From: Calditrichia bacterium
GTDB taxonomy: Bacteria > Calditrichota > Calditrichia > RBG-13-44-9 > J075
NCBI GenBank assembly: GCA_050633245.1
Contig: JBOEGD010000024.1
Coordinates: 160,001 to 224,000 of the forward strand
Length of the DNA stretch: 64,000 nucleotides
Direction: 5' to 3'
Shown: one piece after another, positions 1 to 64,000 of the stretch
Layout of the letters: each line of letters begins with the position of its first letter
Position numbering within the stretch: the first letter of the stretch is position 1
Position numbers and translations under genes: made by a program
Notes under the pieces: model-generated
Told to the model about the DNA's origin: nothing
What the model saw: the letters and a program-made list of their open reading frames with translations, nothing else
The model's database searches: none

Positions 1-334
1 TGATTTTGAAGTACTTAGTCAGGCCGCCGGTGACGATTTGCTGCCGAATACGCCGGAAACCAAGTTTAACGTCGGTGCTTCTTATACTACCCCCAATTGG
101 GACGCTTCGGTACGCGCTAAATATGTATCCGAGTTCGATTGGGCTGCAGGCGTGTTCTCCGGAACAATTCCGTCTTATGCCACGGTCAATGTTACAGGTG
201 GGTACAATCTAACAGACAATACGCGTATTGGTTTGGTTGTTACGAATCTACTCAACAATGAGCATATTCAGCTATTTGGTGGTTCCGTTATCGGGCGGCG
301 TGCGCTTGCAAATATTTCCTTCAATATTGATTAA
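1..334 (+). CDS. TonB-dependent outer membrane receptor, C-terminal part (5' end outside window)
   Basis: Frame is open from position 2; typical TBDR tail LLPNTPETKFNVGASY...PSYATVNVTGGY...VTNLLNNEH...IGRRALANISFNID. Confidence 0.85.
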   Translation, partial: DFEVLSQAAGDDLLPNTPETKFNVGASYTTPNWDASVRAKYVSEFDWAAGVFSGTIPSYATVNVTGGYNLTDNTRIGLVVTNLLNNEHIQLFGGSVIGRRALANISFNID

Positions 335-465
335 TTAGCACATTGAATCTTATCAGTTCAATTGCCGTTGTTTGCATATCAAACAGCGGCAATTTTTTTT
401 CTGCTTTTCTGAACAAACTTTCGGTTGTTACGTGCAATAGTATATGCCCAGCCCGGAGGTTGTTT

Positions 466-3400
466 GTGAATTATCGTATTCTTGTTTTTTCGACGATATT
501 TTTTATGTCGATGCAGAGCTTTGCGCAAAACAGCGTACGCTTCGACCATCTCAGTATTGAGCAGGGACTCTCTCACACCTCCGTTAAAGATATTGCACAG
601 GACGATGCCGGATTTCTCTGGTTTGCCACTCCTGATGGATTAAACCGTTACGATGGATATGAATTTACCCGCTTTCGCCACGACCCCGAAGATGAACACT
701 CCCTTCCTGCAAACTCGATAAACAAGCTCTATGTCGATGCCGAGGGAGTACTTTGGATTGCCACCTTTAGCGGGCTCTGTCGCTTCGATCCGGTTCATGA
801 ACACTTCGTTCGCTATATCACCACGGATGACTCGCTACAGACACAGGGCGATTATATATCCACAATAGCTGAAGATCGGAAAGGAAATCTTTGGATTGGT
901 CGCATGAATGGTTTGACGCGTGTTAACAAGCGAACCGGCGAGTCTGATCATATGGCTGGTTTCATAGATGGCCCTTTTTCTCTTCCTACAAACAATTCTA
1001 TACATGACATTGTTCCGGATCCATTTTCGAATCACCTCTGGCTTGCCACGTCCGCCGGGCTAAATCGCTTCGACCCTGAATCAGGGCTCGTGCATCATAT
1101 TGCTTCCGGTGGCCGTTATATGGTCTCCCGAAGTCAGTTCCACCTGGAAACGCAGCAGCTGCTTATGCAATTAATGCGGGTTACACCAGCTGTGGGAGCG
1201 TTGACGTCTATTGCCGACCTTGCCGACTCCTCTCATTCTTTTCGGCTTCACAAACCCGAGCGCGTGTTATTGACAATGCAGGGCGAAGGTGCAGGTGGTG
1301 CGCTTTATGACTATGGTTGGCTGGAAGACAGCCGCGGGCGAGTGATTTGGAAAGCGGACTATCTTTCTACGCGTGCCGCCGGAGGAAGCCCTAAGAACCG
1401 CCTGGGTATTGCGGTGCGTACCTTACCGGCGGGGGAATACCGACTTCGCTATGTCTCGGATGATTCTCATTCCTTCGGTAAATGGAATGCTGATCCTCCG
1501 AAATTAGCTGAGCTCTGGGGAATAAGTCTGTTTCGGCTTACAGGAGAGATGGAAGCAGAACTGGAAAAGCATCGTCAGGACTATTTTGAACCTCCACTAA
1601 TTCCTTCCCGGTGGACATTCTCTTTATTCGCTGACACGCTGAGGAATGAAGCCGGTGAGCAGCAACTTTGGGTTGGTACCGGGAATGGCGTCTCGCTCAT
1701 TACTCTACCGCAGGCTTCCGATAAGATCAGTCGTTTTTATCAAACTGAAGTAGCTACCCGTTATTTCGAAAGCGAACAGTTAAAGCTGACAAACATTGAA
1801 CTGCCGGTCTCGAATTCTTTCGAGAGGCGCAACTTTGAAGCGTATGATTTATTAGTCACACGTACCAAGAAGAAACGGAAGCTTTGGGTTGCAACAGCTA
1901 ACGCCGGATTGCTCACGATGCCGCTTTCGATGAATGCTGCGAGTTCAATTCAGCGTTACCATCACGATATGGCCGATGAACACAGCCTGTCTGCAAATGA
2001 GGTGCGGACCGTTGAGCTCGATCATTCCGGTAATCTTTGGGCAGGAACCGTAAACGGACTCAACAAACTGAATCCGCGCAAGCTACAGTTTACCCATCAT
2101 AAACGATTTCACTCCGGAAAAGTGCCCGGCGAAAACTTTACCAGAGTTTTGGCGATTTTTGAACAGCCGGAAAAAGAGCACCTGTGGGTTGCCACCGAAG
2201 GAGGGGGTATAAGTCGCATTGCCTCTGATGATCAACCGCCACTTTATTTCTCTCTTAAATCGACTGATTATCCCAATCAGCCTAACATCGTGCATTCTAT
2301 TAGTCGTTTTGGGCAGTCTGAAATACTTTGGCTCGCTACGGCTACTCAGGGACTTGGTAGATTTGATACGCGAACTGGCAATGTCTCGTTTATTCGCCGT
2401 CCACATGTATTCACAGAACCGGATGGATTTAAGAACAAATTGTTGTCCAATAGGCTAATTGTTGTTTTGGCTGATTCTCAAAACACCCTGTGGGTTGGAA
2501 CAGAACGCGCCTCACTGGCTCGCATAACACTTGATGTGAATGAACGTCTTAAGACGGTCAGGCATTATGGAATTCCCATGGAGAGAGGTAAGGTAATACC
2601 AGACTCCATGCGTTTGCTTACCAATCAGATTTGGACACTGATAAAAGATCCTCATGCCGAGCGTCCGACCCTTTGGCTTGGAATGGTTGGTGGGCATCTA
2701 AGTTCATTAGATATTGAAACCGGTATTTTTACACATTATCGAAGCCAATCGCCACCGACTTCAGCCGGACCGAATAGCAAAACAATAACAGCACTTCACG
2801 TTGATAATCGCGGTGATTTATGGGTGGGAACCTATAGCGGTGGCGTAAATCGGATGGATAGAAAAACCAAAACGTTTCGCCATTATACGGTGCGTAAAGG
2901 GCTTAGCAACAATATGGTGGAGGGGATTCTTGAGGATGATCGCGGTAGAATCTGGATTAGTACGAATGATGGACTATCGATGTTGGACCCGGAAACAGAA
3001 GCAATTCAAACCTATGATGTAAATGATGGTCTTCAGAGCAATCAATTTACGCGTGGAGCCTCGGCCCGAACGGCCGATGGAAAGCTGCTGTTTGGAGGCG
3101 TGAACGGATTAAGCTGCTTTTATCCGGATAGCCTGAAGGAGAGTACCAGCAATCCTGCAGTCGTCTTGACAGACTTTAAGGTATTTGGCCGATCGGTTAT
3201 TCGCGGAGACAGTATTGCCAAAACCGAGACGCGTTTCGATTTTAAGAAGACGCTGTCAGAAGTAGATGAAATCCGTTTATCGTATGCTGAGAACTTTTTT
3301 TCCTTCAACTTTGTAGCGTTGGATTATACCAATTCATTGAAGAACGAATATGCTTATCGGCTGGATGGTTTCGACAGAGGATGGATTTATTGCGATGATC

Positions 3401-4314
3401 GTCGATTTGCAAGCTATACCAATCTTGATCCCGGAAGCTACACGTTTCGTGTGAAAGCTGCCAATAGCGATGGTGTCTGGAACGAAGAGGGCGTTGCGGT
3501 GCAGATATCAATCATGCCCCCGTTTTGGAAGACGTGGTGGTTTTACCTCTTTAGCGCCTGTCTGCTCGCCGGAATAGCTTATGGTTATCATAATTATCGA
3601 TTGCGACAAAAAGTTCGTGAGATGGTTGCCATAGAGCGCGTGCGCAAAAAGGCTGCTGCCGACTTTCATGACGAGCTTGGGCATAAGCTCACTAAAATTT
3701 CGCTGTTTAGTGAAATTGTTAAGCGTCGGCTCAGCGAAGCACCGGGAGAGACCGTTGATTATGTGCAGCGAATTAACGATATTTCCGGCGGGTTATACAA
3801 TGGCATGCGCGATTTTTTATGGACGCTGGATCCGGGAAAAGATTCACTTTATGAAGCGCTCATTCGTTTGAAAGATTTTGGCGATGAATTCTTTGATAAA
3901 TCTGGTATTTCCTTTGAGGTTGAGGGAATAGATGATTCTATGCGACGTATAGAACTTACAATGGATTGGAAGCGACATTTAGTACTTCTCTTCAAGGAGG
4001 CCATGACTAATGTACTAAAGCACTCCCGCGGTGATAATGTGCTTCTTCGCGCATCGCTGCATGACAGACGATTTATGCTTGAATTACTGGATAATGGTCG
4101 AGGCTATACGTTTTCCTCGCCTTCACAAAACGGGATTAATGGTGTAAATGGATCGAATGGAAGTCATAAGACCACGTACTCCAAATCGGTTAACCCCAAA
4201 GGTCTGGGCTTGAAAAATATGCGATTCCGTGCTGAACAACTTTCGGGAGAATTTAAGATAATGAACTCTCCGGATGGACCAGGAACTGTTGTTCGTTTCA
4301 TTGCGACCGTTTAG
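466..4314 (+). CDS. Sensor histidine kinase with periplasmic beta-propeller (Reg_prop repeats), Y_Y_Y domain, TM helix and HisKA_3-type/HATPase core
   Basis: FDHLSIEQGLSH and QDDAGFLWFATPDGLNRYDG repeats; YAYRLDGFD...YTNLDPGSYTFRVKAANSDGVW; PPFWKTWWFY; DFHDELG H-box; EAMTNVLKHS; DNGRG; GLGLKNM. Likely start is GTG 466 after GGAGG (ORF track starts at 343). Confidence 0.92.
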   Translation: MNYRILVFSTIFFMSMQSFAQNSVRFDHLSIEQGLSHTSVKDIAQDDAGFLWFATPDGLNRYDGYEFTRFRHDPEDEHSLPANSINKLYVDAEGVLWIATFSGLCRFDPVHEHFVRYITTDDSLQTQGDYISTIAEDRKGNLWIGRMNGLTRVNKRTGESDHMAGFIDGPFSLPTNNSIHDIVPDPFSNHLWLATSAGLNRFDPESGLVHHIASGGRYMVSRSQFHLETQQLLMQLMRVTPAVGALTSIADLADSSHSFRLHKPERVLLTMQGEGAGGALYDYGWLEDSRGRVIWKADYLSTRAAGGSPKNRLGIAVRTLPAGEYRLRYVSDDSHSFGKWNADPPKLAELWGISLFRLTGEMEAELEKHRQDYFEPPLIPSRWTFSLFADTLRNEAGEQQLWVGTGNGVSLITLPQASDKISRFYQTEVATRYFESEQLKLTNIELPVSNSFERRNFEAYDLLVTRTKKKRKLWVATANAGLLTMPLSMNAASSIQRYHHDMADEHSLSANEVRTVELDHSGNLWAGTVNGLNKLNPRKLQFTHHKRFHSGKVPGENFTRVLAIFEQPEKEHLWVATEGGGISRIASDDQPPLYFSLKSTDYPNQPNIVHSISRFGQSEILWLATATQGLGRFDTRTGNVSFIRRPHVFTEPDGFKNKLLSNRLIVVLADSQNTLWVGTERASLARITLDVNERLKTVRHYGIPMERGKVIPDSMRLLTNQIWTLIKDPHAERPTLWLGMVGGHLSSLDIETGIFTHYRSQSPPTSAGPNSKTITALHVDNRGDLWVGTYSGGVNRMDRKTKTFRHYTVRKGLSNNMVEGILEDDRGRIWISTNDGLSMLDPETEAIQTYDVNDGLQSNQFTRGASARTADGKLLFGGVNGLSCFYPDSLKESTSNPAVVLTDFKVFGRSVIRGDSIAKTETRFDFKKTLSEVDEIRLSYAENFFSFNFVALDYTNSLKNEYAYRLDGFDRGWIYCDDRRFASYTNLDPGSYTFRVKAANSDGVWNEEGVAVQISIMPPFWKTWWFYLFSACLLAGIAYGYHNYRLRQKVREMVAIERVRKKAAADFHDELGHKLTKISLFSEIVKRRLSEAPGETVDYVQRINDISGGLYNGMRDFLWTLDPGKDSLYEALIRLKDFGDEFFDKSGISFEVEGIDDSMRRIELTMDWKRHLVLLFKEAMTNVLKHSRGDNVLLRASLHDRRFMLELLDNGRGYTFSSPSQNGINGVNGSNGSHKTTYSKSVNPKGLGLKNMRFRAEQLSGEFKIMNSPDGPGTVVRFIATV

Positions 4315-4337
4315 ACGATTTTTCAGTTAATATCGAG

Positions 4338-5324
4338 GTGATGCGAATAGCTTATAAAGAAATGTACGGTTTTATCATGCGGCGAATATTTATATTACTC
4401 CTTTCCCTCAGTCATATGGCTTTTTCTCAACCTCAGCCCACTCCATTACCATTAGCTTCTCTTCAACGCGTCTCCATTGAGCTCGCGGGAAACTATTTTT
4501 TCAACCCTTGGGATAACTACAATAATGTTCTCGCGCTAAACAGCAGAGAAATTGGTCAAAACCCACGCTTTGAATCTACGGTGGGATCTTATGATAAAGT
4601 CGTTGGCGATGCCGGTTTAGGGCTGGGAATAAGCTATGTACTCTCTCATGGGTTATACCTTAAGGTGAATTTGACACGAGGAGCTGTTGATAGCCATTTT
4701 GCATTTCACCCTGTTCCTGAACCATCTTCCGGAACCACCCGACTCTCAACGGCATTCTCTCAATCTATTCAGTTTACACACCACCTGGCCGAGATCGGGT
4801 TAAAATATCAGTATAAATTGTCTCGTAGATTTGATGTCCATCTGGCAACTATGGTTAGCTTTGGCTTTGCAAATGTTGACTACGAATTAATGTCCGGTCG
4901 ATTTGCAACGGGACCGGTTGCGACCGGCGACCCGTTGGTTGTAAACGCCACTCTTAAAGATCAGAGCGTTGGGTGGAGCATGGACGCAGGAGTTCGACTT
5001 CATATTCGCGGGCCTTTTTCGATTTCCCTGAACGGAAATTTACGCCGCTTACAGTTCGAACATTTGCATGGCGGTGTCACTCACGATGCCCAGGGGATTG
5101 ATTTTGAGTTTGCTGCTTATCTGGCCGAGACAGAGAATTTTTTCTCTGTGGTGCCTTCTTTTCCCGATCGGACCTTTACTCCGTTAACATTTTCTCCACG
5201 TGCAAATAGTTTACCCGTAATGGATTTTGCTTCAGGATTTATTTCAAGTGATACGCCGCTGCCGGAAGCCGTAATTGATTTAGTGGCGCTCGGCATGTCT
5301 ATTGGACTGGAAATTAGTTTTTAA
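4338..5324 (+). CDS. Putative outer membrane beta-barrel protein
   Basis: Signal peptide (MRRIFILLLSLSHMAFSQ, start may be 4377), alternating beta strands, C-terminal GMSIGLEISF ending in Phe. Confidence 0.65.
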   Translation: MMRIAYKEMYGFIMRRIFILLLSLSHMAFSQPQPTPLPLASLQRVSIELAGNYFFNPWDNYNNVLALNSREIGQNPRFESTVGSYDKVVGDAGLGLGISYVLSHGLYLKVNLTRGAVDSHFAFHPVPEPSSGTTRLSTAFSQSIQFTHHLAEIGLKYQYKLSRRFDVHLATMVSFGFANVDYELMSGRFATGPVATGDPLVVNATLKDQSVGWSMDAGVRLHIRGPFSISLNGNLRRLQFEHLHGGVTHDAQGIDFEFAAYLAETENFFSVVPSFPDRTFTPLTFSPRANSLPVMDFASGFISSDTPLPEAVIDLVALGMSIGLEISF

Positions 5325-5334
5325 TGAGGAATAC

Positions 5335-6459
5335 ATGATGTACCGTTTCACATATCTTTTCCTTTGCATGCTTATCCTTTTGGGAGCTTGCACAAAGGAT
5401 GTTACTTTTGGCCCTGAAGTTAGCAACTCGCGCGATTGGGCTCCTCAAATAGAACTCGAAGTTGTAGGTTATCAGAGGTTCCATATTTCAATTTCTGCAC
5501 CACAGTCAAGTCTTGTGAGTGCAATTCGATCTTATATTATTCGTGCGACCGGAGTAAATGGAACCAACCTGGAATTTATTGACGAAGTTGATCGAATTTC
5601 GGGCCTGATATCCGGATATATATCTCGGGATGCGATTCTTGAGGAGGGAGGCGAATATGAAATAACGGTCACTGTTCGATATATTGATGATGTTCGAAAT
5701 GAGAGCAACACTTTGACTGTCCAAAGTTCGGAAACTCCCGGCGATATTTTGGATGAAATCAGAATTCCCTCTCGTTGGAACGATGTTACATTACGAAATA
5801 TTGTGATATGGGATGGCGCCATCTATCGACTGTTCGGTGATCAAATTCTAAAGCTGGATATCTCCACAGAGGACGTTTCTTTCATCCCTGGAGTGTTTAT
5901 TCAGGATCTGAATAATCCGGGAATCGTTCGGCTGGTTGGCGGTCGGAATGGTAAAGTCTTGTTTGCACAGCAAACCTCTTTCGATCAGATCACATATCGT
6001 TTTGCAGAGACGGATCTTTTATCCGGAGCCTCTCGCGCTCCGTTTTCCCTCAGTGCTGATTTCAATGCGTGGTTTTTTGAACCGATGGCCTACAATGGTT
6101 CGCAGGTATTAATGCTTGTTAAAAGAAGTGGACTTGCCGACACTGAACTTGAGTTTCAACTCTACAATGTAGAAAGCGGTGCGCTGGAATCAACATTCCC
6201 TCCTTTTCGCAGCGAGCAGCTGGATAATTTTGCGTATTATGAGCTTGTTGGAGATACTATCTGGCGCACGGAGAACCGCTCTTTCGACAATCGTCTTCAA
6301 AAAATTGATCCACAAACCGGACAAATTCTTCAAGAGTTTCACATCCCGGTATTCGCATCGGAATATCTTCACTATAATGATGGCTTTTGGGTTACTCGAA
6401 GAGTTACGTTTGATGACTATTCTACTGAAGCACTTAAGATCGATCCTGCAGAATTCTAA
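5335..6459 (+). CDS. Lipoprotein with FN3-like N-terminal region and probable beta-propeller
   Basis: Lipobox ILLGAC; SD GAGGA before ATG 5335; YEITVTVRY..ESN FN3-like strand; RLQKIDPQTGQILQEF blade-like motifs. Confidence 0.6.
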   Translation: MMYRFTYLFLCMLILLGACTKDVTFGPEVSNSRDWAPQIELEVVGYQRFHISISAPQSSLVSAIRSYIIRATGVNGTNLEFIDEVDRISGLISGYISRDAILEEGGEYEITVTVRYIDDVRNESNTLTVQSSETPGDILDEIRIPSRWNDVTLRNIVIWDGAIYRLFGDQILKLDISTEDVSFIPGVFIQDLNNPGIVRLVGGRNGKVLFAQQTSFDQITYRFAETDLLSGASRAPFSLSADFNAWFFEPMAYNGSQVLMLVKRSGLADTELEFQLYNVESGALESTFPPFRSEQLDNFAYYELVGDTIWRTENRSFDNRLQKIDPQTGQILQEFHIPVFASEYLHYNDGFWVTRRVTFDDYSTEALKIDPAEF

Positions 6460-6580
6460 ACTACTTCCCAATCGCTTTTTTCTATCAAAAACTCCATTTG
6501 ATTGCAATATATTGATTGCATGGCCTGTCTAACAAATACAGTCTGATTAGACGACTTGCAAAATAGTCATAGAGGATAGA

Positions 6581-7147
6581 GTGCCGGCGAGTTCAGTGGA
6601 AGACAAAGCATCTCCAACAGATGCACAGCTTATTACGAAAGCATTGAGTGGAAATCAAATGGCTTATCGCCAACTGGTATTGCGCTATGAGTCGCGGGTT
6701 GCTGCAACGGTGATTGGAATGCTCGGGTATTGCCCGGAAGCTGAAGATGTTGGGCAGGAAACCTTTATCCGTTTCTTTAAGAGCATGGAGCGATTTCGCG
6801 GCGACTCCAGCGTGGGCACATACATTACCCGAATTGCAATTAACCTATCGCTAAATGAATTGAAGAAGCGAAAACGCCGCAATTTATTCTTACAGGATAA
6901 ACCGATTGAAGACATACAAGTGTCAGATGAGTCCGGTGCATTCGTAAAAATGGAGAACCGCGACTATATTAACAAGGCGCTTATGTTGCTGAATGAAAAA
7001 GATCGTGCCGTGATTCTTTTGCGCTTATCTGAAGGCTGCTCGACGGAAGAAACAGCAACAATTTTAGACATGCCGATTGGAAGCGTTTTGTCGCGGTTGT
7101 CGAGAGCTCAGAAAAAATTAAAAGAGCTGGTTAAGGTTTACCTTTAG
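6581..7147 (+). CDS. ECF RNA polymerase sigma-70 factor
   Basis: AEDVGQETFIRFF, FRGDSSVGTYITRIAINLS (region 2); STEETATILDMPIGSVLSRLSRAQKKL (region 4). Confidence 0.95.
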   Translation: MPASSVEDKASPTDAQLITKALSGNQMAYRQLVLRYESRVAATVIGMLGYCPEAEDVGQETFIRFFKSMERFRGDSSVGTYITRIAINLSLNELKKRKRRNLFLQDKPIEDIQVSDESGAFVKMENRDYINKALMLLNEKDRAVILLRLSEGCSTEETATILDMPIGSVLSRLSRAQKKLKELVKVYL

Positions 7148-7178
7148 CCTGTATATAGACTTGTGTAGGAGACTAGTG

Positions 7179-7583
7179 ATGAAAGACAAGAGACGAGAAT
7201 TACTTTACCGTTCCTTCAATGAAGACTTAACTCAGCGGGATGCCGACGAGTTAAACGAAGCTCTTGAACAATCCGAAGAGTTGCGCAACGAACAGCGGGA
7301 CTTCCTTGAAACTCGTGAGCAGCTTCAAAATGCACTTCCCTCTACTTTTGCTCCAGGCTTTGCGAATCGCGTGGTTCAGCGTTTGCAGAATGAACGGAGT
7401 GCGGAGGATGAGCTGTTTAGTGGTTTACTTACTTCATTCAGACGGGCTGCACTAATTGCAGGACTCACAATGATCGGTTTACTTTCATATACGGCGCTCG
7501 ACGGCGAGTTGTCTCTCTATAGCTTGTTGGGATTGCAGGACGCGTCTTATGAGCAACTGATTTCTGCGAACTTTACTGAGTAG
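7179..7583 (+). CDS. Putative anti-sigma factor (single TM)
   Basis: Directly after the ECF sigma; helical N-terminus, APGFANRVVQRL motif, one TM segment; SD AGGAG before ATG 7179. Confidence 0.7.
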   Translation: MKDKRRELLYRSFNEDLTQRDADELNEALEQSEELRNEQRDFLETREQLQNALPSTFAPGFANRVVQRLQNERSAEDELFSGLLTSFRRAALIAGLTMIGLLSYTALDGELSLYSLLGLQDASYEQLISANFTE

Positions 7584-7599
7584 ATAAAAGGAAATTTAG

Positions 7600-8076
7600 A
7601 TGGAAATTAAAACGAAATCTACGCTTATAGTAATTGCAACCTTTTTGGCAGGAATGATTTTAGGTGCCGTTCTCCTGGGTACGGCAATGACGTATCGAAC
7701 AAAAGGCATAACGGCACAGAAAGTGTCGCGTAGTATTTTAAATACGATTAGACCTACTCCTGAGCAGGAGGAGCCTGTTCGTGAAGCATTGAAAGCTCAT
7801 AAGAAGAGAATGAGTGGCTTAATGCAAGATATGCGCAGTGATATGGGTATTGCACATGACTCTTTGATGCAGGATCTGGATTCTGTATTATCTGTGGAAC
7901 AGAAGGAGCGGTTGCAGCGTTTTGAAAAGCGTATGCAGCGCTTTGGGCCGAGAGGAGAGTCTTTCCGGCGGAAAAAGCGCGGTTTACGTCGCGGGAGATA
8001 CGAGAACGAAAAACGGCGAAGCATGTCGGAGCCTGATTCAGTGCGAAAGCAGCATAACGATTTTCCAAAAGATTAA
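7600..8076 (+). CDS. Membrane-anchored periplasmic helical protein (Spy/CpxP/heavy-metal-sensor-like accessory of the ECF module)
   Basis: N-terminal TM (TFLAGMILGA), PTPEQ and VLSVEQKERL motifs resembling LTxxQ, Met/His-rich helix. Confidence 0.6.
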   Translation: MEIKTKSTLIVIATFLAGMILGAVLLGTAMTYRTKGITAQKVSRSILNTIRPTPEQEEPVREALKAHKKRMSGLMQDMRSDMGIAHDSLMQDLDSVLSVEQKERLQRFEKRMQRFGPRGESFRRKKRGLRRGRYENEKRRSMSEPDSVRKQHNDFPKD

Positions 8077-8085
8077 AAGGATAAC

Positions 8086-8946
8086 ATGAAACACCAAAAT
8101 TCTGCCTTACTCATATCCCTTGTTCTTCTTCTCTCTATTTCACTCTTTGGGCAGCGTGGCGGTATTACCCGCAATCCTCTCGAAGTAGGTCTGGACTATA
8201 GCTACTTTGACTCTCAGGAAGATCAGCAGATTCTTGCTACTCTCGCGTTTAAGCGTGCCACCGGATTTATTCCCAAATTTTCTCCATATATCACCTCAGA
8301 ATTCCTGTCTCTTTCCGGCGGAATCAGAACGTATAGCGTTCAAGACTCAACTGAACTACGCTGGCGGGCCGTGCTGTATAATGGTGAGTTTGTTTTTCGA
8401 TCCTTTACTGTTGGTTTTACACTTGCCGATCTTGATGAGCGCGGTTTATTTCAGGAAGATTATCGCTGGGCGGCCATTCGGTTAGGCTTTGGCAAAGTGT
8501 TTGGCAATGGTTTTCTCAATATCTATCCGCAAATCAGCGGCTCGTTTGCCGGAGGTCAGTGGGTACTTGGTGAAATTGATCATCCCGAGCTCGGTGCTGC
8601 TGCCAATAATGAATTGTCTGGTCAGGAGGCGGGGTATCAGGGTTTGTTGGGAATTCGCCTTGCCAATAGATTTTTGGTAACGGCTCTCTATAATGAGCGT
8701 ATCTTAATCGATGGCCCGGAACCTAAGATTAAAACACTTAGTTTTGAACTGCGTTATCGCATTCCCCTGAGCAGTCGCCGCAATCAGCTTCAGCTCTTTG
8801 CCGGCTGGTCGCGCGAGGAAACGAGCTATTCTGCCAATGAACTTGAGCAGGAAATCAGCACGATTAAGGCTGGGCTGAGATTTGCTTTCCGTCGCGGTGC
8901 GCGTAAGCCGGGCAGCGGCTTTGGCGGCGATCCATTATTTGACTGA
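8086..8946 (+). CDS. Secreted/outer membrane protein of unknown function
   Basis: Signal peptide ending SLFGQ; amphipathic beta strands (IKAGLRFAF near the C-terminus). Confidence 0.6.
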   Translation: MKHQNSALLISLVLLLSISLFGQRGGITRNPLEVGLDYSYFDSQEDQQILATLAFKRATGFIPKFSPYITSEFLSLSGGIRTYSVQDSTELRWRAVLYNGEFVFRSFTVGFTLADLDERGLFQEDYRWAAIRLGFGKVFGNGFLNIYPQISGSFAGGQWVLGEIDHPELGAAANNELSGQEAGYQGLLGIRLANRFLVTALYNERILIDGPEPKIKTLSFELRYRIPLSSRRNQLQLFAGWSREETSYSANELEQEISTIKAGLRFAFRRGARKPGSGFGGDPLFD

Positions 8947-8979
8947 TCTATTAAAAGACCGGAGCAGTCTTCAATAAAA

Positions 8980-9012
8980 AGACTGGAGCAGTTTTGAAAA
9001 CTGCTCCAGTCT
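8980..9012. terminator. Perfect 16-bp inverted repeat (terminator or REP-like)
   Basis: AGACTGGAGCAGTTTT-G-AAAACTGCTCCAGTCT, 33 nt after the stop at 8946. Confidence 0.7.
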
Positions 9013-9130
9013 AGCGCTAAATCACCTCACGATAATTCCCCTGCCGAAATAATAGATTTGTAAAAAGAATCACAATCCTTTATTATGTAGGGTTATGAAT
9101 CGATTATTTTTATAAAAAGGATATCCTTCC

Positions 9131-11581
9131 ATGAGCTTACGTTACTGTCTGCCAGCTTTATGTATACTTTTTGCAGTCTCGGGCTTTCTTTTTGCCCAGG
9201 GGTCCGGATCGGCGAATGTGCCACTTCTCGCCAATGTAGATCAATATTCTTCTGTCGGATATAATGATGTTTGGGGCTACACCGCACCTGATGGCCGCGA
9301 ATATGCGCTATTGGGTGTTCAAAATGGCACCAGCGTTATCGATATTACCGATACCAATATCCCGAATGAGATTGGCTTTATTCCAAGTGCCACGAGCCTT
9401 TGGAAAGATATCAAGACGTATCAGCATTATGCCTATGTGGTTAATGAAAGCAATGGTGGAATGCAAATTTTGGATTTGTCTGACCTGCCGAACTCGGTTT
9501 CGCTTGCTGCAACCTATACCGGATTCAGTACTTCTCACAATATTTTTATCGACGTTCCCAACGGTATTCTCTACGCTGAAGGAAGCGGGGGAGTTGTTGT
9601 GCGCATTTTGGATCTGGTCGATCCGCTAAGTCCGGTAGAAATTGCAAGTCTTGGAATTGAGTGTCATGATATTATGGTTTGGGATGATCTTCTGGTCGTT
9701 TCCGAGGGTGGTTCCGGATCCTTTGGTTTTTGGGATGTAGCCAATCCGGCAAGCCCGGCCTTTATTACGCGGGTGAATGTGCCTGCTGCTGGTTATTGCC
9801 ATAATGCCTGGATTTCCGAAGATGGCAACTACATGATGACCACTGAAGAAACCACGGGTAAAACTGTGAAAACCTGGGATATTTCCGATCTTGGTAATAT
9901 CACACTCACCGACGAGAATCTTGGCTCATCCGGTTTGGCGCATAATGCGCATATCAAAGGCAAATTCTCATACGTCTCGCATTATGCCGACGGCATGGAA
10001 ATTTATGACTTTACTGATCCAACCAATGTGGTTCGCGCCGGTTTTTATGATACCTTTCCCGGCGGTGGCGGTGGATTTAGCGGAAGCTGGGGCGCCTATC
10101 CTTTCTTTCAATCAGGTAAAGTGCTGATCTCCGACCAGTCCACTGGTCTTTATGTTGTTTATTTTGCTGGAGCGGCCGATCTAAAGCCTGCTGACCCAAC
10201 CGGGTTTACTGCCTACAGCGACTACAATACCCCAAATGGAATGACGCTTGAATGGGAAAACCCAACAAAGCTCATTACCGGAGATACCCTGACAGAAGAA
10301 TCTTTTTCTACTATTATATTGCGTAATGATGTCGAAATTGGCAGCGTGGTCGGAACGGCAAATAGCTATACTGATACTGGATTGAATGATGGACAAAAAT
10401 ATAATTATCAGATTTTGGCTCGCGTCGATTCTACCGGCTTTGAGAGTGAAATGGTCTTCACCAGTTGGACGGCCGGCGGTGCCAAAGAGCCGCAGCCTGC
10501 CACCCAGTTTAGCATTGCGGGCAACCAAACGGAAATAACCGTTTCCTGGACCAGTCCGTCTGCAAATATCGATGGCACGCCGATGGATGATTATGCCGGT
10601 ATTAATCTCTATCAAAATGACAACCTGGTTGCCACCTTTGCCCGTACCTCTGGGGATACAGCATCATCCGATCAGGAAACCTATTCTATCCCGACACCAG
10701 GATATTATGGTTGGAAGATAACGGTGATTGACGATGAGTCGCCACAGAATGAAAGTGTCGCTACGGAACTGGTTACTACACCGCTGGGACTGCCAATTGC
10801 TGATGATTTCGCCGTTGCAGGGCCGGTAAACTCGGGTCTTTGGTTGCCTACTACAGCCGACATCAATGTACGCGCAGCAAACCCTCCCAGCGGTATAACG
10901 GCGCTTAATCTGAACGGTGCACCGCATGGTGGCGAGACAGTAGAGCTTCGCGGAATTGATCTCTCAGGATCAATAGATCCGGTTTTCTCTTATTACTATC
11001 AACCACAGGGAACCGGTAATGCTCCGGAAGAAGGCGATAGTCTGATGGTTTATTTTAAAAACAGCGTGGATGATTGGGTTAAGGTGCGCGCTTATCCCGG
11101 CACAACCTCCCAACCGTTTCAATATGAGCAGATTGCCATTGCTTCTGAGCCCAGTGGTAATGGCACCTTCTTGCATGGACAGTTTCAGGTGCGCTTCCGC
11201 AACATTGCAGGAGCATCTGCAGTGCCGAACGATGACTGGTTTATCGATAACGTGATTATATCAGAAGCCGCTCTTGGAATTGATGATGATTTAAGCGAAA
11301 TCACCAGCTTTAAACTGATTGGAAACTATCCGAATCCGTTTAACCCGTCCACAACGATTCGTTATTCGCTGGCGCAGCAAGGTAATGTAACTTTGACAGT
11401 GTTTAATACGCTGGGACAACAAGTTCGCACGCTAGTGAGCACCTCGCAAAATGTCGGTAGCCATGAAACGGTTTGGAATGGTCTTGATGATGCCGGCCAG
11501 CAGGTTGGCAGCGGTGTCTATTTCTATCGTCTTGAAGCTGATAACTTTGTGCAAAGCCGTAAAATGATGCTGTTGAAATAG
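9131..11581 (+). CDS. Secreted choice-of-anchor B/LVIVD-repeat protein with FN3-like domains and FlgD/T9SS-like CTD
   Basis: Signal peptide; YNDVWGYTAPDGREYAL, WKDIKTY, SHNIFID, YCHNAW, SHYADG, GAYPFF; YTDTGLNDGQKYNY; NYPNPFNPSTTIRY...SGVYFYRL...RKMMLLK. Confidence 0.88.
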   Translation: MSLRYCLPALCILFAVSGFLFAQGSGSANVPLLANVDQYSSVGYNDVWGYTAPDGREYALLGVQNGTSVIDITDTNIPNEIGFIPSATSLWKDIKTYQHYAYVVNESNGGMQILDLSDLPNSVSLAATYTGFSTSHNIFIDVPNGILYAEGSGGVVVRILDLVDPLSPVEIASLGIECHDIMVWDDLLVVSEGGSGSFGFWDVANPASPAFITRVNVPAAGYCHNAWISEDGNYMMTTEETTGKTVKTWDISDLGNITLTDENLGSSGLAHNAHIKGKFSYVSHYADGMEIYDFTDPTNVVRAGFYDTFPGGGGGFSGSWGAYPFFQSGKVLISDQSTGLYVVYFAGAADLKPADPTGFTAYSDYNTPNGMTLEWENPTKLITGDTLTEESFSTIILRNDVEIGSVVGTANSYTDTGLNDGQKYNYQILARVDSTGFESEMVFTSWTAGGAKEPQPATQFSIAGNQTEITVSWTSPSANIDGTPMDDYAGINLYQNDNLVATFARTSGDTASSDQETYSIPTPGYYGWKITVIDDESPQNESVATELVTTPLGLPIADDFAVAGPVNSGLWLPTTADINVRAANPPSGITALNLNGAPHGGETVELRGIDLSGSIDPVFSYYYQPQGTGNAPEEGDSLMVYFKNSVDDWVKVRAYPGTTSQPFQYEQIAIASEPSGNGTFLHGQFQVRFRNIAGASAVPNDDWFIDNVIISEAALGIDDDLSEITSFKLIGNYPNPFNPSTTIRYSLAQQGNVTLTVFNTLGQQVRTLVSTSQNVGSHETVWNGLDDAGQQVGSGVYFYRLEADNFVQSRKMMLLK

Positions 11582-11585
11582 GGAA

Positions 11586-11614
11586 AAAGGAGCAGTTTTC
11601 AAAACTGCTCCTTT
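11586..11614 (+). terminator. Rho-independent terminator / palindromic repeat
   Basis: AAAGGAGCAGTTTT-C-AAAACTGCTCCTTT followed by CTTTTT. Confidence 0.8.
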
Positions 11615-11670
11615 CTTTTTATCCGTACCGCCCCTTATCTTTTTCTGAACACACACTCGGAGATTGCAGA

Positions 11671-14121
11671 ATGAAAACGACACGCACGTTGTTTTTTATC
11701 GCATTACTGATACTTGGTATTACACCCTTATTCTCGCAGGGATCCCCAAACGTTACATTGCTACAGCAGTTCAATCTGTATCCAAACAGCGGATATAGCG
11801 ACGTCTGGGGCTACACCGCGCCGGATGGCCGCGAATATGCCTTGCATGGTGTACGAACCGGAACCAGCATTATTGATATTTCCGATGATCAGGCCATGTA
11901 TGAAGTGACATTTATTCCAAACGCCACAAGCGATTGGAAAGATATTAAGGTTTATCAAGAGTATGCGTATGTGGTGAACGAGGAGACCGGTGGGATGGAG
12001 ATTATTGATCTGTCCAATTTGCCCAACTCTGCATCGGTCGTTGCAACCTACAATGGATTCAGCACATCGCATAACATTTTTATCGATGAGTCAAATGGAA
12101 TCCTCTATGCCGAAGGTGGAGGGGGAGGAGCGGTAAAGGTTCTCAGTTTGGCCAACCCGGAAAATCCGGTACAGATTGAAAGCTTTGCACCGGCCTGCCA
12201 CGATATCTTTGTTCAGGATAATATGATGGTCCTTTCAGAAGGAAATACCAATACCTTCAGCTTTTGGGATATGGCGAATCCGCTCGACCCGCAAGAGCTG
12301 CAGTCGTTAGTAGTTCCCAGCTCCGGGTATTGCCACAATGCCTGGTTGGATAAGTCTGGTGATTATCTGGTAACAACGGAAGAGACAACCGGGAACACCA
12401 TAAAGATTTGGGACGTCTCTGATTTAGGTAATATCACGCTGCTTGATGAGGTGCTCGGGCCAAATAATCTGGCTCACAATGCTTTTATTAAGGGTAGTTA
12501 TATTTATCTTTCTCACTATTCTGCCGGTCTGCGTATCTACGACATGACCGATCCATCAAACGTAACCGAGATCGGCTTTTATGATACCTATCCGAATAAT
12601 GGTGGTGGATTTAAAGGTGCCTGGGGGGCCTTCCCATTCTTCGCTTCGGGCAAGATTTTAATTAGCGATACTGAGAATGGCCTTTTTGTTGTTTACTTCG
12701 AGGGCGCAGTCGAAGGTGACCTACTGGATCCCGCTGCACCGCTAAACCTGTCCGCCTACAGCGATTACATAACTCCCGGAAGCGTGATGTTAGACTGGAA
12801 CGATCCCACCAGCCTGAATAATGGTAACCCGATAGACCCGACAGATTTCACAATCGACGTGCTACGCGATGGTAATTTTGTAAGCTCGGTTAACGGTGGT
12901 GTTGAAAACTACACCGACACTGGTGTCGCCGATGGCCAGAGCTACGTGTATTCAATTCTTGCGCGGGTCACTGCATCCGATAGCACCAGTCGAACGATAG
13001 CCACTACTGTTTACGCAGGTGGCGCGCCTGAACCCGCCGCCGCGAGCGTTATCGAACTGCAAGCCGGCTTCTTTCCCGGCGAGTTGGAGATGAGCTGGCA
13101 AAATTCTGCTGTGAATATTGATGGCACACCGATGGATGATTTTGCGGCAATAAATGTCTACGAAGACGGCACATTGCTGACCACCTTTAGCCGTTCAAGT
13201 GCCGATACCGGTGCAACAGACTCGGCCAGTTTCGCCGTCTCACCCGGAACACATAGCTACTACATTACGGTGCTGGATAATGAGACGCCACAAAATGAAA
13301 GTGTCGCCAGTAATCTTGTCACCTCGCCACTTGCCCTTCCATTCAATGATACTTTTGAGGGAGGTTTAAATACCAGCTTTTATGACAATCAGGGTGCAGA
13401 AGTAAATAACCTTGCATTAAACCCGCCTTCCGGAACGCTGGCGTTGAACTTAAACGGCACTGGTGGTGGTGATGTTATTGCCCTTCGTCCAGTAGATCTG
13501 AGTGGCGCTGAAGGCCAGGGATATTTAATTGAATTCTGGTATCAGCCGCAGGGAACGGGCGACGATCCTGAGTGGGATGAATATCTGCTGTTGGAATGCC
13601 GGAACGATGCCGGAAACTGGATTCCTGTTTATCAACGAACTGGGGAAGAGGTGAAACCGTTTGAGAAGGTTACTTTACAGATTGATAATTTACCCAACTC
13701 CGGCGGCACTCTATTTTATACCGATTTTCAAGTGCGTTTTCGTTCATTTAGTCTGAATCCGGGTGAAGTTGACGACTGGTTTATAGATGATTTTTATGTT
13801 GGTCCGAGCTTGACAGTAGGTGTTGAGCCAGATCTTCAACCACTAAAGTTTGAGCTTCTGGCAAACTACCCGAACCCGTTTAATCCGACTACGTCTATTC
13901 CTTATCGCGTGGCGGAAGCTGGTAAAGTAACGCTGATCATTTACAACTCGTTGGGACAGCACGTTCGGACGCTGGTGAATGCTACTCAGCAAAGCGGTTC
14001 ATATTCTGCCGTCTGGGATGGCCGTGATGACAGCGGTGAAGAAGTGGTAAGTGGAATCTATCTCTATCGCCTGCAGGAAAACTCCCAATCCCGCACTCGC
14101 AAGATGGTACTGCTGAAATAG
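11671..14121 (+). CDS. Second secreted choice-of-anchor B/LVIVD-repeat protein with FN3-like domains and FlgD/T9SS-like CTD (tandem paralog)
   Basis: Same architecture and length (816 aa) as 9131..11581; YSDVWGYTAPDGREYAL, YCHNAW, NYPNPFNP, RKMVLLK. Confidence 0.88.
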   Translation: MKTTRTLFFIALLILGITPLFSQGSPNVTLLQQFNLYPNSGYSDVWGYTAPDGREYALHGVRTGTSIIDISDDQAMYEVTFIPNATSDWKDIKVYQEYAYVVNEETGGMEIIDLSNLPNSASVVATYNGFSTSHNIFIDESNGILYAEGGGGGAVKVLSLANPENPVQIESFAPACHDIFVQDNMMVLSEGNTNTFSFWDMANPLDPQELQSLVVPSSGYCHNAWLDKSGDYLVTTEETTGNTIKIWDVSDLGNITLLDEVLGPNNLAHNAFIKGSYIYLSHYSAGLRIYDMTDPSNVTEIGFYDTYPNNGGGFKGAWGAFPFFASGKILISDTENGLFVVYFEGAVEGDLLDPAAPLNLSAYSDYITPGSVMLDWNDPTSLNNGNPIDPTDFTIDVLRDGNFVSSVNGGVENYTDTGVADGQSYVYSILARVTASDSTSRTIATTVYAGGAPEPAAASVIELQAGFFPGELEMSWQNSAVNIDGTPMDDFAAINVYEDGTLLTTFSRSSADTGATDSASFAVSPGTHSYYITVLDNETPQNESVASNLVTSPLALPFNDTFEGGLNTSFYDNQGAEVNNLALNPPSGTLALNLNGTGGGDVIALRPVDLSGAEGQGYLIEFWYQPQGTGDDPEWDEYLLLECRNDAGNWIPVYQRTGEEVKPFEKVTLQIDNLPNSGGTLFYTDFQVRFRSFSLNPGEVDDWFIDDFYVGPSLTVGVEPDLQPLKFELLANYPNPFNPTTSIPYRVAEAGKVTLIIYNSLGQHVRTLVNATQQSGSYSAVWDGRDDSGEEVVSGIYLYRLQENSQSRTRKMVLLK

Positions 14122-14122
14122 T

Positions 14123-15001
14123 ATGAAGTGTATTCTTTTGTTCTCAGACAAGTCTTCCGGCTCCAGCGCTTTGCAAAGAGCGCTGGTTAAACATCCCGAC
14201 TTAAACACCGTTAAAAAAACGCGTCATTTTTACTCCGAAACCTTGTATTGGAATAAAGCTGTAGCTGTTCTTGGACTCGACCAGGCCGAGATGGAATATA
14301 GTGAACTTCCGATGGCGCGAAAAAAAGCAAGAGAAGATATTGTTGCACTTTTAAATGACAACCTACCTGTTTACGAAACACCTTCAGACGATCAGGTATT
14401 AATTCTTGACGGTTGGCAAAAGCTATGTGAACAGTTTGCGCCCATATTTTTTGAGAAATCACCACACCATCTGCACTATCGGTCGGGGCTCGACCTCATT
14501 CTGAAGTTCGACCAGCAGCATCCCGACATAGAGTTTCGCTATATTGGATTGGTACGCAATCCTATTGATGCACTATACTCAATGTGGCAGCGCTGGTCTG
14601 CAGTCCCGGAGCGCCGGCAATTTGAATGGTTACGCGCGCATCAAAATTTGCAGTATTTAGGCGAAAGAGCAGGAGAGAAGCTGTTAACCATTCGCTATGA
14701 AGATATTACTGCCGGGCCTGAAAGTATGAAGCAAATTTGTAAGTTTATAGGTGTCGAGTGGTCCCCGGAAATAGGTTCTGACCTTCATCGCAAATCTGTG
14801 CAAAAATGGCGAAGTGATAAGACTTTCGGCTTCCAACCGGATGATGACGTACTGGCAATGGCAAGGTCTCTTGGCTATCGCGAGGCTGAAATGAAAACGA
14901 CCCATTCATTTATATGGCCAATTATTCGTAACTTAAACGAGTTGAATTTTCGTTTTGCCAGCGGGTTTAAGCAAATCAAGCAGCAGATTCGCGGTCGTTG
15001 A
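14123..15001 (+). CDS. PAPS-dependent sulfotransferase family protein
   Basis: 5'-PSB-like KSSGSSAL, FFEKSP, 3'-PB-like LVRNPIDALYS, IRYEDI...ICKFIG. Confidence 0.85.
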   Translation: MKCILLFSDKSSGSSALQRALVKHPDLNTVKKTRHFYSETLYWNKAVAVLGLDQAEMEYSELPMARKKAREDIVALLNDNLPVYETPSDDQVLILDGWQKLCEQFAPIFFEKSPHHLHYRSGLDLILKFDQQHPDIEFRYIGLVRNPIDALYSMWQRWSAVPERRQFEWLRAHQNLQYLGERAGEKLLTIRYEDITAGPESMKQICKFIGVEWSPEIGSDLHRKSVQKWRSDKTFGFQPDDDVLAMARSLGYREAEMKTTHSFIWPIIRNLNELNFRFASGFKQIKQQIRGR

Positions 15002-15130
15002 GCAGCAAGAATAAAGGGACAAGCTACGCGTGAACAAGAATTGCTTGCAGCATTAGATAAAACACTAGACAATTTAAATAAGTCCAAATAGATTGAAACT
15101 TGGCTGCTGAATAAAGATACAGGTGTAACT

Positions 15131-16675
15131 ATGCGTGCTTTTAAAACATTTTTGATTGTCAAACTCCTGATAGTCTCTCTGGGGCTTTCAACAGCCCTCT
15201 ACTCGCAAGATGTCGAATTGGACTCTCTGGATGCCTATATCAGTCGCAGCATGCAGGAATGGCAGGTTCCCGGTGTTGCCGTAGCGATTATTCATAAGGA
15301 TACCCTGCGCTTTGCCAAAGGTTTTGGTATTAGAGCGATTGGCAAAAAGGGTGACGTGAATGATCATACGCTCTTTGCTGTGGCATCAAATAGCAAGGCA
15401 TTTACCGCCACGCTGCTGGGAATGCTCGTCGACCAGGGACGATTGCGCTGGGATGATCGAGTTGTGGATTATCTGCCAGACTTCCAGCTTTATGATTCCT
15501 ATGTTTCCCGGGAAATTCGCATTGCCGATCTGCTGTCCCATCGTGGCGGACTACCGGTATTTGGCGGAGATCATCTGTGGATAGGCGCTCCAAAGAATAC
15601 GCGTGAAGACATTGTTCGCCGTATGCGCTATCTCGAACCGACTGCTCCTTTTCGCATGCGTTATCAATACAACAATCTGATGTTCCTGGTTGCCGGACAA
15701 GTTTACACGGCGATCACCGGAGACAACTGGGAAGATGCTGTAGAAGCAAAGATTTTTGAGCCAATTGGTATGACGGAAAGCAAAACGAACGTCATGACTA
15801 TTCAGGATTATCCAAATATGGCTCGCCCGCATGAGAAAGTGCAGGATAAAGTTCAAATGGTCGCATTCGACGATGTCGATAATGTGGCACCTGCTGCTGC
15901 TGTGGTTTCCAATGTACTGGATATGGTTGAGTGGATGCGGTTTAACATGAACGGTGGCATGGTTGGGGAAACCCGTCTGGTCAGTGAAAAAGTGATGCGA
16001 CAAATGCATGCAATGCACACGCCGATTCCGGTATCTAAATCGCTGGAAGAATTGCTTGGAACACAGTTTCTGGGATATGGACTCGGCTGGGTTGTTGCCG
16101 ATTACAAGGGACGAAAAACCATGGGGCATAGCGGTGGCCTGTCTGGAATGATTTCTCTTCAAACAATGATTCCTTCTGAGCAGCTTGGTGTGATTGTTTT
16201 AACGAATTATGCACCGGGTAGACTTATTCGGGCAATAACCTACAGGATTCTCGATGCCTATCTTGGTGTGAAGGATGAAACGGACTGGAGTCGCGTTTAT
16301 CTCGAGCGTAAGCAAAAGTCCGAGGAGACTCGGATGGAACGGGAGAAGGATTTGCAGCGTAAGAGGATCAAGAAAACGAAGCCGTCTCTAAAGGCGAAAG
16401 ATTATTTTGGAGTGTATTCATCCTCACTGTCCGGTGATGCTTCGATTCGATCTATGGACGGCAAGCTATGGTTCTATTACAACGAGCGACATACCGGCTG
16501 GCTGGAACATTGGCATCATGACGTCTATCGTGTTCACTGGCAGAATCCAATCTTTGATATGCCAAATAAAAGTTTTCTGCAGTTTTTTCTGAATACTGAA
16601 GGACGTGTTAGTCATTTGGAAGTGACTTTTTATGATCCACAAACGTTTTACTATAAAACGGCTACAGAAGAATAG
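15131..16675 (+). CDS. Secreted serine hydrolase, beta-lactamase/AmpC-like family, with DUF3471-like C-terminus
   Basis: Signal peptide; SxxK (ASNSKAFT), LLSHRGG, YxN (YNN), HSGG; C-terminal LEHWHHDVY. Confidence 0.9.
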   Translation: MRAFKTFLIVKLLIVSLGLSTALYSQDVELDSLDAYISRSMQEWQVPGVAVAIIHKDTLRFAKGFGIRAIGKKGDVNDHTLFAVASNSKAFTATLLGMLVDQGRLRWDDRVVDYLPDFQLYDSYVSREIRIADLLSHRGGLPVFGGDHLWIGAPKNTREDIVRRMRYLEPTAPFRMRYQYNNLMFLVAGQVYTAITGDNWEDAVEAKIFEPIGMTESKTNVMTIQDYPNMARPHEKVQDKVQMVAFDDVDNVAPAAAVVSNVLDMVEWMRFNMNGGMVGETRLVSEKVMRQMHAMHTPIPVSKSLEELLGTQFLGYGLGWVVADYKGRKTMGHSGGLSGMISLQTMIPSEQLGVIVLTNYAPGRLIRAITYRILDAYLGVKDETDWSRVYLERKQKSEETRMEREKDLQRKRIKKTKPSLKAKDYFGVYSSSLSGDASIRSMDGKLWFYYNERHTGWLEHWHHDVYRVHWQNPIFDMPNKSFLQFFLNTEGRVSHLEVTFYDPQTFYYKTATEE

Positions 16676-16687
16676 AAAGTCAGGAGT

Positions 16688-16743
16688 CAATGTCCAATGT
16701 CCAATGTCCAATGTCCAATGGTCAATTGTCAATTGTCAATTCA
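16688..16743. repeat. Heptanucleotide tandem repeat (8 units)
   Basis: (CAATGTC)x4 CAATGGT (CAATTGT)x2 CAATTCA read directly from the sequence. Confidence 0.9.
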
Positions 16744-16774
16744 TTCATCAATCATCCATCATAAATAGAGTCCT

Positions 16775-17398
16775 ATGATCCACGTATCGATAATTGAAGA
16801 CGACGATGATATTCGTGACAGCCTGGCGATTATCATAAATGGCGCACCGGACTACTGCTGCTCGGGAAGCTATAGCAATGCGGAGTCTGCTCTGGAAAGT
16901 ATGGTTGAACTTCAACCGGATGTCGTACTGATGGATATTGAGCTGCCGGGAATGAATGGTATTGAGTGCGTAAAAATTTTGCGCGAACGAGCCCCGGATT
17001 CTGATATTCTGATGCTCACGGTTCACGAAGATGATGATGTAGTCTTTGAAAGTTTATGTGCCGGTGCCTGTGGTTATCTTACTAAAAATACACCGCCGGT
17101 AAAATTGCTGGAAGCCATTCGCGAAGTGTATGAAGGTGGCGCCCCGATGAGCACCAATATTGCCCGCATGGTTATCAGCTCGTTTAAAAAAGACGTTGGT
17201 CATGGTCTCAGTGAACGCGAACGCGAAGTGTTAGCACTTCTTTGTAAAGGTAAGAGCTATAAAATGATTGCTGATGATCTCTGCATTTCCTCCAATACCG
17301 TGCGCTCGCACATCAAGAGTATCTATAGAAAGCTGGAAGTTACGTCCAGTTCCCAAGCTGTTGCTCGGGCCATCCGAGACAATCTTATTCGTCCCTAA
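16775..17398 (+). CDS. NarL/LuxR-family response regulator
   Basis: IIEDD, PDVVLMDIELPGMNG, GACGYLTK; LSEREREVLALLCKGKSYKMIADDLCISSNTVRSHIKSIYRKL. Confidence 0.96.
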   Translation: MIHVSIIEDDDDIRDSLAIIINGAPDYCCSGSYSNAESALESMVELQPDVVLMDIELPGMNGIECVKILRERAPDSDILMLTVHEDDDVVFESLCAGACGYLTKNTPPVKLLEAIREVYEGGAPMSTNIARMVISSFKKDVGHGLSEREREVLALLCKGKSYKMIADDLCISSNTVRSHIKSIYRKLEVTSSSQAVARAIRDNLIRP

Positions 17399-17469
17399 GC
17401 CGTCATTTACACTTCTTCCTTTTTTCACATGATTGGGTTATAGAAGTTCCCTCCAGCTTGAGCTAACTT

Positions 17470-17497
17470 TTCAATGTTCAAAGTTCAAAGTTCAAAG
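17470..17497. repeat. Heptanucleotide tandem repeat (4 units)
   Basis: TTCAATG (TTCAAAG)x3. Confidence 0.85.
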
Positions 17498-17527
17498 TTC
17501 TGACTTCTTTAAACCGGAGGGATTTCC

Positions 17528-20158
17528 ATGAGACAGATTTTCGCAATACTCTTTATTTCGTTGGGGCTATTTGCGCAGGAAAACTTGCCGATCTTTTCAT
17601 CTGACTTTTCAGAAGATAAATCTGATGGTGAGATTGCCCAAGCGACAGTTGATTACTGGGAATCCTTCTATCAGGAAAATTATTTTGATAAGGGCTACAG
17701 TTTCGAAGATATGGGGGGAACGGGCTACTATCCATTTCGCCGTATGAAGCACTTTTATGATATGCGCAAAAATGAAAACGGTGAAATTCCATTTCTTTCA
17801 CGCTGGAATGCCTATGAGCAAAGCAAGCAGCAGTTGCTGGACAATAAATCTGCTATTCTGACGGCAAGCTGGGAATCTATGGGACCAAATACCATCGATA
17901 CCCTTGCCGGACGTATGCTTGCTCATGCCTTCGATCCGCTCGACAATAAGATTATCTGGGCAGGTTCTGGCTCCGGCGGGCTTTGGAAATCGCTAAACGC
18001 CGGGGAGTCATGGATACCGGTTACCGATCACCTGCCTTCACTTCGCATCTCGGCTATTGCCATCAATCCAAACGACCGTGACATGATTATTATTGGAACC
18101 GGCACTGGAATGGGCAATAGTTTTACGCTGCAGCCTGGAGTTGGAATCCTGAAATCTACTGATGGCGGACTAACCTGGCAGCAAACGTCTTTTACTTATA
18201 TGCAAAGTCAGGGGGTATCTACCTTTAAGATGATCTGGGATAAATCTAATCCGTCGCGTTTGTATGTGGCTGCCACCAATGGCACCTGGATTTCTGACGA
18301 TCAGGGCGATACCTGGCAGCGGACATTCGTGACACGAACAACAGATATTAAGGTAAATAAGCAGTCTCCCAATATTCTCTATATGGCCTCGCAGAACGCC
18401 GGTATTTATCGCAGCACCGATTTTGGCACAACCTGGGGACGTTTAAACTCTGGCTTACCGAATTCTACGCAAATTGGCTTTTCGCGCGTAGCAATATGTG
18501 ATAGCTTTCCAAATGTGCTTTATGCCGGAATTGCCGATGCTACAACCCAGGCGGTAAGAGGACTCTATCGCTCAGATGACGGTGGTGACAGCTGGATGCA
18601 GCTATCAAATGTGCCGAATGTCTACTGCCAGCCCGGCGCGACTACAAGTTGTCAGGGTTGGTTCTCGAATACGCTTGGCGTGTCTCCGGCAGACCCCGAT
18701 CTGATTTTCTTCGGTGGCGTGCAATTCTGGCGCTCAGATGACGGCGGGTCGACGTGGACATGGCATGATTATCTTTCCAATGGCACGGGAACCGGTAACA
18801 TGGGACTTGTTTACGTCGATCAGATGGACATAGGCTTCGACCCGGTCGATCCGCAAACGATCTACGTGTTTAACGATGGTGGAATCCAAAAATCAACAGA
18901 CAACGGGCTTTGGTGGGAACGCATCAACCAGGATCTGGTAACCGCGCAGCTCTATGGCATTGCCAGTTCACAGACCGTTCCAGAGCGAATGATTGGTGGA
19001 TTTCAGGATCATGGTTTGCAGAAGGTTGATGGCCGAGGTGGTAATCTTGCCTGGAAACGCTGGACGACTTTCGATGGCGCTGGTGGCAATATCGATCACC
19101 AAAACTCCGATATCATTTATGGCGTATGGAATCTGGGAACACACTTTAAATCGTTGGATTTTGGAAACAGCGCGTTTCCGATAATGAATGGCATTACTGA
19201 GGGTGGTGTTTGGCTTACACCACAAGTGATGCATCCGGAAGATCCGAAAATACTATATACGGCCAGCACACTAAAAATTTATAAAACGGTTAATGGCGCC
19301 AACTGGACGGCCGTCGCTGCGATACCCAATGTGAATACGATCGCCATAGATCAGGTTAACCCGGATATTATTTATGCACATTCCTATACCGGAACTTCCT
19401 GGACGATTTGGCGCTCCAATGATGCTGGTGCTAACTGGGCGGCTATTAACGATCCAACCATTCCTAGCTGGCGTGTGCGTGATTTAGAAGCCGACCCCTC
19501 GAATGAAGGTATTGTCTATGCAGTGCGTAATAGTGCATTTGCCAATCGCGATCACGTTAAAAAGTCTGTCGACTATGGTAATACCTGGCAGGATATCACG
19601 AATAATCTGCCTGATATTCCAACCAATGCGATTGCGATCAGTCCGTTCAATTCTGACCATCTTTATCTGGCAACCGATCTTGGAATTTATCTCTCGACAA
19701 ACGGTGGTGGCGAATGGCTGGAATACAACGACGGTTTGCCATTGGTATACGCGTCTGACATTCACTACCACCCGGTAGACAGCACACTGCGAATCGCAAC
19801 GCTGGGAAGAGGCGTATGGAAGTCACGCTCGGCGGATGTGACTGTTGGTGTAGCACCGAACCAGCAATCGTCTATTCCGAACCGCTTTAGCATCGAGCAA
19901 AATTACCCAAATCCATTCAACCCCGAGACGGTGGTGAACTACGAATTGTTTGCCTCCGCAGCAGTCCAGGTCGAGGTTTTCAACGAGCTTGGTCAGAGTG
20001 TTGCTTTTTTATATGAGGGAAATAAAGCTGCCGGGCGCCATCAACTTACCTGGGATGGTCGCAATGACATCGGAAATGTTGTTGCCACCGGAAACTATTT
20101 TCTAAGGATAACCGCCGATGGTATTGCCAAAACAATAAAAATGAATTTTGTTAAATAA
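17528..20158 (+). CDS. Secreted BNR/Asp-box (sortilin/GH74-like) beta-propeller protein with FlgD/T9SS-like CTD
   Basis: Signal peptide; WESMGP..AGR; many SxDxGxTW Asp-boxes; ATLGRGVW; NYPNPFNP CTD. Confidence 0.88.
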   Translation: MRQIFAILFISLGLFAQENLPIFSSDFSEDKSDGEIAQATVDYWESFYQENYFDKGYSFEDMGGTGYYPFRRMKHFYDMRKNENGEIPFLSRWNAYEQSKQQLLDNKSAILTASWESMGPNTIDTLAGRMLAHAFDPLDNKIIWAGSGSGGLWKSLNAGESWIPVTDHLPSLRISAIAINPNDRDMIIIGTGTGMGNSFTLQPGVGILKSTDGGLTWQQTSFTYMQSQGVSTFKMIWDKSNPSRLYVAATNGTWISDDQGDTWQRTFVTRTTDIKVNKQSPNILYMASQNAGIYRSTDFGTTWGRLNSGLPNSTQIGFSRVAICDSFPNVLYAGIADATTQAVRGLYRSDDGGDSWMQLSNVPNVYCQPGATTSCQGWFSNTLGVSPADPDLIFFGGVQFWRSDDGGSTWTWHDYLSNGTGTGNMGLVYVDQMDIGFDPVDPQTIYVFNDGGIQKSTDNGLWWERINQDLVTAQLYGIASSQTVPERMIGGFQDHGLQKVDGRGGNLAWKRWTTFDGAGGNIDHQNSDIIYGVWNLGTHFKSLDFGNSAFPIMNGITEGGVWLTPQVMHPEDPKILYTASTLKIYKTVNGANWTAVAAIPNVNTIAIDQVNPDIIYAHSYTGTSWTIWRSNDAGANWAAINDPTIPSWRVRDLEADPSNEGIVYAVRNSAFANRDHVKKSVDYGNTWQDITNNLPDIPTNAIAISPFNSDHLYLATDLGIYLSTNGGGEWLEYNDGLPLVYASDIHYHPVDSTLRIATLGRGVWKSRSADVTVGVAPNQQSSIPNRFSIEQNYPNPFNPETVVNYELFASAAVQVEVFNELGQSVAFLYEGNKAAGRHQLTWDGRNDIGNVVATGNYFLRITADGIAKTIKMNFVK

Positions 20159-20160
20159 GG

Positions 20161-20195
20161 TTCAGTAGCACCACAATGTTTGTGGTGCTACTGAA
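20161..20195. terminator. Inverted-repeat terminator
   Basis: TTCAGTAGCACCACAA-TGT-TTGTGGTGCTACTGAA immediately after the stop at 20158. Confidence 0.8.
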
Positions 20196-20284
20196 GTCAT
20201 CATTGTTCCTCGCTGTATTTTTCCTTACATTTCTAGAATAGCATTCTATTTAGCTTATTGCCTTAACACGTAAGGAGATATTTT

Positions 20285-21073
20285 ATGAAACGCATAATGT
20301 TTTTTTTGCTGATATTAGGCTTCCTGGCTACAGCAAATGGACAAAATGTGGGAGAGCCTGCACCGGACTTCAGCTTTAACACGCTTGAGCACGGACAAAT
20401 CTCGCTTTCTCAATTTCAAGGTAAGGTGATTTATATGTTTATGTTTGGCTTTTCCTGAGGATTTTGCCGCCAGGTTGGTCCAACCACACAAGCATTAAAT
20501 CAGATGTATCAGAACGAAAACTTCCAAGCCATTGGCTTTGATTATTGGAATGGCAGTAGTGCACAGGTGCAGGGATTTAAATCTGCAACCGGCATTACCT
20601 ATCCGTTGGCGATGTTAGCAGGCAGTATGTCATCACTTTACGCAATTACCTACGATCGCAATCTTATCGTCGATCAGGCCGGGCTTATTTTTTATAAGGG
20701 CACCGGGGTAGCAAGCGGAGACATCAACGATGTTTTTGGCATGGTCGAGATGTTGCTAAGCCCTACTGGTATCGGTGACGACGAAGAAGTCGCAGAGTCT
20801 TATGTATTGCGCCAAAACTATCCGAATCCGTTTAACCCTACCACACAAATTTCATTTACGCTCCCGGCAGTTGAAAATGTGAGTATCCGCATTTATGATG
20901 TTTCCGGGAAGCTCGTTCGCACATTACTTTCAGGGCAGATGAATGCCGGAACGCATGAGCTCTACTGGAATGGCCGTTCCGATGCGGGTGAAGATGTAAG
21001 CTCGGGTGTTTATCTATATCGAATGGATACCGAGAGTTTCAGCGAGTCCCGCAAGATGATCCTGAATCGCTAA
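20285..21073 (+). CDS. Predicted selenoprotein: secreted TlpA/AhpC-TSA-type redoxin (UxxC) fused to FlgD/T9SS-like CTD, 262 aa with Sec58
   Basis: SD AAGGAG then ATG 20285; MKRIMFFLLILGFLATANG-QNVGEPAPDFSFNTLEHGQISLSQFQGKVIYMFMFGFS-TGA(20456-20458)-GFCRQVGP; continues in frame into the ORF-track 20504..21073 protein. Confidence 0.85.
20461..20500 (+). promoter_or_regulatory. Putative bacterial SECIS hairpin
   Basis: Apical stem GGTTG(20473-77)/CAACC(20481-85) with G-starting loop about 19 nt after the UGA; lower pairings TGC/GCA and ATTT/AAAT. Confidence 0.7.
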
Positions 21074-21096
21074 AGATAGAGCTGGTATTATTCGCA

Positions 21097-21122
21097 ACGC
21101 AGTGCTTTCTTAAGCACTGCGT
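21097..21122. terminator. Inverted-repeat terminator
   Basis: ACGCAGTGCTT-TCTT-AAGCACTGCGT after the stop at 21073. Confidence 0.7.
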
Positions 21123-21264
21123 CGTTCCTCAGATACCCAAAATCAATCATATCATTTAAATTTCGCCAATTTCTGCCCTAAATTCACATCTTTGGGGTAT
21201 ATACTTCCCTATATCTACAGCCTAACTTTTCCCTAGACATTAATACTTCAATCAGGAAAATACC

Positions 21265-23853
21265 ATGCGCCTCATTATCGCTGTGATTCTATCCATGCTG
21301 TTTCTTATGCTTTATCTTTTCACGGGGCAGGAAACTACGCCCTCAGAAGATAAAATTTCCGGAGCCTATCAGGCCTTGAATATGCTTGGTGCACAGCGAA
21401 CCTACCCGTTTCAACAGCTTCCTGAGAATGCACATTATGCTGCTTTTGAACAAGCAAAGGCGCTGCGTGCATCGAAAAATAAAACGCTGCATAACGATTC
21501 CGAATGGAACGACATCGGTCCTAAAAATCTTGGTGGTCGCACCCTCACCGTAGCGCTGAACCCGCAGAATCCGTCCACGGTTTATGCTGGTTCAGCGAGC
21601 GGCGGCCTCTGGCGAAGCTATTCAGAAGGAAGAGGCGTTGATGCCTGGGAATATGTATCTACCGGATTTCCTACCCTGGCCGTTAGCTCAATAACGTTTG
21701 CTCCCGGGGATTCTTCGACAATGTATCTCGGTACAGGTGAGGTCTACAATTATAGTGCTGCGGGAACCGGCGCTGCTTACCGCTCAACGCGCGGTAGTTA
21801 TGGTATCGGTATTTTGAAATCAACCGACGGCGGCGCAACCTGGGCCAAAAGCTTAGACTGGAGTTATAATCAGCAGCATGGTGTTTGGGCAATTAAGGTG
21901 AATCCACTTAATCCCAATACCGTTTGGGCTGCTACCACAGAAGGTGTCTATAAGTCGACCGATGCCGGTACTAACTGGAATCATGTTCTGGACGTTATAA
22001 TGGCGACCGATCTGCAAATTAGTCCGGTTGATACCAATATCGTGTTTGCGGGCTGCGGAAACTTCGCCTCTATCGGCCACGGTGTTTACCGCAGCACTGA
22101 TAGTGGAACCAATTGGGATAAATTATCTGAGGGCTTACCTGCCACATTCAATGGCAAGATTTTATTGGACATGACGAACCTGCCGCTTGGCAATACCCTG
22201 TATGCCAGTATTGGAAACGGCTTTTCATTCAGCGATGGCTTTAGCTGGCTGTGCAGCAGTGTTGATAATGGTGAGAACTGGACAATTGAAACGACACTCG
22301 ATTATTCCAAATGGCAGGGATGGTACTCGCATGATGTTGCGGTAAATCCCACCAATCCACAGGAAGTATTTACCGTTGGAATTGAGATTTATAAGTCCAC
22401 CAATGGCGGAAGTAATCTCGCTATAAAATCGACGAATGGAACATTCTCAGGCAGAGTTCCGCCGGAAGGTCCGGAAGGCCCGGCGACCTATTCGCATCCC
22501 GATCACCATGAGGTTGTGTATCATCCAACTGATTCGAATATTTTATATTTCGCCAATGATGGTGGTGTATTTCGCACTATTGATGGTGGCGAAACATTTG
22601 AAAGTTGCAACGGCGGCCTTCAAACCAGTCAGTTTTACGGTGGTTTTTCCAGCGCGGTAACCGATTCCCAGCGGGCGATTGGGGGCTTTCAGGATAACTC
22701 TACAGCAATCTACGATGGTCAGGATGCCTGGCTTGTCCGCTTAATAGGCGGTGACGGTGGTTGGGCAGCAATTGATCAGACTAATGCACAGGTTATGTAT
22801 GGTTCCTCTCAGTTCCTGAACGTCTCTAAATCGACCAATGGGGGGCAATTTTTCTTTAACGTCGGCGTACCTGGGAACAACAACCCAACCGTTTTTATTG
22901 CGCCATTTGTATTAGCGCCGCAAAATCCACAGATCATCTACGCTGCAAGAAACATCGTGTATCAGTCTGAAGATGGTGGCAGCAGCTGGAATTCGCTAAA
23001 CAACGGCCTTCCAATTGACGGCAATCCAGTTTTGGCAATGGATGTTTCCGCGTCGAACAGTGATGTGGTTTATGTGGCGACTGTGCCATTTAATCGAGCT
23101 CGTGGCGTGCATCGTACGCTGGATGGTGGAAATACCTGGACTGAGATTACCGGCAATCTACCGGATCGCTTTCCGGGAGATATTGCAATCGATCCGACAG
23201 ACCCCGCAACTGTTTACATTACGTTCTCTGGGTTTGGAACGGACCATGTATATAAGTCAAATGACTCTGGTAGCAGCTGGACCGCTATTGGGCAGGTTTT
23301 ACCCGATGTGCCCACGAGTGCAGTAATCGTTGACCCACTGTATCCTGAGCATGTTTATGTCGGTAATGACATCGGAGTGTTTGCATCAACCGATGGTGGT
23401 ATCACCTGGAGCGACTATAGCGATGCATTGCCGGATGCGGTGATGGTCTTCGACTTGGCAATCTCTCCTCTGAATCGCAAGCTGCGGATCGGCACTCATG
23501 GAAATGGTGCCTATGAGAGACCCTTGATCGACGGCTCTGTTGGAGTAGAGCCATCACCATCAAACGTGACCGAGGCATTTACTCTTTATCAGAATTACCC
23601 AAATCCGTTCAACCCGGAAACGACCATAGCATTCGAACTGAGCCAGCGAGAGGCAGTTACCCTGCGGATATTCAATAGTTTGGGACAAGAGGTTCGCACG
23701 CTGATAGAAAATAATGTTCGCAATGCCGGTCGACATGAGGTCAGTTGGAATGGCCGAAATAACTCCGGTGAGCGGGTCGCCAGTGGCGTGTATCTTTATC
23801 AGCTAAAGGCTGGTTCGGCGGCCACGTCCCGCCGAATGATCCTTTCGCAATAG
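21265..23853 (+). CDS. Secreted BNR/Asp-box beta-propeller protein with FlgD/T9SS-like CTD
   Basis: WNDIGPKNLGGRT; repeated KSTDGGATW boxes; HPDHH; GTHGNGAY; NYPNPFNP CTD. Paralogous to 17528..20158. Confidence 0.88.
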   Translation: MRLIIAVILSMLFLMLYLFTGQETTPSEDKISGAYQALNMLGAQRTYPFQQLPENAHYAAFEQAKALRASKNKTLHNDSEWNDIGPKNLGGRTLTVALNPQNPSTVYAGSASGGLWRSYSEGRGVDAWEYVSTGFPTLAVSSITFAPGDSSTMYLGTGEVYNYSAAGTGAAYRSTRGSYGIGILKSTDGGATWAKSLDWSYNQQHGVWAIKVNPLNPNTVWAATTEGVYKSTDAGTNWNHVLDVIMATDLQISPVDTNIVFAGCGNFASIGHGVYRSTDSGTNWDKLSEGLPATFNGKILLDMTNLPLGNTLYASIGNGFSFSDGFSWLCSSVDNGENWTIETTLDYSKWQGWYSHDVAVNPTNPQEVFTVGIEIYKSTNGGSNLAIKSTNGTFSGRVPPEGPEGPATYSHPDHHEVVYHPTDSNILYFANDGGVFRTIDGGETFESCNGGLQTSQFYGGFSSAVTDSQRAIGGFQDNSTAIYDGQDAWLVRLIGGDGGWAAIDQTNAQVMYGSSQFLNVSKSTNGGQFFFNVGVPGNNNPTVFIAPFVLAPQNPQIIYAARNIVYQSEDGGSSWNSLNNGLPIDGNPVLAMDVSASNSDVVYVATVPFNRARGVHRTLDGGNTWTEITGNLPDRFPGDIAIDPTDPATVYITFSGFGTDHVYKSNDSGSSWTAIGQVLPDVPTSAVIVDPLYPEHVYVGNDIGVFASTDGGITWSDYSDALPDAVMVFDLAISPLNRKLRIGTHGNGAYERPLIDGSVGVEPSPSNVTEAFTLYQNYPNPFNPETTIAFELSQREAVTLRIFNSLGQEVRTLIENNVRNAGRHEVSWNGRNNSGERVASGVYLYQLKAGSAATSRRMILSQ

Positions 23854-23974
23854 TATTTACCCCTATCACACCCACGCGATAGTGCGGGGGATGGGCAATT
23901 GCCTGTTCCCCGTGCTTTTTTTACCTCGAGACATCCATTACCGTTTTCACTTCTAAAGCAGCACCGATCGATAT

Positions 23975-25081
23975 CTACCCCGTACACTTTCTTATTATCC
24001 ATTCTAACGGACCCCGTTTAAACTGCTCCTGCCAATGGTAAGAAAATAAAACGACAAGTAAGCAAAATAAACTTGAAGCGATTACCGAGCTTAGAACAGA
24101 CGAGCTCTCCAGCAGACCAAAAGTTTCTAGCGCTCCCATCCCGATGATGACATGAGCAAAATAATTCGTTAGCGCCAGCTGCCCGGTTGAAATCAATGCC
24201 TTTACCCATCTGGTTTCGGTGATGTTCTCTGTAAGGATAATACTGAGTAGAATAAGGATAACGGCGGTTCCACCAGCAGACAATATGTAAAGAGGCATTG
24301 GCGGCATCGGTGCCGTTCCAAAAAGAGCCACAATTATCTCGTAGACTTGCTGGTCCGCATTAGCAGATAAGGACCTGATTAGCTGATGAGATGTGAATTC
24401 TGTTATTGCAACGACCGTCAGGCTGATGAGGAATAGGCGCCTTCGGAAAAGCTTGTTGCGGATGTCTTGCCTCCCCAGCCACATTCCGAAAATCATAAAA
24501 GACGTCCAGGGAATAACCGGGTGAAACCCATTAAAGAACATATGGCGAACCATTCCGGGAAGCGTCCAAAAGTTTTGATACTCAAGTGTCGCCCAATTCC
24601 AACCCGTTTCATAATCGAATAACAGCATCAATACCACAAAGCCAAGCGTGAACCCCGCTGCTATCCAGAGCAAGCGGCGATTGGAAACCGTAAGCAAGAA
24701 GGCACAAACAGCAATGTATAAACCGTAGAAGTGAAGAATGTCCGCTGGCCAGATTGGTGTGTAGAGCAGGCCAACGACAAATAGAAAAAGAGCTCTTTTT
24801 AACAGCAGGAAACGCGTATGCCTTAGTGCTGTGGTATCTGAGGCATTATAAGCCCTGCGAGAAATTAAGGATAGTCCGACTCCGGCAAGAATAACAAAGG
24901 TTGCTGCGGCCCTGCCTTCGAGCAAGCTGAGGCACCAAGCTATCCATCCTGAATGTGCTTCATAGCCAGTCATGACCAACTTGAAATTAACGAAGATCAT
25001 TCCAAATACTGCCAGTGCACGTGCAACATCGTAGCCGACTATGCGAGAGCTGCCTTTCTGTGAAAGGGATGGTTGAGACAT
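23975..25081 (-). CDS. DUF418-family integral membrane protein
   Basis: RIVGYDVARALAVFGM, ADILHFYG, GQLALTNYFAH, FKRGPLEWIIR. Confidence 0.85.
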   Translation of the reverse strand: MSQPSLSQKGSSRIVGYDVARALAVFGMIFVNFKLVMTGYEAHSGWIAWCLSLLEGRAAATFVILAGVGLSLISRRAYNASDTTALRHTRFLLLKRALFLFVVGLLYTPIWPADILHFYGLYIAVCAFLLTVSNRRLLWIAAGFTLGFVVLMLLFDYETGWNWATLEYQNFWTLPGMVRHMFFNGFHPVIPWTSFMIFGMWLGRQDIRNKLFRRRLFLISLTVVAITEFTSHQLIRSLSANADQQVYEIIVALFGTAPMPPMPLYILSAGGTAVILILLSIILTENITETRWVKALISTGQLALTNYFAHVIIGMGALETFGLLESSSVLSSVIASSLFCLLVVLFSYHWQEQFKRGPLEWIIRKCTG

Positions 25082-25088
25082 TGTGTAT

Positions 25089-25853
25089 TTACCTCCCGCT
25101 TTCTACTGCGTCAAAAGAGAAGTAGTTACTTAAGGATATTTCGGTTGTTACTTTGCCGCGAAAGGTGAAGAACGGGAACAGCTTCGTTTTGATCTTCATC
25201 TTGTATAGAATTCGCTGTGCATACCAACTGGATGAGTCGCATTTGTAAAAGATTGTGCTTTCTATTTTGCTGATTTTGGTCTTGTCTTCGGTAAACGACT
25301 CGTTTGTGTGAAACTGGATTTTTACCGGAATACCGGAATTTTTAGCTAACCAGGCCGTACCATACCATTCGATACCTTCGGAGATCTGGCGATACTCGTA
25401 TACAACGCATTCGATGCCATCAATGGTCTGGTGTTCGGGTAAACGTACCGTGATGATATTCGCCTGTAGTGCTTGCCGAAATGGGATTTCCGGTTCATCA
25501 CTCTGCAAATATTGCTGTAGCACGGTGTCGTTGCCAGGGGGCTTTTGCGCTGCCTGAGTGACGTCCTCTTCGTTAGATCTACTCACCACTAGCTTGGCGT
25601 TCAGCATTCCGTTTTGCTGTAAGTAAAACTGAATTTGCCTTTCGTTATGTTCTTCAACTTTATCATTCATGTCTGTTACCAGCTCATTCTCAATTAGCAA
25701 GCCGGGCACCCACTGTAGATTTGCCGCATCGATTGCTACAGCTTTTTGCCATAGCGTGTCGGATTGCGATTGAGCGAGCAGCTGGTTTATGGGGGCCAAC
25801 AGCATAAAGATAGCGCAGGTTGCTGCTGGCAACTGTGTCCATTTTCTGTTCAT
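25089..25853 (-). CDS. Hypothetical secreted protein
   Basis: Signal peptide ending LLAQ; ETIDG-like motif QTIDGIECVVYEY..GTAWLAKNSGIPVK; co-oriented with neighbours. Confidence 0.6.
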   Translation of the reverse strand: MNRKWTQLPAATCAIFMLLAPINQLLAQSQSDTLWQKAVAIDAANLQWVPGLLIENELVTDMNDKVEEHNERQIQFYLQQNGMLNAKLVVSRSNEEDVTQAAQKPPGNDTVLQQYLQSDEPEIPFRQALQANIITVRLPEHQTIDGIECVVYEYRQISEGIEWYGTAWLAKNSGIPVKIQFHTNESFTEDKTKISKIESTIFYKCDSSSWYAQRILYKMKIKTKLFPFFTFRGKVTTEISLSNYFSFDAVESGR

Positions 25854-25961
25854 CTTGAGGATCTCCTCTTCGGGTTATCTTGCACTGTTTAACACAATGA
25901 ACCACTTTTCGAGCTGGAGATCGCCCATGCCTATAGGATGGGAAGTGTTTTTGTAGAAAAA

Positions 25962-27128
25962 TCAGACGTTTTGTCGACGAAACTGGGAGGGAGTTAATCC
26001 GGTGGTTTCTTTGAAGACTTTATTGAAGGCAGATTTAGAGCTAAAACCGGCTTCAAAGGCGATTGCGAGCAGCGTTAGGTGCTGATGCTCAGTACTTATC
26101 AATAAGCGCTGAGCTTCCTTAACGCGATAGCCATTTACAAAATCGAAGAAGCTCATGTTTAGCTTTGAGTTTAAGATTTGCGAGAGGTGGTTTGTTGATA
26201 TGGATAAGCGTTGAGCGAGGTCCTGCAGCTTAAGCCCGTTTTCCAAATACAGCTTTTTTCCTTCCATTAAAACCTGGAGTTCTTCAGATAGTTGCTCTGC
26301 GGAATCATTGCTTAGGGATGACTTCGCATATTTGGACATTTCCTTCTTCTCAGGATCTGACGTGAGATTTATTTGTTGATCGTCTTCTCTAAAAACGGAG
26401 GATTGTCTGAGACCCATATAGCCGACTCCATAAAACAGCACAGCGATGAAGACATAGTGAAACACAAAAGAGGCCTCTATATCGGCATCAGACGCATCTG
26501 CGACAATAAAAAAAAGAATGAAAAGCTGAGCCGCAAATAAAAACAGCGTTGCGGTCAGCAGACCTTTTAACCAGTTAAGGTTAATTTGGGAGATATCGGA
26601 AAACTCGTCTTTAATCTTTTGCCCGTGTTTTTGGACGACCCGAACAGAAAGCACTACCAGCGCCAGATTGTAGATCATTTCCAGCAGCCAAATGAACAGA
26701 TATTCGATTGCTGCTTCATCACTGAGGTTTAGCTGTTGATACGCATTAATCTTTGATTCTGCAGACTGAATATAAAATGGTAGCCAGAGAATAAGCTCCA
26801 AAGCGAAGGGTAAGAAGGTGAGCAGTAGTAAGGGAGAAAAAGTATAATCCCGTGATGTTAAGGTTTTGGTATATAGGAATAGCAGTGGCCCATATAATAG
26901 ATAAAGAGGTTCGGCTAATGAAATAAGATGAGGAACCTGAAAAATATAGCCGCTCAGATAGAGAAAGCTAAGCAAAATATCCAGCGAAACGGCAAAGATT
27001 AAAGCGGCAAGAATTCTGTTTGCAAAGCTGTTGCCTGTTTTATGTAAAAAGAGGAAGGTCGTTAGTACAAATCCTTGAATTGCGCCGATCAGAACCAGCG
27101 TATGCCAGATTGTTAGAGATGTTTCCAT
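25962..27128 (-). CDS. Membrane-anchored AraC-family transcriptional regulator
   Basis: Multiple TM helices, then LSQILN..FFDFVNGYRVKEA..LLAIAFEAGFSSKSAFNKVFKETTGLTPSQFR. Confidence 0.92.
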   Translation of the reverse strand: METSLTIWHTLVLIGAIQGFVLTTFLFLHKTGNSFANRILAALIFAVSLDILLSFLYLSGYIFQVPHLISLAEPLYLLYGPLLFLYTKTLTSRDYTFSPLLLLTFLPFALELILWLPFYIQSAESKINAYQQLNLSDEAAIEYLFIWLLEMIYNLALVVLSVRVVQKHGQKIKDEFSDISQINLNWLKGLLTATLFLFAAQLFILFFIVADASDADIEASFVFHYVFIAVLFYGVGYMGLRQSSVFREDDQQINLTSDPEKKEMSKYAKSSLSNDSAEQLSEELQVLMEGKKLYLENGLKLQDLAQRLSISTNHLSQILNSKLNMSFFDFVNGYRVKEAQRLLISTEHQHLTLLAIAFEAGFSSKSAFNKVFKETTGLTPSQFRRQNV

Positions 27129-27266
27129 ATGGTCTAAGACTTTGGGCTAATAATTCGTAAACAGCTTTCGCAGAAGCCGATGGTTTTTTAACTAATTAAT
27201 TCGTACACATTCGGATTTCAAAATCGTATAATTTAAATATGTCATCTAACCAGAAAGAGATTGGCT

Positions 27267-27635
27267 ATGCCTGAAATCAAAAATCTACAGTTCATCGTCC
27301 CTGTATTCCCTTCCGCAGACATTGCGCGAGATCTTGCCTGGTATGAAAAGCACACTGGCTTCGTAAAGGTGTTTGGCGATACTATGTATGCCGGTCTGAA
27401 GCGCGACGGCCTGGAGCTGCACTTGCAGTGGCATGCCGATACCGAAGACGACCCCTTGCTTGGTGGTTCGGTCATACGTATTTTTGTGCAAGACATTCAG
27501 CCGCTATTCGACGAATTCGTGCAGCGCGGAACGGTTAGTAAAAACAAGTTGCGCATGAACACCGATTGGGGCACTCATGAATTTGGCTTTTATGATTTGA
27601 ATAAGAACGGAATTTTTATTGTGCAGGATGTTTAG
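27267..27635 (+). CDS. Glyoxalase/bleomycin-resistance (VOC) family protein
   Basis: PVFPSADIARDLAWY..GF, LHLQW, TDWGTHEFGFYDLNKNGI. Confidence 0.85.
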   Translation: MPEIKNLQFIVPVFPSADIARDLAWYEKHTGFVKVFGDTMYAGLKRDGLELHLQWHADTEDDPLLGGSVIRIFVQDIQPLFDEFVQRGTVSKNKLRMNTDWGTHEFGFYDLNKNGIFIVQDV

Positions 27636-27640
27636 AATTT

Positions 27641-27700
27641 TACTGCTGCTCCTGGGGCTGGTTACACACTAAGCCCCAGCGCGGCGACATGTTTATAGCA
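27641..27700. repeat. REP-like palindromic element, family B
   Basis: CTGGGGCT...AGCCCCAGCGCGGCGACATGT; related copies at 45392-45411 and 58161-58181. Confidence 0.55.
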
Positions 27701-27829
27701 ATTCAAATTACTCAATCCCTCAAACATGTTAATTTCGGATTGACGAAAACGAGAATTCAATATGATCGAAAATCAGGTGATCCTCAGGCAACCAATAATC
27801 TATGTTCTGAAAGGAGCAGATACAGTGCT

Positions 27830-28516
27830 ATGAGAAATTTGATTTTTATCTTATTCTTGAGCGTATTAAGTATGACCTCCGCATACGCTCAGCTTGATAC
27901 TTTGCAGCAGAAGTTTGCGGATGCCCTCCAAGCTGGTAAGGTTGACTCTCTTGAAAAGCTTATCGATGAAGGCATCGACGTAAATGCCCCGTTCGTGTTT
28001 TTTGCCAATAGTAAAAATCGGGTTGAAGTTCATCCACTTCTTTTTGCTAAAACCGAGGATGTAGTCACTTTGCTCATACAGCACGGCATTAACGTCAATG
28101 CCCGGGATAACTCTGGAACGACTGCACTTCATGCTGCAGCATGGAACGGACGTATTAAAATTGCTGCCCTGTTGCTGAAAAATGGAGCAAAGCTGAACTT
28201 ACCTGGAAGTCATGGAAGAACCCCGTTGCACGTTGCCACTGTGCAGGGAGATATAAACATGATCCGGTTACTGGTAGAATTCGGGGCGGACTTGAATTCA
28301 AAATCGGACAATGGGATGACCATTCTTCATAGCGCTGTGATTGATAACAAATTGGAAATTGTCGAATTTGCCTTAAAACAGGGAGTTGATCCGATGATAG
28401 AAGATAAATATGGACATACTGCTTTGCAATGGGCACTGCAGATTTCAAGATCATACGACGAAGCCTTCCTAAAAATTATTTCACTACTCAAGAAGTATGA
28501 GAAGAATTATGGGTGA
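27830..28516 (+). CDS. Secreted ankyrin-repeat protein
   Basis: Signal peptide (MRNLIFILFLSVLSMTSAYAQ); repeats GTTALHAAA, GRTPLHVA, GMTILHSAV, GHTALQWA. Confidence 0.9.
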   Translation: MRNLIFILFLSVLSMTSAYAQLDTLQQKFADALQAGKVDSLEKLIDEGIDVNAPFVFFANSKNRVEVHPLLFAKTEDVVTLLIQHGINVNARDNSGTTALHAAAWNGRIKIAALLLKNGAKLNLPGSHGRTPLHVATVQGDINMIRLLVEFGADLNSKSDNGMTILHSAVIDNKLEIVEFALKQGVDPMIEDKYGHTALQWALQISRSYDEAFLKIISLLKKYEKNYG

Positions 28517-28538
28517 ATGTGGTCTTGGTTTAATGTGA

Positions 28539-28663
28539 AACATCAGCATCCGCCAAACCAAACCCAACGACTGGCAGGCCGTAAAGCCCTGCGGCAAAAA
28601 GCATTAGAAGACGCACCTTATGCATTTGCCGAATCCCGAGAAGCCGAATCCAACCAGCAATGA
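28539..28663 (+). pseudogene. Frameshifted N-terminal fragment of a GNAT acetyltransferase
   Basis: NISIRQTKPNDWQAVK, then in a shifted frame ALRQKALEDAPYAFAESREAE*; resembles the GNAT start IRxLxxxDWxxxRxLRLxALxDAPxAF. Confidence 0.6.
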
Positions 28664-28781
28664 AATACTTTTACAGCTGATAATTCAATAACCACAAAGC
28701 GAACGTAAGCACATTCCTCCATCTTCAACAAGCCCGACGTTACCTCCCATTACACGATCCAAACTAAAAAGCTCGCAAGTC

Positions 28782-28833
28782 TTGCGTTTTGGCAAATTGT
28801 TTTGTATTGTAGAGTACTTTGCGTTGCAAAGTA
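28782..28833 (+). promoter_or_regulatory. Sigma70-type promoter with downstream palindromic operator
   Basis: TTGCGT-17nt-TATTGT (28782-28810), then TACTTTGC-GTT-GCAAAGTA (28815-28833). Confidence 0.6.
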
Positions 28834-28870
28834 AGCTGAATCTTTAGTCTCACAATACCAGAAAGCGAGA

Positions 28871-30244
28871 GTGGAAATGAAAATCGACATCATCGTTGCC
28901 TATGTTCAACGCTACACCTTTGGTCATGAGAAACACTTTGTTCCACCCATTACCGGTGTCCATCTAGCCGCGCTGACTCCCAAAGAACATCAGGTCAGAG
29001 TCATTCACCAGCAGGTGGAACAACCGCCGGATGAAACGAATGCCGATCTTGTGGCAATCAGTTTTTTTAGTGGATTCGCTCCCGAAGCGTACCGATTGGC
29101 AAACCGTTATCGCGCTCAGGGAAAGACGGTGATTGGAGGCGGGCCTCACGTGACGTTTGCAGTTGAAGAATCGCTTCAGTATTTCGATTCGGTACTCACA
29201 GGAGAGGCGGAATCCGAGTGGAAAAATATGCTTCGCGATTTTCAGGACGGGAACTTGCGAAGGCTTTATGAAGGTACTCCAACAGAGCTCGAAACAATAC
29301 CGACACCCAGATACGATTTGCTGAACGATAATTTTTTCGTCAAGCGTGTGGTTCAAGCCACCAGAGGATGTCCATTTACTTGTTCATTTTGCACGGTGCC
29401 AACCCTTAACCCTGGATTTCGAATGCGACCCATAGAGAACATTGTGGAGGATATTAATTACAATCAGTTTCGCTACTGGTGGCAACGCAAGATTGTTTGG
29501 TTTTGGGATGACAATCTCACAATTAATCGAAAGTTTGCAAAAAAGCTCTTACGCGCAATGATTCCACTAAAGAAATGGTGGCTTACCCAGGCAAGTATGG
29601 ACATTGCCAAAGATCCCGAATTGCTTAGTCTGATGAAAGACTCCGGCTGCATTGGCATATTTTTTGGAATAGAGTCCTTCGGAAAGCAATCGTTGAAGGA
29701 GGCCAAAAAGCAGCAGAACCGGGCAGATCAGTATGCAGAAAAAATCGATGCCCTGCATCAAAAGGGAATTTGCGTAATGGCCGGCTTTATTTCCGGCTTC
29801 GATGGAGATTCTGTGTTGACCATAAAAGATATGGCGCGACGATTATATGAGGTTGGTGTAGACGTGCCGTTTCTCAGCATACTTACTCCGTTTCGCGGTA
29901 CCGTTGACTACCGGAGGATGGTAGAGGAAGATCGAATTTTGACTGAGAGAGGATGGGAGTTTTACAATGGTTATAATGTAGCGTTCAAGCCAAAACAGAT
30001 GTCCCCTACAGAACTAATAGACGCACATAGGGCCTTGTGGATGGAGGCATTTTCATTAAAATACAGCTTTCTGCGAGTTCTACGTAGCGCCAGGTATCTC
30101 CGGCTGGGTGCCTTTTTCATGTGTCTCTTTATGAACGGCTTTTATTGTCTGAAGCGGCTGCGAGGGAATTTACCATTATGTTTTGATGACAAAAATTTTT
30201 ATCCTGAAATTACCGAGCAGGTAATGGATGAAATGCATGTGTAG
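28871..30244 (+). CDS. B12-binding radical SAM protein
   Basis: [31 protein letters not shown] (CxxxCxxC), WDDNL, GIES, LTPFRGT. Confidence 0.92.
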
Positions 30245-30308
30245 CTGGCAAACTATCAAAATGAGTATTTACCCTACTTACCAAGACAGATCAAGTGTCG
30301 AGCTTTTC

Positions 30309-30339
30309 TGTTGCGCAATGCGCAACAACTTACTATCTT
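30309..30339 (+). promoter_or_regulatory. higBA promoter/operator
   Basis: Palindrome TGTTGCGCA-A-TGCGCAACA (30309-30327) overlapping TTGCGC-17nt-TATCTT. Confidence 0.7.
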
Positions 30340-30346
30340 AACTTAC

Positions 30347-30625
30347 ATGATTAAGTCATTCAAGCATAAGGGACTGCAGAAGTTCTTCGAGACAGGGAAC
30401 GCTTCAGGAATTCAGGCTGGTCATAAAAAGAAGATTCGCATCAGACTTGCTGCGCTGGAAACTGCAACCGTGCTTCAGGATATTGATTTGCCGGGATTTC
30501 GTATGCACCTTTTAAAAGGGAATATGAAGGGGCTTTGGGCAATTGATGTCAGTAGAAATTGGCGCATCACGTTTGAATTTCGTGATGGAGATGTGTATAT
30601 CGTAAATTATGAGGACTACCATTAA
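30347..30625 (+). CDS. higB: HigB/RelE-family toxin (plasmid maintenance killer type)
   Basis: MIKSFKHKGLQKFFETG...PGFRMHLLKG..WAIDVSRNWRITFEF..VNYEDYH; overlaps the antitoxin start (TAATG). Confidence 0.92.
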   Translation: MIKSFKHKGLQKFFETGNASGIQAGHKKKIRIRLAALETATVLQDIDLPGFRMHLLKGNMKGLWAIDVSRNWRITFEFRDGDVYIVNYEDYH

Positions 30626-30918
30626 TGGGTATGTATAATCCACCCCATCCAGGTGAGTTTATTCGTGAAGTTTATCTTGAGCCGCTTGGAGTAAGCTACA
30701 GATCTGTTGCCAGAAAACTAAAAGTCGCACCATCGACCTTCAACCGGATTATCAAAGAACAGAGCAATATAAGTCCGGAAATGGCGCTACGGCTTTCCAA
30801 AACTTTGGGCAGAACGCCGGAAAGCTGGCTGCTGATGCAAAGTAACTACAATCTCTGGCACGCAAAACAGCACCTTAATCTCGATGCGGTTGAAAAGTTG
30901 GTCGTTGAGAGTGAATAA
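30625..30918 (+). CDS. higA: HigA-family antitoxin (HTH XRE)
   Basis: MYNPPHPGEFIREVYL...ISPEMALRLSKTLGRTPESWLLMQSNYNL. Confidence 0.93.
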   Translation: MGMYNPPHPGEFIREVYLEPLGVSYRSVARKLKVAPSTFNRIIKEQSNISPEMALRLSKTLGRTPESWLLMQSNYNLWHAKQHLNLDAVEKLVVESE

Positions 30919-31041
30919 TTATTCCTTCAAAGTCAGGTAATTGCACTCTCCTCTAATAAAGTATAGCGGAAACCGCACGTCTATATTATAGATGCGAATC
31001 ATATGTTAAGCATGTTTTCGATAATTATGCCTTGCGGCCTA

Positions 31042-31122
31042 CCCTTCGAAGAAGACTATCCTGAGCCTACCGAAGGGCTCAGGGAGCGGGCTTTTCCGTT
31101 CCCCGAGCGCAGCCGAGGGGGA
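31042..31122. repeat. REP-like palindromic element, family A
   Basis: CCCTTCG...TATCCTGAGCCTACCGAAGGGCTCAGGGAGCGG...CCGTTCCCCGAGCGCAGCCGAGGGG; related copies at 52891, 56148, 60860. Confidence 0.75.
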
Positions 31123-31240
31123 AGGTTACGAATCTTAGTTCCAAACCGAACCAGTTTTATTTAATTAGAACTAATTGAATAAACGATTTTGATAGAGAAG
31201 AATTTGTTTCCGTTTAATATCATGTTAGGGAGCATACGAT

Positions 31241-31570
31241 ATGAAGCCAGTATATGGTAAGGTTTTTAAAACAAGTAAAGGCGAAGAGTTTGGAGTAATT
31301 CGAGCGGTTTGTCGTCCATTTCCTGATGAGCTTTCAGATACAGAGATTATTGCTGAAGATGGGTGTGGCAATTACTTTTGTTTAATAAATGGAAAAGTTG
31401 TTTTTTGGGATCATGAAACTAGGGATGAGACTGTTCTTGCTAATTCCATTGAAGAATTTGTTGCAGGTTGCAGCAAGCCCGCAAATGTAGAGTTAAAGCC
31501 TGAGCAAATAATATCTTCATGGATTGATCCTGAATTTGCAAAGAAGTTGGATATTGATCCTAAGTCCTAG
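31241..31570 (+). CDS. SMI1/KNR4 (SUKH)-like protein
   Basis: IIAEDGCGNYFCL..GKVVFWDHET..ETVLANSIEEF; preceded by the core-site-like GTTAGGG. Confidence 0.8.
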   Translation: MKPVYGKVFKTSKGEEFGVIRAVCRPFPDELSDTEIIAEDGCGNYFCLINGKVVFWDHETRDETVLANSIEEFVAGCSKPANVELKPEQIISSWIDPEFAKKLDIDPKS

Positions 31571-31751
31571 CCGCGGGAGTTTTCCAGGGCCCTCACTAAA
31601 CCTTTGTCGATACTGCGATAGGAATCTTCTCACAAAGACGCAAGGTTAATTTGCCGAGAGAAGCAGTGTTTGTCGCGTAAGACCGGTAGGAAAAGCCGGT
31701 CAACGATAGTTGCTGTGTTTCTACTAGTGTATATTTCAAAAAGTTTATCTC

Positions 31752-32630
31752 ATGCCGAAGGCTTTAGCTTTACTGTTTCCGTTATTGCTGTTAACTCAGC
31801 TGATATATGGACAGAAAACGCAAATAATTACAGCAAACGATTCCCTGCGTAATTTGAAAATACCCGCGCGGTCCTCAATCGCGCTTGAAGGTTCAGCCTT
31901 TGCAGCACAGGTGTGGGATTGGAATATTGAGGAAAGAGAAAAGGCGGTGGTGAAGGAAATTCTCTCTGGTAACGTGCCTTCTTTTTCACGAAAGCTAAAA
32001 GCCATTATGGTCAATGAGACCATTGGTGACAACAGTTTTGAGGTAACCATTTTTGCCATCTGCGACTACCTGGCTATCGGTTCGGATGAAGATTATTTCT
32101 ACATACCGATGACACCGGCAACTGCGCAATATCTTGCCGATCGATTAAGCTGCACGCTACCGACCAGTAAAATGGTCAATCTTATTTACAACAATGCCGA
32201 ACTCAAGCTAAAACCACAGCCGATAGCACCATCCGATACTATGACAACTGTTCCAGTGTTTTGGCAGCATACCGATTCCATTAAACAGCAATTTTCCCAG
32301 TTGGCGCTGGACAGATCCGCAAACAGTATCGTTGGTGGCACCAAAAAAGATATTATTATCTCCAATAAGATATACAGCCCCGAGAGGAAATTTGAGCGGG
32401 TGGTCATTTATGGCTGGCATTTGAGTGTGGATGATCCCATACAGCCGCCGTATAACGGACATGGCGCCATGTATGCAGATTACTCCCATGGTGTGCGGTT
32501 GATAGCCAATACGGTAATTGTTAACGGAGATTCTGTGCGAGTGAAAGATATTCTCTCCGATGCCATTCTATGGCCCTTGTTGAGCGATGAGGGCGTAATC
32601 AGCCAGCCCCGGTATCCGCCAGGGGATTAA
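31752..32630 (+). CDS. Secreted protein of unknown function
   Basis: Signal peptide; enzyme-like motifs DYLAIGSDED, PMTPATAQYLAD, LPTSKMV, GTKKD, IYGWH, YADYSHGVRL. Confidence 0.7.
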   Translation: MPKALALLFPLLLLTQLIYGQKTQIITANDSLRNLKIPARSSIALEGSAFAAQVWDWNIEEREKAVVKEILSGNVPSFSRKLKAIMVNETIGDNSFEVTIFAICDYLAIGSDEDYFYIPMTPATAQYLADRLSCTLPTSKMVNLIYNNAELKLKPQPIAPSDTMTTVPVFWQHTDSIKQQFSQLALDRSANSIVGGTKKDIIISNKIYSPERKFERVVIYGWHLSVDDPIQPPYNGHGAMYADYSHGVRLIANTVIVNGDSVRVKDILSDAILWPLLSDEGVISQPRYPPGD

Positions 32631-32933
32631 AAGCATCTTGAGAAACACCATATCTAACGTCATAATCACCCGATACCGTTCAAATAGCTGTCTCGCTTCT
32701 TCAAATATAGGGAGAGCCGCTTGGAGTTATGTTGTGTCCTATCTGGCCTTTATCTGATGGTGAAGAACAGGTTTGCCTTGAGAGTAGCTCGTATAAATTG
32801 CATGTCATAAAATCGTCAGAGTGTATCTATCTTAGCTCAAAAGACATGCGAAACTTTAGAGAGGGATGGTTTGAATTATGAACTCTTATTTGAAGCAAAA
32901 TAGGCTTATTCTATTTAATATGGATGGAAACAA

Positions 32934-33581
32934 ATGAAAAGATTCTTTTTTATCAAGGCTATTGAGGTTTTAGTAATCAGTGCTTGCATGTTTAGCTGTG
33001 TACCTTCTCCAAAAGTACCTTTGGAGGAAACAGCATTGAGTAAAAAAGTTTTAACTTTTCTTCATGAGAATTACCCTGTAAATAAGATTATATATAATGA
33101 GGAACTCTCTTTTGAAGATTCGACGGTATATAAAATACCATCTCCTTTTATCTCCAAAAAACTAGATTACAGGTTTTACAAAGCAACATTAAGCACAGCG
33201 TATATGGAATATATGTATTTAGAAATAATCTTAGCCATTAATCAATTACATCCTGATCGAATAGTTGTTTTAAAATCTCCAACTTTTACGGATACAAATC
33301 CAGAGTTCCTCAGCTTATTTCAAAACACATTAAGTGAGTCTGAATTAGAGAAAAAAAATTATACAAAAGAAATAGTACTACTTTTTAAAGAGATCACTTA
33401 TGAAGGAAAAGTTGAGGCTCTTGATAATTCACTAAATGGTGTCTACTCATATGAATTGTGGCACAGTGATTTAAGCTGGCGAATATTTGACTTCTATTTT
33501 GATGAAAATATTCTTATTGATATTAGAATAAAAGGTGGAGTAAAGAGAGGGAAAATGCTTGAGGGTTACGAAAGAAAATAG
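32934..33581 (+). CDS. Hypothetical lipoprotein (AT-rich)
   Basis: Lipobox-like MFSC; 215-aa ORF visibly more AT-rich than its flanks. Confidence 0.6.
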   Translation: MKRFFFIKAIEVLVISACMFSCVPSPKVPLEETALSKKVLTFLHENYPVNKIIYNEELSFEDSTVYKIPSPFISKKLDYRFYKATLSTAYMEYMYLEIILAINQLHPDRIVVLKSPTFTDTNPEFLSLFQNTLSESELEKKNYTKEIVLLFKEITYEGKVEALDNSLNGVYSYELWHSDLSWRIFDFYFDENILIDIRIKGGVKRGKMLEGYERK

Positions 33582-33766
33582 AAAGCCCAAAGTCTGGAAA
33601 ACACTAGCAGGGTATTCAGGGCGCAGTCCTCTTGCGTTTGGTAGTTTGCAAGAGTCACCGGTTAACCTTAACTATAGTTCGAGCGCCTTAAAACAGGGTA
33701 TCTATCCGACATCCTGAGATGTTTTTAGTACACGAATACTCTAACTTTTTAGAAGGGAACCTCGTA

Positions 33767-34096
33767 ATGATTAATATCAACTGCCATTGCGGTAACATTC
33801 GTCTAGAGTTCAAGCAGCTACCGTCTACGGTGCGGGATTGTGACTGTGCAATATGCAATCGCCTGGGAGCATTATGGGCAGATTTTAAGCATAACGAGAT
33901 TACAATAGAGACGACTGAACCGACTGGAACGTATCTATGGGGTGATGAAGACTATGAAATGCACCACTGTAGGACATGCGGCTGCACCACTCACTACACC
34001 GCAGCAGTCGAACAAGACACATCGGATGTCGGGGTAAATCTACGCATGCTCGAGCGAGAGCAGCTGGAGCAGATACCGATTAAGACAAAAAGTTGA
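33767..34096 (+). CDS. GFA/CENP-V family Zn-binding protein
   Basis: CHCG...CDCAIC...CRTCG...VGVNLRM. Confidence 0.9.
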   Translation: MININCHCGNIRLEFKQLPSTVRDCDCAICNRLGALWADFKHNEITIETTEPTGTYLWGDEDYEMHHCRTCGCTTHYTAAVEQDTSDVGVNLRMLEREQLEQIPIKTKS

Positions 34097-34190
34097 CGTC
34101 AACCTCCCTGGATTGACGCTAGGTCCAACCTTTATTCTCTTGACCACAACGTGGGTATCGTGCTTGCCCAAGCATCTTATCAAAATATAG

Positions 34191-34219
34191 TTGTAAATAA
34201 TCTCAAATTGAGATATATT
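34191..34219 (+). promoter_or_regulatory. Second higBA promoter/operator
   Basis: TTGTAA-17nt-TATATT with palindrome ATCTCAA-A-TTGAGAT (34200-34214) in the spacer. Confidence 0.7.
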
Positions 34220-34224
34220 GATCA

Positions 34225-34515
34225 ATGCGACTGATAACGCGAAGACGATTACTGGAATTTATCGAAGATCATCCCGGCGCAGAAATACCATTGGAGCGCT
34301 GGTATCGCATTGTTAAGCATGAGAGCTTCAAGTCATTCGCAGATTTGAGGCAAGTATTTCCAAGTGCAGATAAAGTAGGGCAGCTGACCGTTTTTAATAT
34401 TGGTGGGAATAAATACCGGCTCATTGCCGCTATTCACTATAATCGTCAAATTATTTACATCAGGCATATTCTGACACATAAGGAATATGACAAAGGAACC
34501 TGGAAAGGAAAATAA
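34225..34515 (+). CDS. higB: HigB toxin (E. coli YgjN-type)
   Basis: MRLITRRRLLEF...FPSADKVG..TVFNIGGNKYRLIAAIHY..IYIRHILTHKEYDK. Confidence 0.93.
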   Translation: MRLITRRRLLEFIEDHPGAEIPLERWYRIVKHESFKSFADLRQVFPSADKVGQLTVFNIGGNKYRLIAAIHYNRQIIYIRHILTHKEYDKGTWKGK

Positions 34516-34928
34516 TGCAGACTCAGCTACCGGAGATAAATGAAATCGCTAAAATTTGGCTTATCGCATCTCGTTTTGTGTCGGTTATTCACACCGAGGA
34601 GCAATATCTTAAGTCCAGAAATCTACTCGACAAATTGATTGATGAAATTGGTGAAGATGAAAATCATAGTCTTGCTTCATTGATGGAAACGATTGCTGCA
34701 CATATCGAAGATTATGAAAATAAAAATGTGTCGGAGCCTGTCGGTGATGCCATTGGCAGCCTGAAATACCTTATGCAGGAACACCATTTGAATCAGAGTG
34801 ACCTTTCCGAACTTGGCAGCCAGGGGGTTGTTTCTGAAATATTGAATGGTAAGCGGAAGCTAAATGTTCGCCAAATTAAAGCGTTAAGTAAGCGTTTTCA
34901 CGTTTCACCGACGGTGTTTATCGACTAA
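34515..34928 (+). CDS. higA: HigA antitoxin (YgjM-type HTH)
   Basis: IHTEEQY..LLDKLID..IEDYE..LKYLMQEHHLNQSDL..GSQGVVSEILNGKRKLNVRQIKALSKRFHVSP. Confidence 0.93.
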   Translation: MQTQLPEINEIAKIWLIASRFVSVIHTEEQYLKSRNLLDKLIDEIGEDENHSLASLMETIAAHIEDYENKNVSEPVGDAIGSLKYLMQEHHLNQSDLSELGSQGVVSEILNGKRKLNVRQIKALSKRFHVSPTVFID

Positions 34929-34992
34929 ATAAAAACAGCTAATTGTTTCCAAACTGTATTCGATGTTCGCTTGATTTCCTGAAGGATGCTTA

Positions 34993-35697
34993 ATGCCCTT
35001 TTTTATAAATCTATCACCAGAGCTTAAAAGATTGTGGATACTCCTGCTGTGTCTGTTATTCTCCGGCGTAGCAATAGCTCATGGTGTTCCCGAGGGTGAC
35101 TCGGGATATATTCAGCAAATATCCGGCCCACATATATTCCCTTTTATGTATCTGGGTGCCAAACATATGGTGACCGGATACGACCACCTTCTATTTCTGG
35201 TTGGTGTCGTTTTCTTTCTTTTCAGGCTTTCCGAGATTGGTCTTTACGTAACCTTATTTGCGATCGGCCACTCCAGCACGCTATTGCTGGGCGTGTATTT
35301 TGACGTCCCGGCGAATGCCTTCATAATCGATGCCATAATTGGATTGTCTGTCGTGTACAAGGCTTTGGATAATATGGGTGCCTTTCAGAGATGGCTTGGT
35401 TTTCAGCCCAGCACCAAAGCGGCAACATTTATCTTTGGCCTCTTTCATGGTTTTGGTCTGGCAACAAAAATACAGGAATTTGAACTTTCCAGCAATGGCC
35501 TGTTAGCGAACCTGATTGCCTTTAACGTGGGAGTGGAAATCGGGCAGCTGCTTGCATTAGCGGCAATTCTTATTCTGATGGGATACTGGCGAAAACAGAG
35601 CTTCTTTTTCAGACAGGCATACAATGCGAACGTGGTGCTAATGACAGCGGGATTTATCTTAATGGGTATTCAGTTAACCGGTTACTTTTTGAATTAA
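34993..35697 (+). CDS. HupE/UreJ-like metal-transport membrane protein
   Basis: LGAKHMVTGYDHLLFL, FAIGHS, FGLFHGFGLA, FNVGVEIGQ. Confidence 0.9.
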   Translation: MPFFINLSPELKRLWILLLCLLFSGVAIAHGVPEGDSGYIQQISGPHIFPFMYLGAKHMVTGYDHLLFLVGVVFFLFRLSEIGLYVTLFAIGHSSTLLLGVYFDVPANAFIIDAIIGLSVVYKALDNMGAFQRWLGFQPSTKAATFIFGLFHGFGLATKIQEFELSSNGLLANLIAFNVGVEIGQLLALAAILILMGYWRKQSFFFRQAYNANVVLMTAGFILMGIQLTGYFLN

Positions 35698-35719
35698 ACA
35701 AAAGATTCAGGAATAAAAA

Positions 35720-36343
35720 ATGCACAACGCAAATGTTCCCAACGATATCGAGCTTCCCAGCTCGAAGCAGCTGATAAAATCAACTATTATTGCTCTGATT
35801 ACGGCACTGGTTTTATTGGTCACCGTGGTTTTGCCGGCGGAATACGCCATCGATCCGACCGGAATTGGTAAAGTGCTAGGTCTGACGGAAATGGGCGAGA
35901 TTAAAAATCAGCTGGCGCTGGAAGCGGCGCAACAAAGACAAGCACCCGTTTCCGAGGTTGGAGTGCCAGAAGCTAAAGAAGTTGCAGCACCTAAAGCAAT
36001 CGAAGAGAAAGCTGTTGCCAAGACTCCGCCCACTGAAACAAGAGTTATAACACTTAAGCCGGGAGAAGCGGCCGAGATTAAGCTGGGCATGAAAAAAGGA
36101 GCGGTTGCAATGTACGAATGGTCGGTCAATACCGGTCATGTGAACTATGATACGCATGGTGATGGCGCCGGTATTAAATATTTCGGCTACGGTAAGGGCA
36201 GAGCTGTAACGGAAGACAAGGGCGAGCTAACAGCTGAATTTGACGGTAAGCACGGATGGTTTTGGCGCAATCGCTCTAAGCAGACCGTGACGGTAACGCT
36301 CATTGTCTCGGGTGACTACAGCGGTGTTTATAGGGTGTTGTAG
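35720..36343 (+). CDS. Transmembrane anchor protein usually paired with HupE/UreJ-like genes
   Basis: LPSSKQLIKST, VLPAEYAIDPTGIG, YDTHGD, FDGKHGWFWRNR. Confidence 0.8.
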   Translation: MHNANVPNDIELPSSKQLIKSTIIALITALVLLVTVVLPAEYAIDPTGIGKVLGLTEMGEIKNQLALEAAQQRQAPVSEVGVPEAKEVAAPKAIEEKAVAKTPPTETRVITLKPGEAAEIKLGMKKGAVAMYEWSVNTGHVNYDTHGDGAGIKYFGYGKGRAVTEDKGELTAEFDGKHGWFWRNRSKQTVTVTLIVSGDYSGVYRVL

Positions 36344-36553
36344 AATTTACTACTACTTCTATTAAGGTTGTCTCTTAGGTTTAAAAAAACTGTCCGAAAA
36401 ACTATGACGATAAAGAAATCACACATTAAAAATGATCTATCTATAGAAACTCTAAACGCTCTACCTTATGGAAACAGATCTTCGGTCAAAAGTCGATATA
36501 CAGGCACTCTCTTGATATAATTAAAGGAACCGGTTGTTTCCGTTGAATATAAT

Positions 36554-36895
36554 GTTAGGCACCTATGCCAAGAATCACTATTTACATTGACGTCGATGAC
36601 ACAATCGTGAGATCTACCGGCAAGAGAAATTTCCCGCGTCCGGATGTCATCGCCAAGTTGAAGGAATTGGCTGTCGTTTCTGAAGTCGATCTATTTCTTT
36701 GGAGTAGCGGTGGGGCGGATTACGCAAGATCTGTAGCCGAGGAGCTCGGCATCACCAGTCTATTCAAGGAATTTCTTCCAAAACCAACTATTGCTATCGA
36801 TGATGTCCCAATTCAGGATTGGCGATATTTGCGCCAACTACATCCGAATGAATTTATGGGCATATCCATCGATGAACTCACCGGCAGTGCCTAAC
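36554..36895 (+). mobile_element. Integron-type gene cassette with intact complementary core sites
   Basis: GTTAGGCAC (36554-62) just before the ATG and its exact reverse complement GTGCCTAAC (36887-95) overlapping the stop codon. Confidence 0.75.
36565..36894 (+). CDS. Small HAD-superfamily hydrolase-like protein (DUF705-like)
   Basis: IYIDVDDTIV, LWSSGGADYA, FLPKP, IDD. Confidence 0.75.
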   Translation: MPRITIYIDVDDTIVRSTGKRNFPRPDVIAKLKELAVVSEVDLFLWSSGGADYARSVAEELGITSLFKEFLPKPTIAIDDVPIQDWRYLRQLHPNEFMGISIDELTGSA

Positions 36896-36964
36896 AACCT
36901 GTTTCGGTCTGAACTCAGTAAACTACGCTAACTACGACCTATCACATAGCAGAGCTATCAACTT

Positions 36965-37306
36965 ATGCGTAAAACTTTCGTTGCTTGTTGGTTTGTTTGC
37001 ACAATTATTTTTCCCATTGTTGGGTATGCACTTGTCGTGGGATTAGGATTCCAAGTGTTGAGCATACCAATTGGGCTTGGAGGATCTTTGTATGCGTTAC
37101 TCTTAACACCATTTATCTTTTCTATGACTGTTGCAATCTATTATTCTATTTTGGCACAAAAGAAAGACTTTGAAGAATTTGTATTCAGCTCTTACGTATG
37201 GCTACTCCTCATTCCGTTTGCTTCTCTGATACTTTGGCTCCTATTTACAACATCTACAGAACGCGGTAGTCTGTTAATCTCGGAGATTTTGCAGATACTA
37301 ATATAA
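36965..37306 (+). CDS. Hypothetical membrane protein
   Basis: Three hydrophobic segments; followed by attC-start-like ATATAACAAG. Confidence 0.55.
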   Translation: MRKTFVACWFVCTIIFPIVGYALVVGLGFQVLSIPIGLGGSLYALLLTPFIFSMTVAIYYSILAQKKDFEEFVFSSYVWLLLIPFASLILWLLFTTSTERGSLLISEILQILI

Positions 37307-37394
37307 CCATATAACAAGCGATCAACTCGCCTTACGGCCATGTGGATCGTGACTTTGCTGAGACGTCGTACTTCATATAACAAAAGGTCAGCAC

Positions 37395-38036
37395 ATTAAG
37401 AATCTACTTTTTGACCTCGATGGAACGCTTACCGATTCCCGGCCAGGAATTGTTGCATGTTTTCAGCATGCTTTTTCGGTTCTCGGATACCCAGTGCCGT
37501 CGGAGACTGCCATTAAAGAGAGTATCGGTGCGCCACTTCAACGCGCATTTCAAGACCTGCTGCCCGACGATGCTAATGATAACACTATCGATAGCGCCGT
37601 TGCGTTGTATCGAGAGCGATTTGGAAACGTCGGATTATTTGAAAATCGCGTCTACGACGGTATTCCGGCAGCTCTGGAAACAATAGCTTCTTCTGGAGCG
37701 CAGCGCTTTGTTGCTACGTCCAAGCCACGTGTTTTTGCGGAGCGTATTCTTGATCATTTCAATCTTTCAGCGTATTTTCAATGTATCTACGGCAGCGAGC
37801 TTGACGGACGGTTCAGCGATAAGAGCGAGTTGATTGCTCATGTGTTATCGGACTCGCACTTATTGCCAACCGAGACAGTTATGATCGGCGATAGGAATCA
37901 TGATGTTCTCGGCGCGCTGAAAAACAACGTTTATCCAGTGGGTGTGCTGTGGGGCTATGGTTCTCGGGAGGAATTAAAAACCGCCGGAGCTAAAAAGCTG
38001 TTCAGGAAGTCTAAGGAGCTTGCCGGGCTTGTTTGA
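37395..38036 (+). CDS. HAD-family phosphatase (phosphoglycolate phosphatase/5'-nucleotidase-like), non-canonical or mutated start
   Basis: In-frame IKNLLFDLDGTLTDS begins at ATT 37395, upstream of the ORF-track start 37494; ATSKP, DKSELI, MIGDRNHDV, VLWGYG. Confidence 0.85.
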   Translation: MKNLLFDLDGTLTDSRPGIVACFQHAFSVLGYPVPSETAIKESIGAPLQRAFQDLLPDDANDNTIDSAVALYRERFGNVGLFENRVYDGIPAALETIASSGAQRFVATSKPRVFAERILDHFNLSAYFQCIYGSELDGRFSDKSELIAHVLSDSHLLPTETVMIGDRNHDVLGALKNNVYPVGVLWGYGSREELKTAGAKKLFRKSKELAGLV

Positions 38037-38190
38037 TCATCTAATTGATGCTGATTGAGGGCCTCACAATCAGCAATATCCGGCCAACTTCTTTACTGTA
38101 TTTGTGAATTCCAGTTATTGAAATGTTGGCTTTCTCTACGGAAATATGAACCACTAACATACGCTTATTGATTTTGGATGAGGGAAAATC

Positions 38191-38967
38191 ATGTTCAGGC
38201 TTTTTGTACTTCCAATTATTTTACAGGTTCTTTGCATCGTCCACGTCGTTAGAAATGGTCGTGGAAATTTTTGGATTCTTATCATTATTTTCCTGCCATT
38301 GGCTGGTAGCATTGCCTATATCATTATTGAAATCGCCATACCTTACTTTTCAAATCCCAGGGTGAAACAATATTCAAAGTCAATTCTCAAATCGAAAAAC
38401 CCGGAAAAAGAGCTGAAAAGGCTGCTTGAAGAGTATCAGCATTCGAATACACTGGACAACAAGATTGCTTTAGCTGAAGGATATGTTGCTTGCGGTGATT
38501 ATGAAAAAGCTATCAGCCTCTATGATGAAAGCCTCAGTGGCATTTATAAAGATGACCCAGACATTAAGTATAAGTTGGCGGCGGCTTATTATGAGAGCAA
38601 AGATTATGATGCGGCTAAAGTCATTCTGGAGAAGTTAGTTAATTCTGAAAACAAAAATAGCGTTGTATGGCTGTCCTATATTCATACGCTGGAGAAATTA
38701 GGTGAGCAGGAACGGGCGCTGGAAGAGTTTAAAAAGTATATTAAATCCTTTTCAAACTTAGAAGCTTTATGTCGATATGGATATTTTCTGCAAAGAGCAG
38801 AAAAACATGAACTGGCAAAAGAGCAGTTTTCTCGTGTTTTGAATGAGGTGAAGCATTTACCAAAATTTAATCTTCGAGAACAAAAAGCCTGGCTCAAGGT
38901 TGCGCAAAAAGAATTGGCAGCCTATAAAAAGCAGGGAAATGGGATGCAAGAGCCTGGAGGCAGTTGA
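38191..38967 (+). CDS. Membrane-anchored TPR-like protein
   Basis: Two N-terminal TMs (LQVLCIVHVVRNGR..WILIIIFLPLAGSIAY) followed by helical repeats. Confidence 0.75.
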   Translation: MFRLFVLPIILQVLCIVHVVRNGRGNFWILIIIFLPLAGSIAYIIIEIAIPYFSNPRVKQYSKSILKSKNPEKELKRLLEEYQHSNTLDNKIALAEGYVACGDYEKAISLYDESLSGIYKDDPDIKYKLAAAYYESKDYDAAKVILEKLVNSENKNSVVWLSYIHTLEKLGEQERALEEFKKYIKSFSNLEALCRYGYFLQRAEKHELAKEQFSRVLNEVKHLPKFNLREQKAWLKVAQKELAAYKKQGNGMQEPGGS

Positions 38968-39074
38968 AATAAAAGAAAAGGTGCTATTCAGCTTACCATC
39001 TGCTTTATTATGATTGGTTGGTTTCATCACTTCCAAGTGATAGTTTCGGGTTCACCTAAAATCAGGATTATACT

Positions 39075-39554
39075 TTGACCAATAATGATATTTTGCGCCG
39101 TATCCGATATACATTTGATTTAAAAGACAGTGCCATGTCAGAGATTTTCTCATCGGCAGAGTTCAATGTAACCGAGGAGCAGGTTGCTACCTGGTTAAAA
39201 AAGGAAGAAGACGATAATTTCCTTGAGCTCGCCGACAGAGAGTTAGCGGCGTTTCTGAATGGTTTTATTAACTTAAAGCGTGGGAAACGCGATGGCCCAC
39301 AGCCTAAGCCGGAAGAACGGTTAAATAACAATATAGTATTTCGGAAACTGCGAATCGCTTTAAATCTTAAGGCCGAAGATATTATTGAAATTCTGCAACT
39401 GGTAGACTTCCGCCTAAGTAAGCCAGAATTGAGTGCATTCTTCCGTAAGCCGGACAATAAAAATTATCGCAAATGTAAGGATCAAATACTGCGAAATTTT
39501 TTAATGGGTGTTCAAAGTAAATTTCGATCGAGCGGTAAAAAATCAGAATCATAA
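39075..39554 (+). CDS. DUF1456 (YehS-like) family protein
   Basis: MTNNDILRRIRY...FLNGFI..KRG...LNNNIVFRKLRIAL...ELSAFFRKPDNKNYRKCKDQILRNFL. Confidence 0.9.
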   Translation: MTNNDILRRIRYTFDLKDSAMSEIFSSAEFNVTEEQVATWLKKEEDDNFLELADRELAAFLNGFINLKRGKRDGPQPKPEERLNNNIVFRKLRIALNLKAEDIIEILQLVDFRLSKPELSAFFRKPDNKNYRKCKDQILRNFLMGVQSKFRSSGKKSES

Positions 39555-39575
39555 TCGCTGCGTCAACTGCCGACG

Positions 39576-39836
39576 ATGGAGATAAAAAAACGGAACGCAT
39601 TTTTGATGAATCTACTAAGAAAGTTACCATGGCTTGTGCCAATCATTGGTAGCCTAACTCTTGGGTTGGCGCCTTTTATTCCCCAACCACATCTTTTTGA
39701 AAAAGTTCAGATGCTCTTCAATGGAGAACTAGCTCGCGGCATAGATATCTTTGACCTTTTCTTTCACGGCTTTTTCCCATTACTGTTGGCAGTGAAAGCT
39801 GCCTTGTCTTTTGTCGATCGCAAACCTAACCAATAA
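39576..39836 (+). CDS. Small two-TM membrane protein
   Basis: TLGLAPFIPQPHLFEK...DIFDLFFHG. Confidence 0.7.
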   Translation: MEIKKRNAFLMNLLRKLPWLVPIIGSLTLGLAPFIPQPHLFEKVQMLFNGELARGIDIFDLFFHGFFPLLLAVKAALSFVDRKPNQ

Positions 39837-39881
39837 TGGGTTGCCGTAAACTCACTTGCACACGTAATGGAGTATCACCAT

Positions 39882-40214
39882 ATGAAATTAATCGTTTTGA
39901 ATCTTGCACGTAAAACAACTGAAAAAGAATTAAGAAACCTTTTTAGAGAGTTTGGATATGTAAAATCCTGCGATTTGGTGTTAGATAAAGCTACCGGCGC
40001 CTCTAAAGGTTTTGGTTTCGTTGAGATTTCGAAACGTAAGGATGCCGAGCTTGCCATAGAAACCTTAAACAACAGAATGCTCGGCGGTAGTAAAATTCGT
40101 GTAAAAGAAGCAAAAAAAGAGAAGAAAGCGAAGAAGCAGAAGAAGGAGAGGAAGGAGAGGAAGGAAAAGAATGAGCAGAATGAGCAGAATGAGCAGAATG
40201 AGCAGAAGAGCTAA
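39882..40214 (+). CDS. RRM (RNP-1) RNA-binding protein with repetitive charged tail
   Basis: LIVLNL (RNP-2), SKGFGFVEI (RNP-1); tail encoded by 9-bp tandem repeats. Confidence 0.9.
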   Translation: MKLIVLNLARKTTEKELRNLFREFGYVKSCDLVLDKATGASKGFGFVEISKRKDAELAIETLNNRMLGGSKIRVKEAKKEKKAKKQKKERKERKEKNEQNEQNEQNEQKS

Positions 40215-40321
40215 TCTGCTAACTCATTGGACATATAGAACACCGTGCAATTGACGGTTTTAATATCGGCTCTGTTCGAGATGATTGGGCGGTGATTTCA
40301 ACATTAGGTGCGAGGAAAAAA

Positions 40322-40633
40322 ATGAGCACTGAATTTACAAAATTGAATAACTCTATAATTACACCCATTATGAAAGCAAAAGGCTTTCGCAAGATTGGCA
40401 AGTATCATTATGGAGCAACTTTTGACAAGGCATTTTACAAATCTCCAGAAAAAGAATGCCAGATCATATATTCAGTACATCCCTCTGACTATCCAATTCT
40501 TGGTATTCGGTTTGAGGAAATATCAAATGGCAAAGTAGTCTTCAAAAAACAATATTTGCTTGAAGGTCGTGATTTGGGTGGTCTGGTTAAAACCTTGGCT
40601 GGCGATTTAGAAGCGGGGAACATAACTATCTGA
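40322..40633 (+). CDS. Hypothetical protein (cassette-like)
   Basis: SD GAGG plus ATG 40322, preceded by attC-end-like CGGTGATTTCAACATTAGG. Confidence 0.55.
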   Translation: MSTEFTKLNNSIITPIMKAKGFRKIGKYHYGATFDKAFYKSPEKECQIIYSVHPSDYPILGIRFEEISNGKVVFKKQYLLEGRDLGGLVKTLAGDLEAGNITI

Positions 40634-40915
40634 TCGTGAATCGTTGTGCTGATCGGGTAATTTTATACTGGACAAACGTGCCTTACAATAAATCGGATCT
40701 TGCAGCCTTTCTTCAAATAACTTTCAATCCTCCCGCCCTGTTGATCTATAACGTTAACTTTTCTCCATAATTCTCGTAAAATACTTTGGCAAGCATAGCC
40801 TGCAGCAATAAACCCTGGATTCTAAAATTATTGAAGCAACTGTTGCTAATCGCTTGAATGGGCTTGCTGTTTATTTTCATACTTCCAAATGTTCCATTGA
40901 TAACCAGAGCAAAGA

Positions 40916-42394
40916 ATGAGTTGCCATAAATTGACGATAGGCAGATTATTTTCAATAGGGTATTCGCTCCACCGAGCCTTAGCCGGACTGGTAATGGCTA
41001 TCCTATCGCTTTCTGTATCTGCGGTGTATGGTCAGGAACCTTTACCCTCAGTTGACTATTCAACCTACTATGGGGGCACTGGAACCGATGACGCCGATGT
41101 GGTTGCGATTGACCCGTTCGGGAACATTTATCTCGGTTGCCACTCGACTTCTCCGAGTTTGCCTGGGGTAAATGAAAATCATTTTACACTCAAAGGCGGG
41201 ATGGATGCATTTGTTGTAAAGTTGAATGAAAAAGGCTCAGAGGTTGGCTACGTGACGCATCTGGGTGGAGCAAACTGGGATGCCGTTCAGGGGTTGGTGT
41301 CGGATTCAGCCGGTAGCATCTATGCGATAGGAACAACATATTCAGAAGACTTTCCGATAGACCCTAATGGATTTCAATCTACCTTTGCAGGCGAGAGTGA
41401 TGCCTTCGTTCTCAAACTGAATACAAATGGGGAAGTTGTTTGGTCAACTTTTCTGGGCGGTAGCGGTGATGAAGACGGGAGGGGGATTATCGTTGACCGA
41501 CATGGGGTTATCCATATTATCGGCCGCACCAAGTCGAACGATTTTCCTACCGTAGCTGGTGCATTGCAGCCACAGTCAGCCGGCGGAGTAGATGCATTTA
41601 TAGCTACACTTGATCCTGACGGGAAAGTGATTGCCTCAACCTACCTGGGGGGAGCAGAGGATGATATTGGTTTTGCGATTGCACTGGACAGCGTGGGGCG
41701 CCGTTATATTACAGGTACGACCAACTCAGCAGATTTTCCAGTGCGCAACGGGGTTCAGATGACGCACAATGGCGAGAACGATCTCTTTGTTGTCGTAGTC
41801 GATTCAATGGGGTCAAATCTTGAGTTTGCCAGCTACCTGGGCGGTAGTGGAGCGGATCAGGCCTACAGTCTCGCTCTTGGTCCGGCAGGAGATATTTATG
41901 TCATGGGCGTAACAAACTCTCCGGACCTTCCGGCAACCAAGGGAGCGTTTCAGCAGGAACCGGCTGGAGAGCGCGATGCTTTCGTTGCTCGGCTGAATCT
42001 GCAGACGCGGAGTCTTGTCTATGCGACCTATGTTGGTGGAGAGAACGACGACAACCCAAGAAATCTTGTTGTTGATAGTGCAGGAAGAGCATGGATTGTC
42101 GGGAACACTAGTTCGCACAATTTCCCGGTTTTAAGCAAGCAGAACACAGCCGTGCGAGGGCGTGCAGATGCATTCGTTACAATTCTTGATCCGACAGGAG
42201 AGCTCCTTGAATATTCAACGCTGCTGGGTGGAGACGGCTTTGAGATATTCGAAGGTGCTGCTCTCGGAGCTGATGGCTCGCTGACGGTGTCGGGATTGAC
42301 GGACTCTGCTAACTTTCCAAGGGTGAATCCACTACAACACAACTTTATGGGTGGCCGATTCGATATCGTCGTGGCGCGCTTTACAATGCCTTAG
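40916..42394 (+). CDS. Secreted SBBP (beta-propeller repeat) protein
   Basis: Repeats STYLGG.G.D....IA.D..G.IY..G.T.S.DFP and DAFV.KL; start may be ATG 40994. Confidence 0.88.
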   Translation: MSCHKLTIGRLFSIGYSLHRALAGLVMAILSLSVSAVYGQEPLPSVDYSTYYGGTGTDDADVVAIDPFGNIYLGCHSTSPSLPGVNENHFTLKGGMDAFVVKLNEKGSEVGYVTHLGGANWDAVQGLVSDSAGSIYAIGTTYSEDFPIDPNGFQSTFAGESDAFVLKLNTNGEVVWSTFLGGSGDEDGRGIIVDRHGVIHIIGRTKSNDFPTVAGALQPQSAGGVDAFIATLDPDGKVIASTYLGGAEDDIGFAIALDSVGRRYITGTTNSADFPVRNGVQMTHNGENDLFVVVVDSMGSNLEFASYLGGSGADQAYSLALGPAGDIYVMGVTNSPDLPATKGAFQQEPAGERDAFVARLNLQTRSLVYATYVGGENDDNPRNLVVDSAGRAWIVGNTSSHNFPVLSKQNTAVRGRADAFVTILDPTGELLEYSTLLGGDGFEIFEGAALGADGSLTVSGLTDSANFPRVNPLQHNFMGGRFDIVVARFTMP

Positions 42395-42532
42395 CTGAAG
42401 TAAGAGTCAGCAAAAGCATTGAAATAGATTTTGATAAGTTTAAAAATGAAGGTACTAGACCTAATCAACACGAATGGGAAGTATGAGCTGAAGTCAAAAT
42501 AATCATACGTACGCTATAGCCGAGGAAAGCTG

Positions 42533-42928
42533 ATGATACCGACCATCCATTTTAAGACATCTATGTTCGATGTGACCAAAGAGAAGGAGAATCCCTTTAA
42601 TCCTATCTACGGTCTGTCTCTTTTGGAGTGGCTAAAAGAGGAACTGAAGGGTAAGCTGGAGCTTACGGAGCCCGATGCGGAGGATTGGGGTTGGTATAGC
42701 GAACTGGAGTTTGAAGGCAATTCCTATATGATCGGCTCCTGCGCACTGATAGAAGAGAAAGAAGATCCAACCTCTGAGTTGGAATGGGTACTTCAGGTTC
42801 ACAAGCATCGCAGTATCAAAGAAAAGTTGTTGGGTAGAAATAAGATGTCTGATTCCGATAGCTGCTTTGTCTTTTTCAAGAAGTTGTTTATCATGCACCC
42901 GGATATTAACGATGTACAAGTTGGGTAA
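42533..42928 (+). CDS. Hypothetical protein
   Basis: NPIYG..LLEWL..EPDAEDWGWY motif; SD GAGG. Confidence 0.65.
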   Translation: MIPTIHFKTSMFDVTKEKENPFNPIYGLSLLEWLKEELKGKLELTEPDAEDWGWYSELEFEGNSYMIGSCALIEEKEDPTSELEWVLQVHKHRSIKEKLLGRNKMSDSDSCFVFFKKLFIMHPDINDVQVG

Positions 42929-43074
42929 TCTCGAATTGATATTTTATTCGGACCGAAAAAAATGGTTTCATAGCACACCAGAAGCGTCAGTTAAACAAAG
43001 GAATCAAGGCGGGCATTTGTAATGGTTTGCATCTATCTGTTTAGCCAGGCGTTATACTTTGGGAGTATGATCTG

Positions 43075-43485
43075 ATGAAAGCTACATTCTTTTACGGACT
43101 TTTTATGGATGAAGCGCTTTTGCGAGACAAGGGATGTCATCCTACCAAACCAATTCGTGGCTATGCTGGAGGTTATGGTTTAAGAATTGGTGAAAGGGCA
43201 ACACTTGTTAAATCTGCTGATGAGCGCGCATATGGTACCATTATGTCACTAAGTGAGCTGGATCTGGAATGTCTTTACGGCGAACCGAGTGTTGAGGACT
43301 ATCTTCCTGAAACGATAGTTGCTACAACGTTTGAAAATGAAGCAATAGAGGTTCTTGTCTACAATTTACCGGTGGAGAAACTTACCGGGCAAAATAAAAA
43401 GTATGCGATGTCTTTGGCTACTGTCGCAAGTGACTGTGGATTACCGAAAGAATACATTCAAATAATTGAGGCGTTTGCCAGGTAG
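43075..43485 (+). CDS. Gamma-glutamylcyclotransferase/AIG2-like protein
   Basis: FFYGLFMD, LRIGERATL, GLPKEYI; flanked by GTTATAC (43051) and GCATAAC (43489). Confidence 0.8.
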   Translation: MKATFFYGLFMDEALLRDKGCHPTKPIRGYAGGYGLRIGERATLVKSADERAYGTIMSLSELDLECLYGEPSVEDYLPETIVATTFENEAIEVLVYNLPVEKLTGQNKKYAMSLATVASDCGLPKEYIQIIEAFAR

Positions 43486-43553
43486 TGTGCATAACTCAAT
43501 ACTGAGCGAGATGTAAGGAAAACGTCAGCAAAATTAAAGAAAGCTAACAAGTA

Positions 43554-43667
43554 ATGATTGACCAGGATATAGACATCCGCACCAACGACGGTGTGATGAA
43601 TACGTCTATCACGCATTCCGAAGAGAATGGCCCGCATTACAACGTGTGCTTCTTAACCTGTTGTTGA
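43554..43667 (+). pseudogene. Truncated N-terminus of a dienelactone hydrolase-family gene
   Basis: MIDQDIDIRTNDGVMNTSITHSEENGPH, then sequence diverges and stops; resembles the DLH N-terminal strand motif. Confidence 0.5.
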
Positions 43668-43686
43668 GCTGAGATGAGAGGTAAGA

Positions 43687-44388
43687 ATGAGCAATTTAGA
43701 CACCTACCTACAGAAGCACTTTCTGAATGCTGAGCAGTTTGCGGTCAAATGCAATATATCTGTAGATAAACTTGAGGATTTAGTCCGGAGGCACCTGGTA
43801 CCTGCACCATCTTATGTCGTTTCAGACTCGTCCACGGTTAGTTCCTTTGTGTTTGGAGAAATGGCGGCGAAAGAATCCAAACCGGGTCAATATTTTCATC
43901 CGGCTAATGTTGTTTGGGTCGGTGTCGCACGTGGAATAATTGAAACGCATGGTGAAGAAAAAGCGAGTGAAATAATAAGGAATAGGTTTTATCAAAATTT
44001 CCAGGCAGCACTTTCGGATCTGAATCAAACAACAATGCGCTTGCCGGATAGTTTTACAGACGAAGGTGCCCCCATCGCGGCTGGAGTGGGAGCTCGAACG
44101 GACTTGGTCTGGAAGCATTTTCTTAAAGGAACATTTGGGTTGTGTGTTGCTAACCCAATTTCGGAGGCAGCCATTGCGCGGAAAGAAGTGTTGCAGGAAA
44201 AGCTGAGCCAGCAAAGCGATAATGGAATGCGGACAGAGTATTCTCCAGAAGAAGTGAGTGCTATTTTAGAATTAGTTAATGAATTTGCCGCGGTGGCAAT
44301 GCCGTTTTCACCAATAGAGTATCACTTGAGTAGCAGAAAAATCCTGGTCGATGATATGCGTGATCGACTCGGAGCAGTGGGATATTAA
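43687..44388 (+). CDS. Conserved hypothetical protein (DUF6058-like)
   Basis: LDTYLQKHF, VPAPSY, WKHFLKGTFGLC, IARKE, MPFSPIEYHLSSR. Confidence 0.65.
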   Translation: MSNLDTYLQKHFLNAEQFAVKCNISVDKLEDLVRRHLVPAPSYVVSDSSTVSSFVFGEMAAKESKPGQYFHPANVVWVGVARGIIETHGEEKASEIIRNRFYQNFQAALSDLNQTTMRLPDSFTDEGAPIAAGVGARTDLVWKHFLKGTFGLCVANPISEAAIARKEVLQEKLSQQSDNGMRTEYSPEEVSAILELVNEFAAVAMPFSPIEYHLSSRKILVDDMRDRLGAVGY

Positions 44389-44484
44389 AACCCACAAGAT
44401 GTCATCCAAACGGCAGTGGGATAGATTGCTGTCCTTTTACAAGCGTTGCTTGTAGCTCTCTTCTGTTAGCATTGGAATTTAATT

Positions 44485-45342
44485 ATGCAATACCCTGAAG
44501 TAACGTACAGATTAGTTAAAGCTCTGAAACAACGTTCAGATGTCCACGCCGTTGCCGTAGTCGGTAGCTATGCTTCGGGTACACAGCGTCCGGATTCAGA
44601 TATAGACATTTGTGCTTTTTATCGATCTGATCTTGATGTTGTCGCTCTCGCAGATTGTATTTGTGGTGAATTTGGTTTGACATCATCAGAGGTCCAACTA
44701 ACTACTCCTGGTGGTTGGGGAAATTGGGTAGATGGTGGTGGATGGTTGACACTTGAAGGGCAGCGTGTCGATATCGTTTATCGGTGCATCGACCGGCTTG
44801 AAAAAGAATTAGACCACATTTGGGCTGGTGAAATCGAATTAGATTATTTGCAAGCACCAGCTTTTGGCTATTTTAATTTTACCTGGGCGGCCGAGCTTCG
44901 GTCTACTGATCCAATCTTCGACCCTGATGGAAACATTGCAGCCCTGATTAAGCGCATGGACACATTTCCTGAAGTGCTGAAAATAAAGGGTTCATCTATA
45001 TTTCTGCACGCAGCACAATTTGCATCTGTTATCGGTAAGAAAGCGTTAGCCAATGAAAACTGGTTTACGGCCCGGCCGTGCTGTGATAGGGCAATATGGG
45101 CAATTTGCCTCGCACTCTATTCTGCAAATGGGGTTTGGATACCTGCGGAGAAAAGAGTTATGAAAGAAATTGTAAACCTGAAATATGTTCCTGATCGTCT
45201 AGTTGATCGTTTTATCACGATACAGAGTTCTAAGCTCACTGCACACTCATTTAAGACTGTCGATTCAGTTATTCAGGAGGCGACCGAGCTATCCCAAAAG
45301 GCGCTTCAGAGAAAATCTGCTGCTGATAGTGGAGGTGATTGA
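44485..45342 (+). CDS. Nucleotidyltransferase domain protein
   Basis: VGSYASGTQRPDSDIDI (GS/DxD), WGNWVDGGGWL, RVDIVYR; preceded by GTTAGCA (44465). Confidence 0.85.
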   Translation: MQYPEVTYRLVKALKQRSDVHAVAVVGSYASGTQRPDSDIDICAFYRSDLDVVALADCICGEFGLTSSEVQLTTPGGWGNWVDGGGWLTLEGQRVDIVYRCIDRLEKELDHIWAGEIELDYLQAPAFGYFNFTWAAELRSTDPIFDPDGNIAALIKRMDTFPEVLKIKGSSIFLHAAQFASVIGKKALANENWFTARPCCDRAIWAICLALYSANGVWIPAEKRVMKEIVNLKYVPDRLVDRFITIQSSKLTAHSFKTVDSVIQEATELSQKALQRKSAADSGGD

Positions 45343-45666
45343 ATGTCTAAAAGGGGTTGTTTTTCGGCTTTTGAAATTCCTGAGGCGTCAAAGCCCGTAG
45401 GGGCGGAATGTCTTCCCCTTAACTGAAGCAGAACAATTCCAAAAATTATCCAGAATCTTGTGAAAATACTGCGAATACTAGTACGTAATAAAGTTGTTTG
45501 CTTCTTCTATTGGCAATGAGCATAAATTTTTAATGCCCGGATTAAAGATCTTGAAAATATGAGGCATCCCGGTCTTGCAAGAGTGTCTGTAAGACATCTG
45601 GCCCACTATCCGTAAACAAGGTATTTGTGGAGTAAATAAATTTGTAGATATGTTGCGACCCTCTTA

Positions 45667-45993
45667 ATGGTGTATTTGCTTTTGGGATGTAATTTAGAAT
45701 TCCCTGTGGCTGATCAGAAGTTTGGAACCCAGAACTTTGTTTCCGCTGTCTCAATTATTGAACTACATAAATTGAGAAATGGCACCTATCCTAAGAGTCT
45801 AATCGATTTAGAGTTTTTGGGCGATTGGGATGGTATCTGGCTTTCTGCTGTCCGTTATGAAATTAATGATGATGGCTATAACTTATATCTGGAGCGTGGC
45901 TGGGCCGGTACAGCGAATTTAGAGTTTCCAGTTAAATTCAAGCAGGGGCTTGGTATCAAGGAAAGCAATGTTAAGTGGTCTGACTCTGAATAA
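45667..45993 (+). CDS. Hypothetical lipoprotein-like protein (possibly 5'-eroded)
   Basis: LLLGC lipobox with a short n-region; IELHKLRNGTYPKSLIDL motif. Confidence 0.55.
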   Translation: MVYLLLGCNLEFPVADQKFGTQNFVSAVSIIELHKLRNGTYPKSLIDLEFLGDWDGIWLSAVRYEINDDGYNLYLERGWAGTANLEFPVKFKQGLGIKESNVKWSDSE

Positions 45994-46050
45994 ATAGTAT
46001 AAAGGAATATTGTATTGTGCTACGTACTGGAAATAATGATGGGGAATTGA

Positions 46051-46461
46051 ATGGATAAGAACAATAAAGACAAAATTAAGTATGCTATGCATGGGCTTAT
46101 TGAACAAGGCAATCTGGAAACCATAGATGAAGTATTTGCAGCTGATTACGTTGCCCATGCCGCCGGCAAGGAATTCAGTGGCCATTCTTTCTTAAAACGA
46201 TTCACAAAACAACTTCGCAAGGCGATACCGGATATACGAGCCGTTGAAATAAAGTTTTTTGCTGTAGAAGGTGATACGATTGCCTGGCAACGTACTATGG
46301 AAGGAACGCATAAAGTAAAAATGCAGGGTATACCGGCTTCCGGAAAGAAATTTAAATGGGTGGAAATGGTTGTCACTCGCTTTAAAAATGAAAAAATAGC
46401 TGAAGAGTGGGTCGTATCAGAGCTTATGGGAGAAATGTTATTAAGAGTGCCTCGTAAGTAA
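46051..46461 (+). CDS. SnoaL-like ester/polyketide cyclase family protein
   Basis: IDEVFAADYVAH, AIPDI, EGDTIA, GTH..MQGIPASGK, KIAEEW. Confidence 0.88.
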   Translation: MDKNNKDKIKYAMHGLIEQGNLETIDEVFAADYVAHAAGKEFSGHSFLKRFTKQLRKAIPDIRAVEIKFFAVEGDTIAWQRTMEGTHKVKMQGIPASGKKFKWVEMVVTRFKNEKIAEEWVVSELMGEMLLRVPRK

Positions 46462-46559
46462 TTGTATCTATGGATAGGTTAAAGCAGAGGAACGGGTTCA
46501 TTATAGCCGCTTCTAATGAAATTGATACACTATTTTGACTGCTAAAAAAGGAGAAAAAA

Positions 46560-46925
46560 ATGACGAGCACAGCCCATCACGACGAACGAATTGCAAAAAT
46601 GACCTTTGCCTCGGTTTATCCGCACTATGTAACCAAGGTTGAAAAGAAAGAGCGAACAATAGAGGAACTGCATCAGGTAATTGAGTGGCTGACTGGGTTC
46701 GATGAATCCCGTTTGCAAAAACTCATTGAAGAGAAAGCAACCTTTGAAGAGTTCTTTCAACAGGCTACGATACACCCCAATGCACATCTTATTACCGGCG
46801 TGATTTGTGGCTATCGTGTAGAGGAGATTGAAAATACGCTTACGCAGCAGGTTCGATATTTAGACAAGGTGGTGGATGAGTTAGCCAAAGGACGGAAGAT
46901 GGAGAAAATATTGCGAGCCGTGTAG
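46560..46925 (+). CDS. DUF2200 family protein
   Basis: MTFASVYPHYVTKVEKKERT..VIEWLTG..ITGVICGYRVEEIE..RYLDKVVDELAKG. Confidence 0.9.
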   Translation: MTSTAHHDERIAKMTFASVYPHYVTKVEKKERTIEELHQVIEWLTGFDESRLQKLIEEKATFEEFFQQATIHPNAHLITGVICGYRVEEIENTLTQQVRYLDKVVDELAKGRKMEKILRAV

Positions 46926-46977
46926 AGCAAACGGTATGTTTCTTGACCGTAACCTTTAACGAGAAGGACAAACACAT

Positions 46978-48789
46978 ATGAAGAATCGATATTTGTTTTC
47001 AGTACAAGGAAAAACGGCCCTAATTCCATTGTTGATTGTTCTTTTGTTCCCGTTTTTTTCGGCATCTATGCAAGCACAGGATTTACTGTGGGGTAACCGG
47101 TCGGGTGGGGGATCCAGTGACTCAGGTCTTGATATTGCAGTCGACGCTTCCGGTAATAGTTATGTCACCGGCCACTTTGAGGGAGAAGCAACCTTCGGAG
47201 AGGGGCAAGCGAATGAAACCATTTTAAATAGTGTTGGCTTTTTGGATATCTTTGTGGCCAAATACGATCTTAACGGTTTGCTGATGTGGGTCAGACAGGC
47301 TGGTGGCCTTGAACTTGCTCAAGGCCTTCATATTTCAGTTGATGCATCCGGCAGCAGTTCTGTAACCGGTGTTTTTGATGGAATGGTCACCTTTGGAGTA
47401 GGTGAAGCCAACGAAACAACCTTAACCAGTTCAGGTTCTACGAATATCCACGATATTTTTATTGCCAGATACGACGCGAATGGTATGTTGGTGTGGGCTA
47501 CACGAGCGGGCGGTCAAAACTCAAATGATGTTGGTTCGTCAATCGCTGTTGATGACTTTAATAACAGCTATATAGCGGGGTATTTTAGTGATTCCACTAT
47601 CTTTGGTGAGGGTGAAGCCAATGAAACCACTCTCAGCGGATTCGGTTCGTTTGACATCTTCATTGCTAAGTACGACGCAAATGGTTTATTACATTGGGCC
47701 AAGGAAGCTGGTGGTATTTCTTTCGAGGTAGGGTTAGGTATTGCCGTGAATTCTTCCAGTCAGAGTTATATAACTGGTTTGTTCGAAGGCGCAATTACTT
47801 TAGGATCTGGTGAAGCCAATGAAACAGTTCTGACCAGTGTGGATGGACGTGATGTTTTTGTCGCAAAGTATGACGCCGATGGCTTGCTGCTTTGGGCAAA
47901 GCGGGCTGGTGGGCCGGGAAATGATGAAGGTTTTGGCATTGAAGTTGGGCTGGCTGGCAGTAATTATATAACTGGCAAGTTTGAAGACACTGCTACATTT
48001 GGGATGATTGGAACGAACGAGACCATCTTAAATAGTCAAGGGGCTAATGACGTTTTTGTGGCAAAGCTTGCTGCAGATGGAACACTGCTCTGGGCCAAAC
48101 AGTCCGGAGGCTCTGGTAACGACCAGGGAGCTGAAATAATTGTTGATGCTTCCGGCAATGGTTATCTAACCGGTCTATTTGAAGGCGTTGCAACTTTTGG
48201 AGCGGGTGAAGCCAACGAAACTATTGTGACCAGTGCAGGCGCGACCGATATCTTCGTGACAAAATACGACTCCGACGGCTTGGTGCTTTGGGCTAAACAG
48301 GCTGGTGGGCCATCAGGTGACTTTAGTGAAGGCATTGGGGTCGATGCATTTGGTAACAGTTATATCGCTGGTCAATTCGAAGGGTTTGCAACCTTTGGTG
48401 CAGGTGAAGCCAACGAAACCATTTTAACCAGCGCAGGCTCGGCCGATATCTTTGTGGCTAAATATCAGAACAATTCACCATCGAGTGTGGGAGAAACGTT
48501 AACTCAGATAGACAATTTCAATTTAGCTCAGAACTATCCCAATCCTTTCAATCCCGTAACCGTAATTACTTTTGAAGTGCCAAAAGCTGTTCAAAGCACA
48601 CTGGCTATTTATAACTTGCGCGGCCAATTAATACGTATTTTAACTTCAGGAAAAATTCTGCAAGGCCAACATCAGGCAATCTGGAATGGCACAGATGACA
48701 CTGGTCGAGAAATGGCGAGTGGAATTTATTTCTATAGATTAAATGCCGGTGAGTTTAGCGCTACAAAGAAAATGATACTTCTTCAATAG
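46978..48789 (+). CDS. Secreted SBBP-repeat protein with FlgD/T9SS-like CTD
   Basis: About 7 repeats IAVDASGNSYVTG.FEG.ATFG.GEANET.L.S.G..DIFVAKYD; NYPNPFNP..SGIYFYRL..KKMILLQ. Confidence 0.9.
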   Translation: MKNRYLFSVQGKTALIPLLIVLLFPFFSASMQAQDLLWGNRSGGGSSDSGLDIAVDASGNSYVTGHFEGEATFGEGQANETILNSVGFLDIFVAKYDLNGLLMWVRQAGGLELAQGLHISVDASGSSSVTGVFDGMVTFGVGEANETTLTSSGSTNIHDIFIARYDANGMLVWATRAGGQNSNDVGSSIAVDDFNNSYIAGYFSDSTIFGEGEANETTLSGFGSFDIFIAKYDANGLLHWAKEAGGISFEVGLGIAVNSSSQSYITGLFEGAITLGSGEANETVLTSVDGRDVFVAKYDADGLLLWAKRAGGPGNDEGFGIEVGLAGSNYITGKFEDTATFGMIGTNETILNSQGANDVFVAKLAADGTLLWAKQSGGSGNDQGAEIIVDASGNGYLTGLFEGVATFGAGEANETIVTSAGATDIFVTKYDSDGLVLWAKQAGGPSGDFSEGIGVDAFGNSYIAGQFEGFATFGAGEANETILTSAGSADIFVAKYQNNSPSSVGETLTQIDNFNLAQNYPNPFNPVTVITFEVPKAVQSTLAIYNLRGQLIRILTSGKILQGQHQAIWNGTDDTGREMASGIYFYRLNAGEFSATKKMILLQ

Positions 48790-48908
48790 ATTTGTGCTTT
48801 GAGAATGCCAACATGGTATTTATTTGAACACTGAAGATAATCAGGTTGAAAAGATTCTAAGAAAAATTCAATCAACAATCTTGCTTAATTCCGGTTGCCC
48901 TATAGTCG

Positions 48909-49853
48909 GTGCAGAACAACAATATGATGAACCACCAAGCCTTTAGCCAAATCGATCACCGACCCTGGGCGTGTCCCGGCAGACCCTGGCTCATGCGTCA
49001 GTCGTGGTGCGATCTTCTTTTTGCGCATTGGCCTGTCCCGGCATCACTCCTTCGTCCGTTAGTGCCGTCCAGCCTGGAAATTGATGAATTCGACCATACG
49101 TCGTGGGTCGGGGTGGTACCATTTCGTATGGAAGGCGTTTCGCTAAGATATGCACCTGACGTTCCGGGGCTATCGGCATTTCCTGAGATTAACCTGCGAC
49201 TGTATGTCTCGGCCAACGGAAGGCCGGGTGTATGGTTCCTGAGTCTGGACGCAACAAACGCGTTGGCAGTTTGGGCCGCTCGCCGCTTCTTCTATCTTCC
49301 CTATTTCAATGCCAGGATATCGATCTCGCATTCAGGTCCGAACTTGCATTACAGATCGGTCCGGTCGGATGGCGAACAGTCTGCGGTATTTTCAGCTACT
49401 TATGGCCCGAAAGGCGACGTCTACCTGGCAAAACCGGGTAGTCTTGAGCACTGGCTGACGGAGAGGTATTGTCTTTACGCTGAAGACAAAAACGGGCGCA
49501 TTCTTCGAACCGAAGTGCATCATCGTCCGTGGCCACTTCAATCTGCTGATGCATTGATTGAGGAGAATACTGTTGGGAATGTTCATGGAATAGAACTTGA
49601 TTGCCATCCAGCGCTTGTTCATTTTAGTAAGCGAATTGACGTGGTTGCGTGGAGACCGAGAGACGTACGTTTGTCTGCTGATTACTTGGTAATGAGTTGT
49701 TTTACATTGAGAAGAAAATGTTCAGAAAATTGTGTCTATTTAGAGAATGATGTGTATATATGCACGCTTTCTTTAAGTAATAAAGAGAATGACTTATCTC
49801 CGTTGAATGGAATGTTAGCCGGGCGAAGTAATCATGAAAATCTATCTCGATGA
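48909..49853 (+). CDS. DUF2071 (YqjF-like) family protein with probable read-through tail
   Basis: MRQSWCDLLFAHW, FPEINLRLYV, GVWFLSLDA, WLTERYCLY, HRPWPLQ; last about 60 aa look non-homologous. Confidence 0.88.
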   Translation: MQNNNMMNHQAFSQIDHRPWACPGRPWLMRQSWCDLLFAHWPVPASLLRPLVPSSLEIDEFDHTSWVGVVPFRMEGVSLRYAPDVPGLSAFPEINLRLYVSANGRPGVWFLSLDATNALAVWAARRFFYLPYFNARISISHSGPNLHYRSVRSDGEQSAVFSATYGPKGDVYLAKPGSLEHWLTERYCLYAEDKNGRILRTEVHHRPWPLQSADALIEENTVGNVHGIELDCHPALVHFSKRIDVVAWRPRDVRLSADYLVMSCFTLRRKCSENCVYLENDVYICTLSLSNKENDLSPLNGMLAGRSNHENLSR

Positions 49854-50145
49854 TGAGCGAACTCCGCCGCCAGGCTGGTTGCTGTTACGTTGGCCGGACG
49901 AAGTTATCGAAAAGCTTAAATTGGGTAATGTTACACATTTGAGTCTCGATCATGATCTTGGCGATGATGAGCGAGGCACAGGCTACGATGTTGTATTGTG
50001 GTTGGAAGAGGCTGTGGCAACTCGCGGTTTTGTTCCGCCAACAACATTGAAGGTTCACTCAGCAAACAGCTCCGCTCGCCTGAAGATGGAAGCGGGTCTT
50101 AAATCTATCCGACGGTTGGCTGCTGAAGGTAAAAACGTTAGCTGA
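49834..50145 (+). CDS. Cyclic-phosphate-processing receiver-like domain protein
   Basis: MKIYLDDERTPP.GW, SLDHDLG, TGYDVVLW, VHSAN; preceded by GTTAGCC. Confidence 0.78.
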   Translation: MKIYLDDERTPPPGWLLLRWPDEVIEKLKLGNVTHLSLDHDLGDDERGTGYDVVLWLEEAVATRGFVPPTTLKVHSANSSARLKMEAGLKSIRRLAAEGKNVS

Positions 50146-50224
50146 CTACTTGCTACAGCAGGTGCGGAACATATCATCTGCTTGATAGCGTCATCGGGGC
50201 GCAACCGAGCTTCATTCGTTAGTC
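50140..50224 (+). mobile_element. Degenerate attC-like site
   Basis: AGCTGAC at the stop codon ... CCGAGCTTCATTC-GTTAGTC, then SD and ATG of the next gene. Confidence 0.55.
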
Positions 50225-50237
50225 AGGAGTATGACTC

Positions 50238-50660
50238 ATGCTGATCCCAACCAGCTATAAGGCGAAGATTTCCAGAGAGCTTTCCTACCCGGTTGGGGCA
50301 AAGATGGTGTCAGAAGGCCTCAATGGGTGCCCCCAGTTTGAGGAACTTGAGCTTTGGTTTTGGGCAATTGGTGGCCCGGGCCCAGACAAGATAAAGGCAC
50401 TTTCAACCTCCGGTAGGTCTCTCGTTATTCTGAGCGCAAGTTATTGTCAGAACCAAGTAGTAGAATGGACGGTGACTATAAACGCTATATTGTCGGTGAA
50501 TAAGGACGTCGCGCGTGCAGCTATCTGCAATGAAGGATTGTTGCTTGTGAAGAGATGGCTTGAAACTCCGAGGAGTCAGGTTTGGCTGCAAAACGGTAGA
50601 AAAACCTGCTACTTTCGGTGGAATCCTTCCACAGGTGAGACGGATTTTAGTGAAAGGTAG
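50238..50660 (+). CDS. Hypothetical protein (cassette)
   Basis: SD AGGAG; MLIPTSYKAKISRELSYPVGA; begins 13 nt after GTTAGTC. Confidence 0.65.
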   Translation: MLIPTSYKAKISRELSYPVGAKMVSEGLNGCPQFEELELWFWAIGGPGPDKIKALSTSGRSLVILSASYCQNQVVEWTVTINAILSVNKDVARAAICNEGLLLVKRWLETPRSQVWLQNGRKTCYFRWNPSTGETDFSER

Positions 50661-50827
50661 CTCTAATTTGGTTTATTGTGTGGTGTAATAATGTGGCATA
50701 TTAATGAGTGAATAAACAAAAAAAGAGCTCGCTCGCTGTAACAACACATAACAAATGGCTTAGCAATGATGGTATCTTCGCTGGATTATTGGAATATTAT
50801 GCAGCTTATAGCAAAAGGCAATTACAC

Positions 50828-51559
50828 TTGAACTCAAAACGAATTGGTCAAATCAAAAAATTGGTGCGCTATCCGGTTAAGTCGATGGCCGGTATCGAGA
50901 TGGACGAAGCGCTGCTTGGCTGGCATGGATTGACAGGTGATCGCCGTTTTGGTGTCCGTAAGGTAGACAAAGCCGGAGATTTTCCCTGGCTTACCGCCGG
51001 CAGAATGCCGGAACTACTTTTGTATAAGTCAGTTGAATTTGACGCAAATCTTCTTCCGAAAAAAGTACAGACACCCTCCGGCGAATTACTGGATATAACG
51101 AGCAAGGAGCTGCGCGCCGAGATTCATCGACAGTCTGGTCATCAGGTCGAGCTAATGGCACTGAAGCACGGAATCTTCGATGATGCCGTTATTTCCCTAA
51201 TTGCATCTGCAACTGCAGCACATGTTTGCAGCGAAGCCGGAGTTTCGGCAGACAGCAGACGATTTCGCGCAAATATTGAAATCAGCTGCGACCAACCCTC
51301 TCCGTTCGCTGAAGACGATTGGGTGGGAAGCGTTATCTCTTTTGGAGAATCCGCCAATGCACCCGCCGTCCATATCACCAAGCGCGACATAAGATGTAAA
51401 ATGATCAGCCTTGATCCGGATACGGCAGAGCACAGTCCAATAGTTTTAAAAACTGCAGTGCAGTTAAATGATAACAATGCGGGTGTGTATGGAACGGTTA
51501 TTCGAACGGGCACCATAAAAGTTGGTGACGCATTGCTTCTACTGAATTGTGCAGAATAA
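50828..51559 (+). CDS. MOSC domain-containing protein
   Basis: RYPVKSMAG, GDRRF, RRFRANI, RCKMISLDP, GVYGTVIRTGTIKVGD; likely start TTG 50828 (ORF track 50708). Confidence 0.88.
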   Translation: MNSKRIGQIKKLVRYPVKSMAGIEMDEALLGWHGLTGDRRFGVRKVDKAGDFPWLTAGRMPELLLYKSVEFDANLLPKKVQTPSGELLDITSKELRAEIHRQSGHQVELMALKHGIFDDAVISLIASATAAHVCSEAGVSADSRRFRANIEISCDQPSPFAEDDWVGSVISFGESANAPAVHITKRDIRCKMISLDPDTAEHSPIVLKTAVQLNDNNAGVYGTVIRTGTIKVGDALLLLNCAE

Positions 51560-51709
51560 CCGACGGGCACATAGTATCGATAGCAATTCGAATTCCGTTG
51601 TGCACACGTTTGCTGCTGAAGCGAGATGCTTTTCCCTAACTCTTGTCTTGTCCCTCCAAAAGTTAGTTAGTACTATTTGACACACTCTTAATAAAACAGG
51701 GTAATTATT

Positions 51710-52114
51710 ATGAATAATAAAAATAATCAAAACAAAAAATTTTTACCCATTTGGGTATGGGGAATCGCGCTTGTACAACTTCTTTTGGTTCTTTTCTTTG
51801 CAGCTGGAACAGCAATGAATCCGGAAAATTTTATACCAGGGATTTCAGAATTGGATTATGTGACGCAACTTTATATTACGCGGAATGTAACGGTAGTGCT
51901 TGGGATAGTTGTTGCTTTGCTCCTTCGGAGTCATAAAGCACTATTTGCAATGTTAATCGTTAGGGTATTGACGGACATATCCGATGTTATTACGGTATAT
52001 GCCTTTAATGTAGGAGTAATTAAATCAAGTGTACCGATGGTCGTTGTCATACTTATTATTCCTGCTCTACTAGCTCTCGGGTATTTGTGGAAGAGAATTA
52101 GTCAAGAAAGTTAG
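51710..52114 (+). CDS. Small four-TM membrane protein
   Basis: Four hydrophobic helices with YITRN and RVLTDISD motifs. Confidence 0.65.
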   Translation: MNNKNNQNKKFLPIWVWGIALVQLLLVLFFAAGTAMNPENFIPGISELDYVTQLYITRNVTVVLGIVVALLLRSHKALFAMLIVRVLTDISDVITVYAFNVGVIKSSVPMVVVILIIPALLALGYLWKRISQES

Positions 52115-52212
52115 TAAGAAACGCACAAGGCGCTGCAGAGGATGCAGTTTCGCGCTGCTATGTGTAGTTCAAAGGTAGCACTGCATATCGATAGTACGAT
52201 TAAGGTATAGTA

Positions 52213-52749
52213 ATGGATTTCTCCTCTTATAAAGAAGCAGAAAAAACAGAAATTAGGCGGCTTTTTCATGACGTGTTCTCCCAATCTGAAGGGCCATCCG
52301 AAGGCGCGTTAATAGCAAAGCTGGTGCTCGATCTAATTAATACCACAACGACCCCGGATATCTTTGGGTTCGTTGCTAAGGACGAAGAGAAGCTCATCGG
52401 CAGCATCTTTTTTACACGACTCAGCTTCGATACGCAGATAGAAGCATTTATCCTATCTCCCGTGGCGGTTCACTCAGACTATCAGAGCAAAGGTATTGGC
52501 CAGAAGCTAATTACCCATGGACTTGAACAGTTGAAGAACGCGGGAGTGGAACTGGCGTTTACCTATGGTGATCCGAATTATTATTCCAAAGTCGGTTTTC
52601 AACAGGTTTCGGAAGAAATTATTCAAGCTCCGCTAAAAATGTCACAGCCTGAAGGCTGGTTATGCCAATCGCTTGTTGGAAATGAAATTTTGCCGATACA
52701 AGATAAACCACGCTGTGTGCCAGCACTGAATGACCCGGTGTATTGGTAG
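52213..52749 (+). CDS. GNAT N-acetyltransferase (YhbS-like)
   Basis: LSPVAVHSDYQSKGIGQKLI, TYGDPNYYSKVGF. Confidence 0.92.
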   Translation: MDFSSYKEAEKTEIRRLFHDVFSQSEGPSEGALIAKLVLDLINTTTTPDIFGFVAKDEEKLIGSIFFTRLSFDTQIEAFILSPVAVHSDYQSKGIGQKLITHGLEQLKNAGVELAFTYGDPNYYSKVGFQQVSEEIIQAPLKMSQPEGWLCQSLVGNEILPIQDKPRCVPALNDPVYW

Positions 52750-52890
52750 GGGATAGACTCTCGCCACAGAGCGGCGAGATATTCAGTAGGATTAGCCAGC
52801 TAGATAAAATAAGAAAAGCCTGCAAGGTTTCTTGCTGATACGAATAAATTAACCTGCTGATTTTGCCTCAATAGCTTAACTTTCAACGTG

Positions 52891-52938
52891 CCGTTCTCTG
52901 AACCCTTCGGCGTCGCTCAGGATTAACTCCGCTGAAGG
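52891..52938 (-). repeat. REP-like element, family A
   Basis: Reverse complement CCTTCAGCGGAGTTAATCCTGAGCGACGCCGAAGGGTTCAGAGAACGG aligns with 31043-31089. Confidence 0.7.
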
Positions 52939-53018
52939 TAAAGTGCCAATTGACCTCTTCGCCCAATGAAGAAGTCGTTACCGGCCAAAATCTTCTTGTA
53001 AGTATCTGAGCGTTGTAG

Positions 53019-53123
53019 TATGTTGTTGCATATTATTCCTGAAATTTGGAATAACACACTAAAAACCTCTATCCATAATTATTCTTTAACAGACTATTTT
53101 GTGCTGAAACCACTTCGGTTTTT
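53019..53123 (+). repeat. Copy 1 of a ~105-bp duplicated promoter/leader
   Basis: TATGTT at 53019 (TTGTAA 17 nt upstream) and core TTCTTTAACAGACTATTTTGTGCTGAAA at 53082. Confidence 0.7.
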
Positions 53124-53348
53124 AATCTCGATTTGAGACCAGGTTTCATGTAGCTAAATAGGTTGATCTATTAGCAGTGAATTGAGGCATTCGGTTGTAC
53201 TTGCGGTATTAGACGGAAGGGATCGGCCTCTATTGACTTGGCGTATTTGTAAAAAACAGGATAAAAACTTAGATAAGCTTAAGAGCACCTGTAAGGTTCA
53301 CTTTGGCTATTAAGAATTCACTCACAACAAGCGAAGGGATCCACCAAT

Positions 53349-54608
53349 ATGTATGACATTGCAAGACTTCAAAAGGCCCTTAAGGAGATGTGGTCTAAAC
53401 TAGCACCGGAAGAGCGCGCAAAACTTGAAAAGCAGGCAATTGCCGGCCATGAGTATCTACTTTCTATCCGCTCAGGGGCAGCACCTGAGATGAAGGCTCC
53501 GGTACCGCGCGAGCTATTACTTCTCTACAGCCTGCTTCATGATGACCCGGATGGATTGCTGAAGGATGCTGCTTCGCTCGACTCTGAAGTAACACATGTT
53601 GGAGCTGATGGTGAAGTGTACTTCGGCAATGTTGACTTCGACTCCACCGATCCCAAGTGGGCGTACTGCCCTTGGGCTTGGTATGAGACCGGACCGACAG
53701 TGCCTTTCGCCGCACCTCCGGCTACACCTCCAGCTGTCGTAGAAATCCCTGATACGGCGACTCTGGCAATCCTTGGTGACTGGGGAGGGAATAACGCTCC
53801 GGCGCAGCAGGTTGCCGCCGCTGTTAGAAACATCGAAGCCGACTATTTTGTGCATCTTGGAGACGTCTACTATGCAGGTACGAACGAGAATGGATTGGTC
53901 GAAACTAACTATCAAGAGGAGAATTTTTTAGGCCCATGGCCCGGTACGTCTGGCAAGTCTTTTAACCTGAATTCGAATCATGATATGTATGCCCATGCTA
54001 TCGGATATTTTAATACTGCATTAGCATCTCCAATGTTTTCTGCGCAGGCCGGTTGTAGTTACTTTGCTCTTTTCAACAGTAGCTTTCGCTTTGTTGGCCT
54101 CGATACCGCTTACTTCGACCCCGATCAGAGTGGAACGGGTTTTATGACTGGAAACTTGAATTCCGGACAGGAAGAATTTCTTCTGGCGCAGGCAAGGAGT
54201 GCCGCTCAGCAAAATCAGAAACTCATTCTATTCACGCATCATAATGGATTGTCGATGGACGGAGAGACGAAGTTGTCACTATGGAATCAGATTGTCGCTC
54301 AGTTGACTCCATTGAATGGACAGTCGGTTATCTGGTATTGTGGCCATGAACATGTTGGAGCGGTATATCAGCCACAAACGGCGGGACAAGTCACAATTCT
54401 TCCAAGATGCTGCGGTCATGGCTGTATCCCTTGGGGCATACCATCGAATCTTCAGGGAAAAAGTCAAGTACTGTGGTTTGAGGATGAGGTTCTTGGCCCG
54501 GGATCTAATTATTTTGTAACCAACGGCTTTGCGACATTAAGTCTCAATGGAGCTTCGATCACAGAGACTTTTTACAATCAGAGTGGCGATGCTCACTGGA
54601 CCAGCTAA
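53349..54608 (+). CDS. Calcineurin-like metallophosphoesterase
   Basis: GDWG, HLGDVYY, SNHDMY, LDT, FTHH, GHEH. Confidence 0.88.
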   Translation: MYDIARLQKALKEMWSKLAPEERAKLEKQAIAGHEYLLSIRSGAAPEMKAPVPRELLLLYSLLHDDPDGLLKDAASLDSEVTHVGADGEVYFGNVDFDSTDPKWAYCPWAWYETGPTVPFAAPPATPPAVVEIPDTATLAILGDWGGNNAPAQQVAAAVRNIEADYFVHLGDVYYAGTNENGLVETNYQEENFLGPWPGTSGKSFNLNSNHDMYAHAIGYFNTALASPMFSAQAGCSYFALFNSSFRFVGLDTAYFDPDQSGTGFMTGNLNSGQEEFLLAQARSAAQQNQKLILFTHHNGLSMDGETKLSLWNQIVAQLTPLNGQSVIWYCGHEHVGAVYQPQTAGQVTILPRCCGHGCIPWGIPSNLQGKSQVLWFEDEVLGPGSNYFVTNGFATLSLNGASITETFYNQSGDAHWTS

Positions 54609-54749
54609 TGTAGAGGCTGAAGCCGTCGAAAGCGCATGAATCTGCTACTACGCCATCGGAAAGTGTGACAGATTCATGCAAACTTTTTAATACTTTGTTG
54701 GAGTTGTTACAAAGCTGAAGGTTTTCTGGCGTTTTGCAGATCACTTTAT

Positions 54750-54853
54750 TATGTTATTAGACGTTCTTCTCGGAGTTGGGAAAAACACAACAAACTCCCC
54801 ACTATAAAAACGTTCTTTAACAGACTGTTCTGTGCTGAAATACCTTGGTTTTT
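54750..54853 (+). repeat. Copy 2 of the ~105-bp duplicated promoter/leader
   Basis: TATGTT at 54750 and core TTCTTTAACAGACTGTTCTGTGCTGAAA at 54813 (26/28 identical, same 63-nt offset). Confidence 0.7.
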
Positions 54854-55054
54854 GAAACCGGGTGCTCCAAAAAGCATGTGACTAGTTGTTGAGCGGTTAT
54901 CGGATTGAAAAAAATCAGAAAAAAGTATCTATATAATTAACAGTTTAATGCACTAAATACCAAGTCGCACCACCTCCGGCATTCTCTGCCGGGCTGGAAG
55001 TAACCTTGCTCTGCTTATGTATGCGGAGCGAAGTTGATACGCGCTAGAAAGAGA

Positions 55055-55444
55055 ATGATTTATGAAGAATTTGATGATCTACAAGAGCTGTTTTTTATGG
55101 GCCCTGAACTCGAAAGCCGACACGCATGGTGGCACTGGGTCTATTTTTTAATGATGCCTGTCTTAGATATTACAGGCCCCTTGTCGCATATTTTCTCAAC
55201 GGGGCAATGTGATTACACTTACAAAGATGATGAGCGATTTCCCGGTGTGCGTAATCCGATTACTTTTTACGCCTGGGCTAAGTCTTACCATCTCGAATAT
55301 GACCGTATGGTTGCAACCTTCTTACCCCGGACTCCGGCTCAACGTCGGGATTTAGCTGCGATGAGAGAATATAGTGATATCATTGCGAAGGCTTTAAGAG
55401 AGGCACGCGATATACTGAATGAATCAGATAGTAGTGATGAGTAA
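55055..55444 (+). CDS. Hypothetical protein
   Basis: About 129-aa ORF with protein-like composition; no family recognised. Confidence 0.55.
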   Translation: MIYEEFDDLQELFFMGPELESRHAWWHWVYFLMMPVLDITGPLSHIFSTGQCDYTYKDDERFPGVRNPITFYAWAKSYHLEYDRMVATFLPRTPAQRRDLAAMREYSDIIAKALREARDILNESDSSDE

Positions 55445-55448
55445 CCCC

Positions 55449-56130
55449 ATGAATATCTCCCTCTCGCTTCAACAAGCCCGTAAGCTGGCCCTGTTATCGC
55501 AGCGACTACCGCCGGTAAATCAAGCCGGTAGCGCAACGGCTGCTACTTTGGCGGCGATTGAGCAGCTCGGTTATATTCAGATCGATACGATCTCCGTCAT
55601 TCAGCGTGCTCATCACCACACCCTGTGGAATCGCAATCCGCGTTACAAAGCTGTGCAGCTAAGTCAGCTGATTACTGAGAAAAAAGTGTTCGAATACTGT
55701 CTCATGCCGCGGCTTACCTGCCGATGCGCGACTACCAGTTTAGCTTCGTGTGCAAGCATGCCCTTGCAACTGGCACGCTAAAGCAATGGTATAAGCGCGA
55801 TGATAAGATGATAAAGCTGGTGCTGGATCGTATTGCCGGCGAAGGCTCGCTAATGGCCAGAGATTTTGAGCACATTGGTAAAAAGATCGGTGACTGGCGA
55901 GCCAAGCCGGCCAAGCAGGCACTGGAATATCTGTTTATGCAGGGTGACCTGATGATAGCGAGCCGCGTAAATTTTCACAAGGTGTACGACCTTACCGAGC
56001 GGGTGCTGCCGGAAGGAATTGGAAGCATTTCAATAGATGCACCGGACTTGTGTTACACCGAACCTCGCCAAAAACGGTTAAACCGGAGCTGCAGGTGTTG
56101 ATGGGGAATTTGGCGGGACGCTTGGTGTAA
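55449..56130 (+). pseudogene. Degenerate copy of the YcaQ/AlkZ-like DNA glycosylase gene
   Basis: Aligns to 59599..60801; 1-nt deletion near 55699 and a 518-bp internal deletion at about 56013-56021. Confidence 0.9.
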
Positions 56131-56147
56131 TTGAGCCGCATTTCGCT

Positions 56148-56194
56148 CCCCTCGGCGGAGTTTATCCTGCCCCTCGGCTCCGCTCGGGGAACGG
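56148..56194. repeat. REP-like element, family A
   Basis: CCCCTCGGCGGAGTTTATCCTG-CCCCTCGGCTCCGCTCGGGGAACGG; the second half is 24/25 identical to the reverse complement of 31096-31120. Confidence 0.75.
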
Positions 56195-56320
56195 TACTTC
56201 TTTCCGCTAGGGGAATGTAAGAGCACGCACCACTGAGTCTCAAACTTCCAGGAGCTCGGTAAATTTTGATCTAAAAGTGGAAAGAAATAGAGGTAGAATT
56301 GACGGAAACCAATCGTTGAT

Positions 56321-56569
56321 TTGCATAAAAGCTTCTACAGCCCCAAAGCGATATCGATTTCCACATTTTTGGGTGGACCATTGGCCGCAGGCTACCTAAT
56401 GGCGCGCAATCTCAAGGCCCTGGGCGATAAGGAATACTGGAAGGATTTTGAAGTTACTAATTATTTTAAGAACTTGAATGTGTCACTCAATCAAAGCAAT
56501 GCGCCAAAACAGATAAAAATTACTCTTTTAATTTATGGCTTTAACGGGCTGGAGAAATATCCGCTCTAA
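56321..56569 (+). pseudogene. Probable truncated membrane-protein gene fragment
   Basis: YSPKAISISTFLGGPLAAGYLMARNLKALG looks like a conserved N-terminus; the rest looks unrelated. Confidence 0.45.
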
Positions 56570-56665
56570 CAAACGCATTTAGTGAGAGAGCAATCCCGTC
56601 ACGTCGAGTGTGAAGAGAAACAAGTATCGCGCCAGAGCAGCTACACCTGATGCTCGGCGTTATAA
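56564..56665 (+). mobile_element. attC-like recombination site (best preserved in window)
   Basis: R'' CTCTAAC, L'' GCATTTAG, L' CTGATGC, R' GTTATAA; 102 bp; overlaps the upstream stop and precedes the next start. Confidence 0.7.
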
Positions 56666-56679
56666 GAAGGGGGCTGTCT

Positions 56680-58077
56680 GTGAATAAAAAGGAATACCGA
56701 ATATTTCTACTGGGTGTTGTTGTGCTTGGTGGTTTTTTCGGCACAATCATCTTTTATAATGCCCCCGAAATATGGATGCCGGCACCAGGTTGGAGCATTC
56801 TGAGTTCACTGGTAGCGTCTTTGCTACTTGCCCCGATTATCATTTTTTCTTATCGTCCAAAAACCGGGTTTAAACCTCGAATATTTCTTGCGCTACTCGT
56901 GCTTTGTGGCGCTCTGGTAATGTGGATCGATGCTGCGTATAATGTTCCCGGACCTATCGGGAATTCAGATTCAGGAGTTGCCTCACTTTTAATAAATATT
57001 CAAACAACGAGTTCCTGGGCATATCGTCTTTTCATTTTAATCCCAATTATTTTTACCGTGTTTGCTCTATGGGTTTGCGGTATGTTTTCGCTGTCCCTGG
57101 CGCGTGGTGTAACCAAGGCAAAAAAAGATTCCCCGAACTATTCGCTAATCACTTTGTCAATAAGCAGCGTAGGCGTTGTATTGCTTGTAATAATGACCAT
57201 CGCGAGTGTAATGTTTATCAAAAGTGGGCCAGTCTATGTTCTGTATGCCAACGAATTAAATTTTCCAAAATATAAGTGGGACGAGAAAGTACTCCAGCTA
57301 AAGGAAGATATTCTTACGCGCAGTGATGATGTAAAATCGATTGAAGTTTATCAAGGCTATGTGGATGTCGAGCATACGTTGGCTAAATCTATTTTCGAAA
57401 AATATGTATTATTGGAACTAACCCAGCAAAAACGTCTGCGACGAGGAAAATTGAGAGCGTCGCTAATTCATGGACTTAAACGCTATGAAAGTTCTTTAAT
57501 ATCCATATATGATGACCCGGATCGACCGGCGGTGCCATCTGAGGAAACGTATACATTTGTCGAAAATAATTTTGTTCTGGATCAAAAAGTGCTCTCGAAA
57601 TTAGGAATAGATACGGCTGAGTTACCTGATGATGCCGCTGCAAAGCTTCGAATGTCGTCAGAAAAAAGTCTGCCTGAAATAACCATAGACATTGCAAATC
57701 TAACCATTCCTCTCACCGCGATAGGATCTATCGAGAAAGTTCAGACAGAATATCAGGAAGCGGACTTGCCTACGCCCCGCTGGGAATTGTTCTCATTGAT
57801 TCAGAAAGACTCACCAACCGGAGTTTTAGTCTCTCTTAATGAGCATTATATTAGAAGCTTTGGTCTAAGCTTGAGCGCTATAGAAACCACCATTATGGAA
57901 TATATCGGGGCGCAGACTCTCCCAATTGATATTCGCTCATTTGAAGAGATCGTGCTTGCAAGTTCTGATAATGGACAGAAGATAAGACTTCGTGATATTG
58001 CCAGGGTGGATCGTAGCGAGCTCAACGATCGCTATCGTACTATTAACGGTCGTTTCTACGATATTCGGTTGCAATAA
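56680..58077 (+). CDS. Multi-TM membrane protein with C-terminal AcrB-docking-domain-like segment
   Basis: About 5 TM helices; C-terminal VSLNEHYIRSFGLSLSAIETTI...FEEIVLASSDNGQKIRLRDIARV. Start GTG 56680 (ORF track 56650). Confidence 0.6.
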   Translation: MNKKEYRIFLLGVVVLGGFFGTIIFYNAPEIWMPAPGWSILSSLVASLLLAPIIIFSYRPKTGFKPRIFLALLVLCGALVMWIDAAYNVPGPIGNSDSGVASLLINIQTTSSWAYRLFILIPIIFTVFALWVCGMFSLSLARGVTKAKKDSPNYSLITLSISSVGVVLLVIMTIASVMFIKSGPVYVLYANELNFPKYKWDEKVLQLKEDILTRSDDVKSIEVYQGYVDVEHTLAKSIFEKYVLLELTQQKRLRRGKLRASLIHGLKRYESSLISIYDDPDRPAVPSEETYTFVENNFVLDQKVLSKLGIDTAELPDDAAAKLRMSSEKSLPEITIDIANLTIPLTAIGSIEKVQTEYQEADLPTPRWELFSLIQKDSPTGVLVSLNEHYIRSFGLSLSAIETTIMEYIGAQTLPIDIRSFEEIVLASSDNGQKIRLRDIARVDRSELNDRYRTINGRFYDIRLQ

Positions 58078-58228
58078 AATGCAGATCGGCGCGGATATCA
58101 CGGCCTCTGCACATGGCCAGGCTGTGTTGATAATAGTGACATCCCAAGAAACCAAACTAAATATGCCTCCCCGCAGGGGCTAAAAAGCCAGCTCGGTGAT
58201 CGTGGTCGTCAGGAGACCACAGGAGAAT

Positions 58229-58705
58229 ATGGAATCGTCCTATAAAAGCTATATAAAACGATATTTTGTAGTATTGCTCCTTGATAGCGAGGAAGAATAT
58301 TCATCACTAATAGAAAAGCTTTCAGAATATCTATTGCAGAAGAGTCGTGATGCAATTGCATATCACAATCGAGGTCTGGCTTATCTTGAAATGGGGAATG
58401 AGAAGGGTTTAAAAGACATTGAACGAAGTATCTCGATTGATGGTAATAGAAAAGAGCCCTACAAAGTTTTAGGTCTATTTTGGGAACGAAACTTGGATTT
58501 AAAGCAGGCTTTGGCGTATTTTACTAAAACAATTGAAGCAGATGTTAATGATGCTAAAAACTATAGATGTCGAGCTTCAGTTCAGGAAGCGCTTGGTGAT
58601 TTAGATAGCGCTATAAGCGATCTAAATAAAGCAATAGAACTTGAACCGACATTTGAATACACAATAAAGCTGCGAGATAAATTACAATCACGTGCAAGCT
58701 CTTGA
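58229..58705 (+). CDS. TPR-repeat protein (cassette)
   Basis: AYHNRGLAY, ALAYFTKTIE, AISDLNKAIELEP; bounded by GTCAGGAG (58208) and near-complementary CTCTTGAC (58699). Confidence 0.85.
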   Translation: MESSYKSYIKRYFVVLLLDSEEEYSSLIEKLSEYLLQKSRDAIAYHNRGLAYLEMGNEKGLKDIERSISIDGNRKEPYKVLGLFWERNLDLKQALAYFTKTIEADVNDAKNYRCRASVQEALGDLDSAISDLNKAIELEPTFEYTIKLRDKLQSRASS

Positions 58706-58748
58706 CAAGGCGCTGCGCTCCCAATTTGCGCCGAGCACGGCGTTATGA
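58700..58748 (+). mobile_element. Shortened attC-like site
   Basis: TCTTGAC-AAGGCGCTGCGC...AATTTGCGCCGAGCACGGC-GTTATGA. Confidence 0.6.
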
Positions 58749-58784
58749 ATATCAATCTTGCCATTTGAACATTGAGTATCATTC

Positions 58785-59453
58785 ATGAAGTGGTTCAAAA
58801 AATTTTTTACATTGAGTATCTTTCGTGACACCCAAACCACGGAAAATAGCACTGAACAGATTGCATCGTCCGAGATAAAGGATATTGACTTATACGTGGA
58901 CGAATATCTTGCCAGGTTCAATGTGAATGTAGACTATTCTGGTGATCAGAGAGATCACCAGCTTTTAGATAAAATCCGCAGAGATGCAGCCGACCAGGAA
59001 GATGATATTGTCCTTTCAGCTTTGCTAAACGGCCTTGAGAAAACAGCGAAATTCGGGATACTTTCGTTTGAGGGAAAGTCCTTCCTTAAGGCCATCGGGC
59101 AGCTCGGTGATCGAAAGGCTGTCGGCCCCCTGCGGTTGCTTTTTGATAGTTTTGTTGACCCCAAGAAACGCGCAGACCGTGATTTAGTTACCTTAACGCT
59201 ATTCTCACTAGGGGATTTAAATTGGATTAAAGAACGAGTCTCTTTGCAAGATCTGGTCATGATGCTCGTTGTGTCTAAAATTAATACTGATGGTTCAATT
59301 CGGTTCACGCACCATTTGAGTGGTGCCACAATTGTTGAAGCTGGAGAGCTCTTGCAAAGAGATGGTGATTTTCACGCGCTCTTGGAGTTGACGATGGCAC
59401 ACAATAGTTATGCTGAGCAAGAAGTGGTTGTAAAAGCAATCAGCACAACTTAG
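58785..59453 (+). CDS. Hypothetical protein with one HEAT-like motif
   Basis: KAIGQLGDRKAVGPL; 222 aa. Confidence 0.6.
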   Translation: MKWFKKFFTLSIFRDTQTTENSTEQIASSEIKDIDLYVDEYLARFNVNVDYSGDQRDHQLLDKIRRDAADQEDDIVLSALLNGLEKTAKFGILSFEGKSFLKAIGQLGDRKAVGPLRLLFDSFVDPKKRADRDLVTLTLFSLGDLNWIKERVSLQDLVMMLVVSKINTDGSIRFTHHLSGATIVEAGELLQRDGDFHALLELTMAHNSYAEQEVVVKAISTT

Positions 59454-59505
59454 AGCTGTATTAGCGCAGAGTCTTTTTGTCGCACCTGATCACCATACAC
59501 CAAAC

Positions 59506-59575
59506 GTATATCAAGCGCATGCAGTCGGACAAATTGCCCGCTTCGCGCACCTTGCTGCTCGATGCTGCTCGATTC
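59506..59575 (+). mobile_element. attC-like remnant (3' end eroded)
   Basis: GTATATC-AAGCGCATGCAGTCGGACAAATTGCCCGCTTCGCGC...TTGCTGCTCGATGC resembles common attC left arms. Confidence 0.55.
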
Positions 59576-59598
59576 CACCCATTGGAAACTGTTGACCT

Positions 59599-60801
59599 AT
59601 GAAAGAATCGCTATCTATTCAACAAGCCCGAAAACTGGTGCTGCTATCGCAGAAACTGCCGCCTACAAAGCAGACCGGTGGCGCAACAGCAGCCACCCTG
59701 GCTGCAATTGAACACCTCGGCTATATTCAGATCGATACGATTTCCGTCATTCAGCGTGCCCATCACCATACTCTGTGGAATCGCAATCCGCGTTACAAAG
59801 CTGTGCAGCTAAGTCAGCTGATTACTGAGAAAAAAGTGTTCGAGTATTGGTCTCATGCCGCAGCTTACCTGCCGATGCGTGACTACCGGTTTAGCTTGGT
59901 GCGCAAGCATGCCCTTGCAACTGGCACGCTAAAGCAATGGTATAAGCGCGATGATAAGATGATAAAGCTGGTGCTAGACCGTATTGCCGGCGAAGGCCCG
60001 TTGATGGCCAGAGATTTTGAGTATACCGGTAAAAAGGTCGGTGACTGGCGAGCCAAGCCGGCCAAGCAGGCGCTGGAATATCTGTTTATGCAGGGTGACC
60101 TGATGATAGCAAGCCGCGTGAATTTTCACAAGGTGTACGACCTTACCAAGCGGGTGTTGCCGGAAGGAATTGATACCACATTGCCGGAACCGGAGGAATA
60201 CGCCCGATTTCTGATTACGCAGTATTTACGCGCGAATGGTCTGGGACAACCCGCCGAAATGGCTTATTTGTTGACCAATACCAAGCGACGTGTTACCGCT
60301 ACTGTGCAGGAAATGGTTGAGGCCGGAGAGCTGCTGCAGGTTTCCGTTGCCGATAACAGCTACTATGTGCTGCCGGAATCACTGGAGCTGCTAAGTAAAC
60401 CGTTGGCGCGTAGCAAGTTGAAGATTCTGTCGCCATTCGACAATCTGCTCATCCAGCGGAAGCGAATGCAGGCGCTGTTTGAATTCGACTATCTAATTGA
60501 ATGCTATGTGCCGCAGGTCAAGCGCCAATACGGCTATTTCTCTCTGCCCATTCTATGGGATGGCAAGCTGGTCGCGCGAATGGACTGCAAAGCAGACCGG
60601 AAGACAACGCTGCTGCATATTCATAATCTTGCCATAGAACCCACGGTAAAGAAAACCGACGTGCTTTTCAACGCGCTGCGTAAGGAACTGGAAGCCTTCC
60701 TACATTTTAATGACTGTACCGGGCTGGTACTGCACAAGACTTCGCCTGCAAAAGTTAAATCGGAGCTGCAGGTTTTGATGGGGGATCTTCTCGCTTCTTG
60801 A
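59599..60801 (+). CDS. YcaQ/AlkZ-like interstrand-crosslink DNA glycosylase (HTH_42 family)
   Basis: LGYIQIDTISVIQRAHH (QxD motif), FEYWSHAA, ILSPFDNL, FDYLIECYVP..KRQYGYFSLPIL, ARMDCKADRK. Confidence 0.9.
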   Translation: MKESLSIQQARKLVLLSQKLPPTKQTGGATAATLAAIEHLGYIQIDTISVIQRAHHHTLWNRNPRYKAVQLSQLITEKKVFEYWSHAAAYLPMRDYRFSLVRKHALATGTLKQWYKRDDKMIKLVLDRIAGEGPLMARDFEYTGKKVGDWRAKPAKQALEYLFMQGDLMIASRVNFHKVYDLTKRVLPEGIDTTLPEPEEYARFLITQYLRANGLGQPAEMAYLLTNTKRRVTATVQEMVEAGELLQVSVADNSYYVLPESLELLSKPLARSKLKILSPFDNLLIQRKRMQALFEFDYLIECYVPQVKRQYGYFSLPILWDGKLVARMDCKADRKTTLLHIHNLAIEPTVKKTDVLFNALRKELEAFLHFNDCTGLVLHKTSPAKVKSELQVLMGDLLAS

Positions 60802-60859
60802 ACGAAGCAGAAGGGGTGAGAGGATGCTATGTTAATTATCTCTAAGTGTTTTATACCAG

Positions 60860-60907
60860 CCTCTCGGCGGAGCTTATCCTGAGCACCTCGACTCCGCTCT
60901 GTGTGAC
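60860..60907. repeat. REP-like element, family A
   Basis: CCTCTCGGCGGAGCTTATCCTGAGCACCTCGACTCCGCTCTGTGTGACA. Confidence 0.65.
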
Positions 60908-61172
60908 AATTCCATTTCGACTCAATACTTTCTGGCGATTTTATCAAAAAGGTGCAAATGTAATATTTCATGTTACATTTGCACCTTTTTTACTCTGTCC
61001 TTTTCTATTGCTGTAATTCCTTCGTTATTTTTTTGAATAACAGAGTACCTCTTGGAATTTGTATTCCTATATTTCCAACTGCTGCATTTGATTGGCTTTG
61101 CTTTTTGGTTAATCAAGTTCATCACGTATATCCATGTCGAATTTATCCAATTCATCCATGTTTGGTTAATCC

Positions 61173-62303
61173 ATGCAACATAGCTATGACATCCTAGTTC
61201 TCGGCCTTGGCGGTATGGGCAGCGCAATTGCTTACGAGCTGTCCAAGCGCGGCGTATCCGTGGGCGGGGTTGAGCAGTTTGAACCGCTACACAACAAGGG
61301 CGGCACCCATGGTGAGAGTCGGATTATTCGCAAGGCCTACCCGGAGAAGCCGGATTATGTGCCGCTGCTGAATCGCTCGTATGAGCTATGGGATGAATTG
61401 GAGCAGCATGCCGACAGAAAGCTGCGCAATGAATGTGGCTTTCTGGTTGCCGGCCATAGAGATTCTCCTTACCTACAGGATTTGGATAACGCCTATCAAC
61501 ATTATCCGCTTACACATGAACGCTGGAGCGCAACTGAGTTAGCGCAGCATTTTCCTCAGTTCAACCTTCCCGAAGACTATCGCGCATATTTTGATCCCTT
61601 TGGTGGATTTCTGTATGTCGATCGCTGCCTGCAGGCGCATCAGGATTTAGCTGTTCGCAATGGCGCGACGCTTTGTTTCAATGAAAAAGTGCGATCCTGG
61701 CAACATAACGGCGATTGCGTCGTGCTGAAAACGGATAAGCAAACGCTGCATGCAAAAAAACTGATTATCGCCTCGGGTGCCTGGATGAAGCCGGAGCTTG
61801 CCAAACTCGATATCGAACTGCGCATCTGGCGTCGCGTTATTTTTTGGTATGGTCAGCAGCAAACATTTTCTCCGGAGAAATTTCCATCCTTTGTTATTGA
61901 GCATCAGAATACCGGATTTTACGGATTGCCCGCCTTGGGAGAGCAGGGCGTAAAAATCGGCGAACACAATATTCCATTTGATATTGCAGTGCCGGAAGAC
62001 TCAACCCAGCCGGTTACGCAAGCAGAGGAGGAGGTAATAGAACGATGTGTGTGGGACATTTTTCCGATGTTAGGTAAAAAAATAGAGCGCATTAAAACCT
62101 GCCTCTATGCCGTTTCGCCTGATCGTCATTTTATTCTCGATCATCATCCCGAACATAAGCATGTTTTACTGGCCGGTGGTTTTTCGGGACACGGCTATAA
62201 GTTTGCCACTGCTATTGGGGAGGTCATGGCTGATTTGGCGCTGGAGGGTAAGACGAAACATCCGATAGACTTTCTATCCCTGAAACGCTTCCAATCCAAA
62301 TAG
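61173..62303 (+). CDS. solA: N-methyl-L-tryptophan oxidase / monomeric sarcosine oxidase
   Basis: GLGGMGS FAD motif, GTHGESRIIRKAY, TCLYAVSPDRHFILD, GFSGHGYKF. Confidence 0.88.
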   Translation: MQHSYDILVLGLGGMGSAIAYELSKRGVSVGGVEQFEPLHNKGGTHGESRIIRKAYPEKPDYVPLLNRSYELWDELEQHADRKLRNECGFLVAGHRDSPYLQDLDNAYQHYPLTHERWSATELAQHFPQFNLPEDYRAYFDPFGGFLYVDRCLQAHQDLAVRNGATLCFNEKVRSWQHNGDCVVLKTDKQTLHAKKLIIASGAWMKPELAKLDIELRIWRRVIFWYGQQQTFSPEKFPSFVIEHQNTGFYGLPALGEQGVKIGEHNIPFDIAVPEDSTQPVTQAEEEVIERCVWDIFPMLGKKIERIKTCLYAVSPDRHFILDHHPEHKHVLLAGGFSGHGYKFATAIGEVMADLALEGKTKHPIDFLSLKRFQSK

Positions 62304-62360
62304 TTTGTCAATATCGCATCAAAACACTAAGTTCCGGGACTCAATAACTCAGGTTCGATC

Positions 62361-64000
62361 ATGCCGCTGAATGCGACAAGCTCTCCGCCAGCTCCACCAA
62401 AACGAAATTTTATTAAAAAGCTACTGCCGTTTATGGGGCTGTTTGGGCTACTGGTTTGCTTTAACCTTGTTTACAATATTAATCCTTTTAGTGGAATACA
62501 GTGGAGCGATCTCTTACCGGCTCCCGAGCTGTTTTTGCTGTTTTTACTGCTTTGTTTAACGATCGATCTGAATCTCCGCTTACCGGTATTGTTCTGGGGG
62601 GCAATTCTGACGACGCTGTGGTTTTTGCGCATCTTTGGTTTGGCCGATCAGGCAATGCCGTACTATTTTGACCGTCAGTTTAATCTATATATAGACACTG
62701 GTTATGCGCTGGACTTGCTGGATCTGTTTTACCTCACCACATCTTTGGGAGGATTTCTCCTGACAATCCTTCTGAGCATTTCAACGGTTGTCGGTTTTGT
62801 TTATTTATCCTGGCGCGGACTATTCAAGCTGAAGAAATTATTGCATGAGGTGACGCTACGGCGATCCGTTCTTGCTCTGCTATTGCTATTAGCCTTTAGC
62901 GGATTTGTCGTAACGAAAATGAGCACACAACAGAGAATGCTCTCGATAAGTGGTTACCTGCCTCGCTTTTCAGAAGAAGTTCGATTTATCTCGGAGGTGC
63001 AAAAAATTGGGCGAGAATTCAACGCCGAGCTTGAAGCGGTGCGTTTTGAGGCCGCCAAGCTGCCGCAGGATTTGGTTGGCTTGAATGAGAGCAATGTCTT
63101 ACTGTTTTTTGTCGAGTCCTACGGCCATTCTTCTCTTACACATGCCGAATATGGACCATTAGTCCAACCAGCTTTACAAGAAATGCAGACGTCGCTGGGC
63201 GCAGCGGGATTTGAGATGGTCTCCAGCTATATGGGATCGCCGACTTATGGCGGCACCTCCTGGCTGGCACATGGTGCATTTAGCAGCGGAGTGGCGGTAC
63301 ACGATCAACTTCGTTTTGATATGCTATTGAAGTCAGATGTAAAAGCGCTGCCGCGTTACTTTGACCATGCGGGCTACCGAACAATCTGCGTAATGCCCGG
63401 CACGCGTTATGCTTGGCCGGAAGGTGCCTGGTTTGGCTATCAGGAGAAGATCTTTGCCGATGATTTTGCCTATGCCGGACCGACATACGGCTGGTCTCCC
63501 ATGCCCGATCAGTTTGTAATCGATCGTGTGCATCGCAAGCATTTAGCCGAGAGCCCTTCACCGATTTTTGCCGAGTTTGTTTTGGTCTCCAGCCATGCTC
63601 CGTTTCATATTCAGCCACCATACGTTGTGGATTGGTCGCGAATCGGAAATGGAGCCATTTATGACGACCTTCAGCCGCTTCGCTATAATATAGAATGGCC
63701 TAAGATGGAGAATGCTGCGGAAGGCTATTCGCGTTCCATTAGCTATGTGCTGAAGAGCCTGGAAGAGTATCTGCTGCAGTTTATCGATGACAATTCACTG
63801 ATTATCATTCTCGGTGACCATCAGCCGAACCTGGCATTAACCGGTCCGAACCAGCCGTGGTCGGTGCCGATTCACGTCATCAGTCGGAATACGGAACTGT
63901 TGAAGCCGTTTCGTGCGCGCGACTATATTTCGGGAATGATTCCCAATCAGCAGTGGCCGCATCCGGGAATGGAGTCTTTTTTGCCGAATTTCCTGCTGGA
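62361..64000 (+). CDS. Membrane-anchored sulfatase/alkaline-phosphatase-superfamily protein (runs off window; missing from ORF track)
   Basis: Read from ATG 62361 (MPLNATSSPPAPPKRNF...), several TMs, then NVLLFFVESYG, SPTYGGTSWLAH, PDQF, LVSSHAPF, ILGDHQP, VPIHVIS. Confidence 0.82.
   Translation, partial: MPLNATSSPPAPPKRNFIKKLLPFMGLFGLLVCFNLVYNINPFSGIQWSDLLPAPELFLLFLLLCLTIDLNLRLPVLFWGAILTTLWFLRIFGLADQAMPYYFDRQFNLYIDTGYALDLLDLFYLTTSLGGFLLTILLSISTVVGFVYLSWRGLFKLKKLLHEVTLRRSVLALLLLLAFSGFVVTKMSTQQRMLSISGYLPRFSEEVRFISEVQKIGREFNAELEAVRFEAAKLPQDLVGLNESNVLLFFVESYGHSSLTHAEYGPLVQPALQEMQTSLGAAGFEMVSSYMGSPTYGGTSWLAHGAFSSGVAVHDQLRFDMLLKSDVKALPRYFDHAGYRTICVMPGTRYAWPEGAWFGYQEKIFADDFAYAGPTYGWSPMPDQFVIDRVHRKHLAESPSPIFAEFVLVSSHAPFHIQPPYVVDWSRIGNGAIYDDLQPLRYNIEWPKMENAAEGYSRSISYVLKSLEEYLLQFIDDNSLIIILGDHQPNLALTGPNQPWSVPIHVISRNTELLKPFRARDYISGMIPNQQWPHPGMESFLPNFLL

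What the first reader, a model, noticed from the sequence alone, without database searches (positions are those of the whole stretch)
20285..21073. Hidden secreted selenoprotein: UxxC redoxin fused to a T9SS/FlgD-like sorting domain
Seen: SD (AAGGAG) and ATG at 20285 open a frame encoding a signal peptide and a redoxin start (VGEPAPDFSF..GQISLSQFQGKVIYMFMF). It reaches TGA at codon 58 (20456-58), exactly where the first Cys of the thioredoxin CxxC motif belongs (FGFS-U-GF-C). The same frame then continues without stops through the rest of the fold and an NYPNPFNP CTD, and a hairpin follows the TGA. The ORF track only calls the 189-aa downstream part. Established: UGA at the catalytic position of Trx-fold proteins plus a 3' stem-loop is the signature of Sec recoding. 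Inference: this is a Sec-containing thiol oxidoreductase exported by a signal peptide and tagged for surface or extracellular delivery, which is unusual for bacterial selenoproteins. The usual cis-Pro loop also seems replaced (YAITYDRNLIVD). I cannot verify whether the family is already described.
Basis: partly seen in the sequence, partly recalled or inferred. Interest (0 to 1): 0.92.

Follow-up and report, generated by a model that had tools for sequence, protein, structure and literature searches.

The report
Surface-sorted selenocysteine redoxin gene
This is a real but mis-split gene for a thioredoxin-fold enzyme that uses selenocysteine in place of its first active-site cysteine and carries a tag for export to the cell surface, which is a new variant of a known selenoprotein type.

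Summary
Window 20285-21073 (+) reads through one TGA (20456-58, codon 58) to give 262 aa: signal peptide, redoxin domain with U58-x-x-C61, disordered linker and a T9SS type-A sorting domain.

The evidence for selenocysteine is strong:
- The genome has selA, selB, tRNA-Sec and a SelD that is itself a Sec form.
- TGA sits at this exact column in 24 of 45 family matches in 86 genomes of the phylum. The other 21 matches have no in-frame stop, and all 9 of those I extracted carry Cys at this column. U-forms also occur in two other phyla.
- A hairpin of at least 5 bp capped about 23 nt after the UGA is kept in 21 of 21 U-forms and 1 of 9 Cys-forms, with at least 8 different stem sequences.
- selA is present in 21 of 22 genomes with U-forms. 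It is present in 0 of 10 genomes of the one family that has only Cys-forms.

The domain is TlpA/ResA-like in fold but lacks the cis-Pro. It fits the long-known "Prx-like UxxC" selenoprotein class.

Three features turned up in none of my searches of the literature: the T9SS tail, a dockerin tail in another phylum, and a conserved cassette of TlpA-like thioredoxin, DUF6029 outer-membrane barrel and this redoxin. That cassette is split in this genome.

No expression or secretion data exist. Verdict: a genuine gene and a new variant of a known kind, of moderate to high interest.

The parts
20161..20195 (.). 16-bp perfect palindromic hairpin between the upstream gene's stop (20158) and this gene. 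It is terminator-like and separates the two genes.
20272..20277 (+). Shine-Dalgarno AAGGAG, 7 nt before the ATG
   Evidence: read directly
20285..21073 (+). Full selenoprotein coding sequence of 262 aa plus stop. It has one in-frame TGA read as Sec.
20285..20341 (+). N-terminal signal peptide (MKRIMFFLLILGFLATANG), judged by inspection. No signal-peptide predictor was run.
   Evidence: helix 2-14 in the model; equivalent hydrophobic N-termini in 29 homologs
20348..20764 (+). Redoxin domain (residues 22-160). It has a TlpA/ResA-like thioredoxin fold with active site U58-G-F-C61 and Asp124 where ResA has the cis-Pro.
20456..20458 (+). TGA, the selenocysteine codon (U58). It aligns with the first Cys of CxxC in Cys-form homologs.
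20473..20485 (+). Family-conserved SECIS-like hairpin GGUUG-GUC-CAACC. Its apex lies 22-25 nt after the U of UGA and carries the G-G-U-C motif also seen in this genome's SelD SECIS.
20768..20830 (+). Low-confidence, probably disordered linker (residues 162-182, pLDDT below 50)
20819..21064 (+). T9SS type-A C-terminal sorting domain (Por_Secre_tail / TIGR04183; NYPNPFNP motif). It is modelled as a beta-sandwich at high confidence.
17528..20158 (+). Upstream neighbour on the same strand: 876-aa Sortilin/VPS10-repeat protein with a T9SS tail. This is context and not shown to be functionally linked.
21265..23853 (+). Downstream neighbour on the same strand: 862-aa Sortilin/VPS10-repeat protein with a T9SS tail. 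This is context only.

Best explanation
The two called ORFs are one gene for a selenoprotein.

Shown or strongly supported:
- UGA at codon 58 is decoded as selenocysteine by the genome's SelA/SelB/tRNA-Sec/SelD system.
- Decoding is guided by a small hairpin inside the coding sequence whose G-rich apex lies about 22-25 nt after the UGA.
- The product has an N-terminal signal peptide, a thioredoxin-fold redoxin domain of the TlpA/ResA/'Prx-like' kind with active site U-x-x-C, a flexible linker and a type-A T9SS sorting domain.

Inferred:
- The Sec translocon carries the protein to the periplasm.
- The T9SS (SprA/PorV/PorU, all present) takes it across the outer membrane.
- The tail is cleaved, and the redoxin is anchored on the cell surface or released.
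- There it acts as a selenol-based thiol-disulfide oxidoreductase or thiol peroxidase on extracellular or surface substrates.
- Selenocysteine would keep it reactive, and less prone to irreversible over-oxidation, in a compartment without dedicated reductases.
- In most relatives the gene lies in a cassette with a canonical TlpA-like thioredoxin and a DUF6029 outer-membrane barrel. That cassette probably supplies its redox partner. In this genome those two genes sit on another contig.
For: Sec machinery in the genome:
- selD scores 359 bits and itself carries an in-frame TGA at KTCG-U-AAK.
- selA scores 561 bits and selB 360 bits, and the two are adjacent.
- tRNA-Sec scores 71 bits against a gathering score of 47, and ARAGORN calls tRNA-SeC with anticodon tca.

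Sec/Cys pairing in homologs:
- In 86 genomes of the phylum, 34 have a match at E<=1e-15. Of the 45 matches, 24 have exactly one in-frame TGA and 21 have none.
- In the 30 loci I extracted there are 21 U-forms and 9 Cys-forms, always at the same alignment column.
- Sequence is conserved on both sides of the TGA. A26, F29, L41, G46 and G55 lie upstream; C61, G65 and G84 lie downstream.

Hairpin:
- A stem of at least 5 bp with a 3-6 nt loop over position 23 is present in 21 of 21 U-forms and 1 of 9 Cys-forms.
- Synonymous-codon resampling gives about 0.16 per sequence.
- At least 8 different stem sequences occur: GGTTG/CAACC, TATCCG/CGGGTA, GCTGT/ACAGC, TGTCTG/CAGACA, GCTGCC/GGCAGC, AGCCG/CGGCT, AGTGCT/AGCACT and CCGTC/GGCGG.
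- GGCTG/CAGCC and GGGCGGT/ACCGTCC occur in two other phyla.
- This genome's own SelD SECIS has a GGUC tetraloop at +21..24.

Co-occurrence with selA:
- selA is found in 21 of 22 genomes with a U-form and in 2 of 12 genomes with only Cys-forms.
- The one taxonomic family without selA (0 of 10 genomes) has only Cys-forms.

Fold:
- The AF2 model has mean pLDDT 84, with the redoxin domain and the tail mostly above 90.
- Foldseek finds 2ls5, 3kcm, ResA and DsbE with target TM-scores of 0.78-0.90. The profile search of PDB sequences gives the same proteins.

T9SS machinery:
- PorU scores 790 and 539 bits (two copies), PorV 253 bits, and SprA 755 bits summed. All are over their cut-offs.

Independent assembly:
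- A relative's contig in run X2 reads FGYS-TGA (table 7).
Against: - There is no expression, 75Se, mass-spectrometry or secretion evidence. No RNA run holds the stretch.
- In this sequence alone the conserved hairpin is short (5 bp). It competes with a more stable, non-conserved hairpin, and neither beats shuffled controls. The SECIS call therefore rests on comparison.
- One Cys-form in the phylum (L135) and the one Cys-form in the KSB1-labelled phylum (L161) also meet the hairpin criterion.
- One U-form genome (G057, 81% complete) showed no selA.
- T9SS function has, to my knowledge, been demonstrated experimentally only in Bacteroidota (recalled), not in this phylum.
- The substrate, the direction of the redox reaction and the reductant are unknown.
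- In this genome the gene is not next to the TlpA-like and DUF6029 genes.
- The signal peptide was judged by eye.
Confidence: 0.85

Rival explanations
1. Pseudogene or assembly error. Under this reading TGA is a recent nonsense mutation or a sequencing slip in a Cys-form redoxin gene, and nothing beyond a 57-aa fragment is made.
For: Table 11 splits the frame. Public protein collections hold only the 189-aa downstream piece for this gene and for two close relatives. One relative's copy (G047, L144) has an extra in-frame TAA, so broken copies do occur.
Against: TGA stands at the identical column in 24 of 45 matches in the phylum and in two more phyla. Sequence is conserved on both sides of it. 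The hairpin covaries. The TGA forms co-occur with selA. An independent assembly keeps the TGA.
Confidence: 0.02
2. It is a genuine selenoprotein but it is not delivered outside. In this phylum the C-terminal beta-sandwich would act only as an Ig-like or FlgD-like module, or the protein would stay in the periplasm or at the inner face of the outer membrane. There it would work like an ordinary TlpA/ResA-type periplasmic reductase.
For: FlgD_ig scores as well as Por_Secre_tail. T9SS cargo export has not been shown experimentally in this phylum (recalled). The closest folds are periplasmic or extracytoplasmic reductases. Some family members are lipoproteins without any tail (L133, L135, L138).
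Against: TIGR04183 is over its curated cut-off. PorU, PorV and SprA are all present over their cut-offs. The genome has a very large set of proteins with the same tail (226 first-look candidates of which 51 were scored; 277 first-look candidates), including both neighbours. In another phylum the same redoxin carries a dockerin-like tail, another extracellular module.
Confidence: 0.12
3. Its chemistry is peroxide removal and not disulfide exchange. It would be a surface thiol (selenol) peroxidase of the Prx/BCP type, protecting an anaerobe's surface from oxidants.
For: The best Pfam hit is AhpC-TSA. The cis-Pro is absent, as I recall is the case in Prx and GPx. Arg125 follows Asp124, as in the Prx 'xR' position, in this protein and its nearest relatives. 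BCP and AhpC structures are among the Foldseek hits. There are weak GSHPx hits.
Against: The motif is U-x-x-C and not T/S-x-x-C(U). The Arg is not conserved across the family; W, V, Y, H, F, I and K also occur at that column. The top sequence and fold matches are TlpA/ResA/DsbE reductases.
Confidence: 0.2

Closest known systems
'Prx-like thiol:disulfide oxidoreductase' selenoproteins (PF00578, UxxC). [quoted passage not shown]
   Same: PF00578 hit over its cut-off. UxxC with Sec in the first position. Cys-form homologs. SECIS with a small apical loop holding G.
   Different: None of the passages I read mention a signal peptide, a T9SS tail, a dockerin tail or a DUF6029 neighbour. I could not compare directly with the family's reference sequences. 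Supplements were closed.
ResA / TlpA / DsbE extracytoplasmic thiol-disulfide reductases (PDB 1su9, 4nmu, 3gl3) and the Bacteroides thetaiotaomicron putative PDI 2ls5
   Same: Same fold (target TM 0.78-0.90). N-terminal export signal. CxxC-type site at the start of helix 1.
   Different: Sec replaces the first Cys. Asp (or Gln) replaces the cis-Pro. The ResA NCBIfam model scores 41 bits against a cut-off of 170. There is a C-terminal sorting domain.
HBP35 of Porphyromonas gingivalis (PMC2907840, only the start of the abstract seen in the search listing)
   Same: A thioredoxin-like motif plus a conserved C-terminal domain for cell-surface attachment by the Por/T9SS system.
   Different: HBP35 is a Cys protein from Bacteroidota with a haem-binding role. 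I made no direct sequence comparison here.
Predicted exported or lipoprotein selenoproteins of the SAO system (preprint 10.1101/2022.07.06.499078, passages read)
   Same: Selenoproteins with signal or lipoprotein signal peptides, 'exposed to the extracellular milieu'. Typically truncated in databases at the TGA.
   Different: Different folds (ABC substrate-binding proteins, small CC-COOH proteins). Found in Firmicutes without an outer membrane. No T9SS.

Membership tests
Bacterial selenoprotein (SelB/SECIS-dependent UGA recoding) | In-frame UGA aligned with Cys in homologs | tested here: met
   21 U-forms and 9 Cys-forms at one column in 30 loci; 24 of 45 matches carry TGA.
Bacterial selenoprotein (SelB/SECIS-dependent UGA recoding) | Stem-loop just downstream of the UGA with a small apical loop holding G | tested here: met
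   Present in 21 of 21 U-forms and 1 of 9 Cys-forms, with at least 8 stem variants. It is not significant by single-sequence energy. No Rfam hit.
Bacterial selenoprotein (SelB/SECIS-dependent UGA recoding) | selA, selB, selC and selD in the genome | tested here: met
   selA co-occurs with U-forms in 21 of 22 genomes, against 2 of 12 Cys-only genomes.
Bacterial selenoprotein (SelB/SECIS-dependent UGA recoding) | Selenium in the protein | not testable with these tools
   Needs 75Se labelling or mass spectrometry.
Prx-like UxxC selenoprotein class (PF00578) | PF00578 domain with U-x-x-C | tested here: met
   AhpC-TSA scores 42.6 bits against a cut-off of 26; the motif is U58-G-F-C61.
Prx-like UxxC selenoprotein class (PF00578) | Direct homology to the class's reference proteins | not tested
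TlpA/ResA/DsbE thiol-disulfide reductases | Thioredoxin fold with the TlpA-type insertion, and extracytoplasmic location | tested here: met
   Foldseek target TM 0.78-0.90; signal peptide judged by inspection.
TlpA/ResA/DsbE thiol-disulfide reductases | Conserved cis-Pro opposite the active site | tested here: not met
   Asp124 aligns with the ResA cis-Pro. There is no Pro in that column in 29 of 29 members. This rests on sequence alignment and was not checked in 3D.
TlpA/ResA/DsbE thiol-disulfide reductases | Score over the curated family cut-off | tested here: not met
   ResA NF002854 scores 41 against 170 bits; TlpA NF047696 scores 25 against 230 bits.
Peroxiredoxin (AhpC/TSA, BCP) | T/S-x-x-C peroxidatic motif and a conserved Arg | tested here: not met
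   The motif is S-U-x-x-C. The Arg is present here but not conserved in the family.
T9SS type-A cargo | C-terminal sorting domain over its cut-off, plus an N-terminal signal peptide | tested here: met
   TIGR04183 scores 43 against 23 bits; PF18962 scores 37 against 27 bits. The signal peptide was judged by inspection.
T9SS type-A cargo | T9SS translocon and sortase in the genome | tested here: met
   PorU, SprA and PorV are all over their cut-offs. GldK/L/M/N were not searched.
T9SS type-A cargo | T9SS-dependent secretion and tail cleavage | not testable with these tools
   Needs fractionation and mutants.

The most novel reading that the evidence does not exclude
The Sec redoxin may be the outermost member of a thiol/selenol electron relay across the outer membrane.

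The proposed path is: inner-membrane DsbD, then a periplasmic canonical TlpA-like thioredoxin, then the DUF6029 outer-membrane barrel through its invariant C-x-x-x-x-C pair, then the T9SS-anchored Sec redoxin on the surface. This would deliver reducing power outside the cell without haem.

The basis is:
- The gene order TlpA-like, DUF6029, redoxin-CTD is kept in 15 of 19 wider loci, across three phyla.
- A cluster of proteins in another phylum fuses a redoxin domain to DUF6029.
- All the parts are present in this genome, although split over two contigs.
Probability: 0.2. Interest if true: 0.85.

Novelty: new variant of a known kind. Interest (0 to 1): 0.62.

Why it matters
- Gene callers systematically cut this family in two. 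The large protein collection returned only truncated tails (189, 168 and 153 aa) for this gene and its two closest relatives, which hides a widespread selenoprotein in Calditrichota and neighbouring phyla.
- It places selenocysteine chemistry on or outside the outer membrane of anaerobic sediment bacteria, by a secretion route for which my searches found no selenoprotein cargo.
- The loss of selA together with a switch to Cys in one whole taxonomic family is a clean natural experiment on Sec/Cys exchange.
- The conserved cassette gives DUF6029 a first concrete functional context: a redox partner instead of, or besides, the polysaccharide export suggested for it.
- It also suggests a testable haem-free way to move reducing equivalents across an outer membrane.

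Tried and rejected
- Rfam at gathering thresholds found nothing in the window. Bacterial SECIS elements are too variable for that search.
- RNAalifold on the ungapped 48-nt alignment of 21 U-forms predicted no pairs. The hairpin sits in three registers, so I counted it with a script of my own instead.
- A first, stricter criterion with both G22 and G23 unpaired gave 16 of 21 U-forms and 0 of 9 Cys-forms. I replaced it with the criterion 'loop covers position 23'. The criterion was therefore chosen after seeing the data.
- Window-wide folding energies do not separate the two forms. The mean is -8.0 kcal/mol for U-forms and -7.4 for Cys-forms.
- The search for related loci in genome contigs was swamped by the sorting-domain motif. 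All 80 loci it kept matched only the tail. It served only for record titles.
- The search for homologous proteins with residues 1-175 returned 3 proteins, all of them truncated tails.
- The look-up of sequencing runs listed no RNA holder and no run with more than 0.16 of the words. I make no statement on expression or habitat.
- Read laying used contigs only. Run X3 holds a contig of about 88% identity over the whole stretch. The list of differences was cut ('83 more not shown'), so I do not use X3 for codon 58.
- Complex prediction gave no result (see below).
- The class of the genome whose record title reads Ignavibacteriota gave 0 matches in 121 genomes at E<=1e-15. That is 'not found in those searched' only.
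- The crude genome-wide scan for U-motifs plus a hairpin gave 62 candidates, mostly noise. It cannot see families without a Cys or Ser/Thr near the U, such as formate dehydrogenase, so it is not a selenoproteome.
- The candidate at C26:110836-111420 (CPFU) has no Pfam hit and stays unconfirmed.
- The second sequence used wrongly guessed coordinates, and I ignore its result.
- An alternative genetic code with TGA read as Trp or Gly was considered. I set it aside because the aligned residue in homologs is Cys, and because TGA ends many ORFs in these loci.
- Supplementary tables of the selenoproteome papers may list this family or this phylum, but I could not see them.
Full report
**1. Observation**

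Window 20285-21073 (+) starts with AAGGAG-N7-ATG. It contains a single in-frame TGA at 20456-58 (codon 58) and stays open to TAA at 21071-73, giving 262 aa. The mechanical ORF list splits it into 57 aa and 189 aa.

The read-through product carries these domains:
- AhpC-TSA/Redoxin at residues 22-144.
- A T9SS type-A sorting domain at residues 179-259. PF18962 scores 37 against a cut-off of 27 bits, and TIGR04183 scores 43 against 23 bits.
- An overlapping FlgD_ig match on the sorting domain.

The TGA stands where the first Cys of CxxC belongs (FGFS-U-GF-C). If the TGA were a stop, the first piece would be a signal peptide plus 37 residues. The second piece would be a sorting domain with no signal peptide and half a redoxin fold. 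Neither makes biological sense (inference).

**2. Does this organism decode UGA as Sec?**

The assembly is G000: 6.35 Mb, 59 contigs, 97% complete. It holds all four components:
- selD at 359 bits.
- selA at 561 bits and selB at 360 bits, side by side.
- tRNA-Sec at 71 bits against a gathering score of 47. ARAGORN also calls it, with anticodon tca.

SelD is itself a selenoprotein (KTCG-U-AAKISP). Its SECIS folds with a GGUC tetraloop at +21..24 from the UGA (-15.2 kcal/mol, z -1.68).

A crude scan of the genome (62 candidates, mostly noise) turned up one more convincing case. It is a 356-aa lipoprotein with a thioredoxin domain and TPR repeats, the motif W-U-G-P-C, and a hairpin AGACC-GGUC-GGUCU. 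Sec decoding is therefore in active use here, and an apical GGUC recurs.

**3. Family evidence**

Phylum label. Record titles of two loci that lie in same-family genomes read 'Calditrichia' and 'Calditrichaceae'. I therefore take the phylum to be Calditrichota.

Counts by group:

| Group searched | Genomes with a match | Matches with one in-frame TGA |
|---|---|---|
| This phylum (Calditrichota), E<=1e-15 | 34 of 86 | 24 of 45 (the other 21 have none) |
| Phylum of a genome titled '...KSB1-1' | 6 of 101 | 5 of 6 (one in the unpublished genome G177) |
| Small two-genome phylum (record title says Gemmatimonadota) | 2 of 2 | 4 of 4 |
| Class of a genome titled Ignavibacteriota | 0 of 121 | none found |

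- I extracted the 30 loci that the tool returned for the first group. 21 are U-forms and 9 are Cys-forms, and U or C always falls in the same column, FG[YWFH]x-[U/C]-x-x-C.
- Residues on both sides of the TGA are conserved. G46, G55, C58, C61 and G84 are invariant.
- In the two-genome phylum the tail is dockerin-like instead of a T9SS domain.
- A maximum-likelihood tree of 39 domains (29 U, 10 C; the G177 row was left out) needs 7 U/C changes on the best tree. At least 2 of them are forced by well-supported branches. Exchange between Sec and Cys has therefore happened repeatedly.

**4. The SECIS**

Single-sequence folding does not help. The MFE hairpin right after the TGA is no better than shuffles.

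Comparison does help:
- Every one of the 21 U-forms has an uninterrupted stem of at least 5 bp whose 3-6 nt loop covers position 23. That position is the conserved Gly codon GGN. Only 1 of 9 Cys-forms has such a stem.
- Resampling synonymous codons of the same proteins yields such a stem in about 16% of trials per U-form.
- The stems differ in sequence while keeping their pairing. Eight variants occur in this phylum, and two more occur in the other phyla.
- In this gene the element is GGUUG-GUC-CAACC at 20473-20485.

Caveats:
- The criterion was refined after a first look.
- Relatives are not independent.
- The hairpin occupies three registers, so RNAalifold saw nothing.
- Two Cys-forms (L135, L161) also meet the criterion.

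[quoted passage not shown] This element fits that description.

**5. An independent test: selA**

- selA is found in 71 of 86 genomes of the phylum.
- Crossing this, 21 of 22 genomes with a U-form have selA. The exception, G057, is 81% complete.
- Of the 12 genomes with only Cys-forms, 2 have selA.
- All 10 genomes of family f5 lack selA, and all 10 carry only Cys-forms.

These genomes are kin, so this is essentially one loss event and not ten. It is still exactly what Sec decoding predicts.

**6. Assembly error?**

A contig of a relative in an independent public run (X2) carries ...TTC GGC TAT TCC TGA... (FGYS-stop) immediately before position 20465. Together with section 3, this excludes a slip.

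**7. What kind of protein it is**

- The AF2 model has mean pLDDT 84. It shows a thioredoxin-fold domain (residues 22-160, mostly above 90), a disordered linker (162-182, below 50) and a beta-sandwich tail (187-260, above 90).
- The nearest solved structures are a B. thetaiotaomicron putative PDI (2ls5), Geobacter 3kcm, ResA and a Chlorobium DsbE, with target TM-scores of 0.78-0.90. A profile search of PDB sequences gives the same proteins.
- The curated ResA and TlpA models are far below their cut-offs.
- The column aligned with the ResA cis-Pro holds Asp in 25 of 29 members and Gln in 4 of 29. It never holds Pro.
- The family therefore works like a TlpA/ResA-type oxidoreductase but is not an equivalog.
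- It matches the long-known, functionally uncharacterised 'Prx-like' selenoprotein class (PF00578, UxxC). That class is listed in the 2026 review PMC13188914 and in PMC1088965 (passages read).

**8. Export**

- The N-terminus looks like a Sec signal peptide (by eye).
- PorU (two copies), PorV and SprA are all over their curated cut-offs.
- The genome has hundreds of candidate tails. Both flanking genes are large Sortilin/VPS10-repeat proteins with the same tail.
- A 16-bp palindrome separates the gene from its upstream neighbour.
- Surface delivery is inferred, not shown.
- The nearest architectural precedent is HBP35 of P. gingivalis, a thioredoxin motif plus a T9SS tail in the Cys form (PMC2907840; only the start of the abstract was seen, in a search listing).

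Literature searches:

| Terms searched together | Papers returned |
|---|---|
| selenoprotein + type IX secretion | 1, irrelevant |
| selenocysteine + T9SS | 2, irrelevant |
| selenoprotein + Caldithrix | 1, irrelevant |

Exported selenoproteins as such are known or predicted:
- DsbA-like and thiol:disulfide interchange families (PMC1088965, PMC13188914).
- SaoB and SaoC (preprint 10.1101/2022.07.06.499078, passages read).

**9. Conserved context elsewhere**

The gene order is conserved. In 26 of 40 short loci, and in 15 of 19 wider loci (this window plus 18 loci of 4.8-14 kb), the order is as follows:
- A canonical TlpA-like thioredoxin (FWATWCKPC, with the cis-Pro IPT).
- A DUF6029 protein.
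- This redoxin with its tail.
- In 11 of the 19 wider loci, an SRPBCC protein follows.

DUF6029 has these properties:
- It is an all-beta protein that matches only outer-membrane barrels.
- A paper reports HHpred similarity to the Wzi barrel (PMC9603273, passages read).
- It has an invariant C-x-x-x-x-C near its C-terminus in 18 of 18 sequences.

The ESM Atlas lists a 59-member cluster in which AhpC-TSA/Redoxin and DUF6029 are fused. This is a lead only.

In this genome the TlpA-like and DUF6029 genes are adjacent on contig C9, and a DsbD-type membrane protein exists. The Sec redoxin gene sits alone in this window. The two closest relatives show the same split.

This suggests a redox relay across the outer membrane. 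It remains a hypothesis.

**10. Verdict**

| Claim | My probability |
|---|---|
| Genuine selenoprotein gene, mis-split by standard annotation | about 0.95 |
| Exported by the T9SS to the surface or the medium | about 0.7 |
| Disulfide or peroxide redox chemistry with a selenol nucleophile | likely; substrate unknown |

The class is known. I found these three features in no paper:
- The sorting-domain fusion.
- The dockerin variant.
- The DUF6029 cassette.

Supplements of the selenoproteome surveys were closed and might list the family. I rate it a new variant of a known kind, with interest 0.62.

Noticed in passing
G000:C30:96625-97695 (-), locus L186: A second exported selenoprotein candidate in the same genome. 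It is a 356-aa lipoprotein (lipobox LLAC) with a thioredoxin domain (W-U-G-P-C) and C-terminal TPR repeats. A hairpin AGACC-GGUC-GGUCU follows the TGA. Pfam hits Thioredoxin_7, Thioredoxin and TPR.
   Followed up: partly
G000:C14:56308-57231 (-), locus L001: This genome's SelD is itself a Sec form (KTCG-U-AAKISP). Its SECIS has a GGUC tetraloop at +21..24.
   Followed up: yes
G000:C26:110836-111420 (+), locus L187: A 194-aa read-through frame with the motif C-P-F-U and a 6-bp hairpin with a GGUC loop at +21. It has no Pfam hit at E<=0.001. It may be an AhpD-like CxxU selenoprotein, but this is unconfirmed.
   Followed up: partly
G000:C9 (locus L166 1048-3084, - strand) and loci L168-L185: A conserved cassette of a canonical TlpA-like thioredoxin, a DUF6029 outer-membrane barrel with an invariant CxxxxC near its C-terminus, and the U/C redoxin with its sorting tail. 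An SRPBCC gene often follows, and a pyridine-nucleotide disulfide oxidoreductase often lies on the opposite strand. An Atlas cluster fuses Redoxin to DUF6029.
   Followed up: partly
L162 (G194), L163-L165 (G195): In a small two-genome phylum, the same U-form redoxin carries a dockerin-like C-terminus (paired D-x-N/D-x-D-G-x-I-D-x-L-D repeats, named by eye) instead of a T9SS tail. One genome has three such paralogs.
   Followed up: partly
L133 (G055), L135 (G038), L138 (G073): Short versions of the same atypical redoxin (about 165-220 aa), with a lipoprotein signal and no tail, sit upstream of the cassette. One of them (G055) is a U-form.
   Followed up: partly
L144 (G047:C296:18420-18818): This U-form copy has an additional in-frame TAA about 93 codons after the Sec codon. 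It is either a broken copy or a sequencing error.
   Followed up: no
L141 (G074), first 30 nt after the TGC that aligns with the Sec codon: This Cys-form has a strong 8-bp hairpin (UUUGCCUU-GGUG-AAGGCAAA) in a different register from the family SECIS. It could be chance or the relic of an older SECIS.
   Followed up: no
window 17528-20158 and 21265-23853 (+): Two paralogous proteins of about 870 aa, with Sortilin/VPS10 repeats and T9SS tails, flank the gene. The downstream one is also next to the homolog in G003.
   Followed up: partly
window 20285-21073 (row L120 in the tree): The tree program flagged this protein's amino-acid composition as unlike the rest of the alignment (chi-square p below 0.001). 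Its terminal branch is long (0.78).
   Followed up: no
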